NCBI GenBank assembly: GCA_042216675.1
Contig: JBDGTS010000003.1
Span: 45,227-109,226 of the forward strand
Reading direction: 5' to 3'
From: Halobacteriaceae archaeon
GTDB taxonomy: Archaea; Halobacteriota; Halobacteria; Halobacteriales; Halobacteriaceae
Length of the DNA stretch: 64,000 nt
In this document: positions 1-64,000 of the stretch, one piece after another
Layout of the letters: the number at the start of each line of letters is the position of its first letter
Numbering within the stretch: position 1 is the first letter of the stretch
Made by a program: the position numbers and the translations under genes
Notes under the pieces: model-generated
What the model was told of the DNA's origin: nothing
The model's input: only the letters and a program-made list of their open reading frames with translations
Database searches by the model: none

Positions 1-314
1 GTCAGTGCCTCGGGGTCGTAGTCGTCGGCCGGTTGGTTCATCGAGTCGCGTGGTTGGCCACCCGTCGCGGCGAGGCGCGCGCGGACCAACACCACCTCGT
101 CGGCCCACCGGCGCTCCGTCCCCGTGAGTCGCTCGCGGGACTCCTCGCCGTCGACGGCCGTCAGCGGGAGCCACGACACGTCCTCCACCCCGGACCCGTC
201 GTGTTCGAGGATGAGGTACACCGCGTCGCCCGCCTCGAACTCCGGCCCCTGCACGAGGTAGGTGCAGAGCCCCGTCAGTCGGCGGGCGATGTCGGCCGCC
301 GTCCGTCTGCTCAT
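1..314 (-). CDS. hypothetical protein (partial, runs off window start)
   Basis: ATG at 314; open frame MSRRTAADIARRLTGLCTYLVQGPEF...DDYDPEAL with acidic haloarchaeal codon usage; no stop in window. Confidence 0.6.
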   Translation of the reverse strand, partial: MSRRTAADIARRLTGLCTYLVQGPEFEAGDAVYLILEHDGSGVEDVSWLPLTAVDGEESRERLTGTERRWADEVVLVRARLAATGGQPRDSMNQPADDYDPEAL

Positions 315-400
315 GTCTCCGCCGTACCGCCGCGGCGCACTTGGCCGTTGTGTCGCAGCCGTCTGACAAGAGTTTAGTCGCCCCTCTCCGCAGGCCCGCT

Positions 401-1264
401 ATGCGCTACTACCGACTCCCCGCCGACGGGACCGAACGCCTCGTCGCCCGCGACGGCGCCGACGCCTACGACCTGACCGCCGCCGACCCGACGCTCGACT
501 CCTTCGCGGCGCTCGCGGCCGAGGCCCTCGGCGACGAGAGCGTAGACGACGTTGCGGCCGCGTTGCTCGACGACGCCGACGCCGTCGACGTGGACGCGCT
601 GGACTCCGCCTCACTCCCCGTCGTCCCCGAGGAAGTGTGGGCCGCCGGCGTCACCTACAAGATCAGCGAGGAGGCCCGCACCGAGGAGTCCGTGATGCCG
701 GAGATGTACATGGACGTGTACGACGCGGAGCGCCCGGAAATCTTCTTCAAGGCGACGCCGAGTCGGACCGTCGGGCCGAACGAGGCCGTCGGCGTCCGCG
801 GCGACTCCGACTGGGACGTGCCCGAACCGGAACTCGGCGTCGTCGTCCACCGGGGCGACATCGTCGGCTTCACCGCGGGCAACGACGTGAGTAGCCGCGA
901 CATCGAGGGCGAGAACCCGCTCTACCTCCCGCAGGCGAAGGTGTACGACCGCTGTTGCTCGCTCGGCCCCGCCGTCGCCTCCGCCGACTCCATCGGCGAC
1001 CCCCACGCGCTGGCGATGGAAATCGAAATCGAGCGAGACGGCGACACCGTGTTCGCCGACGCCACATCCACGTCGGAGATGGTCCGCACCTGCGAGGAAC
1101 TGGTCGGCGCGCTCTCCCGACACAACGTTCTTCCGGAGACGACGGTCCTGCTGACCGGCACGTCGCTGGTGCCCCCGGACGAGTTCACCCTCGAAGTCGG
1201 CGACCGCGTCGAAATCGACATCGAAGGCATCGGCACTCTCGTCAACGACGTCGTCGAGGTATAG
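401..1264 (+). CDS. xacE: 2-keto-3-deoxy-xylonate/arabinonate dehydratase (FAH superfamily)
   Basis: WAAGVTY, RPEIFFKATPSR, VPEPELG, NDVSSRDIEGENPLYLPQAK motifs closely resemble Haloferax XacE. Confidence 0.85.
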   Translation: MRYYRLPADGTERLVARDGADAYDLTAADPTLDSFAALAAEALGDESVDDVAAALLDDADAVDVDALDSASLPVVPEEVWAAGVTYKISEEARTEESVMPEMYMDVYDAERPEIFFKATPSRTVGPNEAVGVRGDSDWDVPEPELGVVVHRGDIVGFTAGNDVSSRDIEGENPLYLPQAKVYDRCCSLGPAVASADSIGDPHALAMEIEIERDGDTVFADATSTSEMVRTCEELVGALSRHNVLPETTVLLTGTSLVPPDEFTLEVGDRVEIDIEGIGTLVNDVVEV

Positions 1265-1295
1265 ATTGATAGGGCGGGCCCGTGACGCTCCACCT

Positions 1296-1622
1296 ATGCC
1301 GCGCGTCGCCTTTCTGCAACGACTCAAGCCGGACCGCGTCGACGACTACGTCGAGGCTCATCAGGACGTCCCGACGGCCGTCACGGACACGATGGCCGAC
1401 GCCGACGTGGAGTGGTTCGACGTGTTCGTCCGCGACGAGATTGCGGTCTGTGTTCTCTCCGTCGCAGACCCCGAGCGGTTCGCGGACACCTACGAACGCG
1501 CGATGGCCGAGAACGAGACCATCGCCGACTGGGAGCGTTTGAACAACGGCTTCAAGCGTGAGGGGATGGACGGCGACGGCATTCCGTGGATGGAGCGCGT
1601 CTGGACCGCCGAGTTCGACTGA
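1296..1622 (+). CDS. L-rhamnose mutarotase family protein
   Basis: 108 aa; RLKPDRVDDYVEAHQDV and WMERVW motifs. Confidence 0.8.
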   Translation: MPRVAFLQRLKPDRVDDYVEAHQDVPTAVTDTMADADVEWFDVFVRDEIAVCVLSVADPERFADTYERAMAENETIADWERLNNGFKREGMDGDGIPWMERVWTAEFD

Positions 1623-1663
1623 CCCCCTTGGTTTCTTCACGACGCCGGCCAACCGTCGGTCTA

Positions 1664-2509
1664 ATGCTCACTCACGGCCACGTCACGCGCTCCGGATTCG
1701 CCGACGAGGTGGCGGACGACCTCGAGACGCAACTCGACACGTTCGCTGACCTCGGTATCGACTACGTCGACCTCCGCTCGGCGTGGGGCACGAACGTCCT
1801 CGACTTCGACGACGACGAAATCGAGACGGTCCAGCGGGCCCTCGACGAACGGGACATGGGCGTCGCCTGCATCGGCTCCCCCATCGGCAAGGTGCCCATC
1901 GAGGACCCGTTCGCGGACCACCGCGAGCGCTTCCACACCGCAATCGAGCGCGCACACCAGTTCGACGCCGACTACATCCGCCTGTTCTCCTACTGGATGC
2001 CCGCCGACGGGAGCCCCGCCGACTACAGACAGGAGGTGATTCACCGGATGCAGGAGAAAGCCGACGTCGCCGAGGAGGAGGACGTGATCTTGCTTCACGA
2101 GAACGAGAAGGACATCTACGGCGACACGCCCGCCCGCTGTCGGGACCTGCTGACCGCCGTCGACTCCCCGAACTTCCGGGCCATCTTCGACCCCGCGAAC
2201 TTCTTGGAGGTGGGTGTCCGCCCCTACCCCGACGCCCTCCTCGATTTGGTGGAGTACGTCGAGTACCTACACATCAAGGATGCCCAGTTCGGGGAGCGCG
2301 GCGCCATCGAACCCGCGGGCGAGGGCGACGGCGAGATTCCGGCGGTCCTCCGCGCCCTCGACCGGCGCGGCTTCGAGGGCTTCGCGGCCCTCGAACCGCA
2401 CCTCGCCGCCGCCGAGGAGAAGGGCGGCTTCAGCGGTCCCGAGGCGTTCCGCGTGGCCGACGAGGCCCTCCGGGACTGTCTGGACGAGAGCGGGATGGCC
2501 TACGACTGA
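1664..2509 (+). CDS. sugar phosphate isomerase/epimerase (xylose isomerase-like TIM barrel)
   Basis: SGFADE, GSPIGK, LHENEK, FDPANF, HIKDA, LEPH motifs. Confidence 0.88.
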   Translation: MLTHGHVTRSGFADEVADDLETQLDTFADLGIDYVDLRSAWGTNVLDFDDDEIETVQRALDERDMGVACIGSPIGKVPIEDPFADHRERFHTAIERAHQFDADYIRLFSYWMPADGSPADYRQEVIHRMQEKADVAEEEDVILLHENEKDIYGDTPARCRDLLTAVDSPNFRAIFDPANFLEVGVRPYPDALLDLVEYVEYLHIKDAQFGERGAIEPAGEGDGEIPAVLRALDRRGFEGFAALEPHLAAAEEKGGFSGPEAFRVADEALRDCLDESGMAYD

Positions 2510-3336
2510 GCGAGGCGCGCCCGCAGGTCCGGGCCGAAGCGGACCAGTCCCCACCGCGCGACGGGCGCGACGAGGAGGAGCGCCGTCCCGGCGAGGGCGG
2601 CGTCGAGGTTGGGCGAGAGCCGGCAGGGTGCGTACTGGGTCCCGTACCGGAGCGTGTTCTCCGCGAGCGAGTAGGACACCCGGTAGTTCGCCGGCGGAGA
2701 GCCGTACACGCCGACGGCGAAGCACTTCGCGACACCCGTCGTGGTCCCGACGAGGACCAACGCCGCGCCGACCCACTCGGCGACGAGCGTCGTCGCGTCG
2801 GCGAGGCCGCCGTCGAACCGCGTCACCTGTAGCAGGCCGAACACCCCCACCGCGTAGTGGGGCAGCGGTTCGCGGACGGCCGCTCGCTGGAGGGGGTCGA
2901 ACGGCACGAACGCCGCGACGACGAGCAACGCGACCGGCAGGACGAGCGGAACGCGTCGGGGGACGCGGTCGGTGAGCGCTGGGCCGACTGCCGCGGCGCC
3001 GAGTCCCAGAGCGCCGACGACGACGGCGCGCCCGGTCACCTCGAACGCGCCGGCCGACATCGCGACGCGCGCCATCTCCGCCGCCGCGACGACTGCGAGC
3101 GCCCCGTAGCCGACGAAGCCGAGACACGCCACCGCCAGCGCACCCCGAGGCACGCGCTTCCGGGCCAGTCCGGCCAGCAACAGCGCCGCCGCGGGGAACG
3201 CGAGGAGGGCGGGCAGTTCGACGGCCCGGAGCGTGGCTCCCCCGAGCAGAGCCTCGGCGGTGACGACGGCGGGGGAGAGGGTCGCGACCGCCAGCAGAGC
3301 GGTCGCGGCGAGTGCGAGTCGGCGTGGCGGGGTCAC
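2500..3336 (-). CDS. hypothetical multi-pass membrane protein
   Basis: Hydrophobic Ala/Leu/Val segments; probable GTG start at 3336; fills the gap between genes. Confidence 0.6.
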   Translation of the reverse strand: MTPPRRLALAATALLAVATLSPAVVTAEALLGGATLRAVELPALLAFPAAALLLAGLARKRVPRGALAVACLGFVGYGALAVVAAAEMARVAMSAGAFEVTGRAVVVGALGLGAAAVGPALTDRVPRRVPLVLPVALLVVAAFVPFDPLQRAAVREPLPHYAVGVFGLLQVTRFDGGLADATTLVAEWVGAALVLVGTTTGVAKCFAVGVYGSPPANYRVSYSLAENTLRYGTQYAPCRLSPNLDAALAGTALLLVAPVARWGLVRFGPDLRARLAQS

Positions 3337-3376
3337 GCCCGGTCCGTCGGCCGCCGTCCGGAAAACGTTTCTGCAG

Positions 3377-4117
3377 TTACAGGTCCGCGAGGAAGTCCGC
3401 GCCCGTCTGGATGGACTCGGCGGGGTTCTCGGGGTCGTCGTGTTCGTAGATGAGCCATTCGGCGTCCACGTCGCGCGCGGCGTCGGCACAGGCCTGCATG
3501 TCCACGTCGCCCGCGCCGATTTCCGCGAACTCGCGTTCCTCGACGTGCATGTCCTTCATGTGCACGAGGTCTATCTGGTCGTCCAACTCGCGGATGAGCG
3601 CCGCGGGGTCGTCGCCGCCGACCAGCGCCCACCCCACGTCGAGTTCGATTTGGGCCGCCGTCTCGTCGATGAAGCGGTCGAAGGCGGTGTGGTCGCCGAG
3701 GTCCTCGAACTCGAAGTCGTGGTTGTGGTAGTGGCAAGTCCAGTCCGCGGCCGCGAGGTCGTCGGCCACCTCGTCCACCAGCGCCGCGAACGTGTCCACG
3801 TTCTGCGCGGAGGCGAAGTGGTCGTCGCTAACGTGAGGGATGACCGCGCCCGAACAGCCGATTTCGTCGCGGTAGGCCGCCACCACGTCGTCGAGGTCGT
3901 CCTCCAGTTCGTCCATGCCGACGTGGGGCGGCACCGGGTCGAGGCCCGTCTCCGCCAGTTTGTCCGCGACGGCACCGGCGCCAGCGTCCTCGATGGCGCC
4001 GAGGCCGCCCGAAATCTGGACGCCGTCGTAGCCCGCGTCGGCAACACGGTCGATGGTGTCGAGGAGAGGTTCGTCGAGCGCTCGGACGCTGTACAGATTG
4101 ATGGCAGTCTTGACCAT
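3377..4117 (-). CDS. sugar phosphate isomerase/epimerase (TIM barrel)
   Basis: NLYSVR, YHNHDFEF, ELDVGW, VHMKD, IYEHD motifs. Confidence 0.9.
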   Translation of the reverse strand: MVKTAINLYSVRALDEPLLDTIDRVADAGYDGVQISGGLGAIEDAGAGAVADKLAETGLDPVPPHVGMDELEDDLDDVVAAYRDEIGCSGAVIPHVSDDHFASAQNVDTFAALVDEVADDLAAADWTCHYHNHDFEFEDLGDHTAFDRFIDETAAQIELDVGWALVGGDDPAALIRELDDQIDLVHMKDMHVEEREFAEIGAGDVDMQACADAARDVDAEWLIYEHDDPENPAESIQTGADFLADL

Positions 4118-4201
4118 ACCGTCGCCGTTCGGGGCCGCCGGCTAAGGCGTTGTGGTCCGGGAACCGGGGTTTATTTTTGCCCGCTCGTCACAGTCCGGGG
4201 C

Positions 4202-5338
4202 ATGCAGGTCACAGACGTCGAAGCAATCCCGCTCGTCCACGAACTGCCCGAGGGGCGCACGCTCGGCAGTTCCCGCGGCCAGACCGGGGAGCGATTCACG
4301 ACGCTGGTCCGACTCGAAACCGACGACGGCACCGTGGGCTGGGGGGAGGCCTTCGCCCCCGCGCGCACCGTGGCGACGCTCGTCGAGGAGGTGTTCGCGG
4401 ACCGCGTGCTGGGTCTCGACCCCCACGACGCGGCGTCCTTCGTCGAGGAGTCCTACACTACCGGCTACCACTTCGGGCGCGCCTCGTTCGTCCGGTGTGC
4501 CGTCTCCGGCATCGACGTGGCGCTACACGACATCCTCGGTAAGGCGACCGGTCAGCCGATTCACAAACTGCTCGGCGGCGGGGCCGTCGACTCGCTCACG
4601 CCATACGCCTCGACTGGCTACGTGAGTTCGTGGGACTGGAGCGTCGCGGAACAGGTGGGCACCGCCGCCGAGGAGGGCTTCACCGCCGCGAAGATCAAAA
4701 TCGGCACCGGCATCGAGGAGGACGTGCAGCGAGTGCGCGATGCTCGCGAGGCCCTCGGCGAGGACGCGACGCTGATGGTGGACTACAACGGCAACTACCG
4801 CCCGAAGCAGGCGCTCCAGTCCGTCGAGGCCATCGAACCCTACGACGTGGCGTGGATCGAGGAGCCGGTGCCCGCGGAGAACCTCTCGGGCTACCGCGAA
4901 CTCTCCCAGCAGGTGGACGTGCCACTCGCCGCGGGCGAGGCGCACTTCAGCCGCTTCGAGTTCCGGGACCTCGTCGAGGACCGCACCGTGGACGTCGTCC
5001 AGCCGAATCTGGGTCGCTGTGGCGGCTTCACCGAGGCGAAACTCATCGGGCAGATGGCGACGACGGAGAACGTCGCCGTCCGACCGCACGTCTGGAACTC
5101 CGGCGTCGGCGTCGCCGCCGCCGTCCAGTTCGCGGCGACGGTTCCCGACTACCCGCACAACACGAACGTCGTGGACCCGCTTCTCTTCGAGTTCGACCGC
5201 TCGGAGAACCCTCTCCGCCACGAGATTCTCGACGACCCCTTCGACCCGACGGGCGGGGACCTGCCGGTTCCCGACGACCCCGGCCTCGGCATCGAGATCG
5301 ACGAGGAGGCAGTCGAGCGGTACCGCGTCGACACCTGA
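4202..5338 (+). CDS. mandelate racemase/muconate lactonizing family enzyme (probable acid-sugar dehydratase)
   Basis: GWGE, SGIDVALHDILGK, KIKIG, VDYN, WIEEP, AAGE, PGLGIE motifs. Confidence 0.9.
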   Translation: MQVTDVEAIPLVHELPEGRTLGSSRGQTGERFTTLVRLETDDGTVGWGEAFAPARTVATLVEEVFADRVLGLDPHDAASFVEESYTTGYHFGRASFVRCAVSGIDVALHDILGKATGQPIHKLLGGGAVDSLTPYASTGYVSSWDWSVAEQVGTAAEEGFTAAKIKIGTGIEEDVQRVRDAREALGEDATLMVDYNGNYRPKQALQSVEAIEPYDVAWIEEPVPAENLSGYRELSQQVDVPLAAGEAHFSRFEFRDLVEDRTVDVVQPNLGRCGGFTEAKLIGQMATTENVAVRPHVWNSGVGVAAAVQFAATVPDYPHNTNVVDPLLFEFDRSENPLRHEILDDPFDPTGGDLPVPDDPGLGIEIDEEAVERYRVDT

Positions 5339-5377
5339 ACCCGGAACTTTTTCGGCGCCCCTCGGCCTCTCTCCGGC

Positions 5378-6217
5378 ATGGACGTTCTCATGACGGGCGT
5401 GTACGGCCGCTGTGGTACCGCCATCATCGACCACCTCTACGAGGAGGAGGCCTACGACTGGACGCTGTACAACCGCTCGGACCGGCCCGACGACCACCCC
5501 TACGGCGGCTACGACACCGTCGTCGGCAACGTGACGGACGCGGACCTGCTGATGGACGCCACCGAGGGCCACGACGCGATGGTCCACCTCGCGGGCTACC
5601 CCTTCACCGACGGCGACTGGGACGACGTGCTGGAACCCAACTACATCGGGATGTACAACGCACTAGAGGCGGCCCGGCAGAACGAGGTGGAGTCGTTCGT
5701 CTTCGCCTCGACGAATCACGTCATGGGGATGTACGAGGTGGAGAACGCCCCGGACATCTACTTCCCCGACAGCGACGTCCTCATCGACCACACCGACCCG
5801 GTTCGGCCGGACTCCTTCTACGGCACCTCCAAGTCCTTCGGCGAGGACCTGCTGCGCTACTACGTCGAGAACTACGAGTACCCGAAGCAGGGGTACGCGC
5901 TCCGCATCTGCTCGGTCCGAATGCCCGAGTACGACCATCCCTACGGCGACGCCGAGTCGGGCGTCGACGACGGCGAGTTCGAGCGTGGGAGCGACGCGTA
6001 CGCCCAGCAAGTCGCCCGGATGAAGGCGATGTGGCAGTCCCGCCGGGACTTCGCGCATCAGGTCGAGTGCTGTCTCGACGACGACGACGTGGACTACGGC
6101 ATCTTCAACGGCGTCAGCGACAACCAGCGCCGCTGGTACAGCATCGAACACGCGCGCCGCCGCATCGGCTACGACCCACAGGACGACGGCGACGAGTGGG
6201 ACTCGCCGCCGGCCTGA
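5378..6217 (+). CDS. extended SDR sugar dehydrogenase (Azf/uronate dehydrogenase/XacB-like)
   Basis: TGxxGxxG, VHLAG, FASTNH, YGTSK, SDNQRRWYSI and GYDPQD motifs. Confidence 0.8.
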   Translation: MDVLMTGVYGRCGTAIIDHLYEEEAYDWTLYNRSDRPDDHPYGGYDTVVGNVTDADLLMDATEGHDAMVHLAGYPFTDGDWDDVLEPNYIGMYNALEAARQNEVESFVFASTNHVMGMYEVENAPDIYFPDSDVLIDHTDPVRPDSFYGTSKSFGEDLLRYYVENYEYPKQGYALRICSVRMPEYDHPYGDAESGVDDGEFERGSDAYAQQVARMKAMWQSRRDFAHQVECCLDDDDVDYGIFNGVSDNQRRWYSIEHARRRIGYDPQDDGDEWDSPPA

Positions 6218-6259
6218 GGGGAACGACTTATTGACGCCGAGACGATATCGACGCCAACC

Positions 6260-6637
6260 ATGAGCGACCACGGGACCCGCGTCGAGGACGGCACGCTCTA
6301 CGTCGATGACGGCGAAGGCGGATGGCTCGAAGTCGGCACCTTCGACGACATCTACGACGTCCTCGACGGCGAGACGATAGAAGTCGAGTACGAGGCGAAA
6401 GCCGCGGCGTTCGGATCGGCGTGGCTCGACGTCGACGACGACGACGTCCTCACCATCGACGTGCGCGAGACGGTGACGGACATGACGTATCCGCCCGCGT
6501 TCGTCGCGAAACTCGCCGAACGCTCCGTCGAGGGTCGCGGTATCCCCGAGCGAACGACGTTCTTCGCGGAGTCGATGGAGCGCGTCTGGCGCTCCCGCGG
6601 GTCGCTCCCTGACGACGAGAACCCGTTTCTCGCCTAG
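6260..6637 (+). CDS. hypothetical protein
   Basis: Acidic 125-aa ORF with TATA-like CTTATT about 27 nt upstream. Confidence 0.75.
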   Translation: MSDHGTRVEDGTLYVDDGEGGWLEVGTFDDIYDVLDGETIEVEYEAKAAAFGSAWLDVDDDDVLTIDVRETVTDMTYPPAFVAKLAERSVEGRGIPERTTFFAESMERVWRSRGSLPDDENPFLA

Positions 6638-7707
6638 AGCGAGACGGCCGCTCCTTGCTCGTTCGACCGGTAGATGGCGTCTAACACCCGCTGGACCGCC
6701 AGTCCCTCCTCGACGGTGTTCGTCTCCGGCGCTTCGCCCGCGGCGACGGCGTCGAGGAAGGCCCTGTCTTCGGCGTCGTGGCCGCTCACGTCGCGGTGTC
6801 CCGTCAGTTCGCTGTCGACGTAGTGGTCCACGCCGGCCCCGTCGACGCCGCGGACGGTAATCTCGTCGCCGCCCACCTCACACTCGGCGCCCGCGTCCGT
6901 CCCGCGGAGCACCACGTCTTTGCTCGGCGTGCGGTTGCAGGCCCACGCGACTTCGAGCGACATCGTCGTGCCGTCCGCACACCGGAGGAACGCGCTCGCG
7001 GAGTCCTCTACCTCGAAGGCGCCGGTGCCGCCGGACCCGTGCCCGGACCAGCCCTCGGGGTCCACGTAGTCCTCGCGCCCGCCGAACTCGGAGCGAGTCG
7101 TCGCGGACACCTCCGTCACCTCGGGGAAGCCCGCGAGATAGAGCGCGAAGTCGACGAGGTGGACGCCGACGTCGACGACGGCACCGCCGCCGGCGAGGTC
7201 CGCGTCCGTGAACCACGAGCCGACGCCCGGCACGCCCCGCCGGCGGACGTACTCGCCCTCGACGTGGCTCACGTCGCCAAAGCGGCCGTCCTCACGGTAG
7301 GCGACGGCGAGGTCAGCGGCGGCGCTGAAGCGGTTGTGGAAGCCGACCATGCAGAACGCGTCGGACCGGCGGGCCGCGTCGGCGATTCGCTCGGCGGCGT
7401 CGAGGCTGTCGGCCAGCGGTTTCTCACAGAGGACGGCGACGTTTCGCTGGAGGGCCGCCACCGCGGCCTCCTCGTGAAACGCGTTCGGCGTCGTGACGAC
7501 GACGGCGTCCGGACCGACGTCTTCGAGCATCGCCGCCGTGTCGGCGAACGTCTCGGCCCCGAACTCCTCGGCGAAGTCGTCTCTGGCCCCCTCGTTCACG
7601 TCCACGCCGGCGACGACGCCGTGGCCGGCGCCCCTGACGTTGTTCGCGTGCGTGCGTCCCATGCCGCCACAGCCGACGACTGCGACGCGAAGCGGGTCGG
7701 ATGACAT
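6634..7707 (-). CDS. Gfo/Idh/MocA family oxidoreductase
   Basis: VGCGGMG, CEKPLA, GFHNRF, GGGAVVDVGVH. Confidence 0.92.
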   Translation of the reverse strand: MSSDPLRVAVVGCGGMGRTHANNVRGAGHGVVAGVDVNEGARDDFAEEFGAETFADTAAMLEDVGPDAVVVTTPNAFHEEAAVAALQRNVAVLCEKPLADSLDAAERIADAARRSDAFCMVGFHNRFSAAADLAVAYREDGRFGDVSHVEGEYVRRRGVPGVGSWFTDADLAGGGAVVDVGVHLVDFALYLAGFPEVTEVSATTRSEFGGREDYVDPEGWSGHGSGGTGAFEVEDSASAFLRCADGTTMSLEVAWACNRTPSKDVVLRGTDAGAECEVGGDEITVRGVDGAGVDHYVDSELTGHRDVSGHDAEDRAFLDAVAAGEAPETNTVEEGLAVQRVLDAIYRSNEQGAAVSL

Positions 7708-7742
7708 GGGCAGACGGCGGGGCGCCGCGCCCAAAAGGGTAC

Positions 7743-8594
7743 CTACGGCTCCTCGACGACGGGGTTCGTCAGCGTGCCGATGCCCTCGATTTCCACGTCG
7801 ACTTCGTCGCCCGGTTCGAGAAGCTCCGGCGGTTCCATGAAGACGCCGACGCCGCCGGGGGTGCCCGTCGAAATCACGTCGCCGGGCCGGAGCGTCATCG
7901 CGTTGCTGATGTACTCGACGAGTTCGTACACGTCGAAGATGAACTGGTCGGTGTTGGAGTCCTGCTTCGTCTCGCCGTTGACGCGACAGGCCACGTCGAC
8001 GTTGTTCGGGTCGAAGTCGTCGCCGGCGACGAGGCGCGGCCCCATCGGCGCGAACGTGTCGTAGGACTTGCCGCGGAGGAACTGCTCGTCCTCGAACTGC
8101 GCGTCGCGGCCACTCACGTCGTTGATGGCGGTGTAGCCCGCGATGTAGTCGTCCGCCTCGTTGGCGCTGACGTTGTTCGCCGTCTCGCCGATGACGACGC
8201 CGAGTTCGACTTCGTAGTCCACCTGCTCGATGTTCTCGGGGTGGTAGATGGGGTCGGCGGGGTTCGTGACGGCCGTGGGCGCCTTGCCGAACAGGAGCGG
8301 TCGCTCGGGAATCTCCTCGTCCTGCTCTTCAGCGTGGTCACGGTAGTTCAGCCCGACGCAGACGATTTTGCCGGGTTCGGGCACCGGCGCGAGGTGACGC
8401 ACGTCGGTCTCAGGGACTGTGGAGAGGCCGCCCGTCTCGACGCGGCCGCGCACGTCGTCGCGGTAGCTCGGATTCGCGATGTCACCGTAGTCGGGTTCGC
8501 CCGCGGGAAGGTCCGACAGCGAGTAGACGTCGCCGTCCTCGACGACGCCCCACTGGGGGTTGCTTCCGGCGTGCGTGTAGCGGACAAATTGCAT
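7743..8594 (-). CDS. fumarylacetoacetate hydrolase family protein
   Basis: KIVCVGLNYRDH, DYEVELGVVIG, NDVSGRD, GKSYDTF, TGTPGGVG. Confidence 0.92.
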   Translation of the reverse strand: MQFVRYTHAGSNPQWGVVEDGDVYSLSDLPAGEPDYGDIANPSYRDDVRGRVETGGLSTVPETDVRHLAPVPEPGKIVCVGLNYRDHAEEQDEEIPERPLLFGKAPTAVTNPADPIYHPENIEQVDYEVELGVVIGETANNVSANEADDYIAGYTAINDVSGRDAQFEDEQFLRGKSYDTFAPMGPRLVAGDDFDPNNVDVACRVNGETKQDSNTDQFIFDVYELVEYISNAMTLRPGDVISTGTPGGVGVFMEPPELLEPGDEVDVEIEGIGTLTNPVVEEP

Positions 8595-8635
8595 CACAGG
8601 ATTCCATCCGCGGCGCCGCCTTAAACCCAACTACT

Positions 8636-8875
8636 TCAGCTGAAGAAGCCCCAGCCGCGCTTCTCCCGTTCGGCCTCCTTCAGTTCCTCGCGGTCCACGA
8701 GCCCCGCGTCGAGGACGGTGAGACGCTCGTAGTGTTCGCCCATGACCCACGCGATGAGGATGAACGCTGATGCGAGGATTTCCGGCCTGGGAAGCGAGGG
8801 CACGAGAATCACCACGGCCATCATCAGTGCGAGCAGTGTGTTGTGGATCCAGCGGTTGGCGAGGATACTCGTCAT
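8636..8875 (-). CDS. small hypothetical membrane protein
   Basis: 79 aa with two hydrophobic helices. Confidence 0.6.
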   Translation of the reverse strand: MTSILANRWIHNTLLALMMAVVILVPSLPRPEILASAFILIAWVMGEHYERLTVLDAGLVDREELKEAEREKRGWGFFS

Positions 8876-8952
8876 CCTCGGGGAGTCGGACCCGCGGCCA
8901 CATTACTCTGTTCACCGGCACCCTTTTTATCGGCCCCATCCATCCGCCGTCC

Positions 8953-10008
8953 GTGACTCACCGAATCGCCATCGCCGGCATCGGCGCCGTGGCGGACCTC
9001 CACGCCGACTGCGTGGCCGAAATCGACGGCGCGGAGGTCGTCGCGGGGTCCTGTCGCACAGAGTCGAAGGGACGGGAGTTCGCCGAGGAACACGACGCGC
9101 GGTGGTTCCCGGAGACGGACCTCATGCTGGACGAGACGGACCCGGACGTGCTCATCGTCTGCACGCCCAGCGGTGCGCACCTCACGCCCACCGTCGAGGC
9201 GGCGGAGCGCGGGGTCCACGTCCTCTGTGAGAAGCCTCTCGAAATCACCACCGAGCGCGTGGACAAGATGATAGTGGCCGCCAACGAGGGCAACATCCGC
9301 CTCGGCGGCGTGTTCCAACAGCGCTTCGACCCGTCGGTTCAGCGGGTCCACGAAGCCGCCACCGAGGGTCGCTTCGGGGACCTCTCGGTCGGTGCGGCGT
9401 ACGTCCCGTGGTGGCGCGACGACGACTACTACCGCGACGCGTGGCAGGGCACCGAATCGCTGGACGGCGGCGGCGCGCTGATGAACCAGTCCATCCACGG
9501 CGTCGACGCCATCCAGTGGCTTGCGGGCGCGGCCGCCGGCGTCGACGAGGCGAACCCCGTCGAGGAGGTGGTCGCGTTCACGGACCGGCGCGCCCACGCC
9601 GACGACCTGATGGAAGTCGAGGACACCGCCGTCGCTTCCATCCGCTTCCGTGGGGGCGCCCTCGGTCAGATTCTCGCCGCCACCTCGATGTATCCGGGGT
9701 CGGACAAGCGCCTCCAACTCGCGGGCCGCGACGGCACCGTCGAGGTGCGCGACGACGAGATTTCGACGTGGGAGTTCCGCGACGCCGACGAAGGCGCCGC
9801 CGAGTCGGGCGGCGACGGCGGCGGCGGTGGCTCCGCGGACCCGATGAGCATCGGCGGCGGCAACCACCGGCGCAACATCGAGGCGTTCCTCGACGCAATC
9901 GAGTCCGGCGAGGAGTTCCTGCTGGACGCCCACGAGGCACGCAAGGCCGTGGAAATCGTCGAGGCCGTCTACGAGTCCGCAGAGACGGGTGAACCCGTCC
10001 GCCTCTAG
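8953..10008 (+). CDS. Gfo/Idh/MocA family oxidoreductase
   Basis: AGIGAVA, CEKPLE, FQQRF, DGGGALMNQSIH; GTG start after TTTTTAT box. Confidence 0.92.
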   Translation: MTHRIAIAGIGAVADLHADCVAEIDGAEVVAGSCRTESKGREFAEEHDARWFPETDLMLDETDPDVLIVCTPSGAHLTPTVEAAERGVHVLCEKPLEITTERVDKMIVAANEGNIRLGGVFQQRFDPSVQRVHEAATEGRFGDLSVGAAYVPWWRDDDYYRDAWQGTESLDGGGALMNQSIHGVDAIQWLAGAAAGVDEANPVEEVVAFTDRRAHADDLMEVEDTAVASIRFRGGALGQILAATSMYPGSDKRLQLAGRDGTVEVRDDEISTWEFRDADEGAAESGGDGGGGGSADPMSIGGGNHRRNIEAFLDAIESGEEFLLDAHEARKAVEIVEAVYESAETGEPVRL

Positions 10009-10796
10009 CGCCGCGCCTCGCTGACGAACGTCGAGAACACGTCGGCGGGGTCGCCCTCGACGAAGCACTCCGCGGTGACGTAGCCGTCGTAGCCCGTCTC
10101 CGCGATGGCGTCGTAGATGCGGTCGTAGGCCAGTTCGCCCGTCCCGGGCGGGCCGCGACCCGGGTTGTCGGCGACGTGGACGTGGCCGATTGCGTCGACG
10201 TGTCGCCGGAAGCGCCGAATCACGTCGCCCTCGGTTATCTGCTGGTGGTACACGTCGAAGAGCAGTTTCACGTTCGGGCTGTCGACGGCCGCCACGAGTT
10301 CCGCGCCACGGTCCGTCGTCGTCAGGAAGTAGCCCGGGTGGTCGACGCGCGTGTTCAGCGGTTCGACGACGACGGTCACGCCCGCGTCCTCGGCGGCGGG
10401 CGCGGCGGCCCGGAGCGCGTCGACGAGGGCGTTCTGCTGGGTCGAGCGGTCGAGGGTGGGGTCGCGTTGGCCGACGGTGGTCACCACCTGTCGTCCGCCG
10501 AACGACGCCGCGGCCTCGATGGAGCGTTCGAGGTCCCGAACCGCCTGTTCGTGGCTCTCCGGGTCGACGAGGCTCGGCGCGTCCGGGTCCGAGATGTTCG
10601 ACCCGGCGCCGGCCGCGAGGGTGCCGAACGCCTCGACGCCGTGTTCGGCCGCCGAGTCGGCGACGGCGTCGAGGTCAGCGTCTTCCCAGTTCCAGAACTC
10701 GAAGCCGTCCGCGCCCGTCGCGGCGACGTGTTCGGCCGCTTCAGCCGGCGTGCAGTCGAACGCGCCCGACGGTGCCGTGAGGCCTACGTCGTACAC
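10005..10796 (-). CDS. hydroxypyruvate isomerase (Hyi)-like TIM barrel
   Basis: [37 protein letters not shown]. Confidence 0.88.
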
Positions 10797-10897
10797 TACC
10801 GCTCCCCTCCGTCTCGGTGCATGGCGGTTGCTCCGACGGACGGCGCTTGAAACTTCCCCTCCGCCAACGCTTTACCGCCGCCACCTGCACGGCCCCT

Positions 10898-11611
10898 ATG
10901 GCACGCGTCACCGTGTGGAACGAGTACCGACACGAGCGAGAGGACGAAGAGGTGGCCGAGGCCTACCCCGACGGCATCCACGCCGCCATCGCGGAGGGCC
11001 TCGCCGACCGGGGCCACGAGACGCGGACGGCGACGCTGGACGAACCGGACCACGGCCTCACCGAGGCCGTCCTCGACGAGACGGACGTGCTGACGTGGTG
11101 GGGCCACCGCGCCCACGGCGAGGTGAACGACCGCATCGTGGACCGGGTGCAGGAGCGCGTCCTCGACGGGATGGGCCTCGTCGTCCTCCACTCCGGGCAC
11201 TACTCGAAGCCGTTCCGACGCCTGATGGGCACCTCCTGTGACCTGAAGTGGCGCGAGGCCGACGAAACCGAGCGCCTGTGGGTCACGGCGCCCGGCCACC
11301 CCGTCGCCGACGGCCTCGGCGACTACCTCGAACTCCCCGAGACGGAGATGTACGGCGAGCACTTCGACGTGCCAGAACCCGAGACGACGGTGTTCACCTC
11401 GTGGTTCGAGGGCGGCGAGGTGTTCCGCTCGGGATGCGCCTACACCCGCGGCGAGGGCCGCGTCTTCTACTTCCGTCCGGGCCACGAGACGTATCCCCTC
11501 TACTACCGCGAGGACGTCCGGAACGTTCTGGACAACGCCGTGTCGTGGGCCGGCGCGAGCGGCGACGCCGACGTGACGTACGGCAACCACGACCCCATCG
11601 AGGACTGCTGA
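10898..11611 (+). CDS. ThuA (trehalose utilization) family protein
   Basis: [40 protein letters not shown]. Confidence 0.92.
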
Positions 11612-11650
11612 CGCCGGAACCCTTTTGCGGCCGCCCTTGGATTCCCGGGC

Positions 11651-12718
11651 ATGACGTACTCCGTCGCCGTCATCGGAACGGGCGAGGACCCGGAGAACAG
11701 TAGCCGCGAGGGGTTCGCGATGGCGTATCGGCACGCGGACGCCTACGAGGAACTAGACGACTGCGAACTAGTCGCTTGCGCCGACATCGTGCCCGAGAAC
11801 GCGGCGGCGTTCGCAGACGCGTACGGCGTCCCCGACGACCACGTGTTCGAGGACTACGAGGCGATGCTCGACGCCGTCGACGTGGACGTGGTGTCCGTCT
11901 GCGTGCCGCCAGCCGTCCACGCCGACATCGTCGTCGGGTGCGCGAAGGGCGGCGTCGACGCCATCCACTGCGAGAAGCCGATGGCGCACACGTGGGGCGG
12001 CGCACAGCGGATGGCGCAGGTCTGCTGGCGGCGCGACGTGCAACTCACGTTCAACCACCAGCGCCGCTTCGGGACGCCGTTCCGGCAAGCCAAGGCACTC
12101 CTCGACGACGGCGACATCGGGGACTTGGAGCGCGTGGAGTTCGAGGCGTCGAACATCTACGACTACGGCAGTCACTCCTTCGACCTCGCGAACTACTTCA
12201 ACGACGAGGGCGCCGTGGCGTGGGTCATCGCCGGCCTCGACTACCGGGAGGAGAACGTCTTCTTCGGCGCGCACAACGAGAATCAAGCCCTCGTCCAGTG
12301 GGAGTACGACAACGGCGTCTCCGGCCTCGCCGCGACCGGTCGCCGCACGTCCCTCGTCGGCGCGCATCACCGCCTCGTCGGCACCGACGGCGAAATCGAG
12401 GTCGGTGGCGGCGGCGAGACGGCCCTCCGCATCCGACGGGCCGGCGACGCCGAGTGGGAGGAACTCGACTGCGACGGCGAGGACGTCCACGGCCCGGGCT
12501 TCATCCAGCGAGCCGTCGCCGACGTGGTGGACGCCGTCGGCACCGACCGCGAACCCGAACTGTCCGCGCGCCACGCGCTCACCGCGACGGAGACGATCTT
12601 CGCCGCGTGGGAGTCCGCGCGCCGGCGGGGCCGCGTGGACCTGCCGCTGGAAGTCGAGGGCAACGCCTTGGAGGAGATGGTCGAGTCCGGCGCGCTCACG
12701 CCCGAACCGCGGGAGTAG
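11651..12718 (+). CDS. Gfo/Idh/MocA family oxidoreductase
   Basis: CEKPMA, FNHQRRF, DYGSHSFD. Confidence 0.9.
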   Translation: MTYSVAVIGTGEDPENSSREGFAMAYRHADAYEELDDCELVACADIVPENAAAFADAYGVPDDHVFEDYEAMLDAVDVDVVSVCVPPAVHADIVVGCAKGGVDAIHCEKPMAHTWGGAQRMAQVCWRRDVQLTFNHQRRFGTPFRQAKALLDDGDIGDLERVEFEASNIYDYGSHSFDLANYFNDEGAVAWVIAGLDYREENVFFGAHNENQALVQWEYDNGVSGLAATGRRTSLVGAHHRLVGTDGEIEVGGGGETALRIRRAGDAEWEELDCDGEDVHGPGFIQRAVADVVDAVGTDREPELSARHALTATETIFAAWESARRRGRVDLPLEVEGNALEEMVESGALTPEPRE

Positions 12719-13027
12719 TCACTCCTCGTCTTCGTCCGCTTCGAGGTGCTCCTCGGCGAAGTCGGAGAGCCACTCCCACCCGTGTTCGTCGCCGATGCGT
12801 TCGATGAACTCGCCCAGCGATTCGTCCGGGAGGACCTCCCACTGGGCCTGCTTGGGGTTGCCGAGTTTCTCTGCCTCGTGGTCGACGTTGGCGACGTAGA
12901 TGTCGCTGGTGGACTTATCGACCATCACCATCTGCTGTTCGTGGCCGGTTACGCCGAGGTGCTCTTGGTCGCGGTGTTCGGGATCCGAGACGGGCCACTC
13001 GTCGTACGGCGGCTTACTACCGGGCAT
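12719..13027 (-). CDS. hypothetical protein
   Basis: Acidic 102-aa ORF from ATG 13027, TTTTAG box upstream. Confidence 0.7.
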   Translation of the reverse strand: MPGSKPPYDEWPVSDPEHRDQEHLGVTGHEQQMVMVDKSTSDIYVANVDHEAEKLGNPKQAQWEVLPDESLGEFIERIGDEHGWEWLSDFAEEHLEADEDEE

Positions 13028-13074
13028 GTGATAGAATAAGGCGCCGCGTGGCCTAAAAGCCGCCGGCCAAATTC

Positions 13075-13821
13075 TCAGAGGTCGACCTCGCTCCCGAACC
13101 ACGTGTCCGCGAGGCGGATGAACACCGACGCGAACCCGGTGTCCGCGCTCCAGATGGCCGTCTCGTCGCCCTCGCTCTGGTCTACGCTGACCAGCATCGC
13201 GTCGTCGTCGGCGACGAGGAGGCGCCCCGCCGCGCCGCTCCGGTCCTCGAACGAATCCGGAAGCCGGTGGACCGTCACGCCCGTCCCCGCGAAGCGGTCG
13301 GCCACGTCGTCGGCGCTGACCGCGACGACGGCGACGCCCTCCTCCGATGCGTCCGCGAGGGCTTCGGTGACCGACTCGCTGATGTGGTCGGCGTCGCCGC
13401 TGTACACGAGTCGACGCTCGGCCTCGTCGATGAGCGCCGTCGTTCGCGCGACGACGGCTTCCCGCCCTTCGACGGTCCAGACGGCCTCCTGTTCGCCGTC
13501 GGACTCGGCCTCGTGGCGCACGTCCGCCAGCGAATCGAAGGCGCGGTCCGCCTCCCGGTCGAACCGGTCGCGGAGTCGGTCGCGGGCCTCCTCCAGCGAC
13601 ACGGGCCGGTATCTGATGGGCGAGGCCTGCTGGATTTCGACCAGTCCGCGCTCCTCCAGTCGCTCGGCCGCGCCGTACACCTGTGACCGGGGCACGTCCG
13701 TCTCGTCGGCGACTTCACGCGCCGTCCCGGTGCCCAACCGCTGAAGGGCGACGAACACCGATGCCTCGTACTTCGAGAGACCGAGACGCTGGAGGGCGGT
13801 CACGGCGTCGGATTCGCTCAT
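13075..13821 (-). CDS. TrmB family transcriptional regulator
   Basis: LGLSKYEA, VPRSQVY, LEERGLV HTH; start overlaps the transporter stop (ATGA). Confidence 0.9.
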   Translation of the reverse strand: MSESDAVTALQRLGLSKYEASVFVALQRLGTGTAREVADETDVPRSQVYGAAERLEERGLVEIQQASPIRYRPVSLEEARDRLRDRFDREADRAFDSLADVRHEAESDGEQEAVWTVEGREAVVARTTALIDEAERRLVYSGDADHISESVTEALADASEEGVAVVAVSADDVADRFAGTGVTVHRLPDSFEDRSGAAGRLLVADDDAMLVSVDQSEGDETAIWSADTGFASVFIRLADTWFGSEVDL

Positions 13822-16394
13822 TCGTTCGGTCCCCACTCCATCTCCTCGACGAACTCGTCTTGCTCGTCGTCTCCACCGAAGGCGTCGTCCGGCCCCATGT
13901 AGCGCGTCCAGTACATCAGGAGCGTCGGCAACACGAGGACGCTCGCGAGGAACGCGTAGACGATAGTGAGCCCCGTGATGATGCCGAACTGGCGAAGCGG
14001 CGGCAGGATGGCGAACGCGAGGACGCCGAAGCCACCGACCGTCGTCGCCGCCGACCCCAGCAGCGCCCCGCCGGTGCCGGTGACGGTGGTCCGCATCGCC
14101 GTCCACGCGTCGTCCTCTCGCTCGATTTCGTGGGCGTAGCGCTCGCTGATGTGGATGCTGTAGGCCACCCCCAGCCCGACGGTGAGACTCGTGATCATCC
14201 CCGTCAGGACGTTGAACGGGATGCCGAACAGCGCCATCGTCCCGAGAATCCACGCGACGCTGAACGCCACCGGGAGGAGCGTGATGAAGCCCAGCGTCGC
14301 GGACCCGTCGGTGATGCGGTAGGTCACCATCAGGAACGCGAACACCGCGACGAGCGTGATGAGCAGGCTCTGGACGACGGTCGAGAGCAGCGAGTCGCTC
14401 ACCATCTTGAACACGATGGGCTGACCCGTGGCCGTCACGGTGACGTCCGGGCCCTCGAGGTCGGCGGCGAGCGACCGCGTGACCGACGTGACCCGGTCGC
14501 TGCTGGCGGTGCCCTGCACCGAGACGACCATCCGCGCGGCTCGGTACTCCCCGCCCTCACGGTAGAGGACGCCCCGTGCCTGCTGTGGGGCGACGCTGTA
14601 CAGTTCGTCGTACAGCGCCCTCACGTTCCGGTCGGGCACCCTATCGCCGTTCGTGTCGGCGGCGGCGAGCGACCGCGCGAACGACTGGTTCTCGGCCGCG
14701 ACGCGCTGCATCGCCGTGAGCGGACTCCGCACGTCGGCTCGTCCGCTGGAGAGGACCACCACCACGTCGCTCAGACTCTCGCCGGCGGCGCGTTCGTGGA
14801 CTGCTGCCATCCGCTGAAGGACGGCGGGGTCCGCGACACCGCCGCCGCCGGCGCTCTCGACCAGTATCTGGGTCTGCCCCTGTGCGCCCTCCACGCGGAA
14901 GTTCTGGTAGACGTAGTTCAGCGAGTCCTTCGCGTGGTACTCGCCGGGCGCGAACGGTTCGGGGAGGCTCTCCATCCAGTCCGGCGGGTCGTCGGCGAGG
15001 AAGTCCTCCTGTGAGAAACTGGTGTCGACTTGCGTCGCACCGTACGCGCCGGCGCTCGTCAACACGAGCGTCAACAGGAGGACGATGACTGGGGCGCGTC
15101 GCGCGGCGGTTTCGCCGACGCCGAGCGCCTGACCGATGGCGCCGCCGCCGGTGCCGAAGGCCCGCATCTGCCGGTCGTAGCCCCGCGCTTCGAGGAAGCC
15201 GTCGAGACGCACCTTCATCGCCGGGACGAGTGCCCCGAAGATGACGAACGCCGCGACGATGCCGAACGCCGCGACGATGCCGAACTGGCGTATCGGGGGC
15301 ACGTCGGAGATGAGATTCGAGAGGAAGCCGATGACGGTCGTCGCCGTCACGAAGAACAGCGCCACCCCCACGCTGGCGAGGGCGACGTTCATGCTCTGGT
15401 GCACGCCCTCGGTCCGTGCGCGCTCCTCCCGGTGGCGCATGAAGACGTGGATGGCGTAGTCGATCGAGAGCCCGATCAACAACACTGGGATGGCGACGAA
15501 CAGTTGGTTGAACGCGTAGCCGGCCCAGCCCATGAAACCGAAGGTCCAGACCAACACCGCGCCGATGCCGAACAGGCCCAACAGGATGTCGAGCAGGTCC
15601 CGGTAGGCCACGACGAGGACGACGAGGACGAAGATGAGCGCCAGCGGTCCCACGATGAGGATGCTGTCGGCCATCGAACGGTTAATCTCGTCCGCGATGA
15701 TGCCGCTCCCGAACACCGCGCTCTCGGTGCCGAGCGTGTCGTGGACGATGGTCTGCATCGTGTTCTGGCTCTCGATGAGACGGTCGCTGGCCGATCCGCT
15801 CGCCGTCTGCTCGCTCATCGTCGTCTGTGTGACGATGATCATCGTCGCGTTCGCCGACGTCTCACCGGGCGTGTAACTGGTCGGCATCAACCCGAAGGCG
15901 GTGCTACTCCCGTTCGCACCGAGAAGTCCCTGTACCGTGGCGTCGATCCGGGACTGATTCATCGCCTGCACCGCCGCTATCTGCTGTTCGACCGTCGGCG
16001 ATTGTACCCCCCGCTGACGGAGAGCGGCCCGCGCGACGAGGTTCGCGACGCCAGTGGGCGGCGCCCCCGTCGTCAGCGTCGGTCCCACCGTCTCGTTCGT
16101 CTGGAAGCGCCGTATCGTCCGGAGTTGAGCGACTAGGCTCTCCTTGTCGAGAACGTTCTCACCCCTGACGATTATCTGGACCGTCGTTGTGTTCTCCGGT
16201 CCGGTCTGGAAGTGCTGCTCGATGTAGTCGAGTTTCTGTGCCTCCGTCGTCTCGGTCTGGAACTGGTCGAGCGAGGACGACTGCTCGACCTGTCCCATGC
16301 CGACGCCGAACACCACCGACAGCAACAGCACCACAGCGATGACGGCCGCGCTGTGTTCCGTCACGGTGCGCGCGATGCGGTCGACGATGCTCAC
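13818..16394 (-). CDS. MMPL/RND family transporter
   Basis: Two repeats of extracellular domain plus TM bundle; GLSIDYAIH and GLGVAYSIH motifs. Confidence 0.9.
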   Translation of the reverse strand: MSIVDRIARTVTEHSAAVIAVVLLLSVVFGVGMGQVEQSSSLDQFQTETTEAQKLDYIEQHFQTGPENTTTVQIIVRGENVLDKESLVAQLRTIRRFQTNETVGPTLTTGAPPTGVANLVARAALRQRGVQSPTVEQQIAAVQAMNQSRIDATVQGLLGANGSSTAFGLMPTSYTPGETSANATMIIVTQTTMSEQTASGSASDRLIESQNTMQTIVHDTLGTESAVFGSGIIADEINRSMADSILIVGPLALIFVLVVLVVAYRDLLDILLGLFGIGAVLVWTFGFMGWAGYAFNQLFVAIPVLLIGLSIDYAIHVFMRHREERARTEGVHQSMNVALASVGVALFFVTATTVIGFLSNLISDVPPIRQFGIVAAFGIVAAFVIFGALVPAMKVRLDGFLEARGYDRQMRAFGTGGGAIGQALGVGETAARRAPVIVLLLTLVLTSAGAYGATQVDTSFSQEDFLADDPPDWMESLPEPFAPGEYHAKDSLNYVYQNFRVEGAQGQTQILVESAGGGGVADPAVLQRMAAVHERAAGESLSDVVVVLSSGRADVRSPLTAMQRVAAENQSFARSLAAADTNGDRVPDRNVRALYDELYSVAPQQARGVLYREGGEYRAARMVVSVQGTASSDRVTSVTRSLAADLEGPDVTVTATGQPIVFKMVSDSLLSTVVQSLLITLVAVFAFLMVTYRITDGSATLGFITLLPVAFSVAWILGTMALFGIPFNVLTGMITSLTVGLGVAYSIHISERYAHEIEREDDAWTAMRTTVTGTGGALLGSAATTVGGFGVLAFAILPPLRQFGIITGLTIVYAFLASVLVLPTLLMYWTRYMGPDDAFGGDDEQDEFVEEMEWGPNE

Positions 16395-16479
16395 GCCTCT
16401 GCCCTCCGTCCGACAGCGCCAGTCATCTGTTGTTGTGCGCCTACTCACAGCCCCCAGTTAAGCGCACCGGTCGCGGAAC

Positions 16480-17571
16480 TTACAGTCCGTCGTCCCGCGC
16501 CGCCGCCAGTAACTCCTGTACGGCGACGGCCTCGTTCGCCTCGCCGCTCTCGATGGCCGCTTCGACGAGCGCCATCGACTGGAGGTTGTCCCGGACGTTC
16601 GTCGGCATCTCGGGGCCGCCGTCGAGCCACTCCACGAACTGTTCGACGAGCCAGACGTTGCCCCACTTCTCCTGCTCGTCGAGGGGAATCAGGTCGCCGT
16701 CCGCGAACTCGGTGTGGTCGCCGACGCCTTCCCCGTCCTCGTCGTAGGGGAACGCCCGAATCTCGCCGCCCGAGAGAATCAGCGTCGCGTCGCGGCACTC
16801 GGCGCGGACGTACTCCTCTTCCCAGCCGTTGAGGCCGACGGCGTTCGTCTTCGCGCCCTCGTAGGTGGCTTCGACGCCGTTCGCCATCGTCATCGTCACG
16901 AGCGCGTTCGCGCCGGCGCCGTAGTCGCCCCAGTCGGGCGTCCAGTGCTGGCTGTAGAGTCGCTCGCACGGCGCGTCGGCCACGTCGGCGAGGATGTCGA
17001 GGTGGTGGACCCCGCCCTCCACGAGGAGCGCGTGGTCCATCTCGTGTCTGAACGACGCGCCCCACGACCCGTAGGAGCGGGCGTTGCAGGTGAACCGGCA
17101 GACGAGGTAGTCGAGGGGGCCGTAGTCGCCGGCCCGCACGAGGCGACGGAGCGTCGTCACGTCTCGTCGGAAGCGGTGTGTCATCGTGACGCCCATCTTC
17201 AGGCCTGCCTCGCGCACCGTCTCGGCGATGCGCACCGAGGCGGCCAGCGTGTCGGCGATTGGCTTCTCCGAGAGGACGTGGAGGCCGTTCTCGACGGCCG
17301 CGTCCACGACGGCCTCGTGGAACTCCGGCGGGATGACGACGGTGGCGAAGTCCGCGTCAGTCTCCGCGAACGCCGTCTCGTAGTCGGTGTACAGTTGGTC
17401 GTCGTCGAGGCCCAGTCCCTCGCGGGCGTTCTCGTGAGCGGCCTCGTCCACGTCCACGGCGGCGACGGGTTCGACGAGGCCGTCGTCGACGTTCGGCGGA
17501 AGCATGTCACGACACCACCGGGCGCCCTGCCCGCCGGTGCCGACCTGCACGAACCGGTACGGGTTCGACAT
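16480..17571 (-). CDS. Gfo/Idh/MocA family oxidoreductase
   Basis: VGTGGQG, SEKPIA, THRF, EGGVHHLD. Confidence 0.9.
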   Translation of the reverse strand: MSNPYRFVQVGTGGQGARWCRDMLPPNVDDGLVEPVAAVDVDEAAHENAREGLGLDDDQLYTDYETAFAETDADFATVVIPPEFHEAVVDAAVENGLHVLSEKPIADTLAASVRIAETVREAGLKMGVTMTHRFRRDVTTLRRLVRAGDYGPLDYLVCRFTCNARSYGSWGASFRHEMDHALLVEGGVHHLDILADVADAPCERLYSQHWTPDWGDYGAGANALVTMTMANGVEATYEGAKTNAVGLNGWEEEYVRAECRDATLILSGGEIRAFPYDEDGEGVGDHTEFADGDLIPLDEQEKWGNVWLVEQFVEWLDGGPEMPTNVRDNLQSMALVEAAIESGEANEAVAVQELLAAARDDGL

Positions 17572-17646
17572 GGCCGCGGCGACGCGCCGCCGTGGGAAAC
17601 CGCTTACGACACCGGGTTATAAGGGCCGGCGGCCGAAGCCCCGGGC

Positions 17647-18321
17647 ATGGCAGACCTCCGCGCCCTCGTCATCGGCGAGACGACGTTCGGCTTCCACGAC
17701 TTCGACGACGCCCGCCCCCACCTCCGGGCCGCGCTCGAACGGGCGAACGTCGACCCGACGCTCACGACGGACCGCGACGAACTCCGAGACCTCGCGGGCT
17801 ACGACGTGGTGGTGGACTACCTGACGGACAGCGACCTCACGGACGCCCAACGCGACGGCCTCCTCACCTTCGTCGGCGACGGCGGCGGCTACGCTGGGGT
17901 CCACTGCGCCTCGGACCTCACCAGCGTCGCCGGCCCCGACGGCGAACTCGAACACGTCGAGTCGCCGTTCCCCGGCCTGCGGGCGATGCTCGGCGGCCAC
18001 TTCCTCGGCCACCCCGAACAGCAGGATATCGACGTCGACGTCACGGACACCGGCCACCCCATCACCGCCGGCGTGCCCGACTTCACCGTCTACGACGAAC
18101 CCTACGACCTCGACGTCGACGACGACGTGACCGTCCTCGCGCGGATGGACCATCCCGAGTCCGGCGACGTGCCCGTCGCGTGGGCCAAGCGCTACGGCCG
18201 GGGCCGCGTCACCTACTGCTCGCTGGGCCACACCGAGGACGCCCTGACAGACGACGTCGTGGCCGCTCTCGTCGGCCGGGGCGCACGGTGGGCCGCCGGC
18301 GCCCTCGCGGACCCCCGGTGA
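17647..18321 (+). CDS. ThuA-like domain protein
   Basis: GGGYAGVHCASD, GGHFLGHP, DEPY, GRVTYCSLGH. Confidence 0.85.
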   Translation: MADLRALVIGETTFGFHDFDDARPHLRAALERANVDPTLTTDRDELRDLAGYDVVVDYLTDSDLTDAQRDGLLTFVGDGGGYAGVHCASDLTSVAGPDGELEHVESPFPGLRAMLGGHFLGHPEQQDIDVDVTDTGHPITAGVPDFTVYDEPYDLDVDDDVTVLARMDHPESGDVPVAWAKRYGRGRVTYCSLGHTEDALTDDVVAALVGRGARWAAGALADPR

Positions 18322-18355
18322 AAACCGTTTTGTCGGTGGCTCCCGACGCGCGACC

Positions 18356-18613
18356 ATGACAGACATCGCGGACACGTGGTACTGGGACCACCGCACCGAC
18401 ACCGCGCTCTACCCCTGCAACACGGACGGCGACACCGTGGAGTTCGTCACCGTGCGCCACCGCGACGCCGTCGCGGACGCCATCGAGGCGGGGGCGCTCG
18501 AACCCCTCGGCGAGGGCACCCCGGACGGCGACCTCGCGGGCACCCTCGACTTCATCGACTCGTTCCGCCTGCTCGACGACGACGCGCTCAGCCGATACGT
18601 GGAGGGCGAGTGA
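18356..18613 (+). CDS. hypothetical protein
   Basis: 85-aa acidic ORF; stop overlaps the sulfatase start (TGATG). Confidence 0.7.
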   Translation: MTDIADTWYWDHRTDTALYPCNTDGDTVEFVTVRHRDAVADAIEAGALEPLGEGTPDGDLAGTLDFIDSFRLLDDDALSRYVEGE

Positions 18614-19923
18614 TGAGCGACCGACCGAACGTCCTCGTCGTCCTCACCGACCAGCAGCGCTGGGACACCGTGGGTGCCTACGGCAACCCGATGGACCTCA
18701 CGCCGAACCTCGACGCGGCGGCGGAACGCGGCACCCGCGTCGAGCAGGCAATCACGCCCCAACCGGTGTGCGGGCCGGCCCGCGCCTGTCTCCAGACGGG
18801 CCGTCACGGCACCGAACACGGCGTGTTCACGAACGGGCGCGTTCCCGACTTCGAGACCGAGGCGCTCCTCGCGGAGCAGTTCGCGGACGCCGGCTACGAC
18901 ACGGGCTACGTCGGCAAGTGGCACCTCGCGAACGCGCGTCTCGACCCAGTGTCCGCCGACAAGCGCGCCGGCTACGACTTCTGGCGCGCCGCGGGCGCCC
19001 TCGAGTGGACCTCTCACCCCTACGAGGGCACCCTCTACGACGAGGACGACGACCCCGTGGAGTTCGACGGCTACCGCGTCGACGCCGTCACCGACCACGC
19101 CGAGGAGTTCATCCGGCAGGACCGCGACGACCCGTTTTTCTGCATTCTCTCCATCCTCGAACCGCACCACCAGAACGACATGGACACGTACGTCGCGCCG
19201 GACGGCTACGCCCATCGCTACCGCGACCCGTGGGTGCCCGAGGACCTGCAGGGCCGACCCGGCGACTGGTACGAGGAACTGCCGGACTACTACGGCATCT
19301 GCCGGCGCATCGACGAGTGCTACGGACGCCTCCAGCGCGTCTTGGAGGAGGAGGGCATCGCCGACGACACCATCGTCGTGTTCACGTCCGACCACGGCTC
19401 GCACTTCAAGACCCGCAACCCCGAGTACAAGCGGAGTTGCCACGAGGCGTCGGTGCGGGTCCCCCTCGTCCTCGACGGGCCGGGCTTCGAGGGCGGCAAC
19501 GTCGTCGAGGACCCGGTGAGCCTCCTCGACCTGCCGCCGACGCTTCTGGACGCCGCGGACATCGACCCGCCGGCGTCGATGACGGGTGACCCGCTCGGTC
19601 CGGTCGTCGCGGGCGACTCGGAGGGCCGGGACGCGGTGTTCGTCCAGATCAGCGAACACGAGGTCGGGCGCGCGATTCGCACCGACCGCTGGAAGTACGC
19701 CGTCTTCGACCCGGAGGCAGACCACGGGGACGACCCGGCGGGCGAGACGTACGTCGAGCGATACCTCTACGACCTCGATTCCGACCCTCACGAGCAAGTG
19801 AACCTCGTCGGGCGCCGCGACTACGCGGACGTGGCGGCTCGGCTCCGAACGCGGTTGCTCGACCGCATCGAGGCCGTCGAAGGTGAGCGGCCGACCGTCG
19901 AGGCCGCCGACTACTACGCCTGA
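18613..19923 (+). CDS. Cys-type (formylglycine) sulfatase
   Basis: PNVLVVLTDQQR, CGPARACLQTG (CxPxR), GKWHL, SDHG. Confidence 0.92.
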   Translation: MSDRPNVLVVLTDQQRWDTVGAYGNPMDLTPNLDAAAERGTRVEQAITPQPVCGPARACLQTGRHGTEHGVFTNGRVPDFETEALLAEQFADAGYDTGYVGKWHLANARLDPVSADKRAGYDFWRAAGALEWTSHPYEGTLYDEDDDPVEFDGYRVDAVTDHAEEFIRQDRDDPFFCILSILEPHHQNDMDTYVAPDGYAHRYRDPWVPEDLQGRPGDWYEELPDYYGICRRIDECYGRLQRVLEEEGIADDTIVVFTSDHGSHFKTRNPEYKRSCHEASVRVPLVLDGPGFEGGNVVEDPVSLLDLPPTLLDAADIDPPASMTGDPLGPVVAGDSEGRDAVFVQISEHEVGRAIRTDRWKYAVFDPEADHGDDPAGETYVERYLYDLDSDPHEQVNLVGRRDYADVAARLRTRLLDRIEAVEGERPTVEAADYYA

Positions 19924-21209
19924 GACCGGAAGAACTCGACCACGCCGTCCGCGTCCACCTGTCGCTCGTCGCCGCTGTCCATGTTCTGGACGGTGACGAC
20001 GCCCTCCGCGAGGTCCCGTTCGCCGACGACGACGGTCCAGTCGGCGTTCACGGAGTCCGCGTAGGAGAACTGGCTCCCGACGCTCCGGCCCGTGAGGTCC
20101 GTCTCCACGACGAGACCCTCGCCCCGCAGTGCGCGGGCGTAGTCGAGGGCGGTGTCGCGCAGCTCCTCGGAGACGTTCAGCACGTACACGTCGGTCCGGT
20201 GTTCCTCGGCGGGCCACTGCCCGGCGTCCTGTAGCAGTTCGCGGGTCGTGGAGTAGCCGAAGGCGAACCCGACGGCGGGCACGTCGCGGCCGCCGAACAG
20301 GCCCACGAGGTCGTCGTAGCGCCCGCCGCCGAACAGGGCGCGCAGGTCGCCCTCGGCGTCGAACGCCTCGAAGACGAGGCCCGTGTAGTAGGCGAGGCCC
20401 CGAACGATGGAGAGGTCGAGTTCGCACATCCCGACGACGCCGTGAGAGTCGAGGGCGTCCGCGAGGTCGTCCATCCGGTCGATGGCCGCCGTCGCGCGTT
20501 CGTCGTCGGGCGCCTGTTCGCGGAGTTCGTCCAGCGTCTCGTCGAGAGGGCCGCTGATGGCCGTGAGGTCTGCCACCTCCTCGGCCGTCTCCCGGTCGAG
20601 GCCGCGGGTGCCGAGTTCGTCGAGGTACTCGGCGCGGCTGAGTTTCTCACGGTCGTCCACGACGCGCATGACTTCCGTCGTGTTCTCGACGCCGTGGGCC
20701 TCAAGCAGGGCTTCGAGCAGGTTCCGGTCGTTGACGAGGAACTCCACCCTGTCGCCGACGCCGAGGCGGCGGAACGCGGTGGCGCCGACGGCGATGACTT
20801 CCGCGTCCGCGGCGACGGACTCGACGCCGAAGACGTCCACGTCAGTCTGGAAGAACTCGCGGTCCCGCCCCTTCTGGACGTTCTCGTAGCGCCAGCGCTT
20901 GGACGTGTCGTACCACTTGATCGGCGTCTTGAGGTCCTTCCGGCTCTGGACCATCCGGGCGCGGGTGGGCGTCTGCTCGGGGGTGAGCGTCACCTCGCGC
21001 CCGCTCCGGTCCTCGAAACTGTACGTCTGTTCGAGGAGTTCCTCGCCGGACTTCACGCGGTAGAGGTCCGTGCGCTCGACGGCGGGGGTGTTGACCTCGC
21101 GGAAGCCGAACTCGGCGGCCGTGCGCTCCACGGTGTCGATGACCTCGCGCCACGCGGCGAACTCCTCGGGGTAGCGGTCGTAGAATCCCTTCAGGCTCTC
21201 GATTGTCAT
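19914..21209 (-). CDS. hisS: histidine--tRNA ligase (core portion from internal ATG)
   Basis: KGFYDRYP, PEQTP, motif 2 WRYENVQKGRDREFFQ, RGLAYYTG, GGRYD, AVGFAFG, C-terminal anticodon-binding domain. Confidence 0.93.
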   Translation of the reverse strand: MTIESLKGFYDRYPEEFAAWREVIDTVERTAAEFGFREVNTPAVERTDLYRVKSGEELLEQTYSFEDRSGREVTLTPEQTPTRARMVQSRKDLKTPIKWYDTSKRWRYENVQKGRDREFFQTDVDVFGVESVAADAEVIAVGATAFRRLGVGDRVEFLVNDRNLLEALLEAHGVENTTEVMRVVDDREKLSRAEYLDELGTRGLDRETAEEVADLTAISGPLDETLDELREQAPDDERATAAIDRMDDLADALDSHGVVGMCELDLSIVRGLAYYTGLVFEAFDAEGDLRALFGGGRYDDLVGLFGGRDVPAVGFAFGYSTTRELLQDAGQWPAEEHRTDVYVLNVSEELRDTALDYARALRGEGLVVETDLTGRSVGSQFSYADSVNADWTVVVGERDLAEGVVTVQNMDSGDERQVDADGVVEFFRSQA

Positions 21210-21980
21210 AGTCGGTCGGTCGCGCTCGCGTTTCTTAAAGACCCCCAGTCTGCTCGTCGCGCCGGGGACGGAGCGGTACGTCAGGCCGTACTCGTCGGCG
21301 GTGGACCCGCTCACGTACATGTAGATGCCGGCCGTGTCGGGACCCACGTCCGCCAGCAGGGCCTCCTCGTCGGCGTCCGGGCGGTCCACGGCCTCGGCGT
21401 GGGCCTCGTAGGTCCGTATCTCGCTCACGCGCTCGAATGCGAGGTCGGCGAGGCGGGTCCCCAACTGCCGGAACGCCTCGGGGACGAGGACCGTCTCGGG
21501 ACGCTTCGGGATGGCCTCGGGCGCCATCACGGCCCACGACACCTCGTCGCCGAGGGCGGCGTCGAGTTCGTACCCTCGCTCGCCCATCAGCGACCGGACG
21601 GCGCTCTCGATGCCGTCGGCGAGGTCCGGGTCAGCGCCACGGCGGAGACACGTCTCGATTAGCTCGTCGTACCCCGCGTAGAAGCGGGTCGCGCCGTTGC
21701 GCCACGCCTCGGCGGGCGACTCGTAGCCCTCCACCCGGCGGTCCGTGAACTCGATGCGGTTGAACACCGGCCGGTCGGCCTCCCGGCCGTAGTAGTTCAG
21801 CGAGAGGAGGTCCTCGACCGCGTCGACGTACTCTCGGACCTCCGCCACGCCCTCACCCGTCTTCGCGGCCCGCTTGCCGCGGCCGTTGATGAGGTCGGCC
21901 AGCCACTCGGTGTCGTACGCGTCGCCGGCGAGTTCACGCTCCAGCGCGAGTCTCGCGTTCCGTCCCTTTTCGGGGACCAT
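21210..21980 (-). CDS. divergent HisG (ATP phosphoribosyltransferase)-like domain, in frame with hisS with no stop codon
   Basis: VPEKGR, AGYDELIE, WAVMAP, VSGSTADEYGL occur in the order of HisG motifs; GGTGA SD-like sequence before ATG 21980 (alternative GTG at 21992). Confidence 0.55.
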
Positions 21981-22069
21981 GAACGTACTCACCGGCGTTC
22001 GCCCCGGCGTCAGAAGCCGTCGTCATGCTCGAACGGTGGCCGGACGGAGCCAAAAGCCCTTCCCTTCGG

Positions 22070-22624
22070 TCACTCGGCGTCGGCGGGCGTGTCGAAGTCG
22101 TGGAAGTGCTCGCCTTTCTCCTTGCTGAGGATGTTCAGCGCCGCCGCGGCGCCGTCGCCCGCCGAGATGATGGCCTGCCACTCCTCGGCGCGGACCATCG
22201 CGCCCGTCGCGTAGGCGTCCGCGACGCTCGTCTCCATCGTCACGTCCACGTCGACCACGTCCTCGTCGGTGAACGCACAGCCGAGCGCCTCCGCGAGGTC
22301 ACGCTTGGCGCCCGTCGCCAACACGAGGTAGTCAGCTTCCACGGCGTCGTCCTCCGTGTCGACGGTGAAGCCCTCGTCCGTCGCCGCGACGCCCGTCGCT
22401 TCCGTTTCCCTGAGGTCCGCACCGAACTCCGCTACCTGCTCGCGGGCGCCCTCGACGAACTCGGTGCCGTCCTCGCTCTCGATGCCGAGGTAGTTGAACA
22501 GGTGCGCCTTGTGCAGCCACGTCTCGTCCGTGTCGAAGACGACCGTGTCGAGACCGTTCTTCGCGGTGAACAGTGCGGCGCTCAGGCCGGCGGGACCACC
22601 GCCGACGACAGCGACATCTGTCAT
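22070..22624 (-). CDS. NAD(P)/FAD-dependent oxidoreductase (short thioredoxin reductase-like)
   Basis: VVGGGPAGLSAA, LVLATG, QAIISAGDG. Confidence 0.85.
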   Translation of the reverse strand: MTDVAVVGGGPAGLSAALFTAKNGLDTVVFDTDETWLHKAHLFNYLGIESEDGTEFVEGAREQVAEFGADLRETEATGVAATDEGFTVDTEDDAVEADYLVLATGAKRDLAEALGCAFTDEDVVDVDVTMETSVADAYATGAMVRAEEWQAIISAGDGAAAALNILSKEKGEHFHDFDTPADAE

Positions 22625-22697
22625 GGCACATCATGCCGCGGGCAGACACAAATAGATGGGGACGCCGGCGAGTACCGTGCCGACCGGTCACACCTCG

Positions 22698-23171
22698 CTA
22701 CGGGGCGAAGTGGTCCCGCGTCCGGCGGTGTCTGTCGCGGAACATGCCCTCGAAGAACGGCGGCGCGATGGCGTCACCGACGTCCCCCAGCGGCGTCGCG
22801 TACCGCACGCGGTCCCGCAACAGCGTCTCGTCGCCGTCGGCGTAGAAGATGTGGGTGTGTTCCCAGTGCCGGAACGGCCCGTCGCGCATCACGTCCCGAA
22901 AGTAGCCGCTCCCGCGCTCGCGTTCGCGGGCCGTGATTTCGCTCGTCCAGCCCTGTCTGGGGCCGACGCCGAACGGGCGCACCGACATCTCGATGCGCGT
23001 GCCCGGCACGAGCGTCTCGGGGTTTCGGTCGCCGTCGGGGCCGACGACGGACTCGATTTGGAGGTGTAGCCACGGCGGCGTCAGCGCTCGGAGGCCGTCG
23101 ATGGTGGAGTGAAACGCCCACACCGCCTCGAACGGTGCCGCGACCCGGCTCTCTCGCTCGAAACTCCGCAT
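22698..23171 (-). CDS. SRPBCC family protein
   Basis: VWAFHS, LTPPWL, GPFRHWEHTH. Confidence 0.85.
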   Translation of the reverse strand: MRSFERESRVAAPFEAVWAFHSTIDGLRALTPPWLHLQIESVVGPDGDRNPETLVPGTRIEMSVRPFGVGPRQGWTSEITARERERGSGYFRDVMRDGPFRHWEHTHIFYADGDETLLRDRVRYATPLGDVGDAIAPPFFEGMFRDRHRRTRDHFAP

Positions 23172-23210
23172 ACCGGGCAGACGGGCCGCCGCGCCAAAAG
23201 TTAGGGGGTG

Positions 23211-23639
23211 TTACTTCAGACGCTCCTGCAGGAACGAGGGATGGGCCGCGGTGACGCCCTCGATGTCGAGGATGGCGTCGCTGATGACTTCGCCGAGGGC
23301 GTCGCCGTCGGGGGCGCGCACTTCGGCCATCAGCATGTGGTCGCCGGAGGACGTGTAGAGGGCGCGCACGGCGTCGAGGTCCTTCAGTTCTTGTGTCGCC
23401 TCGACGTAACGCTCGCTGGCCACGTCGATACCGACCAGCGCGATGGACTGGCCGGACATCTTCTTGGGGTCCACCTCGGCGGAGTAGCCGACGATGACCC
23501 CCTCGTCCTCGAGCCGGTTGATGTACTTGCGAACCGTCGGCTTCGAGACGCCGGCGCGTTCGGAGATTTCGGCGTAGGAGGCCTGCGCGTCCTCTTCCAG
23601 AACGGCCAGGATACGTTCCTCCGTCGATTCGGAACTCAC
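23211..23639 (-). CDS. lrpA1: Lrp/AsnC family regulator LrpA1
   Basis: DAQASYAEI...VSKPTVRKYI, YTSSGDHMLM, HPSFLQERLK. Confidence 0.88.
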   Translation of the reverse strand: MSSESTEERILAVLEEDAQASYAEISERAGVSKPTVRKYINRLEDEGVIVGYSAEVDPKKMSGQSIALVGIDVASERYVEATQELKDLDAVRALYTSSGDHMLMAEVRAPDGDALGEVISDAILDIEGVTAAHPSFLQERLK

Positions 23640-23699
23640 GACTCCCCCTTTGAGACGCCCGAAAAAATATCTTCCGAATCCGAAACTCCGGTTGCGGGG

Positions 23700-24635
23700 T
23701 TACTTGTGGCGGTCGATGAAGTCGTAGGACCGCTCCCAGTCGGCGTCGTCGTCGAAGTAGCGCTCCGCGAGGGGCGACTCGGGCGCGTCCTCGTTGGTGC
23801 GCTTCTCCTCGTAGTAGGACCGGCGGTCCTCCTCGACGTAGTAGCGGCCGGTGAGGACCTCGCCCTCGTACAGTTTCTCCTCGGTCTTCTGCATCATCTC
23901 CTGCGCCTCGGTGCGGTCCGTGACGTCGAAGTCGTAGTCGTCCGACTCCTGCACGTCGACGTAGGGCACGTACTGGCGCGCGTCCTTGTTCCACGTCGGG
24001 CACTGCGTGAGGAAGTCGACGTGGGCGAAGCCGTCGTGTTCGACGGCCTCCTTGATGATCTCCTGTGCCTGATTGGGGTTGACGGCGGCCGTGCGGGCCA
24101 CGTAGGACGCCCCGGAGGTCAGCGAGAGCGAGAGGGGCCGAAGCGGGTCCTTCGCGTTGCCCTTGGGCTGGGTCTTCGACTTGTGACCCTTCGGGGAGGT
24201 GGGCGAGGTCTGGCCCTTCGTGAGGCCGAAGACCTCGTTGTTGAACACGATGTAGGTCATGTCGTGGTTCTCCCGGGCGGTGTGCATGAAGTGGTTCCCG
24301 CCGATGCCGTAGCCGTCGCCGTCGCCGCCGGCGGCGACCACGGTGAGTTCGGGGTTGGCGAGGCTCGCGGCCCGCGCGATGGGGAGCGAGCGACCGTGAA
24401 TCGTGTGGAACCCGTAGCTGTCGAAGTAGCTGTTCAGCTTGCCCGAGCAGCCGATGCCGGTGGCGACGAGGACCTCCTCGGGGTTCTTGCCGAGGTCGGT
24501 CATCGCGCCCTTCAGTGCCTTGTTGACCGCGAAGTCACCACAGCCCGGACACCACGTCGGTTGCGGCTCGATGCCGGGGGTGAAGTCGTCGCGGTCTACC
24601 TCGCGTTGCTCGTCGATTGCGTTGAATGCGCTCAT
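23700..24635 (-). CDS. porB: pyruvate:ferredoxin oxidoreductase beta subunit
   Basis: WCPGCGDF, GIGCS, GGDGD TPP motif; resembles Halobacterium PorB. Confidence 0.92.
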   Translation of the reverse strand: MSAFNAIDEQREVDRDDFTPGIEPQPTWCPGCGDFAVNKALKGAMTDLGKNPEEVLVATGIGCSGKLNSYFDSYGFHTIHGRSLPIARAASLANPELTVVAAGGDGDGYGIGGNHFMHTARENHDMTYIVFNNEVFGLTKGQTSPTSPKGHKSKTQPKGNAKDPLRPLSLSLTSGASYVARTAAVNPNQAQEIIKEAVEHDGFAHVDFLTQCPTWNKDARQYVPYVDVQESDDYDFDVTDRTEAQEMMQKTEEKLYEGEVLTGRYYVEEDRRSYYEEKRTNEDAPESPLAERYFDDDADWERSYDFIDRHK

Positions 24636-24638
24636 TGA

Positions 24639-26531
24639 TTAGTCACCCGTCGCGGGTTCGAGTCGAGTTTGGGTGTTCGGCGATTCGGTGCCGCCGTTGA
24701 CCTGCACCTCGAAGCCCTCGACGACCTCTTCGGGCTCGAAGGGGTTGCCGTTGTACTTCAGGAGGCTGGTCATCTTGTCGGCGTAGTCGCCGAGGTTCTT
24801 CTGGACGTGACCGCGGAACTGGCCCGTGGAGTTCATCTCCACGACCAGCGCCTCCTCGACGCCGTCGAGGAACGCGGCCACTTCGTCGGACGGGAACGGC
24901 ATCATGTCGCTCACGGAGAGCGCCTTCACGGACTCGCCGTCCTCGTTGAGGCGCTCGACGGCCTCCCGAACGGTGCCTTGAGAACTGCCCCACGTCAGGA
25001 TGCCGTACTCGGCGTCCTCGGGGCCCCAGCGGGTCTGCTGACTCTCCGCTTCGTCCAGCATCTCGCGCACGCTGTCGAGCTTGCTGTTCCGGCGGTCCAC
25101 CTGCGCGACCCGGTTGGCGGGGTCCTCGCTGATGTGGCCGGAGGGGTTGTGCTCGTTCCCGGTGGCGAGATAGTGGCCGCCCTTCTGGCCGGGCACGGAG
25201 CGCGGACTGACGCCGTCCTCGGCGTCGTGCTGGAAGCGCTCGAACTTGCCCGAGGGGTGGTGGGGCTGGTCCTCGAGTTCCGCCTCGGTGAGTGTCTTGC
25301 CCATGTCCGGGTTCGGCTCCCGGTCGAAGAAGCTCGCGGGGACGTTGCGGTACTCCCCGGAGAGCTTCTGGTCGTAGATGATGATGGCGGGCATCTGGTA
25401 CTCGTAGGCCGCGCGGAACGCCATCCGCGTCTGCTCGTAGCACTCCTTGACGTTGCCGGGCGCGAACACGACGCGGTTCGAGTCGCCCTGACTCGTGGAG
25501 AGGACGAACTCGAGGTCGGCCTGTTCGGGCTTGGTCGGCATCCCCGTCGAGGGGCCAGCGCGCATGGATTCGAGCAGGACGACCGGCGTCTCGGTCATCT
25601 CCGCGAGGCCCAGGGGCTCGGACATCAGCGCGAAGCCACCGCCGGAGGACCCGGACATCGCCTTCACGCCTGCGTGGGACGCGCCAAGCGCCATCGCGGC
25701 GGCGGCGATTTCGTCCTCCACCTGCTCGTGGATGCCCCCGACTTCGGGCATCAGGTTCGTCATGATGGTGAACGCGTCCGTCCACGGCGTCATGGGGTAG
25801 CCCGCGATGAAGCGACAGCCCTCGTCCAGCGCCCCGTAGGCGATGGCGTGACTGCCGCCGAGGAGGACCTGCTCCTCGTCGTGGGATCCTTCGGGGACCG
25901 TGAGGTCGTGGGTGTGGTCGAACTCCTCGTTGACCTGCTGGTAGGCGTCTTCGAGGACGTCGAGGTTCTGTTCGAGCACCTCGCCGCTCATCGCCTCGGC
26001 CATCAGGTCCTCGATGTGGTCGAGGTCGAAGTCGACGAGGGCGGCCGTCGCGCCGACGCCGGCCGTGTTCCGCATGATCTCGCGGCCGTGTTCGCGGGCG
26101 AGGTCACGGAGGTTGATGGGGTAGACGTGCCAGTTGTTCTCCTCGACCCGTTCGTCGAAGTTCTCGACCTCCTCGATGTCGATGAGGCCCTCGTCGTAGA
26201 TGATGACGCCGCCCTCGCGGAGTTCGTCGAGGTTCTCCGTGAGGGGCTTGAGCTCTTCGTTCCCGTAGTAGGCGTGGTCGGATTCGTTCCGGGCGAAACT
26301 GTCCCCCAGCGCGAGCAACATGTTGTAGCCGTCGCCACGGGACGTGACTTCCTCCGGTGCCGCGCGGATTTCGACGTACGTGTGGCCGCCGCGGATCCGC
26401 GAGGGGTAGTGCCGGTGAGTGAAGACGTCCAGCCCCGACCGCATCAGCGCTGTCGCGAAGTTCTGGCTCGTCGAGTCGATTCCGTCGCCGGAACCGCCCG
26501 CGATTCGCCAGACGAGTTCGTCGTCGGTCAT
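24639..26531 (-). CDS. porA: pyruvate:ferredoxin oxidoreductase alpha subunit
   Basis: GGSGDGIDS, YPSRIRGG, GYPMTP, RAGPSTGMPT. Confidence 0.92.
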   Translation of the reverse strand: MTDDELVWRIAGGSGDGIDSTSQNFATALMRSGLDVFTHRHYPSRIRGGHTYVEIRAAPEEVTSRGDGYNMLLALGDSFARNESDHAYYGNEELKPLTENLDELREGGVIIYDEGLIDIEEVENFDERVEENNWHVYPINLRDLAREHGREIMRNTAGVGATAALVDFDLDHIEDLMAEAMSGEVLEQNLDVLEDAYQQVNEEFDHTHDLTVPEGSHDEEQVLLGGSHAIAYGALDEGCRFIAGYPMTPWTDAFTIMTNLMPEVGGIHEQVEDEIAAAAMALGASHAGVKAMSGSSGGGFALMSEPLGLAEMTETPVVLLESMRAGPSTGMPTKPEQADLEFVLSTSQGDSNRVVFAPGNVKECYEQTRMAFRAAYEYQMPAIIIYDQKLSGEYRNVPASFFDREPNPDMGKTLTEAELEDQPHHPSGKFERFQHDAEDGVSPRSVPGQKGGHYLATGNEHNPSGHISEDPANRVAQVDRRNSKLDSVREMLDEAESQQTRWGPEDAEYGILTWGSSQGTVREAVERLNEDGESVKALSVSDMMPFPSDEVAAFLDGVEEALVVEMNSTGQFRGHVQKNLGDYADKMTSLLKYNGNPFEPEEVVEGFEVQVNGGTESPNTQTRLEPATGD

Positions 26532-26681
26532 AGTTGGATACTGGCCCGTGCCGGGCCGCTACTGTGACCTTGAAACTCCGGGGCTAAAACCGTTTGCCAT
26601 CCATTAACAGGGAACAATAATGAAGTTTCCGCCCGGCCGTGACAACGTTTATGCGCGCCGAAATCGTCACAATTAACGAAT

Positions 26682-27476
26682 ATGTCACGGGCACTCGGCG
26701 GCGCGCTCGGGCGGCTGAAGGACCCGGCGTACACGGGGCCGAATCGGTGTCTCCCCTGCACCGCGGTCAATCTCGTCATCGCCCTCGCTCTCGGGGCGGC
26801 GGTGGCGGTGTGGTGGCTCCCCGCGGGCGCGGGCGTGCTCGCCATCTCGGCGCTGGCAATCTACTTCCGGGGCTACCTCGTCCCGGGCACGCCGACGCTG
26901 ACGAAGCGCTATCTCCCCCGTCGCGTCCTCTCGTGGTTCGGCAAAGCACCCGCGGAGGGGCCCGCCGAGACGGACGCCGACGTCGACGTGGGACGCCACC
27001 TCCTCTCGGCGGGCCTCCTCCGCGACGGCGGCGACGACCTGTATCTCACCGACGCCGCCCGCGACCAGTGGTGGGGTCGGATCGAGACGATTCGGGACCG
27101 AGACGTGGAACCTGAGGACGTGGCGCGGGTGCTGACGGAGGACGTGGACCTCGACTTGCAGTCGCACGGCTCGGCATGGGTCGCCACCGCGAACGGCCGC
27201 CCAGTGGGTCGGTGGGAGTCGCGCGCGGCCCTCCTCGCGGACGTGGCCGGCGCGGAGTTGCTCGCCGACCACCTGCCAGCGTGGGAGACTGCGAACCCCG
27301 CGGTCCGCGGGGAGTTCCTCGGTGGCCTGCGCCTCTTCCTCGAACGGTGCCCGTCGTGCGACGGCACTGTGTCGCTGGGCACCGAGACGGTGGAATCCTG
27401 CTGTGCAGAACGGGAGGTCGTGGCCGTCACCTGCGACGACTGCGGGGCGCGCCTCCTCGAAACCGACGCGCCCTAG
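26682..27476 (+). CDS. hypothetical membrane protein with Cys motifs and C-terminal Zn ribbon
   Basis: NRCLPC, two TM helices, GYLVPGTP, CPSC...CC...CDDC. Confidence 0.75.
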   Translation: MSRALGGALGRLKDPAYTGPNRCLPCTAVNLVIALALGAAVAVWWLPAGAGVLAISALAIYFRGYLVPGTPTLTKRYLPRRVLSWFGKAPAEGPAETDADVDVGRHLLSAGLLRDGGDDLYLTDAARDQWWGRIETIRDRDVEPEDVARVLTEDVDLDLQSHGSAWVATANGRPVGRWESRAALLADVAGAELLADHLPAWETANPAVRGEFLGGLRLFLERCPSCDGTVSLGTETVESCCAEREVVAVTCDDCGARLLETDAP

Positions 27477-28501
27477 CGCCGCGCGCGGCGGTTGAGGACG
27501 CCGACGTTGTTCGCGACGCGACCGGTCAGGTCCGTGAACGCCTCGGCGGTGGAGCCCTCGCCCATCACGATCGGCTCGCCGCCCTCGGCCCCGGTCCGAA
27601 TCTCGGGGTCGAGTGGAATGGAGCCGAGGAACGGCATCTCCACGTCCTCGGCGAACTGCTCGCCGCCGCCCTCGCCGAAGATGTTGTGCTCGGAGCCACA
27701 GTCCGGGCAGTGGAACGACCCCATGTTCTCGGCGATTCCGAGGACGGGCGTGTCGTGGCGGCCGAACATCTCCAGTCCCTTCCGGGCGTCGTCGACGGCC
27801 ACCTCTTCGGGCGTCGTGACGACGACGGCGCCGGTGAGCGGCACCGTCTGGAGCATCGTCAGTTGGGTGTCGCCCGTGCCCGGCGGTAGGTCCACGATCA
27901 TGTAGTCGAGTTCGCCCCACTCCACGTCCTCGACGAGTTGGGTGATGATGCTGTGGACCATCGGCCCCCGCCAGATGACGGGGTCGTCCTCGCCGACGAG
28001 GAAGGCCATGCTCATCAGTTTCATCCCGTAGCGCTCGGGCGGGATGATGGTCTCGTCCTCGGTGGCGCTGGGGTGCTCGTCGGCGTCCACCATCCGCGGG
28101 ACGTTCGGCCCGTAGATGTCGGCGTCGAAGAGGCCGACGCGCGCGCCACGGTCGGCGAGGCCGGCCGCGAGGTTCACCGCGACCGTCGACTTCCCGACGC
28201 CGCCCTTGCCGGATGCGACGGCGATGATGTTCTGCACGCCCGGGAGAACGCCCTCGCCGCTCCGGCCGGTGTCGAGGTCCGCCGAGAGGTCGGGTTCGAG
28301 GCCCGCCTCACGGAGCACTTCGCGCACGCGGCCCGCGATGTGGGACTCGTTCGGCGCGTACGGCGCTCCAAGCGCCAACGTGACGTGCGCCGTATCGCCC
28401 TCGACACTGATGTCCGTCACGAGGTTGCCGGTCACGATGTCGCCGCCGAGGTCCGGGTCCTCCACCTCGGCGAGGAGGTCGCGCACGTCGTCTTCGTTCA
28501 T
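27473..28501 (-). CDS. mrp: Mrp/NBP35 (ApbC) Fe-S carrier ATPase
   Basis: GKGGVGKS, DADIYGP, WRGPM, DLPPGTGD, ENM...CPDC. Confidence 0.95.
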   Translation of the reverse strand: MNEDDVRDLLAEVEDPDLGGDIVTGNLVTDISVEGDTAHVTLALGAPYAPNESHIAGRVREVLREAGLEPDLSADLDTGRSGEGVLPGVQNIIAVASGKGGVGKSTVAVNLAAGLADRGARVGLFDADIYGPNVPRMVDADEHPSATEDETIIPPERYGMKLMSMAFLVGEDDPVIWRGPMVHSIITQLVEDVEWGELDYMIVDLPPGTGDTQLTMLQTVPLTGAVVVTTPEEVAVDDARKGLEMFGRHDTPVLGIAENMGSFHCPDCGSEHNIFGEGGGEQFAEDVEMPFLGSIPLDPEIRTGAEGGEPIVMGEGSTAEAFTDLTGRVANNVGVLNRRARR

Positions 28502-28578
28502 GGCATCCGGTAGGGCTTCTCGCGGCGATAAGGGTTGTGCAAGCGAACGTTTATGTCGTGATTGGGCGAGAAGCCGTC

Positions 28579-29904
28579 ATGCCGGACCGTCCGAACATCG
28601 TCCTCGTCCACAGCCACGACCTCGGCCGCCGCCTCGGCTGTTACGGCGTGGACGTAGCGACGCCGAACGTCGACGCGATTGCAGACGACGGCCTGCGCTT
28701 CGACCAGTTCACCTGCACCGCGCCCCAGTGTTCGCCGTCGCGCGGGAGCCTCCACACAGGCCGGTATCCCCACAACAACGGCCTGATGGGACTGACCCAC
28801 CGGGGGTGGAGCCTCGACGACGTGCCCACACTCGCCGCGACGCTGAGCGACGCCGGCTACGACACGCACACGTTCGGCGTTCAGCACATCGCCGAGGACG
28901 ACGCCGACGCCGGCTACGACTACTCGCACCGCGGCGGGACCGCTCTCGACGCCGCGGAGTGCTTCGAGGCGGAACTGCCCGAGATGGCGGCCGACGGCCC
29001 GTTCTTCGCGTCGGTCGGCTTCGTCGAACCGCACCTCCCCTTCCGGGTCGATCACGTCGAGGACGCGGCGTACGACCGCTACCACCCCGAGAACGTCGAC
29101 GCGCCGCCGTATCTCCCCGACGAGTACGGTGTGAAACGGGACGTGGCGGAGATGCACGCGCTGATTTCCGAGACGGTGGACCCAGCTGTGGGACACGTTC
29201 GGGATGCACTCGACGACGCCGGCCTCGCCGAGGAGACGCTGTTCGTCTTCACGACCGACCACGGCCCGCCGCTCCCGCGCGCGAAGGGGATGTGCTACAC
29301 CGCCGGCGTCGGCGTGGCGTTCATCGCCCACTGGCCCGGCGTGGTGGAATCGGGTGTGGACGACCACCTGCTGAGCAACGTCGACGTGATGCCGACGTTC
29401 CTCGACGTCGCCGGCGTCGACAAGCCGCCCGAGATGGACGGGCGAACGTTCGCCCCGTTGCTGACCGGTGAGGGGACGTACGACCCCCGCGAACAGGTGT
29501 TCGTCGAGATGACGTGGCACGACCGCTACAACCCGATTCGAGGGATTCGGACCGAGGAGTACACGTATCTGCGGAACTTCTCGATGCTCCCGCGGGTGTT
29601 CATCCCCCGCGACATGATCGACCAGCGCGCCGCACGTCCCGTGCGGGGCGAGTGGTACGACCGGGACCGACCCGCCGAGGAGTTCTACGACAGACGCGAG
29701 GACCCTCACGAACTCGAGAATCTCGCCGCGGAGGCTATGGTGTCGCGCTCGGCGCCGGCCGACTGGGACGTGCCGGACCCGCCGACTGACCTCGGCCCCG
29801 ACCGCTACGCGGCGCTCCACGAGTTCAGAGAGCGCCTCCGTGAGTGGATGAGGGCGACGGACGACCCCCTCCTCGACGGCCCCGTCGGCATCCCCGGTCG
29901 GTAG
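28579..29904 (+). CDS. Cys-type sulfatase (sulfamidase-like)
   Basis: PNIVLVHSHDLG, CSPSRGSLHTGRYPH, EPHLPF, TDHG...RAKG, EMTWH. Confidence 0.9.
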   Translation: MPDRPNIVLVHSHDLGRRLGCYGVDVATPNVDAIADDGLRFDQFTCTAPQCSPSRGSLHTGRYPHNNGLMGLTHRGWSLDDVPTLAATLSDAGYDTHTFGVQHIAEDDADAGYDYSHRGGTALDAAECFEAELPEMAADGPFFASVGFVEPHLPFRVDHVEDAAYDRYHPENVDAPPYLPDEYGVKRDVAEMHALISETVDPAVGHVRDALDDAGLAEETLFVFTTDHGPPLPRAKGMCYTAGVGVAFIAHWPGVVESGVDDHLLSNVDVMPTFLDVAGVDKPPEMDGRTFAPLLTGEGTYDPREQVFVEMTWHDRYNPIRGIRTEEYTYLRNFSMLPRVFIPRDMIDQRAARPVRGEWYDRDRPAEEFYDRREDPHELENLAAEAMVSRSAPADWDVPDPPTDLGPDRYAALHEFRERLREWMRATDDPLLDGPVGIPGR

Positions 29905-30023
29905 CCGGTTTTCCGCCCTCGGCGATTCGTTGGGTTTATCAGGTGGCGAGAGGTACCTAAACTCGCAAGCCTGTAGGGGCGTCTGCCCCGAGTCCGAGAG
30001 GGCGACGATACAAACCACAGCGC

Positions 30024-30107
30024 GTCGTGGTAGCCTAGCCTGGCCCAAGGCGCAGGGTTGCTAACTCTGTGGCGTAAGCCTCCGGGGTTCGAATCCCCGC
30101 CACGACG
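30024..30107 (+). tRNA. tRNA-Ser(GCT)
   Basis: Acceptor GTCGTGG/CCACGAC, anticodon loop TTGCTAA, long variable arm, GGTTCGAATCC T-arm. Confidence 0.95.
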
Positions 30108-30126
30108 TCCGACAAGCAAGCACACT

Positions 30127-30639
30127 ATGAGTTCGGAGCAACCAGCGGACGAAACAGAAGAGGACGAGATTCAGTACTTCGTCCGGATCGGACAGACCGA
30201 TCTCGACGGCACGAAGTCTGTAGAGCGTGCTCTCACCGGGATGAATGGAATCGGCCGCCGAGCGGCCCGCATCGTCGCCGAAGAGGCGAACGTCGAACGC
30301 GGGGAGACGATGGGTCTCCTCGAGGACGACGAGATCGAACGCGTCGTCGACGCCGTCCAGAACTTCGAGGAACTCGTCCCCGACTGGATGGCGAACCGCC
30401 GGAACGACTTCTTCACCGGCGAGACGACGCACGAGGTCGGGAACGACCTCTCGCTGACCCGCCAGCAGGACATCAACCGGATGCAGATGATCCGGTCCTA
30501 CAAGGGCGTCCGCCACGAGCGCGGACAGAAGGTGCGCGGACAGCGCACGAAGTCCACGGGTCGCACGGAAGGCACCATCGGCGTCAACGTCGAGGCCATC
30601 CAAGAAGAGATGGAAGAAGGCGGCGAGGGTGAGGAATAA
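30127..30639 (+). CDS. rps13: 30S ribosomal protein S13
   Basis: [28 protein letters not shown]. Confidence 0.97.
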
Positions 30640-31151
30640 TGGCACTCGGAGACAACACCAAGCTGTACGAGACGCCCAACCATCCGTATCAGGGCGAGCG
30701 TATCAGCGAGGAACACGGCCTCGTGGGCCGCTACGGCCTCAAGAACAAACAGGAACTGTGGCGCGAGCAGTCCCAGCTCCGGAACTACCGCCGCGAGGCG
30801 CGACGCCTCCTCGGTCGCACGGACTCTGACGGGTCCGAGACCGAGGAGTTCGTCGCCCGCCTCCAGCGACTCGGCATTCTCTCGGAGAACGCCGGGGTCG
30901 ACACCGTCCTGTCGCTGGACGTGACCGACCTGCTGGAGCGCCGCCTCCAGACCATCGTGTACCGGCAGGGGCTCGCCCACACGCCCGAACAGGCTCGTCA
31001 GTTCCTCTCCCACGGCCACGTCACCGTCGACGGGAGCCGGGTGCAGGAGCCGTCCTACCGCGTCGAAGTCGCGGAGGAGGACGACATCGAGTTCGACGAG
31101 ACGAGCCCGTTCGCCGACGAACTCCACCCCGAACGAGCGGAGGAGCAATAA
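30639..31151 (+). CDS. rps4: 30S ribosomal protein S4
   Basis: [21 protein letters not shown]. Confidence 0.97.
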
Positions 31152-31152
31152 C

Positions 31153-31542
31153 ATGAGTAGCAACGACGACTCCATCTGGGGCATCGCGCACATCCACGCC
31201 TCGTTCAACAACACCATCATGACCGTCACGGACCTCACGGGCGCCGAAACGCTCGCGAAGTCCTCCGGCGGGGCAGTGGTGAAGCAGAACCGCGACGAGG
31301 CGTCGCAGTACGCCGCCATGCAGATGGCCGAGCAGATGGCCGAGACGCTCCACGAGCAGGACATCGAGGGCCTGCACGTCCGCGTCCGCGGCCCCGGCGG
31401 CAACCGCCAGCGCAACCCCGGCCCGGGCGCGCAGGCGGCCATCCGGGCGCTCGCCCGTGCGGGCATCGAAATCGGTCGCATCGAAGACGTGACCCCCGTC
31501 CCGCACGACGGCACCCGCGCCCCGAAGAACAGCGGATACTGA
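31153..31542 (+). CDS. rps11: 30S ribosomal protein S11
   Basis: [29 protein letters not shown]. Confidence 0.97.
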
Positions 31543-31543
31543 C

Positions 31544-32290
31544 ATGAGCGACACCGACTTCGACGTCGAGTTCATCGAACGCGACGGCGACAGCGCCCGG
31601 TTCCTCGTTCGGGACATCACGCCGGCGCTGGCGAACGGCATCCGCCGCGCCATCGTCGCCGACGTGCCGACGGCGACCATCGACACCGTCCGGTTCGTCG
31701 AGAACTCCAGCGTGATGTTCGACGAGCAGTTGGCGCTCCGACTGGGCCTCGTGCCCCTCACGACGCCGGACGACCTCACCGAGGAGACGACGGTGACCCT
31801 CGCACTCGACGTGGAGGGGCCCGAGACGGCCTACTCGGGCGACTTGGTCAGCGAGGACCCCCACGTCGAACCCGCGACGGACAACGTTCCGATCATCGAC
31901 CTGAAGGAGGGCCAGCGCCTCGAAATCGAGGCCGAGGCCGTCCTCGGGCGCGGCCGTGACCACGCCAAGCATCAGGGCGGTGTCGCGGTCGGCTACCGCC
32001 ATCTCCAGACCGTCGAGGTCGGCGAGGAACTCGAATCCTTCGAGGACCGCGACCCCCACATCGTCCGCGGCGTCGTCGAGGACGACGGGGAACTCGTTCC
32101 GGCCGAGGAGTTCGACAACGACATCACGAACCGGTATCCCGACCACGAGGTGACCGTCGAGGACGTGGAAGGCGCCTTCGTCTTCCACGTCGAGTCCGAC
32201 GGCTCCCTCCCGGTCGACGAACTCGTCGTCGCCGCCGCGGACACCCTGTACGACCGCGCGGCGGAACTCGAAGAGGCAGTCAGTCTATGA
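31544..32290 (+). CDS. rpoD: RNA polymerase subunit D (Rpo3)
   Basis: [28 protein letters not shown]. Confidence 0.96.
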
Positions 32291-32413
32291 CGACGCGCCG
32301 CCCCACTACCCACGCCGTCGCACGCCGAACCCTACGGGAAGCGACGGCTATCGTAACGGGTATTAAGGGGCGGCCGAAAGGTGGAATCGCAACTCGAACG
32401 CCTTCTCGGGCGT

Positions 32414-32498
32414 GCAGGGATAGCCAAGTTTGGTCAAAGGCGCAGCGTTCAGGGCGCTGTCCCGTAGGGGTTCGCAGGTTCAAATCCTGCTCCCTGCA
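32414..32498 (+). tRNA. tRNA-Leu(CAG)
   Basis: Acceptor GCAGGGA/TCCCTGC, anticodon arm CAGCG-TTCAGGG-CGCTG, long variable arm. Confidence 0.95.
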
Positions 32499-32519
32499 TC
32501 CCACCACAGTACTCCAACA

Positions 32520-32873
32520 ATGAGCAAGACCAGCCCGCGGCTCAGCGGCCTCGTCGCCGACCTCAAGTCGGCGGCACGCGAGGACGACGCGGACGTCTGG
32601 GCGGACATCGCAGACCGCCTTCAGGCGCCCCGCTCCACCCACGCAGAGGTCAACTTGAGTCGCATCGAGCGGTACGCACGAACTGACGAGACGGTCGTCG
32701 TCCCCGGCAAGGTGCTGGGGTCCGGCGTCCTGACCAAGGACGTCTCCGTGGCCGCGGTTGACTTCTCCTCGACCGCGGAGACGAAGATCGAACAGGCCGA
32801 CGGCGAAGCGGTCGGCATCGCCGACGTCGTCGAACGAAACCCCGAGGGGAGCGACGTCCGGGTGATTCGATGA
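32520..32873 (+). CDS. rpl18e: 50S ribosomal protein L18e
   Basis: [21 protein letters not shown]. Confidence 0.96.
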
Positions 32874-33307
32874 GCTACGCAGAGTTCGAGGTCGACGCAG
32901 TCATCGACGCGACGGACTGCATCGTCGGCCGCGTCGCCAGCAACGTCGCACAGCGCGCACTCGACGGCGAGCGAATCGCCGTCGTCAACGCGGAGGACGC
33001 GGTCATCACCGGTCGCGAAGAGGACGTCGTCGGGACGTATCGGAAGCGCGCCAACCTCAGCTCCGACCGCGGTCCGGAGTACCCCGTCCGGCCCGACGGT
33101 ATTCTGAAGCGCTCGATCCGCGGGATGCTCCCGCACAAGAAACAGCGCGGTCGCGAGGCGCTCTCGAACGTCCGCGTCTACCTCGGCAATCCCTACGACG
33201 AGGACGGCGAGGTCGCAGAGGGCACCTCCCTCGACCGCCTCTCCACGATCAAGTTCGTCCAGCTGGGCGATCTCAGCGAACAACTGGGGGCCAAAGTCAC
33301 ATGGTAA
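32870..33307 (+). CDS. rpl13: 50S ribosomal protein L13
   Basis: GRVAS, VNAE, IRGMLP. Confidence 0.96.
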
Positions 33308-33699
33308 CTAACACATCCGGCAAGAAGAAGACGGCCATCGCTCGCGCGACCGTCTCCGAGGGAGAGGGTCGTGTCCGAATCAACTCCCAGCCCGTGGAGC
33401 TCGTCGACCCCGAGCTCGCACAGCTGAAGATGCTGGAGCCGTTCCGCATCGCGCCGTCGGACCTCCGCGACGACGTCGACGTCGACGTCACCGTGGAGGG
33501 TGGCGGCGTGATGGGGCAGGCCGACGCGATCCGCACCGCCATCGCTCGCGGCATCGTGGACCACACCGGCGACGCCGAACTCCGCGACGCGTTCATGGAG
33601 TTCGACCGTTCGCTGTTGGTCAACGACGTCCGCCAGTCCGAGTCCAAGCACTGGGGCGGTCCGGGCGCTCGCGCCCGCTACCAGAAGTCCTACCGTTGA
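33301..33699 (+). CDS. rps9: 30S ribosomal protein S9
   Basis: [28 protein letters not shown]. Confidence 0.97.
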
Positions 33700-33709
33700 G
33701 TCACCACCC

Positions 33710-33901
33710 ATGATGGTTCCAGTCCGGTGTTTCACGTGCGGCAAGGTCGTGGGCGAGCACTGGGAGCCGTTCCGTGACCGCGTCGAGGCCGGCGAGGACC
33801 CGAAGGAGGTCCTCGACGAACTCGGCGTGGACCGGTACTGCTGCCGGCGGATGCTCATCTCCCATCAGGACCTGGTCGACGTGGTGTCACCATACCAATG
33901 A
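33710..33901 (+). CDS. rpoN: RNA polymerase subunit N (Rpo10)
   Basis: [16 protein letters not shown]. Confidence 0.97.
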
Positions 33902-34065
33902 GCAGGGACAACCGCTACGAGAAGGCACGCATCATCGGGGCGCGAGCCCTGCAGGTGTCGCACGGAGCGCCGGTGCTGGTCGACACGGACCAGACTGAGC
34001 CCATCCTCATCGCGGCCGAGGAGTACGACGCCGGCGTGTTGCCGTTCACGGTTCGCCGCCAATGA
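33898..34065 (+). CDS. rpoK: RNA polymerase subunit K (Rpo6)
   Basis: Hand-translated, absent from ORF track: [25 protein letters not shown]...LPFTVRRQ. Confidence 0.95.
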
Positions 34066-35267
34066 CGCGCATCCAGCGCATCCGGCTCCGTGAGGTGCTG
34101 GACTCGCGCGGCAATCCGACCGTGGAGGCCGACGTGCTGACCGAGTCGGGCGGCTTCGGCCGCGCGGCGGCGCCCAGCGGCGCCTCCACCGGCGAACACG
34201 AGGCGATCGAACTCCCCGCAGCCGACGCAATCGCGGCGGCACGGGAGAACGCGGTGCCCCGCCTCGTCGAGACGGCGTTCGCGGGCGACCAGCGCGAAGT
34301 CGACCGACTGCTCCGTCGCGCGGACGGCACGGACGACTTCTCGACCATCGGCGCCAACAGCGCCGTCGCCATCTCGATGGCCGCCGCCAAGGCCGCCGCC
34401 GACGTGCTGGGTGCGCCGCTGTACCAGCATCTCGGCGGCGCGTTCCGCGGCGAGAACTTCCCGATTCCGCTGGGGAACGTCGTGGGCGGCGGCGAACACG
34501 CCGCCGACGCGACCCACATTCAGGAGTTCCTCGCGGCGCCCGTCGGCGCTCCGAGCGTTCGGGAGGCCGTCTTCACGAACGCACGCGTCCACGACGAAGT
34601 CGCAATCCTGCTGGACGAGATGGGCGTCCCCGCGGCGAAGGGGGACGAGGGCGCGTGGGCGCCCGCCATCGACGACGAGCAGGCGTTCGAAGTCGTCGCC
34701 GAGGCCGTCGAGACTGTCTCGGACGAAGTCGGCTTCGACGTCCGCTTCGGCCTCGACGTGGCCGCCGCGGAGCTGTACGACGCGGACGCGGGCGTCTATC
34801 GCTACGGCGAGACGGAGCGGACGCCCGAGGAGCAGGTCGACTACGTCGCGGGCCTCGTCGAGGAGTACGGCCTCGCGTACGTCGAGGACCCCCTCGACGA
34901 GAACGACTTCGAGGGCTTCGCGGACCTGACCAACCGGGTCGGCGACCGGACCCTCATCTGTGGCGACGACCTGTTCGTCACCAACGTGGAACGGCTGGAG
35001 CGCGGCATCGACGCGGGCGCCGCGAACAGCATCCTCGTCAAACCCAACCAGATTGGAACTCTCTCGGACGCCTTCGACGCCGTGGAGACGGCGACCCGGG
35101 CGGGCTACGACGCCGTCATCTCCCACCGGAGCGGAGAGACGGAGGACGCCACCATCGCACACCTCGCCGTGGCGACCGACGCCCCGTTCATCAAGACGGG
35201 CGCCGTCGGGGGCGAGCGAACGGCGAAACTGAACGAACTCATCCGAATCGAAGACAACGCGCTATGA
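34062..35267 (+). CDS. eno: enolase
   Basis: [34 protein letters not shown]. Confidence 0.97.
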
Positions 35268-35989
35268 GCGGAAACGAAACCGACATCGAAGCAGACGAAG
35301 AAGAACTCGACGCCGCGGCGGGCGACGCGACACCGGACGCCGGTGACGCCGAGGCCGAGGCGGACGTCGAAGAGCCAACCCTCGACGAGGACGTGATGGG
35401 CCGGGAGGAGGCAGACCTGCTCATCCCCGTCGAGGACTACCTCGGCGCCGGGGTCCACATCGGGACCCAGCAGAAGACCGAGGACATGGAGCGGTTCATC
35501 CACCGCGTCCGCACGGACGGCCTGTACGTGCTGGACGTGGCGAAGACGGACGACCGCATCCGCACGGCCGCGGACTTCCTCGCGAACTACCAGCCGGACC
35601 AGATTCTGGTCACCAGTTCGCGCCAGTACGGCCGCTTCCCGGCGGAGAAGTTCGCCGAGGCCGTGGGCGCTCGCGCCCGCACTGGCCGCTTCATCCCGGG
35701 CACGCTGACCAACCCGAAGTACGACGGGTACATCGAACCGGACGTGCTGGTCGTCACGGACCCCATCGGCGACTCGCAGGCTGTCAAGGAGGCCATCACG
35801 GTCGGTATCCCGGTCATCGCGATGTGCGACTCCAACAACTCCACGTCGAACGTGGACCTCGTCGTCCCGACGAACAACAAGGGGCGACGCGCGCTGGCAG
35901 TCGTCTACTGGCTGCTGGCCAACGAGACGCTGGACCGGCGCGGCGCCGACACCGTGTTCAGCCTCGACGACTTCGAATCCGGCATCTGA
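35264..35989 (+). CDS. rps2: 30S ribosomal protein S2
   Basis: [25 protein letters not shown]; acidic N-terminal tail. Confidence 0.97.
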
Positions 35990-36058
35990 ACGGCTGACTG
36001 TTTTCGCGGTTCGCACGCGGTGCGGAACGTTTCTTAGGGACGGGTGACAGAGGTCGGT

Positions 36059-37042
36059 ATGGTCACTTCGAGCGCCCCCGGCAAGGTGTACCTGTTCGGG
36101 GAGCACGCCGTCGTCTACGGCGAGCCTGCGGTCCCGTGCGCCATCGAGCGCCGGGCACGGGTCACGGTCGAGGAACGGCCGGACCGGCGTTTGCGCGTCT
36201 CGGCGCCCGACCTCTCGCTCGACGGCTTCACCGTCGAGTACGAGGGCGGTACCGACGAAGCGCCCGACGTGGACGTGCCGACGCCTCTCGTCGAGGCGGC
36301 GATGGGCTACGTCGACGAGGCCGTCGCGCAGGCCCGGGACGCCGCGGACGCGCCCGACGCCGGTTTCGACGTCACCATCGAGAGCGACATCCCACTCGGC
36401 GCGGGCCTCGGGTCGTCTGCGGCGGTGGCCGTCGCCGGCATCGACGCGGCGACGCGCGAACTCGGCGTCGAACTCACACCCGAAGCGGTCGCGGACCGGG
36501 CGTACCGCGTCGAACACGCCGTACAGGACGGCGAGGCGTCCCGCGCAGACACGTTCTGCTCGGCGATGGGTGGCGCCGTCCGCGTCGAGGGCGACGACTG
36601 CCGGACCATCGACGCGCCGGCTCTCCCGTTCGTCGTCGGCTACGACGGCGGTGCGGGCGACACGGGCGCTCTCGTCGCGGGCGTTCGGGACCTGCGCGAG
36701 GAGTACGGCTTCGCCGCCGACACGGTGACGGCCATCGGCGACCTCGTGCGCGAGGGCGAGGACTTGCTGGCGGCGGGCGACGTGGACAGCCTCGGCGACT
36801 TGATGGACTTCAATCACGGCTTGCTCTCGGCGCTGGGCGTCTCCGCCCGGTCGCTCGACGCGATGGTGTGGGCCGCGCGCGAGGCGGGCGCCCACGGCGC
36901 CAAACTCACTGGCGCCGGCGGCGGTGGCTGTGTCGTCGCACTCGACGACACCGAGGCCACGCGCACGTCGCTCGAACTCACGCCGGCCTGCGAGGAGGCG
37001 TTCCGCGCCGCACTCGACACCGAGGGGGTGCGCCAGCAGTGA
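36059..37042 (+). CDS. mvk: mevalonate kinase
   Basis: APGKVYLFGEHAVVYG, PLGAGLGSSAA, KLTGAGGGG. Confidence 0.93.
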   Translation: MVTSSAPGKVYLFGEHAVVYGEPAVPCAIERRARVTVEERPDRRLRVSAPDLSLDGFTVEYEGGTDEAPDVDVPTPLVEAAMGYVDEAVAQARDAADAPDAGFDVTIESDIPLGAGLGSSAAVAVAGIDAATRELGVELTPEAVADRAYRVEHAVQDGEASRADTFCSAMGGAVRVEGDDCRTIDAPALPFVVGYDGGAGDTGALVAGVRDLREEYGFAADTVTAIGDLVREGEDLLAAGDVDSLGDLMDFNHGLLSALGVSARSLDAMVWAAREAGAHGAKLTGAGGGGCVVALDDTEATRTSLELTPACEEAFRAALDTEGVRQQ

Positions 37043-37770
37043 CGACGGTCCTCAAACTCGGCGGGAGCGTCGTCACGGAGAAAGACACGCCCGAAACAGT
37101 CGACGAGAGAGCCCTCGAACGCGCCGCGGACGCCCTCGCCGGCCGCGAGGACGTGGTGGTCGTCCACGGCGGCGGCAGTTTCGGCCACCCTGCGGCCAGC
37201 GAACACGGCGTCTCCAGCACCGCCGGGACGGCGAATCCGGCCGCAGTGCGCGACGTCCACGACGCGATGGGGCGCCTGAACGCCGCCGTACTCGACGCGC
37301 TACAGGGCGCGGGCGTGCCGGCGCTCCCGGTGCGGCCACTCTCCGTTGCGCACCGCGACGGGGAGGGAGACCTGACGCTCCCGACGGCCGCCGTCGAGGG
37401 GATGCTCGATGAGGGCTTCGTCCCCGTCCTTCACGGAGACGTGGTTGCCCACGCGGGTGCGGGCGCGACAGTACTCAGCGGCGACGAACTCGTGGTCGCC
37501 CTCGCGCGCCGCCTCGACGCGGACCGGGTGGGCGTCTGCTCGACGGTGCCGGGCGTCCTCGACGACGGCGACGTGGTGTCCGAAATCCGGGCGTGGGAGG
37601 ACGTTGCGGACGTCCTCGGCGAGAGCGAGGCAACGGACGTGACCGGCGGGATGGCCGCGAAGGTCAGGGCACTACTCGATTTAGACGCCGCGGCGAGCGT
37701 CTTCGGTCTCGACGACCTCGACGCGTTCCTCGACGGCGCGGCCGTGGGGACGCTGGTGGACGGCGGCTAG
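37039..37770 (+). CDS. ipk: isopentenyl phosphate kinase
   Basis: LKLGGSVVT, HGGGSFGH, SGD, DVTGGM; GTG start overlapping the mvk stop. Confidence 0.92.
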   Translation: MTTVLKLGGSVVTEKDTPETVDERALERAADALAGREDVVVVHGGGSFGHPAASEHGVSSTAGTANPAAVRDVHDAMGRLNAAVLDALQGAGVPALPVRPLSVAHRDGEGDLTLPTAAVEGMLDEGFVPVLHGDVVAHAGAGATVLSGDELVVALARRLDADRVGVCSTVPGVLDDGDVVSEIRAWEDVADVLGESEATDVTGGMAAKVRALLDLDAAASVFGLDDLDAFLDGAAVGTLVDGG

Positions 37771-38945
37771 GCCCCGGCCGGGAGTCGGCCGTCCCGGAAG
37801 AGGACGACGAGGACCGCCAGCACGAACGCGACGGAGAGCGCGGACCCGCGGAACACGGTGTCGAACGCGATTCCGTGCTCGACGAGCAGTCCGAACACGA
37901 CGCTCCCGGGTGCCTGCATGAGCATCATCGTGGCGCTGTACACCGCGTACGCCGACGCGCGGTTGTCGTCCGGAAGCGACGCCAGCATGTACGTGTCGAT
38001 GACCGGGAACAGGCTGTGGATGACCAGTCCCAGCACCACCGAGAGCGCCGCGACGGCCCAGACTCCGTGGAGGAACGTCAGCGACGCCAATAGGACGGTG
38101 AACAGGCCGAGTATCGAGAACATCAGCGGCACCGTGCGGAACCGGTCCGCCAGCCGTCCCGAGAAGAACATCGCTGGGACGCCGGCCGCGAACAGCAACA
38201 TCAGGAGACCCCGAGAGGTGCTGTCCGAGAACTGCTTCACCGACGTGAGGTAGGTGTCGTAGAAGTTGAAGGTCCCTTGCCAGACGAACCCGGTCACGCC
38301 GAGGATGGCGATGCCCGTCAGGATGAGCCGCCACTGGCGCCTGACGGCCCCGATCAGGTCTTTGTCCTCGGCCCCCGCTTCGGGCATCTCGGTCCGACCC
38401 GCGGCGAACGAGAGCAGGGCCGTGGCGACGACGGCCGTTCCGGCGATGCCGAAGAAGACCGTCTCCCACTCGGCGTGAACGAGCGCCAGACCCACCACGA
38501 ACGGCGCGCTCACCGCCGCAATCTGAGCGGACATCGCGCGGATGCCGACCGCCCACCCGACTCTGGAGGGGTACAGTTCGCTGACGAGGGGGTTGGCAGC
38601 GATGTAGAAGACGCCACTCGCCGTTCCGATGAGGAACGCGCCGACGGTGACGAGCGTGATGGTCGGCGCCACCGCCGTCGCCGACGCGGCCGCGGCCATG
38701 AACAGGCCCATGCCGACGATTGCTCGCTGGCGGTCGACGCGAGTCAGGAGAAAGCCGGTCGGGAGCCGAGACGCGGCGCTCCCGATCCAGACGGTGGTGG
38801 CGACGAACCCGGCGGTGCCCGCGCCCACGTGGAAAATCTCCTGAAACGGACGGACGAGCGGAGCGAAGGCCACGCGGCTGAAGTTCACGAGGTAAGCGAA
38901 CAGGCAGATGGTGGCGAACACCTGTCCGCGGCGACTGATTCGCAC
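37767..38945 (-). CDS. MFS transporter
   Basis: About 12 hydrophobic segments; GRLADRF motif. Confidence 0.88.
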   Translation of the reverse strand: MRISRRGQVFATICLFAYLVNFSRVAFAPLVRPFQEIFHVGAGTAGFVATTVWIGSAASRLPTGFLLTRVDRQRAIVGMGLFMAAAASATAVAPTITLVTVGAFLIGTASGVFYIAANPLVSELYPSRVGWAVGIRAMSAQIAAVSAPFVVGLALVHAEWETVFFGIAGTAVVATALLSFAAGRTEMPEAGAEDKDLIGAVRRQWRLILTGIAILGVTGFVWQGTFNFYDTYLTSVKQFSDSTSRGLLMLLFAAGVPAMFFSGRLADRFRTVPLMFSILGLFTVLLASLTFLHGVWAVAALSVVLGLVIHSLFPVIDTYMLASLPDDNRASAYAVYSATMMLMQAPGSVVFGLLVEHGIAFDTVFRGSALSVAFVLAVLVVLFRDGRLPAGA

Positions 38946-39138
38946 GGTGCCGCGTTCGTGGGCCGGGAAGTCAATCCTTCCGAATCCGGCAGGCCGTCTT
39001 TCAGTATTGTTTTAACGCCGGGGACAGTAGGCACCCGTAACCGAGAGGGCCCGTCCCTCGCGGCGAGCGTGGGCGTGTCGGACTCGGCCGCCCTCGGTTC
39101 ATCGCCGCGTCGGACGGTCCTCACTCGGAGGACAACCA

Positions 39139-40488
39139 ATGGAAATCGAAATTGCCACTATCGGCGGCTACGAGGAAGTCGGTCGGCAGATGACTGCCGT
39201 CCGCGCCGGCGACGACGTCGTCATCTTCGACATGGGACTGAACCTGTCGAAGGTGCTGCTCCACGACAACGTGGAGACCGAACAGATGCACAGTCTCGAC
39301 CTCATCGACATGGGCGCCATCCCCGACGACCGGGTGATGAGCGACCTCGAAGGCGACGTGCAGGCCATCGTGCCCACGCACGGTCACCTCGACCACATCG
39401 GCGCCATCTCGAAGTTGGCCCACCGGTACGACGCGCCCATCGTCGCCAGCCCGTTCACCATCGAACTCACTCGCGACCAGATCGAGAGCGAGCAGAAGTT
39501 CGGGGTCGAGAACGACCTCGTCAAGATGGAGGCCGGCGAGTCGATGGTCATCGGCGACGAGGGGTGTGAACTGGAGTTCGTCCACGTCACACACTCCATC
39601 ATCGACGCCATCAACCCGGTCCTGCACACGCCCGAGGGCGCCGTCGTCTACGGCCTCGACAAGCGCATGGACCACGACCCGGTCCTCGAGGACCCCATCG
39701 ACATGGAGCGCTTCCGCGAAATCGGTCGCGAGGACGAGGGTGTTCTCTGCTACATCGAGGACTGCACGAACGCCGGCAAGAAGGGGCGCACGCCCAGTGA
39801 ATCCGTCGCCCGCCGGCACCTCGAAGACGCGATGCACAGCATGGCGGATTACGACGGCGGCATCGTCGCCACCACGTTCTCCTCGCACATCTCGCGGGTC
39901 AGCAGTCTCGTCGAGTTCGCACAGGACATCGGCCGTCAACCGGTCCTGTTGGGTCGCTCGATGGAGCACTACTCCGGCACCGCCGAGCGACTCGGCTACG
40001 TCGACTTCCCGGAGGACCTCGGGATGTTCGGGCACCGGAAGTCCGTCGACCGGACGTTCAAGCGAATCATGAACGAGGGCAAGGAGAACTACCTGCCCAT
40101 CGTCACCGGCCATCAGGGCGAACCGCGCGCGATGCTCACCCGGATGGGACGCGGCGAGACGCCCTACGACATCGAGGACGGCGACAAGGTCATCTTCTCG
40201 GCTCGGGTCATCCCGGAGCCGACGAACGAGGGCCAGCGCTACCAGTCCGAGAACCTCCTGCGCATGCAGGGCGCCCGCATCTACGACGACATCCACGTCT
40301 CGGGCCACCTCCGCGAGGAGGGCCACTACGAGATGCTTCAGGCGCTCCAGCCCCAGAACATCATCCCTGCCCACCAGGACATGAAGGGCTTCGCGCCGTA
40401 CGTCGACCTCGCCAGCAGTCAGGGGTACGAGGTCGGGGAAGACCTTCACGTGACCCAGAACGGCAACACGATCACGCTCGTCGAGTGA
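39139..40488 (+). CDS. rnj: ribonuclease J (beta-CASP)
   Basis: [29 protein letters not shown]; GGAGG SD. Confidence 0.95.
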
Positions 40489-40492
40489 CGCC

Positions 40493-41545
40493 ATGACAAC
40501 CGCTCAGGACTCAGAGGGGACCGTGGAGGAGGCCGTCGCCGAGCGACGCGAACTCATCGATTCGGCCCTCGACGAAAAACTGCCGGAGGCGGCACCCGAG
40601 CGCCTGTACGAAGCCTCGCGCTCTATCGTCCTCGCGGGTGGGAAGCGCCTGCGGCCCGCGATGTTGCTGTTGGCCGCTGAAGTGCTGGCCGACGTGGAAC
40701 CGCTCTCGGAGGACTACACGGACTTCCCGGCCCTCTACGACGACGACGTGGACGTGATGTCGGCGGCGGTGAGCATCGAGGTCATCCACTCGTTCACGCT
40801 CATCCACGACGACATCATGGACGACGACGACATGCGGCGGGGCATCCCGGCGGTCCACCGGGCCTACGACACGGAGACGGCCATCCTCGCGGGCGACACG
40901 CTGTACTCCAAGGCGTTCGAGATTATCCTCGGCACCGACGCCAAGCCGGAGCTGAGCCTCGACGCCGTCGACCTGTTGGCCAAGACCTGCACCCACATCT
41001 GCGAGGGGCAGGCGATGGACGTTGGCTTCGAGACGAAACCCGACGTACTCCCCGAGGAGTACCGCGAGATGATCGAACTCAAGACGGCGGTCCTCTACGC
41101 CGCGGCGGCGGCGATGCCCGCCATCGTGATGGGCGCCCGGAGCGCCGTCGTCGACTCCCTCTACCAGTACGGGCTCTGCGTGGGACAGGCGTTCCAGATT
41201 CAGGACGACGTACTCGACCTGACGACGCCCAGCGACAAACTCGGCAAGCAGCGCGGTTCGGACCTCGTGGAGGGCAAGCGGACCATCATCACGCTTCACG
41301 CCCGCGAGCAGGGCGTCGACGTGGACAACCTTCTCGACGACGCCGAGGACGTGGATTCGGTCACCGAGGCCCAAATCGACGAGGCCGTAGCGACGCTCGA
41401 GGAGGCCGGTTCCATCGAGTACGCCACCGAGATGGCCCGGGACCTCGTCGCCGAGGGGAAACGTCACCTCGAAGCGCTCCCCGAGAACGAGGCCCACGAC
41501 ACCCTCGAAGCGGTGGCGGACTACCTCGTCGACCGCGACTACTGA
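40493..41545 (+). CDS. idsA: geranylgeranyl/geranylfarnesyl diphosphate synthase
   Basis: GGKRLRP, HDDIMDDD, CEGQ, FQIQDD. Confidence 0.92.
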   Translation: MTTAQDSEGTVEEAVAERRELIDSALDEKLPEAAPERLYEASRSIVLAGGKRLRPAMLLLAAEVLADVEPLSEDYTDFPALYDDDVDVMSAAVSIEVIHSFTLIHDDIMDDDDMRRGIPAVHRAYDTETAILAGDTLYSKAFEIILGTDAKPELSLDAVDLLAKTCTHICEGQAMDVGFETKPDVLPEEYREMIELKTAVLYAAAAAMPAIVMGARSAVVDSLYQYGLCVGQAFQIQDDVLDLTTPSDKLGKQRGSDLVEGKRTIITLHAREQGVDVDNLLDDAEDVDSVTEAQIDEAVATLEEAGSIEYATEMARDLVAEGKRHLEALPENEAHDTLEAVADYLVDRDY

Positions 41546-41582
41546 ACGACGCCGTTTTGACGCCGCCGGCTGAAGTCGGCCC

Positions 41583-43298
41583 ATGGACGACGACGTACGC
41601 GAGCGGATTCGGGCCGCGGCCGAGCGGCAGGCCCTCTACAACGCACTCGAACACAGTGGCGACGCACAGGTGGGCGCCATCGTCGGCCCCCTGATGGCCG
41701 AGAACCCCGACTTCCGTGAACACGGCGACGAGGTAGCGGGCGTCGTCGCCCCCGTCGTCAACGAGGTGAACGCCATGTCGCCCGCCGAGCAACGCGAGCG
41801 ATTGGGCGAGGTGGCCCCGGACCTCCTCGACGAACTCGACGCCGAGGACGAGGCCGAGGAGGAACCCGCCCTCCCCGACCTGCCGAACGTCGAGGACTAC
41901 GACGAGGTGCGGATGCGCGTCGCGCCCAACCCCAACGGCCCGTGGCACCTCGGCCACGCGCGGATGCCCGCCGTCATCGGGACGTACAAGGACATCTACG
42001 ACGGCTCCTTCCTCGTCCGCTTCGACGACACCGACCCCGAGACGAAGCGCCCTGACCTCGACGCCTACGACCAGATTCTCGACGCCATCGGCTACCTCGG
42101 CTTCGAACCTGACGACGTGATTCGGGCCTCGGACCGACTGGAGACGTACTACGACCACGCCCGACGACTCATCGATGCCGGCGGCGCCTACACCTGCTCC
42201 TGTCCCGCCGGGGAGTTCTCGGACATGAAAAACGCCGGTGAGGCCTGCCCGCACCGCGGCAAGGACGCCGAGACGACCCGCGAGGAGTTCGAGGCGATGG
42301 TCGACGGCGAGTACGACGCCGGCGACATGGTGCTTCGGGTCCGCACGGACATCGAGCACCCGAATCCGGCGCTCCGCGACTGGGTGGCGTTCCGCCTCAT
42401 CGACACGCCCCATCCGCGCCCCGTGGCCGCCGACTACCGCTGTTGGCCGATGCTCGACTTCCAGAGCGGCGTCGACGACCACCTCACGGGCGTCACGCAC
42501 ATCATCCGGGGCATCGACCTACAGGACTCCGCGAAGCGCCAGCGCTTCGTCTACGACTACTTCGACTGGGCGTACCCCGAGGTCATCCACTGGGGCCACG
42601 TGCAGGTCGAAGCCTACGACGTCGAGATGTCGACGTCGACCATCGCCGAGAAAATCGAGGCCGGCGAACTCGACGGCTGGGACGACCCGCGCGCGCCGAC
42701 TCTCGCCAGTCTCCGCCGGCGGGGCATCCGCGGCGAGGCCATCACCGAGGCGATGATCGGACTCGGCACCTCCACCTCGAACGTCGACCTCTCGATGAGC
42801 GCCATCTACTCGAACAACCGCGAACTCGTCGACGACGAGGCGACTCGGCGCTTCTTCGTCCGCGACGGCCAGTCGGTTCCGGTCGTCGACGGTCCCGACG
42901 CGGCCGAACCGCTCTTGCACCCCGACCACGAGGAGCGGGGCACGCGTCACATCCCCGTCGGTGACGCCGTGCGTGTCGAACCTACGGACCTCCCCCCGCA
43001 GGGCGACCGGGTGTGGCTCAAGGGCTACGGCTGTGTCCGCTACGACGGCGAGCGGTTCACCACCACCGGCGACGACATCGTGGCCGTCCGCGAGGAGGGC
43101 GTCGACGTGATTCACTGGGTGCCCGACGCGGAGAGCGTTCCGCTCCGTCTGCGGACGCCCGACGGTGACGAAGAGGGCCACGCCGAACCCGGCCTCACCG
43201 ACCACGACCCCGACGACGTCGTGCAGTTCGTCCGCGTCGGCTACGCTCGCATCGATTCCGTCGCCGAGGAGTCCGTCGCCTACTTCGCCCACGAGTAG
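41583..43298 (+). CDS. gltX: glutamate--tRNA ligase
   Basis: APNPNGPWHLGH, RFDDTDP, THIIRG, MSTS. Confidence 0.96.
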   Translation: MDDDVRERIRAAAERQALYNALEHSGDAQVGAIVGPLMAENPDFREHGDEVAGVVAPVVNEVNAMSPAEQRERLGEVAPDLLDELDAEDEAEEEPALPDLPNVEDYDEVRMRVAPNPNGPWHLGHARMPAVIGTYKDIYDGSFLVRFDDTDPETKRPDLDAYDQILDAIGYLGFEPDDVIRASDRLETYYDHARRLIDAGGAYTCSCPAGEFSDMKNAGEACPHRGKDAETTREEFEAMVDGEYDAGDMVLRVRTDIEHPNPALRDWVAFRLIDTPHPRPVAADYRCWPMLDFQSGVDDHLTGVTHIIRGIDLQDSAKRQRFVYDYFDWAYPEVIHWGHVQVEAYDVEMSTSTIAEKIEAGELDGWDDPRAPTLASLRRRGIRGEAITEAMIGLGTSTSNVDLSMSAIYSNNRELVDDEATRRFFVRDGQSVPVVDGPDAAEPLLHPDHEERGTRHIPVGDAVRVEPTDLPPQGDRVWLKGYGCVRYDGERFTTTGDDIVAVREEGVDVIHWVPDAESVPLRLRTPDGDEEGHAEPGLTDHDPDDVVQFVRVGYARIDSVAEESVAYFAHE

Positions 43299-43336
43299 TA
43301 CGGCCCTTTTTGAGCGCGGCGGTCGAGAATCAGTTC

Positions 43337-43831
43337 GTGCCACGCGAGGCGACGCCCGACGATGTGGCCCGGATTCGCCGCGTCGCGGAGCGCGGGTGGA
43401 ATGCCGCCTACGAGGACAGTCTCTCACAGCGGACCATCGACACAGCGCTCGCGAACTTCTACGACCCGGCGGCCACGCGGGCGGCCATCGAGAGCGACGA
43501 CGGCGTGTTTCTCGTCGCCGAACGGGAGGGGCGCGTCGTCGGCTACGTCATGGGCGACCCGGCGGACGACCCCGGCGTGGCGACGCTCGGCGCCATCTAC
43601 GTCGCACCGTCTCGCTGGGGTGAGGGCATCGGCTCGGCGCTCCTCGGCGCGTTCGAGGACTGGTGTCGGGACCGGGGCTACGACGCGCTCCGCTTTCGCG
43701 TCCTCGCCGAGAACGACGTGGGCCGGTCCTTCTACCGCTCACACGGCTACGAGGCCGTCGACGAGCGAGAGACGGCGCTGTTCGGGGAGTCGGTTCGAGA
43801 ACTCGTGTTCCGCGGGTCGGTTCAGTCGTAG
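43337..43831 (+). CDS. GNAT family N-acetyltransferase
   Basis: IYVAPSRWGEGIGSALL, N...FYRSHG; start uncertain. Confidence 0.85.
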   Translation: MPREATPDDVARIRRVAERGWNAAYEDSLSQRTIDTALANFYDPAATRAAIESDDGVFLVAEREGRVVGYVMGDPADDPGVATLGAIYVAPSRWGEGIGSALLGAFEDWCRDRGYDALRFRVLAENDVGRSFYRSHGYEAVDERETALFGESVRELVFRGSVQS

Positions 43832-46044
43832 CGCTCGCGCTCCGCGCGCGCCGCCGCGTTCCCGTAGGCGTCCACCAGCGGGCGGTAGGCACCGCCGAGC
43901 GCCCGCATGCACTCGCTCGTGGAGTGGTAGCCGAGGTCCTCGGCCACCGTGCCCCAACTCCGGTTCTGGAGGACGCGCGTGACGAGCAGTCGCTCCTCGC
44001 GGGCCGATAGCACGTCGGGGGCCGGGTCCACGAGGTGCGCGACGGCGAGGCGGCGGAACGGACGCGGGTCCACGTCGTACAGCGCCGGACCGTAGGCGGC
44101 GCCGGCGACGAGGCGCCAGTCCCTGTCGTCGAGGTCCGGGTCCGGGTCGGCGTCCGTCGCGCGGAGCGTCGCCCGCACCACGTCAGGGTCCGCGTCGCGG
44201 AGTGCGTCGGCCAAGACGGCGGGCGCGCGGTCCGCGAACCACGCGGCGTGGTCGTCGTGGAGCGTCTGCCCGCGTTCGCTCGTCGGCTTCAGGACGATGG
44301 CCGAGTACTCGCCGCTCGTCTCGTTGCGCGTCGTCGAGAGATGCACCGCGCCGTAGCCGTTCGCGTCCCAGAAATCGAGGAGTTCGGGCGTCGCGCCGAA
44401 CCCGGAGCCGACCCAGTCCGCGTCGGCGCCCGCTTCGACGGCGTCGAGGAGGGCGGAGCCGAGGCCCCGGGAGCGAACGGCGTGGTGCGTCGCGATGCGG
44501 ACGACTCGGACCCCTGCCGCCTCGCCCGCCACCTCGTCCCGGAGTTGGCTCGTCAGCACGTCCGGAATCATGTTGCCGGGGACGCGCCCGCCCTCGTACA
44601 TCTCGGTCCGCCAGTCCGCGGAGAGCGCGCCCTCGCGGGCGAGCAGAGCGACGCTGACGACGTGGCCGTCGTGGCAGAGCGCCCGCACGGAGAGGTTGGG
44701 GGCGTCGAGCAGGCGGGCCAAGTCGTCGGGTTCGGTGCGGTAGTGCGCGGCGACCAGCAAGCCAAACACCTCGCGCAACAGGTGTTCGTCGTCGGCCAAC
44801 TCCGCGCCGGTGGGCGCGCGCTCGGCGACCGTCTCGGGCGTCGCGCCTTCGACGAGCTGGTCCACCGGGGGCCGCGCGTCGAGCAACAGCGCGTGGAACG
44901 CCCACGACTCCACGGGGTCGCCGCCGGCGTAGCGAATCGGCTCGTGGAGGCGGACCGTCGTCACCTCGTGCTCGGAGTCGGCGAGTCGGCCCCGGAAGCG
45001 CACGTCGAAGCCCCGGCCCGCGCCCTCGTAGCCGTGGACCGTCGTCGTGAAGCCGACGGCGTCGACGTCGAGGAACGATTCGAGGCGCCGCACCGGGAGC
45101 GCGGCCGCCTCGTCCACGAGCAGAACGTCGGGGTCGGCGTCGACGGCCTCGGCGACGGGGAGGAATCGCACCGCGCCCCCGCCGGCGTCGAGTCGCTTCG
45201 GCGGGTCCCCGGAGACGGCGTCGAGCGACCCGAGGTCCGAGAGCAGGGCCTCGGCGCGGACGAACACTTCTCGCGCGCTCCGGTACCCCGGGGCCGTCAC
45301 GGCCACGTCGCGCCCCTCGGCGGCGAGGCAGGCGGCCGCGAGACCCGCCGCGGCGGACTTCCCGCGCCCCCGGTCGGACTCGACGACGACTGCCGAATCG
45401 GGGTCCCGCAGGGCTTCGAACGCCGCGACGGCCTCGGCTTGGTCGTCGGTGAGACAGGCCTCGAAGGCCGCAGCGGGGAACGGAGACCCGGCGGGGGGCG
45501 TCGGTGGCGTTCGGGGCCGCCGCGGCGGCGGGTCGGTCAGGCCGTCGTCCCGAACCGCTTCACTGTCGGCGTCGTAGATGGCGACCCCGCGGTGCGCGCG
45601 GAGGGTTTCGACCAGTCGCTCGCGGAAGCGCCCCGTCACGTCGCCCACGTCGAAGGGCGGGACGGCCAGCGACTCGTCGAAGCCGTCGCGGCGCGCGGGC
45701 CACTCCTCGAGGGGCGGCGTCAGGAGGACGAACAGGCCGCCACCGTCGACGGCGCCGACGGTCCGCCCGAGGACGTTCGGCGGGCAGGTGTCGTGAGCGT
45801 CCACGACGACGACGGCCCGCGTCGTTCCGAGTAGCCGGCCTGCGTGGACCGGCGCGATGCGCTCGCAGGCCAGCGCCGACGCCTCGCCGACGAGCGTGGT
45901 TTCCGTACGGGGTACGTCCGCGGCCGCGAGTGCCGTCTCCGCGGCGTCGTAGCACGCGTCGCTGTCGCCGGTAATCACGAGGGCGCGGCGCTCGTCGGCC
46001 GCGCGCGCCTCCGCCCGGAGCGCTCCGGCGAGGTCCGCAATCAT
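43822..46044 (-). CDS. tmcA: tRNA(Met) cytidine acetyltransferase (TmcA/Nat10)
   Basis: [39 protein letters not shown]. Confidence 0.94.
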
Positions 46045-46167
46045 GCCCGGTCCGTCGCGGCGAACCCGGAAGGGTTCTCCGGTCGGCCGGGCGTCGTGTG
46101 TCCGTCTCGCACGGCATCTCACGTTTGAAAGCGCTTTTATGGACGGGGACCGCTACACAGAGTACAG

Positions 46168-46237
46168 CCCGCGCGGGGTCGATGATACCCGGCCGTCGGG
46201 GGGTAACGGCCGGCGGCCGGGTGCAAGCCCCCGCGGG
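46168..46237 (+). promoter_or_regulatory. structured rpl7ae 5' UTR (probable L7Ae autoregulatory hairpin, k-turn-like)
   Basis: Stems 46168-46178/46228-46237 and 46187-46199/46210-46222 with a GATGA internal loop; TATA TTTTAT at 46135-46140. Confidence 0.6.
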
Positions 46238-46253
46238 ATTCGGTGATCCAGCC

Positions 46254-46616
46254 ATGCCAGTATACGTTGATTACGACGTCCCTGCAGACCTCCAAGACAG
46301 CGCGCTCGACGCGCTCGAGGTTGCGCGGGACACAGGAACGGTCAAGAAGGGAACGAACGAGACAACTAAAGCGGTCGAGCGCGGCAACGCCTCGCTCGTC
46401 GTCATCGCCGAGGACGTTCAGCCCGAGGAAATCGTGATGCACCTGCCCGAACTCGCCGAGGAGAAGGGCATCGCCACGGTTTTCGTCGAGGCGCAGGACG
46501 ACCTCGGTCGCGCGGCCGGCCTCGAGGTCGGCAGCGCCGCCGCGGCCATCGTGGACGCCGGCGACGCAGAGGACGACGTCGAGGACATCGCCGCGAAGAT
46601 AGAGGAACTCCGATAG
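46254..46616 (+). CDS. rpl7ae: 50S ribosomal protein L7Ae
   Basis: [24 protein letters not shown]. Confidence 0.97.
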
Positions 46617-46620
46617 ACCA

Positions 46621-46845
46621 ATGAGCGCGGAGGAAACTGAAGAGGGCTCCACGCCCGCCGAAGTCATCGAGGTCGTCGGCAAGACCGGGATGCACGGCGA
46701 GGCGATGCAGGTGAAGTGTCGCATCCAAGAGGGTTCGAATCAGGGCCGCATCATCACGCGGAACGTCCTCGGACCCGTCCGCGAGGGCGACGTGCTTCAA
46801 CTGCGTGAGACGGCCCGCGAAGCTGACTCCATCGGTGGTCAATAA
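46621..46845 (+). CDS. rps28e: 30S ribosomal protein S28e
   Basis: [19 protein letters not shown]. Confidence 0.97.
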
Positions 46846-47021
46846 TGCCTCAAACCCGCGAGTGTGACTTCTGTGGCGCCGACATCGAGCCGGGCACCGG
46901 CACGATGTTCGTGTACAGTGACGGCGACGCGGTCCACTTCTGCTCGTCGAAGTGCGAGAAGAACGCCGACCTCGGGCGCGAGACGCGCGAGGTCGAGTGG
47001 GCTGGCGGCGAGGAGGAGTAG
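46845..47021 (+). CDS. rpl24e: 50S ribosomal protein L24e
   Basis: Hand-translated, absent from ORF track: [19 protein letters not shown]...FCSSKCEKN. Confidence 0.95.
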   Translation: MPQTRECDFCGADIEPGTGTMFVYSDGDAVHFCSSKCEKNADLGRETREVEWAGGEEE

Positions 47022-47483
47022 ATGAGCCGCGAGCGAACCTTCGTGATGGTGAAGCCCGACGGCGTCCAACGGGGGCTCATCGGCGAAATCGTCTCGCGAC
47101 TCGAAGAGCGCGGCCTGAAGATGGTCGGCGGCAAGTTCATGCGGATCGACCGCGACCTCGCCGAAGAGCACTACGGCGAACACGAGGACAAACCCTTCTT
47201 CGAGGGTCTCGTGGACTTCATCACCAGTGGCCCGGTGTTCGCGATGGTGTGGGAGGGCCAGGACGCCACCCGGCAAGTGCGCAAGATGATGGGCGAGACG
47301 GACCCGGCCGAGTCAGCCCCCGGCACGATTCGGGGCGACTTCGGTCTGGACCTCGGTCGCAACGTCATCCACGGCTCCGACCACGAGGACCCCGGCGCGA
47401 ACGAGCGCGAAATCGCGTTGTTCTTCGACGAGGACGAACTCGTGGACTGGGACCGCGCCGACGAGGCGTGGCTCTACGAGTAG
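47022..47483 (+). CDS. ndk: nucleoside diphosphate kinase
   Basis: [23 protein letters not shown]. Confidence 0.97.
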
Positions 47484-47526
47484 CGTAGGCACACTTTTGA
47501 AGGGGGGCCGACGATTACTGTCGGCC

Positions 47527-47874
47527 ATGAAGTGTTTCGTCTGCGGTCAGGTCGCACCGTCGTACCTGCTGGTCCCCTCGAACGTTCGCGACCCCGAGAC
47601 GCTCCCCGGGGAGCAGGTCGACCTCTCGGCCGAACACGTCACCGAGGCGCTGTGTGGAGAGTGCGCCGAGGAGTACGTCCACGTCGCGGGCGAGGAGCGG
47701 ACGCCCACCTGCATCTTCTGTGACGACCCCGGCGAGTACGACCTGTACCACCTCGACGCCGACGTCCACGCCGGGTCGGAACTCGTGCCGACGGGACCGA
47801 CGCTCGTCGCAAAAGACGTTCTGTGCGACGAACACCTCGACTCGCTCGAAGAAAAGTCGCCGGTCGGGGGGTAG
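47527..47874 (+). CDS. small double zinc-finger-like hypothetical protein
   Basis: CFVC...CGEC and CIFC...CDEH. Confidence 0.7.
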   Translation: MKCFVCGQVAPSYLLVPSNVRDPETLPGEQVDLSAEHVTEALCGECAEEYVHVAGEERTPTCIFCDDPGEYDLYHLDADVHAGSELVPTGPTLVAKDVLCDEHLDSLEEKSPVGG

Positions 47875-48954
47875 TTACTCGGTCCGCACGTCGACGTCGC
47901 CGGCGTCGAGTTCGGCCTCGACTTCGCGGGCGGCGGTGACCATGTTCGCCATCTTCTCGTAGGCCACTTCGCGCGGCAGGAGCTTCAGCCCGCAGTCCGG
48001 GGAGACGGTGAGTCGCTCCGGCGGGACGACTTCGAGACCGTACTCGATGTGCTCTTTGATTTCCGCGACGGACTCCACCGTCGCGTCGTGGGCGTCCACG
48101 ACGCCCAGCGCGAGGTCCTTGTCGTTGCCGAAGGCCGGGTCCTTGAACACGTCCAGTTGCTCGTAGTCGCCGTTGGCGAGTTCGAGGTCGAACTCGTCGA
48201 CGGGGAAGTCCAGAATCTCCGGGTAGATGCGGGAGTAGTCGCCGTAGCAGACGTGGAGGCCCGTGCGCACCTCGTCGGGGATACCCGCGACGATGCGCTC
48301 CAGACAGTCGCCGACGATGGCGTGGTCGTCCGGCGTCGTCGCCAGCGCCGGCTCGTCGATCTGGATGTAGCGGGCGCCGGCCTCGACGAGTGCCTCCACC
48401 TCGCGGTTCACGAGGTCCGCGAGGGCGTTCGCGAGTGCCTCGTCGTCCTCGTAGGCCTCGTTGAACGACCACGACGCGAGGGTGTAGGGTCCGGTGATGG
48501 GCACCTTCACCGGGCGCTCGGCCACGTCGTTCGTGAACTCGAACTCCTCGACGAGCCAGTTCTCGTCGTACTCGACGTCGTCGACGACGCTGGGCTTGTC
48601 GAAGTAGTTGTGGCCCCACACCTTCACCGGGCCGTTGAACTCGTAGCCGGCGATGCGGTGGGCGAAGTACTCCACCATCTCGTTGCGCCGCATCTCGCCG
48701 TCGACGACGGTGTCGAGGCCGCTCCGCTCGTGTTCCTCGACGATGAGGCGGGCGGCGTCGTCCTTGGCCTCCGCCCACGCGTCGTCGCTGACGCGGAGGT
48801 CCGGGCGCGGCGGGTCGTCGCTCTGGGTCTCCTCGTGGAGTTCCCGGGAGCGGTCGAGCCACTTGGGCTTGGGGTAACTGCCGACGACGGTCGTAAGCAG
48901 GAAGTGTTCGTTGTCGTGGTCCGCCGGTCGGAACTGTTCGCGGGTGTCGCTCAT
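47875..48954 (-). CDS. metE: cobalamin-independent methionine synthase (catalytic MetE-like)
   Basis: VGSYPKP, DGEMRR, QIDEP, HVCYG, PDCG. Confidence 0.92.
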   Translation of the reverse strand: MSDTREQFRPADHDNEHFLLTTVVGSYPKPKWLDRSRELHEETQSDDPPRPDLRVSDDAWAEAKDDAARLIVEEHERSGLDTVVDGEMRRNEMVEYFAHRIAGYEFNGPVKVWGHNYFDKPSVVDDVEYDENWLVEEFEFTNDVAERPVKVPITGPYTLASWSFNEAYEDDEALANALADLVNREVEALVEAGARYIQIDEPALATTPDDHAIVGDCLERIVAGIPDEVRTGLHVCYGDYSRIYPEILDFPVDEFDLELANGDYEQLDVFKDPAFGNDKDLALGVVDAHDATVESVAEIKEHIEYGLEVVPPERLTVSPDCGLKLLPREVAYEKMANMVTAAREVEAELDAGDVDVRTE

Positions 48955-49940
48955 GCGTCCACCTCCGTCGCGGCGCCGAGAGCGTGCAGTTTCTCCTCGA
49001 AGCGGTTCACGGGCAGGTAGAACAGTTCGGTGTTGGACGTGAGATACGCCGTCTCGGGCGTGGTGGCGTCCGGCAGGCGGTCCGCGAACCACGTCGCGCG
49101 CTCTTCGATGGTCTCCGGCGACTCGACCAGCGTGTTCTGCCCGTCGACGAGGCCGAGGGCCACGTCGTCGGTCGTGCCGTACTCCGCGACGAGTTCGGCG
49201 CTCTCCTCCGGTGCTGTCACGAGGTCGTAGCCAACGGCGTCCACGTCGGCGTCGAGGACGTGCGCGTGGACCCGTTCGTCGAAGGCCTCCCAGTAGGTGT
49301 GGACGACGACGTCTGCGTCGATGGCACCGGCCACCTCGTCGATGGCCTCGCTGACGCGTTCGTCGACGCCATCTTCGGGCGGTGCGGTGACGAGCGACGG
49401 GTCCGCGAGGAACAGCGTCTCCACCGCCTCGGGGAACGCCGCGGCCTCGCCGGCGAGGAATTCCGCGATGGCGTCGAGGAAGTCGGCCTCGTCGCCGTAG
49501 TGCTCGTCCGTCGCGAGGTCGGCCAGCGAGTAGGGGCCGGGGAGGACCGCCTGCAGGTCGTCGGTCAGTTCCGCGGCGGCGTCGAGTTCCGCGGCCACGT
49601 CGCCGTCGGACGTGAGGTCGCCCTCGACCACCGGCTCTCGGTAGAAGTTGTTGTTGTCGTAGTAGCGCACGATGCCCTCCGTCCGGACGTTGTCGTGGAC
49701 GGTGAGGGGGTGTGCGAGCATGTCGTCCCAGCGGGCCTGCCCCTCGACGACCCGGTCGAGGTCGGCCGCTCGCTGTTCGGCGACGAGGTCCGCGCGCACG
49801 TTCTCGTACACGTCGGTCACTGCGGGCGACTCGTCGCCGCTGACGAGGTCGCTCTTCTGGTGCCCCTTCAGGTCGCTGAGGGCCTCCTTGGCGTCGTCCG
49901 GGAGCGGATACAGCCCCGGTGTCGTGGCGACTAGTTCCAT
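48951..49940 (-). CDS. MetE N-terminal-like subunit
   Basis: EGQARWDD, RYYDNNNFYR, GPYSLA, GLVDGQNT; coupled to the catalytic gene. Confidence 0.88.
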   Translation of the reverse strand: MELVATTPGLYPLPDDAKEALSDLKGHQKSDLVSGDESPAVTDVYENVRADLVAEQRAADLDRVVEGQARWDDMLAHPLTVHDNVRTEGIVRYYDNNNFYREPVVEGDLTSDGDVAAELDAAAELTDDLQAVLPGPYSLADLATDEHYGDEADFLDAIAEFLAGEAAAFPEAVETLFLADPSLVTAPPEDGVDERVSEAIDEVAGAIDADVVVHTYWEAFDERVHAHVLDADVDAVGYDLVTAPEESAELVAEYGTTDDVALGLVDGQNTLVESPETIEERATWFADRLPDATTPETAYLTSNTELFYLPVNRFEEKLHALGAATEVDA

Positions 49941-49994
49941 GTACGTCCACTTCGCCATGCCGGAGCTTAATATTTTCCTTCCGGTCTGATTACC

Positions 49995-50570
49995 CTAGCG
50001 CATCAGCGCCAGCACGGTCAGCGTCTCGAAGGGGAACGACTCCTCGCGGACCGCGGCAGCCGAAAAGCCGTTCTCGGCCCCGCGTTCGGTGACTTCCTCC
50101 ACGCCGGTCAGCGTGCTGACGAGCAAGAGAACTTCCCCCTCCGGCGCGAGGACGCGCCCCACTCTGTCGAGAAACGGGTCCACGACGGCCCGCCCGGATT
50201 CGCCGCCCGTCAGCGCCACCTCCATCCAGTCGTCGCGGGCCGCCTCCTCGTCGGCGGGGAGATAGGGCGGATTGAACAGCACCCGGTCGAAGGCGCCGTC
50301 GCGGAACGGACCCACGAGGTCCGCCCGGACGGCCTGCAGGCCGCGTTCGCGGGCCGCCCGACAGGCGTGCGGGTTCACGTCCGCCGCAATCACGTCGGCG
50401 CTCGTCTCGTCGGCGACGCGCCCGGCGACGTAGCCGGACCCGGTCCCCACGTCGAGTACCGTGTCGTCGTCGTGGACGCGGTCGACGGCCACTTCGGCCA
50501 GCAGGCGGGAGTCCTCCGCCGGCTGATACACCTCCGTCTCGACGTCTCTGCGCTCCGCGAGGTCGGTCAT
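49995..50570 (-). CDS. HemK2/Mtq2 family protein methyltransferase
   Basis: VYQPAEDS, DVGTGSG, NPPY. Confidence 0.92.
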   Translation of the reverse strand: MTDLAERRDVETEVYQPAEDSRLLAEVAVDRVHDDDTVLDVGTGSGYVAGRVADETSADVIAADVNPHACRAARERGLQAVRADLVGPFRDGAFDRVLFNPPYLPADEEAARDDWMEVALTGGESGRAVVDPFLDRVGRVLAPEGEVLLLVSTLTGVEEVTERGAENGFSAAAVREESFPFETLTVLALMR

Positions 50571-51670
50571 TCGTCCTCCACGCGGGCGTCGGCGACGCGG
50601 AAGCCGCCGGTTTCGGCGCGCCCGGACATCTCGCGCTGGGGGAACGGAATCTTGATGTCTTCCTCGTCGAAGGCGGCCTTCACCTCTCGGATGACGGCCG
50701 TCCGGGCGCGCCAGCGCCGCCGGGCGCTCGGCTTGTCTATCCACACTCTGAGGCCCAGCACCACCGCCGAGTCGCCAAAGGACTTGGCGACGACCTGTGG
50801 CTGCGGGACCGAGAGGATTTTCTCCACGTTCCGGAGCGCACCCTCCGCCACGTCCATCGCCCTGTCGAGGTCCGTGGCGTAGTCCACGCCGACCTCTATC
50901 TGGAGGCGCAAGCGCCCCTTCCGCGAGCGGTTGACGACTTCGTTCGAGGCCACGAGGTCGTTTGGCACCATCACGTATTCGCCGTCGAACGTCTGGATGC
51001 GCGTGTTGACGATGGTGATGTCCGTAACGACGCCCTCGTTCTCGCCGACGACCACCCAGTCGCCGATTTCGAACGGGCGCGAGAACATCAACACGAATCC
51101 GGCGAGGAGGGCGCCGAGCGTCTGCCGCGCCGCCATGCCGACGACGATGCCGAGGAAGCCCGCGCCGACCAGCAGGCCGCCGAGGTTCACGCCCCAGATG
51201 CTCAACACGACGATGAGCGCGAACGCGTACAGCGTCACCTGCCCGGTGCGGAAGGCGACCTCTATCTGGTGTTTCGAGATGCCCTGTCGGCCCTCGGCGA
51301 ACTCCGACATCCCCCGGCGGACGAGGCGCGTAACGACGTAGACGGCGGAGAACAACACGAGAGTGAGGACCGCTTGCGCGCCGAACAGCCAGCCCCGCGT
51401 CTTGATCTGTGAGAGCGTGGCGCTGACGCCGGGACTCGCCGCCCAGACCCGGAGCAGGACGGCGCTCGCCAGCACCGTCGCCCCGAGAATCAGGACGCCG
51501 GCCGCGGCGTTGGCGGCGCCGACGCCGATTCGCTCGCGGGCCCAGTCCAGCGACCGGCGGACGAGCCAGATGACCGCGGCGAGCGACACCGCGACGACGG
51601 CGGAGGCGACGATGCGGTCCGCCGGCGTCGCGACGAACTGATCCAGAAGCGAGAGGGCCGAGTCGAACAT
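50567..51670 (-). CDS. MscS family mechanosensitive channel
   Basis: GAGFLGIVVGMAA, RPFEIGDW, VPN, IPFPQRE. Confidence 0.92.
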   Translation of the reverse strand: MFDSALSLLDQFVATPADRIVASAVVAVSLAAVIWLVRRSLDWARERIGVGAANAAAGVLILGATVLASAVLLRVWAASPGVSATLSQIKTRGWLFGAQAVLTLVLFSAVYVVTRLVRRGMSEFAEGRQGISKHQIEVAFRTGQVTLYAFALIVVLSIWGVNLGGLLVGAGFLGIVVGMAARQTLGALLAGFVLMFSRPFEIGDWVVVGENEGVVTDITIVNTRIQTFDGEYVMVPNDLVASNEVVNRSRKGRLRLQIEVGVDYATDLDRAMDVAEGALRNVEKILSVPQPQVVAKSFGDSAVVLGLRVWIDKPSARRRWRARTAVIREVKAAFDEEDIKIPFPQREMSGRAETGGFRVADARVEDE

Positions 51671-51673
51671 GCC

Positions 51674-52495
51674 TCAGTTCCCGACGGCGTCCGCTGTCGT
51701 CGCTACGGCGGCGAACTCGGCGGGTGCGAGCGACCCCGGTCGCCGCGACAGCGTCTCCTCGTCGAGCGCTTCCACCACCGCCTCGGGCGCCTCCAATCCC
51801 GAGATGTGTGCGGTGTTCCGCACGGCGTTCCGGAGCGTCTTCCGGCGTTGCGTGAACAGCGCCTTCACGAAGTCGAGGAAGAAGTCCTCGTCGTCCACCT
51901 CGTAGTCGGGGGTTCGCGGCGTCAGCGAGACGACGGCGCTGTCCACCCGTGGCTGAGGGTCGAACGCCGCTCTGGGCACCGTCTCCACCACCTCGACGGA
52001 CGCGTAGTGCTGGGCCGCGACGGAGAGGCGGCCGTACTCGGACGTGTCCGGGTCGGCGGCCATCCGTTCGGCGAACTCCCGCTGGTACATGAGGCACAGC
52101 GGCTTCCCGCGCGGAAGCAGGCGGAACGTGATTTCACTGGAGATGCTGTACGGCAGATTTGACACCGACACGTCGAAGTCCGGCAGGGCCACGTCGAGAG
52201 CGTCGCCCTCGATGACGGTGAGTGCGCCGGCAGTCCGTTCGTCGGCGAACTCCTCGCGGAGGAACGCCGCGAAGTCCGGGTCACGCTCCACCGCCGTCAC
52301 GTGGCCGGCGTCGGCGAGCAGGCGGTCCGTGAGCGCACCCGTGCCGGCGCCGATTTCGAGGACGTGTTGCCCCTCGACGTCGGCGTACGTCGGAATGCGG
52401 TCCAGCACCCGGTCGTCCACGAGGAAATGCTGGTCGTAGTTCGGATTCCCGGAGCCCGCACGAGCGATGAGGGCGTCCGGGTCGCGAGTCGTCAT
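51674..52495 (-). CDS. rsmA: 16S rRNA adenine dimethyltransferase
   Basis: QHFL, EIGAGTG, SNLPY, FDPQPRVDS, QRRKTLRN. Confidence 0.95.
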   Translation of the reverse strand: MTTRDPDALIARAGSGNPNYDQHFLVDDRVLDRIPTYADVEGQHVLEIGAGTGALTDRLLADAGHVTAVERDPDFAAFLREEFADERTAGALTVIEGDALDVALPDFDVSVSNLPYSISSEITFRLLPRGKPLCLMYQREFAERMAADPDTSEYGRLSVAAQHYASVEVVETVPRAAFDPQPRVDSAVVSLTPRTPDYEVDDEDFFLDFVKALFTQRRKTLRNAVRNTAHISGLEAPEAVVEALDEETLSRRPGSLAPAEFAAVATTADAVGN

Positions 52496-52527
52496 TAGCA
52501 TCTATTCGAGAGAGAGACGGGTAAAGC

Positions 52528-53097
52528 CTACGGGGACTCGACGAAGGTGTGATACTTCACGTCCTCGCCGCGCAGTTCCTCTAAGATGCGCTCGACGATT
52601 TTCTCCTTTGCGTCGTGAAGGCCGTCCACGCGCGATTCCACGTCCTCGAAGGAGTCAAACGGGCTGCGCTTTCGCTCGTCGAGGACGGCGTTCCGGAGAG
52701 TGTCACCGATGCCCGGCAGGAGGTCCAGTTGGTGGAGGCGGAGCGTGATGGGTTGGGCGTCGTTGTAGTAGTCGACGAATCGCTCTTCGTCGGCCTCGAC
52801 GATTTCGGCGACAGCGTACTCCAGTTCGGACTGGGCGCCGCCGGTTAGGTCGTCGTATCCGATTTCGTTCACGTCCGTGATGCCCTCGTCGCGTTCGTTG
52901 GGCGGCGAGACGACCACTCGGTCGCCGATGGTGATGCCGCTGTCGTCCGCGAGCGACATCTCGAAGCACCGAAACGACTGAATCCCGAGGGCGAGCGCGA
53001 CCGGCGACCGCTGGTACTGCGGACGCTCGTCTTCGGAGCGGCCGCGCGGGAGGAAATCGAGGACGACGGCCCTGACCGCGCTCTCGTCATCACTCAT
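52528..53097 (-). CDS. DUF655 domain protein
   Basis: VLDFLPRG, PITLRLHQLDLLPGIG; typical rpl21e-rpoF-DUF655-rsmA order. Confidence 0.9.
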   Translation of the reverse strand: MSDDESAVRAVVLDFLPRGRSEDERPQYQRSPVALALGIQSFRCFEMSLADDSGITIGDRVVVSPPNERDEGITDVNEIGYDDLTGGAQSELEYAVAEIVEADEERFVDYYNDAQPITLRLHQLDLLPGIGDTLRNAVLDERKRSPFDSFEDVESRVDGLHDAKEKIVERILEELRGEDVKYHTFVESP

Positions 53098-53135
53098 ACC
53101 CACCCGTACGCCGACGCCGAACTTAAAAAGTCGCC

Positions 53136-53489
53136 TCAGGCGTACTTGACGATGACGTCGAGAATCTCGTCGAGTTCGTCAGCAGAGAGGGAGAACCGCT
53201 CCTGCGCGTAGACGGCCCGGAGTTCGTCACGGCTCTGGGGCAGGAGGTCCGCGAGCTTGTACGCCGTCTTCTCCTCGACCTTTTCGAGGGCGGCGAGTTC
53301 CTCGACCAGTTCCGCCGCCTCCTCGGGTTCGAGGGTGGCGAAGCGGTTGGTGTGGTCGATGGCGCGAGCGAGTTCGTAGCGCAGTTCGCGCTCGTCGGCC
53401 GCGCGCTCGGCCTCCACGTCGGCGAGGACGCGTTTGGCCTCCGCGACCGTCACGAACTCCTCGCTGACTTTCTCCTTGAAGATGGTCAT
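53136..53489 (-). CDS. rpoF: RNA polymerase subunit F (Rpo4)
   Basis: [23 protein letters not shown]. Confidence 0.93.
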
Positions 53490-53779
53490 TCCTGCTGTGC
53501 GCGGATGTGAGCGGGCTTGACGATGAGCGTCTTCGTCTTCCCGCTGTCGTCGACTTCGACCTTGTAGGCCGCACCCTGCTCACCGACGACGACGCCGGTC
53601 TTCCCGTTGAACTTGGGGTGGAAGCGCCCGTCGGGGACGCTGGGGTCGATTTTGACGTGGACCTTCTCGCCTTCCTCGAAGGTCTCGACCGCGCGCTGGG
53701 GCGGGGACGTACCCCGCTCTCGCGGGTCGTTCTTCAACTTCCCTTTCGTCTTCTTGAGGGGCCCGTCGGAACTCGGCAT
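53486..53779 (-). CDS. rpl21e: 50S ribosomal protein L21e
   Basis: [19 protein letters not shown]. Confidence 0.96.
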
Positions 53780-53830
53780 GTGACCTTCGTAGCCGCGACG
53801 GCCTAATAAAACGTGCGTTCCGCGACCGGA

Positions 53831-54097
53831 TTACAGGCGACCGACGCTCTCGACGGAGACGCTCTCGACGTCTTCCACGTCGCGGAAGGCCTCCTCGACG
53901 GCCTCGGTGCCGCCGGCTTCGTCGGCGACGATGACGGTCGGGAGCAGTGCGACGAGGCCGAAGGCCACGTCGTCACGCTCGAAGCCCTGAATCTCGGCGC
54001 CCTCGGGGAGCGAGTCGGCGAGACGCTCCTCGAGTTCGTCGAGGTCGATTTCCGGGTTCTGCGGCATGACCTTGAGTTGCGCGGCGACTTTCCCCAT
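53831..54097 (-). CDS. ef1b: elongation factor 1-beta
   Basis: [13 protein letters not shown]. Confidence 0.95.
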
Positions 54098-54099
54098 CG

Positions 54100-54282
54100 T
54101 TAGGGCCCCCGGAAACCACAGTCAGGACACTCGTAGAGGTTGCTCTGCTTGCGGCACTTCGCACAGCGGTAGATGCCGTGGCCGCACTTCGGGCAGTCGA
54201 ACGCCGCGGCGTTCGTGCCGGAAATGTTGATCCCACAGGAGATACACCGGCGTTCGGTGGTCGTGGTGTCGCTCTCGCTCAT
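54100..54282 (-). CDS. HVO_2753-family zinc-finger protein
   Basis: CISCG...CPKCG...RCAKCR...CPDCGFRGP. Confidence 0.92.
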
Positions 54283-54389
54283 ACCCCTGTTTCCGTCTCG
54301 CGGGTTTTAACGGTTGTCAAATGCCCCGGGGTCGGCGCGCCCGCCCCGCATCGCGTGGGTTTAAACGCCGTCGCCGGCTACCAGCGTCC

Positions 54390-55229
54390 ATGACAGAGGA
54401 CACCGGCTGGTTCGAGGGGGTGGCGCCCGGCGACGCCGCGGCCGGCGCCGACCGAATCGAGTCCGGTCGGGCCGACGCGCCCGCCGACTGGCCCGCCCGA
54501 GCGGTCGCCGCGGGGTTCGCCGAGGACGAGGCCGACTACTACAGCACGCTCCACGACGTGGCCGTGGAAGCGACGCGCGAGGCGGTCACGGCCGCCGAAT
54601 CCGCCGACGACAGGCAACTCGTGCACGCCGTTCGTGCCATGGACGACGCCGCGAGCGCCGCGAACGAACTCGCGGAACGCGTCGGCGAGTGGGCGGGGAC
54701 CCGCGACGCGGATGCCGACACGACCATCGCGTACGCCCGGTCGCTGGCCAACCGTGACCCCGAGGACGCCGTGGACCGCCGCCTCGTCTCGCTGGCGGCC
54801 CGCGTCGCGGCACTCGCCGACGAGCGAGACGACCTGCGCGCGTTCGTCGAGCGACGCGCCCCGGAGGTGGCTCCCAATCTGACCGCCCTCGCCGGCCCGG
54901 TGCTGGCGGCTCGTCTCGTCGCACTCGCGGGTGGACTGGAGGACCTCGCGAAGATGCCCAGTGGCACCGTGCAGGTACTTGGAGCCGAGGACGCCCTCTT
55001 CGCACACCTCCGTGGCGAGGCGCCCTCCCCGAAGCACGGCGTCATCTTCACGCACGAGTACGTCCGCGACACTCGCGCGGAGGACCGCGGCTCGGCGGCC
55101 CGAGCGCTCGCCGGCAAACTCTCTATTGCGGCCCGCATCGACCACTACGCAGGCGACAGGCGCCCCGAACTCGAAGCCGAACTGGACGAGCGAATCGCCA
55201 CCATCCGCGCCCGGGGTGACGACGAATGA
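54390..55229 (+). CDS. nop5: Nop5/Nop56 family C/D RNP protein
   Basis: APNL, PSGTVQVLGAE, PKHG, LAGKLSIAARID. Confidence 0.93.
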   Translation: MTEDTGWFEGVAPGDAAAGADRIESGRADAPADWPARAVAAGFAEDEADYYSTLHDVAVEATREAVTAAESADDRQLVHAVRAMDDAASAANELAERVGEWAGTRDADADTTIAYARSLANRDPEDAVDRRLVSLAARVAALADERDDLRAFVERRAPEVAPNLTALAGPVLAARLVALAGGLEDLAKMPSGTVQVLGAEDALFAHLRGEAPSPKHGVIFTHEYVRDTRAEDRGSAARALAGKLSIAARIDHYAGDRRPELEAELDERIATIRARGDDE

Positions 55230-55855
55230 CGCTCCCCGACGGCGTCGAGCGACACGAGTTCGACGGCGAGGAGAGCGTCGCGACGCGCGGCGACCCCGTC
55301 TACGGCGAACCGACCGACGGCCCGTGGCGGCGCTGGGACCCCCACCGCTCGAAACTCGGCGCGGCCCTCGAACTGGGCGTCGAGACTGGCCTCGAACACG
55401 GCGCGGGCGTCCTCTATCTCGGTGCCGCGAGCGGAACCACCGTCAGTCACGTCGCGGACGTGGCCGGACCCACCTACGCCGTCGAGTTCGCGCCGCGCCC
55501 GGCGCGGGACTTGCTCGACGCCGCGGCGTCTCGACCCAATCTTTTCCCACTCCTCAAAGACGCGCGCCGCCCCGAGACGTACGCGCACGTCGTCGAGGCG
55601 GACCTCGACCTGTTGGTGCAGGACGTGGCGACGCGCGGGCAGGCCCGCGTCGCCGTCGAGAACCGACAGTTCCTCGCCGACGACGCCACCCTCGTCGCGG
55701 CCATCAAGGCCAGAAGCGAGGACGTGACCCGCGACCCCGAGGACGTGTTCGCGGACGCACTCGACACGCTGGAGGCGGCGTACGAAATCGAGGACGCCCA
55801 ACGGCTCGACCGCTACCACGTGGACCACCTGCTCGTCGTCGCCACGCCGCGCTGA
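55226..55855 (+). CDS. flpA: fibrillarin-like rRNA/tRNA 2'-O-methyltransferase
   Basis: VYGE, RSKL, YLGAASGTTVSH, YAVEFA. Confidence 0.95.
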   Translation: MTLPDGVERHEFDGEESVATRGDPVYGEPTDGPWRRWDPHRSKLGAALELGVETGLEHGAGVLYLGAASGTTVSHVADVAGPTYAVEFAPRPARDLLDAAASRPNLFPLLKDARRPETYAHVVEADLDLLVQDVATRGQARVAVENRQFLADDATLVAAIKARSEDVTRDPEDVFADALDTLEAAYEIEDAQRLDRYHVDHLLVVATPR

Positions 55856-55898
55856 GTGGCGCAACGGGTAAATGTCTGCGTGCCAAACAGTACCAATA

Positions 55899-56006
55899 GG
55901 CCACCCGGGACTCGCGGGGCACAGACGCCGCCGGCACGGCGTGTCGAGTCATGGTTGGCCTGCCGGCGGCGTGAGAGCGTCCCGGGTCGGCCGGCATATG
56001 CTTTCT
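55899..56006 (+). ncRNA. candidate structured small RNA (long hairpin)
   Basis: 9-bp and 12-bp perfect stems, followed by a pyrimidine tract; no credible ORF. Confidence 0.4.
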
Positions 56007-56063
56007 GGAGGCACGACCCTGCGTCCGGAACTATTTATTGTACCCCCGCGGAACCAACGGGCG

Positions 56064-57131
56064 ATGGGTTCGGCTGACGCGTTCACCGAGTTCGGGACGC
56101 TCGGCATCGAGGAGGAGTTCTTCGTCGTGGACGCGGCGGGCCGGCCGACGGCGGGGACCGACAAACTGGTGTACGGGAGCGACCCGCCCGCGCCGCTGGC
56201 GGGCCGTCTCGACCACGAACTGTTCAAGTGCGTCATCGAGACGCAGACGCCCACCCTCGACGGGCCGGCGGAGGCACGCGACGCCCTGATCGAGGTTCGG
56301 GAGGCGTTAGTGGACCACGCGACTGCCCACGGCTACGACGTCGCGGCGGCGGGTCTCCATCCCGCCGCCCGGTGGCGTGAACTCGAACACGCCGAGAAGC
56401 CCCGCTATCGCGCCCAACTCGACCGGATTCAGTATCCACAGCATCGGAACACCACGACGGGCCTCCACGTCCACGTCGGCGTCGACGACCCGGACAAGGC
56501 AGTCTGGGTCGCCAACGAGATTCGCTGGCACCTCCCAGTGATGCTGGCGCTCTCCGCGAACTCGCCGTACTGGAACGGCTTCGACACGGGCCTGCAGTCC
56601 GCCCGCGCCAAGATATTCGAGGCCCTCCCCAACACCGGGATGCCGACCGCGTTCGACTCCTACGACGACTTCGCCGAGGTGGAGGAACTGATGGTCGAGA
56701 CGGGGTCGATAAACGACCGCGGCGAACTGTGGTGGGACGTGCGTCCCCACTCCGAGCACGGCACCGTCGAGGTGCGGACCCCCGACGCGCAGGCGGACCC
56801 GGACCGGGTCCACGCTTTCGTCGAGTACGTCCACGCCCTCGTCGTGGACCTCGCGGAGCGATACGAGGACGGCGAGTCGGGGCGACGGCTCCGCCGGGAA
56901 CTTCTCGACGAGAACAAGTGGCGCGCGATGCGCCACGGCCACGACGCCTCGTTCATCCGGCGTGACCGGGATGGGGTCGTGGACCTCGGCACCGTCGTGG
57001 ACCGGGTTGCCGACCGCCTCGACCTCACCGGTATCCGGAAGCTATACGCGCGCGAGAGCGGCGCGCAGCGCCAACGCCGCCTCCGCGAGGAGGAGGGGCC
57101 CGAGGCCCTGTACGACTCACTCCGGCTGTAG
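56064..57131 (+). CDS. gshA: glutamate--cysteine ligase (GCS2/YbdK family)
   Basis: [32 protein letters not shown]. Confidence 0.9.
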
Positions 57132-57176
57132 CGAAGGTTTTTGTGTCCGAGTTGCTTGTGTCCCACCAGAAACGAC

Positions 57177-57626
57177 ATGTCCCGGGACCACTCGGACGCT
57201 GACGACACCGACCGGGCCGGTTCGGAGTTCGACGAGCGAGCGGTCGACATCTTGTCGTGGCTCCTCGACACCGAAACCCGGGCCCGCATCTACGTCCATC
57301 TCCACGAGGAACCGTGGAGCACGAGCGAGGAAGTCGCAACCGGCACCGGTCTGTATCCGAGCACGGTGCGCGAAGCGCTCGCCTCGATGGCCGAGGACGG
57401 CGTCCTCTCGCGCCGGAAGCGCGAGAGTGAGGGTGCCGGCAACAACCCCTACGAGTACCGGGCCATCCCGCCGAGCGACCTCGTCCGCGACACCGTCGGC
57501 GACGTGCAGGCGCAACTGAACACGCTCTGCAACCTCGACTCGCTGTCGGGTGAGGAGCGCGAGTCGGAGTCCGAACCCGTACACATCGAGGTCGAGAGCG
57601 GCGACGACGACGCGAACCCGAACTGA
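57177..57626 (+). CDS. winged-helix transcriptional regulator
   Basis: LDTETRARIY, GTGLYPSTVRE, GAGNNPYEY. Confidence 0.85.
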   Translation: MSRDHSDADDTDRAGSEFDERAVDILSWLLDTETRARIYVHLHEEPWSTSEEVATGTGLYPSTVREALASMAEDGVLSRRKRESEGAGNNPYEYRAIPPSDLVRDTVGDVQAQLNTLCNLDSLSGEERESESEPVHIEVESGDDDANPN

Positions 57627-57654
57627 TAAGCGGCGCCACGGGCACGTCGGGGAT

Positions 57655-58146
57655 ATGCAGGTGGCCCTCGGCGGCACGTTCGACCCGGTACACGACGGTC
57701 ACCGCGTCCTCTTCGAACGCGCGTTCGAACTCGGCGACGTGACGGTCGGCCTGACGAGCGACGCCCTCGCGCCGAAGACGCGCTCGACCGACCGCTACGT
57801 GCGGCCGTACGAGGAGCGGGAACAGGATTTGCGGGACGAACTGCGCCCCCTCGCGGAGCGCGCCGACCGCGAGTTCACGATTCGCACCTTGGAGGAACCG
57901 ACCGGCATCGCGACCGAACCCCAGTTCGACGCGCTCGTCGTCTCACCCGAGACTGAGCCGACGGCCCACCGCATCAACGAGATTCGGGAGGACCGCAGCC
58001 TCGACCCGCTCCGCATCGAAGTCGTGAACCACGTCCTCGCCGACGACGGCGACCCGATTTCGAGTACGCGCATCGTCCGCGGCGAAATCGACGAACACGG
58101 CTCGTTCACGCCCGACCGGGAGGGGCGCCCCCCCGAGCGAGCGTAG
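57655..58146 (+). CDS. coaD: phosphopantetheine adenylyltransferase
   Basis: GGTFDPVHDGH, VVSPET, ISSTRI. Confidence 0.93.
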   Translation: MQVALGGTFDPVHDGHRVLFERAFELGDVTVGLTSDALAPKTRSTDRYVRPYEEREQDLRDELRPLAERADREFTIRTLEEPTGIATEPQFDALVVSPETEPTAHRINEIREDRSLDPLRIEVVNHVLADDGDPISSTRIVRGEIDEHGSFTPDREGRPPERA

Positions 58147-58455
58147 TCACCACGTCGGCGGTTCGAACCCGGCCTCCCGTAACACGTCCTTCCAGCGCTC
58201 CTGCACGGCGAGTCGCGACGCCCCGACGGCGTCGGCCACGTCGCCCTGCGACCGCTCGTCGCCGGCGATGAGCGCCCCTGCGTAGATGCTCGCCGCCAGC
58301 GCCGCGCGCTTCGAGCGCTCGCGGTCCGGCATCGTCGAGAGAAACAGGTCGCCGGCCGTCGAGCGGGCTTCGTCGTCGAGGTCCAGTTCCGTCGCCGCGT
58401 CGTCGAGGGCGGCCAGCCACTCCTCGTTGTCCACGGCGTCGCTGGCGCGGTACAT
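58147..58455 (-). CDS. TFIIB/cyclin-fold small protein
   Basis: 102 aa; LAASIYAG, RSQGDVADAVG. Confidence 0.8.
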   Translation of the reverse strand: MYRASDAVDNEEWLAALDDAATELDLDDEARSTAGDLFLSTMPDRERSKRAALAASIYAGALIAGDERSQGDVADAVGASRLAVQERWKDVLREAGFEPPTW

Positions 58456-58533
58456 GGCCGGGAATTGGCCCCCAGCCGCTAAACCGTTTTGGAGCGTTAG
58501 GTTCTTGGCGCCCTCGGGCGGACGTGGAAGTGC

Positions 58534-58618
58534 GCGCGGGTAGCCAAGCCTGGCCAACGGCGCAGCGCTTAGGACGCTGTCCCGGAGGGGTCCGCAGGTT
58601 CGAATCCTGTCCCGCGCA
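58534..58618 (+). tRNA. tRNA-Leu(TAG)
   Basis: Acceptor GCGCGGG/CCCGCGC, anticodon arm CAGCG-CTTAGGA-CGCTG, long variable arm. Confidence 0.95.
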
Positions 58619-58733
58619 GTGAGCGAGGGAGCGACGCGACCGAGCGAACGAGCAGGCACGGATTCGAATGAGAGAACGCCAAGCGACGCGAGGCGTTCGC
58701 GTGGTTCGAATCCTGTCCCGCGCAGTGAGCGAG
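58597..58733 (+). repeat. 31-bp direct repeat of the tRNA-Leu 3' end and trailer
   Basis: GGTTCGAATCCTGTCCCGCGCAGTGAGCGAG at 58597-58627 and 58703-58733. Confidence 0.92.
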
Positions 58734-58939
58734 CGAAGAGAGCGAGGGGCAGTCACCGTCCCATCCATCGAATTTTCGCGGCGGAACGCACTCGAAACCG
58801 CACAATCGAACACCGAAGCCGAAAGTGTGGAACCACTCGACCAGGATACCGGAATCAGAAACGACTGAAGTTCTCCTAATCCCGAATATAGGCGACCATT
58901 CATCCAAAACACTTTTACCACGTGGCCGAACAGTCAGAT

Positions 58940-59098
58940 ATGGCCGAACATCGTCGGCGGACGTCGGTATCGACCCACACGGAACTCGCACACGCCCGGG
59001 TCCGGTGTCCGTCGTGCGGACGGACGGCGTCTGCCGCCCGGAGGCGCGGCCGCGGGGAGCGCTGTGCCGACTGCCGAACGAGCGGGGGGGAGGGATGA
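58940..59098 (+). CDS. small CPxCG-type zinc-finger protein (52 aa)
   Basis: MAEHRRRTSVSTHTELAHARVRCPSCGRTASAARRRGRGERCADCRTSGGEG; TTTTAC box about 22 nt upstream; stop overlaps next ATG. Confidence 0.6.
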   Translation: MAEHRRRTSVSTHTELAHARVRCPSCGRTASAARRRGRGERCADCRTSGGEG

Positions 59099-59283
59099 GC
59101 GCCGCCGAGGACGCCGCGAGCGCTCGCGGCCCGAGCGCTCGTCCCGTCGGACTCGAATGCATGTACGACGACTCGGAGAACCCCTCCGAACTGACGCTCT
59201 ACGAACCGGAGTCCGAGTCGCCCGCCACCGAGTGGCTCACCGTCGACGCGGCGACGGCGGTCACGCTCGACGAGATGCGGTAA
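59095..59283 (+). CDS. small acidic haloarchaeal hypothetical protein (DUF7511-like)
   Basis: ELTLYEP...TEWLTVD...VTLDEMR pattern. Confidence 0.7.
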   Translation: MSAAEDAASARGPSARPVGLECMYDDSENPSELTLYEPESESPATEWLTVDAATAVTLDEMR

Positions 59284-59341
59284 TCACGCGACGAAAACCG
59301 CCCCACAACGCTTTTCACCGCACGTAGAGAGGTTTCGTCAA

Positions 59342-60151
59342 ATGGCTTCCGTCCGGGACCTCGCCGAGGACCTCGTCACTGACGTGGACGCGCTGTTGGT
59401 GTTCTCCCCGAGCAGTTCCTACTACGAGCGGTGTGCGGACCTCGACCTCGACGTCCTCGTCGTCGACGTGGAGAACAAGGTCGGCGCGGCCCAGTTCGTC
59501 GAACTGCCTCTCGCCTTCGAGGACGTCCAAGAGCGCATCCGCTTCGGCGTCGAAGGCGCTATCGACAGCGGCCTCATCGAGGACGGCGACGAGGTGGCGT
59601 GTGCGACCGGCGTCTTCGACTCGGAGATCGACGCCGTCGTGCGCGTCCGTGCCACGGAGTCCCTGCGAACGGGCGTCTACGGTCTGTTCGTGGACTCCCG
59701 GGCGGACCCGAGCGTCATTCGGGACGTGCTCGAAGTCGCCATCGAACTCGGGAAGAAGGGGCAGAAAGGCAAGAGCGTCGGCGCCCTGTTCGTCGTCGGC
59801 GACGCGGGCAAGGTGATGAACAAGTCCCGCGCGCTCTCCTACAACCCCTTCGAGAAGTCCCACGTCCACGTCGGCGACCCCATCGTGACGGTGATGCTCA
59901 AGGAGTTCTCGCGTCTCGACGGGGCCTTCGTCATCTCGGACTCGGGCAAAATCGTGAGTGCCTACCGCTACCTCGAACCCGCGGCCGAGGGCGTCGAGAT
60001 TCCGAAGGGGCTCGGGGCACGACATATGGCGGCCGGTGCAATCACGCGGGACACGAACGCCATCGCAATCGCCCTGAGCGAGAGCGACGGCCTCGTGCGG
60101 GCGTTCAAGGGCGGGGAACTCGTCCTCGAACTCGACCCGGAGGCGTACTAG
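59342..60151 (+). CDS. dacZ: diadenylate cyclase
   Basis: GALFVVGD, RLDGAF, GLGARH, SESDG. Confidence 0.93.
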   Translation: MASVRDLAEDLVTDVDALLVFSPSSSYYERCADLDLDVLVVDVENKVGAAQFVELPLAFEDVQERIRFGVEGAIDSGLIEDGDEVACATGVFDSEIDAVVRVRATESLRTGVYGLFVDSRADPSVIRDVLEVAIELGKKGQKGKSVGALFVVGDAGKVMNKSRALSYNPFEKSHVHVGDPIVTVMLKEFSRLDGAFVISDSGKIVSAYRYLEPAAEGVEIPKGLGARHMAAGAITRDTNAIAIALSESDGLVRAFKGGELVLELDPEAY

Positions 60152-60152
60152 G

Positions 60153-60929
60153 ATGGCAGTAGAGTGGCGCACCCTCGTGCGACCCGACAGCCGCCTCCTG
60201 ATGGCTCTCGCCGTCGTCGTCGTCGGCGTCGTCGCGGGCTACGTCCTCGGTCGCCTGTCGAATCGCTTTCTCAGCGCCATCGGCGTCCCCGCGGCCGTCG
60301 AGGGCACCTCCTTCGAGCGCACGGCACAGAGTCTCGGCACCTCGACGGTGGCGCTGTTCTCCCGCCTGCTCTCGTGGTTCATCTACGGCGTCAGCATCCT
60401 CCTCGCGTTCCAGACGGCGCGCCTGTTCCACAGGACGGTGCTCTGGGCGCGCATCGGCGCGTTCATTCCCGACCTGTTCTTCGCGCTGTTCACCCTCGCT
60501 GCCGGCTTCGTCGCGGGCGACAAGGCCGAACTCACCGTTCGGGAGCGGCTGAGCGCCCTCAAGATTCGGGAGGTGTCGATGGTCCCGCGGGCCGTCAAGT
60601 ACACCGTCGTCTACGTCGCGTTGCTCGTCGCACTCGGGCAGGTGGGCGTCGCCACGAACGCGCTGCTCATCCTGTTGCTGGTGTACGCCGCCGCGGTCAT
60701 CGTCTTCGCGGCGCTCGCACTGCGGGACACGCTTCCCGCGGCCGTCGCCGGCTACTACCTGCTGTTGCAGGAACCGTACGGCATCGGGGATACTGTCCAA
60801 ATCGGCGCGCACCGCGGCGTCGTGCAGGAGGTGAGCGTCTTCGTCACGCGCATCGAGTCCGACGGCGAGGAGTACATCGTCCCGAACCACCTCGTGTTCC
60901 GTGAGGGCGTCGTCAGGATTCGCGACTGA
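60153..60929 (+). CDS. MscS family mechanosensitive channel
   Basis: TM helices, PYGIGD, VPNH; follows dacZ. Confidence 0.88.
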   Translation: MAVEWRTLVRPDSRLLMALAVVVVGVVAGYVLGRLSNRFLSAIGVPAAVEGTSFERTAQSLGTSTVALFSRLLSWFIYGVSILLAFQTARLFHRTVLWARIGAFIPDLFFALFTLAAGFVAGDKAELTVRERLSALKIREVSMVPRAVKYTVVYVALLVALGQVGVATNALLILLLVYAAAVIVFAALALRDTLPAAVAGYYLLLQEPYGIGDTVQIGAHRGVVQEVSVFVTRIESDGEEYIVPNHLVFREGVVRIRD

Positions 60930-61410
60930 CTGGTTCGGCGGGCACGCCCGCCACCGTCTCGCCCGCGGGCACGTCGTCGGCCACCAGCGAGTTCGCTGCC
61001 ACCTGTGCGCCGGCACCGATTTCGACGCCCGGCAGGACGACGGCGCCGGCGCCGATCATCGCCCCCTCACGAACGACGACTTCTCCCGTCCGGTACTCCG
61101 TCGCGAGGAACTCGTGGCACAGCAGCGTCGCGTCGTAGCCCACGATGGCGTCGCGCTCGACGGTGACGAGGTCCGGGAAGAACACGTCCGGCGTCGCCTC
61201 CAGTCCCCACGCCGCGCCCCGGCCGACGGTCATCCCGAGGCGGCGATACAGCCAGTTCTTCGCGCGCAGACTGGGCATCACGCGGGCGACGACGACCACG
61301 ACGTAGTGCAGAACCACGCGAAGCGGGTTGCGCGCCCGCGTCCACCGCCAGAGTGAGTTGCGTGCGCCGTCGGTCCGGTGGCGGGTCAACCGGTCGTGCC
61401 TCGATGTCAC
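60913..61410 (-). CDS. hexapeptide-repeat acyltransferase
   Basis: LCHEF, IGAGAVVLPGVEIG, GVPA. Confidence 0.88.
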   Translation of the reverse strand: MTSRHDRLTRHRTDGARNSLWRWTRARNPLRVVLHYVVVVVARVMPSLRAKNWLYRRLGMTVGRGAAWGLEATPDVFFPDLVTVERDAIVGYDATLLCHEFLATEYRTGEVVVREGAMIGAGAVVLPGVEIGAGAQVAANSLVADDVPAGETVAGVPAEPVSRES

Positions 61411-61510
61411 GCCCCCCGATTCCCCCCGCACGGGCTTGAATTTGCCGCTGGTTTCGACACGTGTCGTACAGGAGGTTTATTATCGTCGAATGAATTGGGT
61501 GGAACAAGAG

Positions 61511-61738
61511 ATGCCGACACAGAAACCACCGATGCAGGTCTCGCTTCCGGGGGACCTGGATTCGCCACGGGCCAAACTCGTGTATCTGTACCTCTCGACG
61601 GTCGGCGAGGCCTCCATTCGCGACCTCACGGAGGAACTCGACATCAAGCGGATGACCGCCTACAGCATCCTCAGTACGCTCGCCTCCGAGGGCTTCGTCA
61701 CCCAAGACGGCGAGCGCTACGCCGCGGCTACTCCTTGA
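61511..61738 (+). CDS. small TrmB-like HTH protein
   Basis: LDSPRAKLVYLYL, YSILSTL; TTTATT box upstream. Confidence 0.82.
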   Translation: MPTQKPPMQVSLPGDLDSPRAKLVYLYLSTVGEASIRDLTEELDIKRMTAYSILSTLASEGFVTQDGERYAAATP

Positions 61739-61895
61739 ACGGAGAGAACTCGCCGGTGATGTCCCACGAGTGAATGCAGTGAGGGTCGCCCACCTCACCG
61801 TCTACACACCAGTTCTCCTCGGCGTCGTCCCACGCCTCCTCGCGTCCGCATCGGACGCAGGTTCGCTCCTTCGGCACTCGAATCTCCGCACTCAT
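61728..61895 (-). CDS. HEWD family protein
   Basis: CVRCGR...W...GDPHCIHSWDITG. Confidence 0.82.
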   Translation of the reverse strand: MSAEIRVPKERTCVRCGREEAWDDAEENWCVDGEVGDPHCIHSWDITGEFSPFKE

Positions 61896-61935
61896 GCGCG
61901 GAGGAATCACCTCCGCGCACATAAAGTCGCCGGGG

Positions 61936-62460
61936 TCAGGGCGCCTTTTCGCCGGCCTCGATGCGCACGTCGAGGTGGTTCTCCGGCGGCACCAGCGGAC
62001 ACTCGTAGGCGTCCGAGTACGCGCAGTAGGGGTTGTACGCCCGGTTGAAGTCGAGGACCCAGTCGCCGGAACCGGTGAGGTCCTCGCCGGTCAGATCGAG
62101 GTAGCGCCCCACCTCGTACGTCTCGTCGCCGTTCGTCTCGTCCGTGAACGGTATCCAGAGACGCTGTTCGTCCGGGTCCGCACGATACGCCGTGAGCGTG
62201 CAGTCCTCGCCGCCGACGGTGAACGCGAACTCGCCCCACCGGTAGTAGGTCCGTTGCCCGCCCGTCGAGGTGCCGACGGACACCGCCTCGTGGTCGGCGA
62301 ACTCGTCGAGGGTCAACTCGAAGCGGTACGCCGGGTCGGGCGCGAAGTACTGCAGGCCGTCGAACGTCTCCGTCTCCGCGACGGGGGACTGTGGATGCTC
62401 ACGCAGATACTCCTCTTTCTCCGCCCTGTGCTGGCGAATCTCCTGCTCCCAGCCGGCCAT
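61936..62460 (-). CDS. DUF1684 domain protein
   Basis: HPQSP, PFTDETNG, GRYL, DFNRAYNPYCAY...CP. Confidence 0.92.
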   Translation of the reverse strand: MAGWEQEIRQHRAEKEEYLREHPQSPVAETETFDGLQYFAPDPAYRFELTLDEFADHEAVSVGTSTGGQRTYYRWGEFAFTVGGEDCTLTAYRADPDEQRLWIPFTDETNGDETYEVGRYLDLTGEDLTGSGDWVLDFNRAYNPYCAYSDAYECPLVPPENHLDVRIEAGEKAP

Positions 62461-62538
62461 ACCGGCCGTTCGGCCCCGCGTCAGAAATCGCTACCGGCGG
62501 TGGGAAGCGTTTTGCCCGCCGGGTGCGGTGGGCGACGT

Positions 62539-63324
62539 GTGACACGCTACACGCTCTCCGCAGGATGGCGCGAGGCGGCGTTCGAGCGAGACAGCTACGG
62601 GCCGTCGAACACGCCCGGCCTCGCCGCAACCTTCGACCACGAGTCTCTCGACGACACCGTTCGAGTCCTCCCCGTTCGCTACGGATGCACCGACGGCGAG
62701 GAGTCGCTGACCGCGCTGACCACCGACTTCGCCGTCGAGTGGCGCGATCCGGCGGCGTACACGCCCGACGTGCCGGAACAGACCGTGTTCGCCGTCGTGG
62801 CCGATTGCGAGCGCCTCACGCCGGACTTCCGTCGCATCGCAACGCTGACGCGAGACGCCGACGACGCCCTCGCAATCGCGACGTGGTTGATGGACGGCGC
62901 GGACGGGGGGCGAGACGTGGCGCGACGGGTCATCTCCCACCGCGGCGAGCAGTTCGCGGTTACCACCGACCCGGCGCTGGCCGACGACGACGTTCTCGCG
63001 ACGCGCCTCGACGACGCGCCCGAGCGCTGTCTGCTCACCGGCAAGCCGACCCGGAGCCACGTCGTCGACGTACCCTACCGCTACGCCGCGACGCTCCCCG
63101 ACGTCCCCACCTCCGCCCGCAGTGTCGTCCGGTTCCCGTCCCGCCTCGACACGCTCCATGCGGCTTTCTCGCACGCGGCGTGGACCGACCGCGACCTCCA
63201 CGACGGGGCCTTTGACGCACCCCTAGAGCGCGTCTCGCCCGGCACCTACGAACTGGGCGCGGCCGCGAGCGTCGTCGCTGACGGCGCGTTCGAGCGGTTC
63301 GCGCTCGGCCGTCTCGGCGACTAA
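62539..63324 (+). CDS. hypothetical protein
   Basis: Acidic 261-aa frame from GTG 62539 with TTTTGC box upstream. Confidence 0.65.
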   Translation: MTRYTLSAGWREAAFERDSYGPSNTPGLAATFDHESLDDTVRVLPVRYGCTDGEESLTALTTDFAVEWRDPAAYTPDVPEQTVFAVVADCERLTPDFRRIATLTRDADDALAIATWLMDGADGGRDVARRVISHRGEQFAVTTDPALADDDVLATRLDDAPERCLLTGKPTRSHVVDVPYRYAATLPDVPTSARSVVRFPSRLDTLHAAFSHAAWTDRDLHDGAFDAPLERVSPGTYELGAAASVVADGAFERFALGRLGD

Positions 63325-63330
63325 CCCCCG

Positions 63331-64000
63331 TTACTCCTCGAACGTGGCGCTCCCGAAGCCGTCGTCTACGGTCAGTACCTCGCCCGTCGTGTAACTCGCG
63401 GCGTCGCTGGCGAGATAGACGGCCGCACCGGCCACCTCCTCAGGCCGCCCCAGTCGCTCCTGTGTCGTGCGCTTCTTGATGGTCTCGTAGCGCGGTTCAC
63501 CGTCGGTGTAGGTGCCCTGTGTCTGTGCGGTGACGATGAAGCCCGGCCGGACCGCATTCACGCGAATCTCCGGCCCGAGTTCCTCGGCGGCAACGCGCGT
63601 GAACGAGTCGATGCCGCCCTTCGCCGTCGAGTACGCCGCGAGGTCCGGAATGGCTGTCACCGAGGACATCGAGGAGATGTTGACGATGCTCCCCGTCTCC
63701 ATCACCTCGGCGAACTCCTGTGTCGCGCGATACGTGCCGTCGAGTTGCACGTCGAAGACGGCGTCCCACTCCGCCTCGGACACGTCGCTGACGCCCTCGC
63801 GAGCGATGGCGCCCGGCGAGTTGACGAGGACGTCGACGCCCCCGAACTCCTCGACCGCGCGGTCCCGGAGCGCCCGAATCTGCTCGCGGTCGGTCACGTC
63901 CGCCGTCTGTGCGAACGTCTCGGCGCCGCGCTCCCTGACTTCGGTGGCCGTGCGCTCCACGTCCGCCTCGGTCCGACTCGCGGCCGCCACGTCGGCGCCC
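63331..64000 (-). CDS. SDR family oxidoreductase (5' end outside window)
   Basis: ADVTD, NISS, YSTAK, VNAVRPG, YLASD. Confidence 0.9.
   Translation of the reverse strand, partial: GADVAAASRTEADVERTATEVRERGAETFAQTADVTDREQIRALRDRAVEEFGGVDVLVNSPGAIAREGVSDVSEAEWDAVFDVQLDGTYRATQEFAEVMETGSIVNISSMSSVTAIPDLAAYSTAKGGIDSFTRVAAEELGPEIRVNAVRPGFIVTAQTQGTYTDGEPRYETIKKRTTQERLGRPEEVAGAAVYLASDAASYTTGEVLTVDDGFGSATFEE

Follow-up and report, generated by a model that had tools for sequence, protein, structure and literature searches.

On its reverse strand, the window (the whole stretch of 64,000 nucleotides that was analyzed) contained one long gene whose product joined an N-terminal domain to HisRS. The gene and its parts are listed in Table 1. 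A reading made from the sequence alone had described here an uninterrupted frame of about 690 codons, in which about 257 residues preceded a complete HisRS with its anticodon domain. The frame indeed encoded 692 amino acids with zero internal stops, and Pfam matched both the tRNA-synt_His and the HGTP anticodon domains. The extension was present as well, but its length was 263-267 residues instead of 257. All five motifs named in that reading (VPEKGR, AGYDELIE, WAVMAP, EEALL, and VSGSTADEYGL) were in the translation in the described order. There were two options for the start codon, a GTG at 21992 and, four codons downstream, an ATG at 21980. The ATG seemed the more likely one, and the protein N-terminus was at MVPEKGRN in 18 of 25 aligned homologs.

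Table 1. Features of the fused gene in the window (residues are numbered from the GTG)
Feature	Position	Strand	Residues	Remarks
Whole fused gene	19914..21992	-		692 codons plus stop codon at 19914-19916
Predicted N-terminal HisG-fold domain	21207..21980	-	5-262	AF2 model, Foldseek, VIA-align, hhalign
VPEKGRN motif	21957..21977	-	6-12	Invariant in fused proteins
GKRAAKTG	21855..21878	-	39-46	Family-specific Lys/Thr/Gly-rich conserved insert
Acidic pair E209-E210	21363..21368	-	209-210	Invariant in 20/20 family members (E205, E206 from M5)
YMYVSGSTA	21297..21323	-	224-232	P-loop-like S-G-x-T-A; Y, G, T, A invariant family-wide
Junction Met M268	21189..21191	-	268	Start codon of the unfused form of the same HisRS lineage
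HisRS class-II catalytic core	20256..21188	-	269-579	PF13393 (tRNA-synt_His) E 8.5e-53; TIGR00442
HGTP anticodon-binding domain	19923..20192	-	601-690	PF03129 E 4.6e-17

Since the G+C content of the DNA was 70%, the open frame alone was little evidence of a fused gene. Long spurious frames abounded around it, including one of 672 aa on the same strand and one of 406 aa on the opposite strand. Such frames, together with a frameshift in one old metagenomic copy (L034), could suggest an artefact: the hisS frame might be extended upstream by chance, or a stop between two genes might have been lost through faulty assembly or sequencing. However, the unbroken fusion was found in 36 database proteins (688-723 aa, each with the HisRS domains and with extension identity of 45-88%), in G188, whose genome is a single contig, and in the isolate Halorhabdus salina FL145. 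The whole fused ORF was acidic (D+E 0.21, R+P 0.13) and not Arg/Pro-rich, its N-domain was under purifying selection (dN/dS of 0.15-0.19 against two close relatives), and the model of this domain folded with confidence. Thus, the composition, the conservation in 36 proteins, and the dN/dS values indicated that the extension was a real coding sequence. The artefact explanation, to which we assigned a negligible probability, was refuted by the conservation in database proteins, genomes, and the isolate and by the dN/dS. The missing-stop error that the sequence-only reading had considered was also dismissed because the fusion was kept in isolates and complete genomes. No report of an architecture with a HisG-like domain and HisRS was found in the literature searched.

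The HisRS part and its junction

The fused protein scored 360.5 bits with the hisS model TIGR00442 (359.9 bits for the HisRS domain alone) and so passed the cut-off of 286.75. Its score with the hisZ model TIGR00443 was 205.9-207.7 bits, which was under the cut-off of 271.65. The idea that the HisRS moiety was drifting towards HisZ was rejected, since ordinary haloarchaeal HisRS scored at least as high with this model (209.6-214.9 bits). Moreover, the fused HisRS was the only PF13393 match in the genome of the window; a second canonical hisS or hisG, which the earlier reading had proposed to look for, was found there in neither case. Judging by its domains and model scores, the C-terminal 425 residues are the genuine, fully equipped, and sole HisRS of the organism.

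The N-domain ended after its lobe II and was followed by a variable linker and then by HisRS. Despite the variability of the linker, a Met was present 5-7 residues ahead of the LKG motif in all 25 fused proteins, and two unfused relatives (L059 and L072) began at this junction Met. This residue (M268) is a possible internal start. In a quick IQ-TREE phylogeny of HisRS, the fused proteins formed one clade with 100% support and a long branch of 1.07; the tree left out six ordinary rows whose start was missed by the motif pattern (L050, L052, L054, L060, L070, and L076).

Fold and motifs of the N-terminal domain

In the AlphaFold2 model (pLDDT 77, pTM 0.74, with the first ~90 residues of low confidence), the N-domain consisted of two lobes within ~260 aa and had no C-terminal regulatory domain, resembling the short-form HisG. 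When this model was searched with Foldseek, HisG structures came first and throughout the top ranks (best E 1e-6, probability 1.00). In VIA-align, the top 34 entries were all HisG with Z of 8.9-11.1, 165-182 aligned residues, and rmsd of 3.2-4.2, and the best non-HisG fold was represented by other type-II binding proteins with Z of at most 7.8. The TM-scores to HisG were 0.36-0.51. According to the model, the N-domain has the two-lobe type-II binding-protein-like fold of HisG. Thus, the Foldseek and VIA-align results and the hisS model score supported the proposal that a module with the HisG fold is attached to a genuine synthetase.

The expected match of residues 1-260 to HisG was obtained by the structure search but not by the sequence models. 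Pfam had no match over residues 1-268, neither PF01634 nor the regulatory domain PF08029, and NCBIfam had none on the N-domain, TIGR00070 included. PF01634 did not match any of the 20 family members (fused and free-standing) at E <= 1. When the N-domain profile was compared by hhalign with canonical haloarchaeal HisG (alignments A3 and A6), the VPxKGR stretch of 8-15 residues was aligned alone and without significance. No HisG was retrieved when PDB sequences were searched with HMMs of A3 and A5, and the ESM Atlas gave only archaeal clusters at 0.82-0.85, under the meaningful level of the tool. A search for diverse HisG sequences that could bridge the gap recovered only close haloarchaeal HisG that were 71-100% identical.

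The residues G, R, D, EE, Y, and G-x-T-A were invariant across the fused and free-standing members, and such a conservation pattern is typical of a site binding charged ligands. The VPEKGRN motif aligned with VPNKGRL, with which canonical haloarchaeal HisG begins. The GKRAAKTG insert was not seen in the canonical HisG sequences compared; its G39, K40, A42, A43, T45, and G46 were invariant in 25 fused proteins, while K36 and K40 in the numbering from M5 were nearly invariant over the fused and free-standing forms. The acidic pair E209-E210 is a candidate counterpart of the Glu in the GSVE motif of HisG, which we take to be the equivalent position. In canonical HisG, the PRPP loop D-x-x-x-(S/T)-G-x-T-L comes after the last strand of lobe II. 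The model placed YMYVSGSTA between a strand (216-222) and a helix (227-231, both from M5), which makes it a candidate for the PRPP 5'-phosphate loop lacking the Asp of the canonical D-x-x-x-T-G-x-T-L. The loop variants were catalogued in all 25 fused proteins, and M or V was found at the Asp position in each of them, just as the absence of this Asp had been noticed in the window.

Distribution of the fusion and of hisG

The fusion was found in seven of the searched haloarchaeal genomes, representing five genera; the fused frames outside of the window were in G026, G007, G171, G188, G198, and G231. The canonical HisG and the fusion were mutually exclusive, since none of the seven genomes had the canonical form (PF01634 did not exceed the cut-off in G007, G171, G188, G198, and G231, and none was found in G026). 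Likewise, the profile of canonical haloarchaeal HisG had no match in G000, G198, G188, G171, and G231. In comparison, PF01634 was above the cut-off in 385 of the 401 sampled genomes of the class, and all 5 fusion genomes of this sample belonged to the 16 genomes without it. The rest of the pathway was kept: hisD, hisB (IGPD), and hisI (PRA-CH) were each present in all five fusion genomes tested, and hisA and hisF in all seven (two strong His_biosynth matches each). The completeness was 80% for the genome of the window and 99% for G198.

Both states occurred within genus g48. Five of its seven genomes had canonical HisG and an ordinary HisRS that was 51-53% identical to that of the window, and the other two had the fusion, with HisRS 66-70% identical to that of the window and no HisG. 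Thus, within this genus the fused gene was shown to replace both hisS and hisG. All eight genomes of genus g45 and three further genomes had neither the canonical HisG nor the fusion, and hisD and hisI were kept in 5 of 5 tested genomes of this kind. Since such genomes keep the pathway without hisG or the fusion, another ATP-PRT must exist in haloarchaea.

Most of the relatives found were fused to hisS, the question raised by the sequence-only reading, and free-standing forms existed too. A search of the class sample with a single N-domain protein gave fused forms only, the family profile found only G000 in the phylum sample of 401 genomes, and a further homolog search returned 15 proteins, none with a Pfam domain. 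The search of phage collections gave no homologs. Neither his genes nor conserved neighbors were located beside the fused gene in the window and at four other loci, and the contexts differed.

We also identified a haloarchaeal paralog of ~300 aa (alignment A5; e.g., L005:1207-2103) whose homology to the N-domain was recognized by hhalign (97.2%, E 4.5e-11, 219 columns) and which had the motifs of the N-domain in the same order, namely VPRKGRP, GFDSADLVLEE, EEEAA, and YLTVTGSTA. Unlike the fused N-domain, the paralog was free-standing and had further insertions. Its PF01634 matches were below the threshold (E 0.002-0.06, 13.7-18.6 bits versus the cut-off of 25.5), whereas the N-domain gave none, and its low-confidence structure model had HisG as the first match. 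The paralog was present in 19 of 41 relatives, mostly in genomes that also had canonical HisG, and the two coexisted in all 16 high-quality relatives that carried it (16 of 25), which suggested that it was not a simple substitute. Among the fusion genomes, it was present in G188, G171, and G231, where it could fill the hisG hole, and it was not found in G000, G007, G026, and G198. Thus, in the 99% complete G198, which lacked both canonical HisG and the paralog, the fused domain was the only HisG-fold candidate found.

Possible function and relation to known systems

Since the genomes with the fusion had lost the ordinary hisG, one protein probably performs both the first step of histidine synthesis and the histidylation of tRNA. 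We considered it fairly probable that the fused protein is a bifunctional short-form ATP-PRT/HisRS. In this case, the N-domain would be a highly diverged short-form HisG that is catalytically active as ATP-PRT, with K9/R11, R70/R74, D109, E209/E210, and the S228-G229-x-T231 loop as candidate catalytic residues. HisRS is a dimer, and its dimerization would place two N-domains next to each other, much like in HisG dimers. The body of the synthetase, which binds histidine, may take the role of HisZ or of the absent regulatory domain and provide histidine feedback, and the conserved junction Met may let some free HisRS be made. Several observations weighed against the bifunctional enzyme: the lack of a link to HisG by sequence models, the absent Asp, the low TM-scores, the poor confidence of the model over its first ~90 residues, the pathway of g45 that is kept without the fusion, the paralog in three of the fusion genomes, and the 80% completeness.

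Alternatively, the N-domain may be a non-catalytic module with the HisG fold, in line with the possible sensing of PRPP/ATP that the sequence-only reading had named. Such a module would bind PRPP, ATP, histidine, or a pathway intermediate and tune HisRS or signal the histidine status, while the ATP-PRT step would be performed by the paralog or another enzyme. The Asp that precedes the P-loop in canonical HisG was missing in every one of the 25 fused proteins, the HisG HMMs were blind to the N-domain, genus g45 managed with neither canonical HisG nor fusion, and the paralog of G188, G171, and G231 also matched HisG first in its low-confidence model. However, G198 kept hisD, hisB, hisI, hisA, and hisF with no HisG and no paralog, G000, G007, and G026 gave no match to the paralog either, and the 16 high-quality relatives that carried it had canonical HisG too, which argued against a simple substitute. 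A mere sensor would also not explain why canonical hisG was missing in 7 of 7 fusion genomes. Sensing thus remained a rival that we considered possible but rather unlikely, and the genomic evidence pointed more towards catalysis.

It was quite improbable, in our estimate, that the N-domain uses a periplasmic-binding-protein-like scaffold for something unrelated, such as the handling of tRNA, localization, or another phosphoribosyl or nucleotide transfer, with the loss of hisG being coincidental or offset by histidine uptake. Folds of the type-II binding-protein kind are common, with Z of up to 7.8 outside of HisG, there were no his genes beside the fused gene, and the free-standing homologs came from metagenomic organisms. 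Nevertheless, the HisG entries filled the top 34 ranks and exceeded every other fold by 1-3 Z units, and the remaining approximately seven pathway genes were retained though they would be useless without the first step. Moreover, HisZ and HisG are known to form precisely such a pair of a HisRS fold and a HisG fold, as described in the accessible parts of PMC8305728 and PMC9437257.

If the N-domain is active as ATP-PRT, the fusion would fill an annotation hole in genomes that would otherwise be scored as histidine auxotrophs and would reveal a HisG class invisible to the current Pfam and TIGRFAM models. It may also couple the charging of tRNA to the synthesis of its amino acid, and the cultured Halorhabdus salina would be a direct system for studying whether a working synthetase can regulate a biosynthetic enzyme. 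If inactive, the N-domain would still add an unreported regulatory element to an essential synthetase. The HisG(S)-HisZ complex is the classic example of amino-acid biosynthesis recruiting a tRNA-synthetase paralog, and the fusion bears on the evolutionary question of how a synthetase first partnered with HisG. A tentative and, taken as a whole, unlikely extension of the bifunctional model is that the fusion is a living "missing link" to HisZ-HisG. The essential HisRS would, in cis, activate a short ATP-PRT and sense histidine for it, and the occupancy of the histidine site of HisRS (and perhaps of its tRNA site) would directly throttle the entry into the pathway. A third, previously unrecognized ATP-PRT class would comprise the N-domain together with its relatives, both the free-standing ones and those of ~300 aa, explaining haloarchaea that seem to lack hisG, and the junction Met would allow production of both the bifunctional enzyme and free HisRS.

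In haloarchaea, canonical HisG is of the long form (282 aa, PF01634 and PF08029; e.g., in Halarchaeum and Halobacterium). It had the same two-lobe fold as the N-domain by structure comparison and shared with it the V-P-x-K-G-R N-terminus and, behind the final strand of lobe II, a similar Gly/Thr-rich loop. In contrast to it, the N-domain had no C-terminal regulatory domain and no significant profile-profile similarity, carried the extra GKxAAKTG insert, and lacked the Asp of the loop. A HisRS with another N-terminal domain is present in plants and Giardia, where this domain is histidine ammonia-lyase-like (Saga et al. 2020; available portion of PMC7564348). As in our case, a domain with a fold from histidine metabolism is placed on HisRS; however, the HAL fold is not that of HisG, the hosts are eukaryotic, and the available portion of that paper ties no pathway hole to the fusion.

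The closest parallel was HisG(S)-HisZ of Lactococcus lactis, Thermotoga maritima, and Psychrobacter arcticus (1z7m, 1usy, and 5m8h), in which a short HisG module likewise works with a histidine-binding class-II protein of the HisRS fold; the N-domain model aligned with the HisG(S) chains with VIA-align Z of 10.0-10.6. The HisG-like part of the fusion differed from HisG(S) by escaping PF01634 and TIGR00070. According to the accessible part of PMC8305728, HisZ has no anticodon-binding domain, whereas the HisRS part described here kept this domain, passed the hisS model, failed the hisZ model, and was the sole synthetase. HisZ is also stated to occur in bacteria only, as far as the accessible part of PMC9437257 goes, while the host of the fusion is an archaeon. 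Thus, a true single-copy HisRS was joined to a predicted HisG fold in a domain of life from which HisZ is said to be absent, and the two parts that are separate proteins in HisG(S)-HisZ were here on one polypeptide.

The fused gene and its N-terminal extension

The window DNA was haloarchaeal (G+C 66-75%) and came from a MAG of 2.15 Mb in 58 contigs with 80% completeness. According to ORF listing and translation, the fused gene was one stop-free frame of 692 codons that contained a complete HisRS with its anticodon domain, as the sequence-only reading had described. The product passed the NCBIfam hisS model (360.5 bits, cut-off 286.75) and was under the cut-off of hisZ (205.9 bits, cut-off 271.65), whereas residues 1-268 (counted from GTG) had no Pfam match. 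An ATG was the likely start codon because 18 of 25 aligned homologs began with MVPEKGRN. The neighbouring genes in the window were unrelated to histidine, and the sulfatase gene ran towards the fused gene's 3' end.

Coordinates of the fused gene, its neighbours and related loci (residues counted from GTG; L numbers, extracted loci)
Feature	Location	Strand	Basis or remark
Fused gene	19914-21992	-	ORF listing, translation
Likely start codon, ATG	21980	-	aligned homologs
HisRS catalytic core	residues 269-579	-	Pfam
Anticodon-binding domain	residues 601-690	-	Pfam
VPEKGR	first strand of N-domain		model + alignment
RFYAG-YDELIE	strand + helix of N-domain		model + alignment
WAVMAP, VLVP	lobe-II strands of N-domain		model + alignment
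EE (invariant pair)	N-domain, after lobe-II strands, before YMYV-SGSTA		model + alignment
YMYV-SGSTA	strand, loop, helix of N-domain		model + alignment
GFO/IDH/MocA oxidoreductase, ThuA-like protein, sulfatase	16483-19923		side of fused gene 3' end
Short FAD/pyridine-nucleotide-disulphide oxidoreductase-like ORF (184 aa), polyketide-cyclase/SRPBCC-like protein, Lrp/AsnC regulator, two-subunit 2-oxoacid:ferredoxin oxidoreductase	within 22073-26531		other side
~300-aa paralog	L005:1207-2103, L006:1204-2100, L007:1177-2094, L009:799-1722, L018:910-1803, L020:772-1680
~300-aa paralog	L021:1435-2331, L008:1375-2277	-
Genus g45 genomes G077, G111, G133, G135, G253, G259, G311, G361	L037-L041, L044, L046, L047
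Unfused HisRS of divergent clade	L059:1477-2781 (G012), L072:1477-2775 (G013)
Frameshifted copy of fused gene	L034:51-1490		2.3-kb old metagenomic contig

The same bases also held several long spurious frames. Since an open frame alone was weak evidence at such G+C, the N-terminal extension was checked independently. A search with residues 1-268 only returned 36 proteins of 688-723 aa (E 1.9e-147 to 1.9e-56), including those of the isolate Halorhabdus salina and of MAGs called Haloplanus, Halobaculum and Halobacteriaceae. All 36 carried the HisRS and anticodon domains, and where the source named them they were just 'histidine--tRNA ligase'. The uninterrupted fused frame also turned up in whole-genome searches: among the 41 relatives, G026 and G007 had it, and in a 401-genome sample of the class it was present in G171, G188 (assembled as a single contig), G198 and G231. 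When 25 fused proteins were aligned, their N-terminal domain (N-domain) showed blocks of invariant residues, namely VPEKGRN, GKxAAKTG, GR..RP, RFYAG.D, W..M, VLVP, EE and G.YM.V.G.TA. Against two close relatives, the N-domain had dN/dS values of 0.19 and 0.15, and the HisRS part 0.07 and 0.09. Thus, conservation in proteins and genomes together with low dN/dS excluded an artefactual extension.

In the L034 copy, the frame became Arg-rich nonsense after about residue 99; this copy was frameshifted, through either sequencing error or pseudogene formation.

Fold and relatives of the N-domain

The HisG fold proposed from sequence alone was upheld by structure but not by sequence models. The N-domain matched neither Pfam nor NCBIfam HisG models, its profile gave only noise against all PDB sequences, and profile-profile comparison with canonical haloarchaeal HisG aligned the VPxKGR stretch only, without significance. 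In contrast, an AlphaFold2 model built from 14 fused sequences (mean pLDDT 77, pTM 0.74; confidence high from residue ~95 on, low at residues 1-5, 56-81 and the linker) found ATP-phosphoribosyltransferases (ATP-PRT, HisG) throughout the top ranks of Foldseek against the PDB (best E 1e-6, probability 1.00, TM 0.36-0.51). In VIA-align, the first 34 entries were HisG (Z 8.9-11.1, 165-182 residues aligned, rmsd 3.2-4.2), and LysR-type and solute-binding proteins followed from Z 7.8 down. Judging from the model, the N-domain very probably has a HisG fold. It comprised the two catalytic lobes only, without an equivalent of the C-terminal regulatory domain found in long HisG, and therefore resembled short-form HisG.

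All five motifs quoted in the sequence-only reading occurred in the translation in the order it gave, and the succession of secondary-structure elements agreed with its mapping. We take these motifs to be putative equivalents of those of HisG; canonical haloarchaeal HisG shared their order, with VPNKGRL, GITGYDQ and DITSTGTTL. An Asp precedes the PRPP loop of canonical HisG, and its position was M or V in 25/25 fused proteins, matching the earlier remark that this loop-like stretch lacked the Asp; this counts against ATP-PRT activity of the N-domain.

An exhaustive search of 1.84 billion cluster representatives with the N-domain family profile returned no more than 22 proteins at E <= 0.001. 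Apart from the fused form and weaker matches, these were about a dozen acidic, free-standing proteins of 235-290 aa (E 9e-59 to 3.5e-19). The family proteins from the profile searches had no name or Pfam domain in the source databases, and a phylum sample of genomes and phage collections yielded no taxonomic placement for the free-standing ones. Fused and free-standing members shared invariant G10, R74, D109, L169, E209, E210, Y224, G229, T231 and A232 and nearly invariant K9, R11, N12, K40, K44 and R70 (numbered from GTG). These charged residues and the Gly/Thr loop would suit the needs of a site binding ATP and PRPP. Two residues ahead of the loop Gly, some free-standing members had D, E or N, whereas fused members had V or T, so that the chemistry of the loop may not be the same in both forms. 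D or E was seen there in P0040, P0042, P0047, P0048, P0049 and P0051 (YMYDSGGTA, YIVDSGGTA). Seven separate stretches of the 1617-aa protein P0057 matched profile positions 144-221 (E 6e-7), which may point to a repeat protein or to a compositional match.

Many haloarchaea also encoded a ~300-aa protein (alignment A5; VPRKGRP ... YLTVTGSTAREHGL ... FPSETVL) that was homologous to the N-domain (hhalign 97.2%, E 4.5e-11). Its matches to PF01634 were sub-threshold, and HisG ranked first in a structure search with its low-confidence model (pLDDT 64). This paralog is an uncharacterised HisG-like family of haloarchaea. It was present in 19/41 relatives, mostly together with canonical HisG. Among the fusion genomes, it was found in G188, G171 and G231 and not in G198 (99% complete), G007 or G026; in G000, the genome of the window, the fused domain itself was the sole match. 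In L006, the gene just downstream read by eye like a PHP-family phosphoesterase.

Genomic distribution and the source of ATP-PRT activity

Each genome examined had exactly one HisRS match, which in fusion genomes was the fused protein, so a second canonical hisS was not seen. PF01634 scored above cut-off in 34/41 relatives (25/25 high-quality ones), in 385/401 genomes of the class sample and in 0/7 fusion genomes (G000, G007, G026, G171, G188, G198, G231; four of them 97-99% complete), counts that came from related, non-independent genomes and are hence given without a P-value. A haloarchaeal HisG profile, searched without a positive control, matched nothing in five fusion genomes. Wherever the fused gene occurred, the resident hisS and hisG were both gone. 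The remaining pathway was kept, namely histidinol dehydrogenase, IGP dehydratase and PR-AMP cyclohydrolase, each in 5/5 fusion genomes tested, and two strong His_biosynth matches (hisA and hisF) in 7/7. The most telling comparison for function was genus g48, where five species combined canonical HisG with an ordinary HisRS (51-53% identity to the window HisRS part) and two had the fusion without HisG (66-70%).

That hisG was lost while the remaining pathway was kept is most readily explained by the incoming gene taking over its step. As evidence against this reading, genus g45 (8/8 genomes) and G069, G246 and G408 had neither canonical HisG nor the fusion, but the ~300-aa paralog only. hisD and hisI were kept in 5/5 of these genomes tested (three from g45), and HisRS was ordinary in the two g45 genomes checked. 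Therefore, some other ATP-PRT must exist in haloarchaea. The ~300-aa paralog, the obvious candidate for this second hisG gap in g45, is possibly this enzyme, and such an ATP-PRT might fill the same role in G188, G171 and G231. On balance, we lean towards the N-domain as the working ATP-PRT of the fusion organisms.

In a quick maximum-likelihood HisRS tree (19 ordinary haloarchaeal rows kept; L050, L052, L054, L060, L070 and L076 dropped), 13 fused and two unfused sequences (G012, G013) formed one clade with 100% support, set apart from ordinary haloarchaeal HisRS by a branch of 1.07. Thus, the fused gene belonged to a separate HisRS lineage, with members dispersed across four families. The unfused members were 72-73% identical to the window HisRS part, and their Arg/Pro-rich in-frame upstream sequence looks non-coding. 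G012 had canonical HisG, and G013 (82% complete) had a weak PF01634 match only. Although the linker varied in other respects, 25/25 fused proteins retained the Met of the former HisRS start, which hints at internal initiation from which free HisRS might also be made.

Proposed mechanism and known systems

In the proposed mechanism, the N-domain would be a short-form ATP-PRT. HisRS is a homodimer, and the fusion would therefore bring N-domains into pairs like those of HisG dimers. According to two papers, short HisG enzymes require HisZ for activation and histidine feedback (PMC8305728, PMC9437257). The covalently joined HisRS body, with histidine as its substrate, would be the obvious if speculative candidate for this role; regulation of the N-domain by the synthetase body seems rather unlikely.

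Searches of open full-text articles turned up no description of HisRS fused to HisG or of the N-domain. An ordinary hisG is listed for Natrinema (PMC3402447). The genes hisG(L), hisG(S) and hisZ are described only as separate (PMC8305728, PMC9437257), and HisZ is stated to be confined to bacteria (PMC9437257). Like the HisG(S)-HisZ system, the fused protein pairs an ATP-PRT-like module with a HisRS-fold partner. Unlike HisG(S), its N-domain belongs to a putative HisG class missed by current models. Moreover, in contrast to HisG(S)-HisZ, the two parts are joined in cis, in archaea, and the partner is a true synthetase, as the sequence-only reading had maintained.
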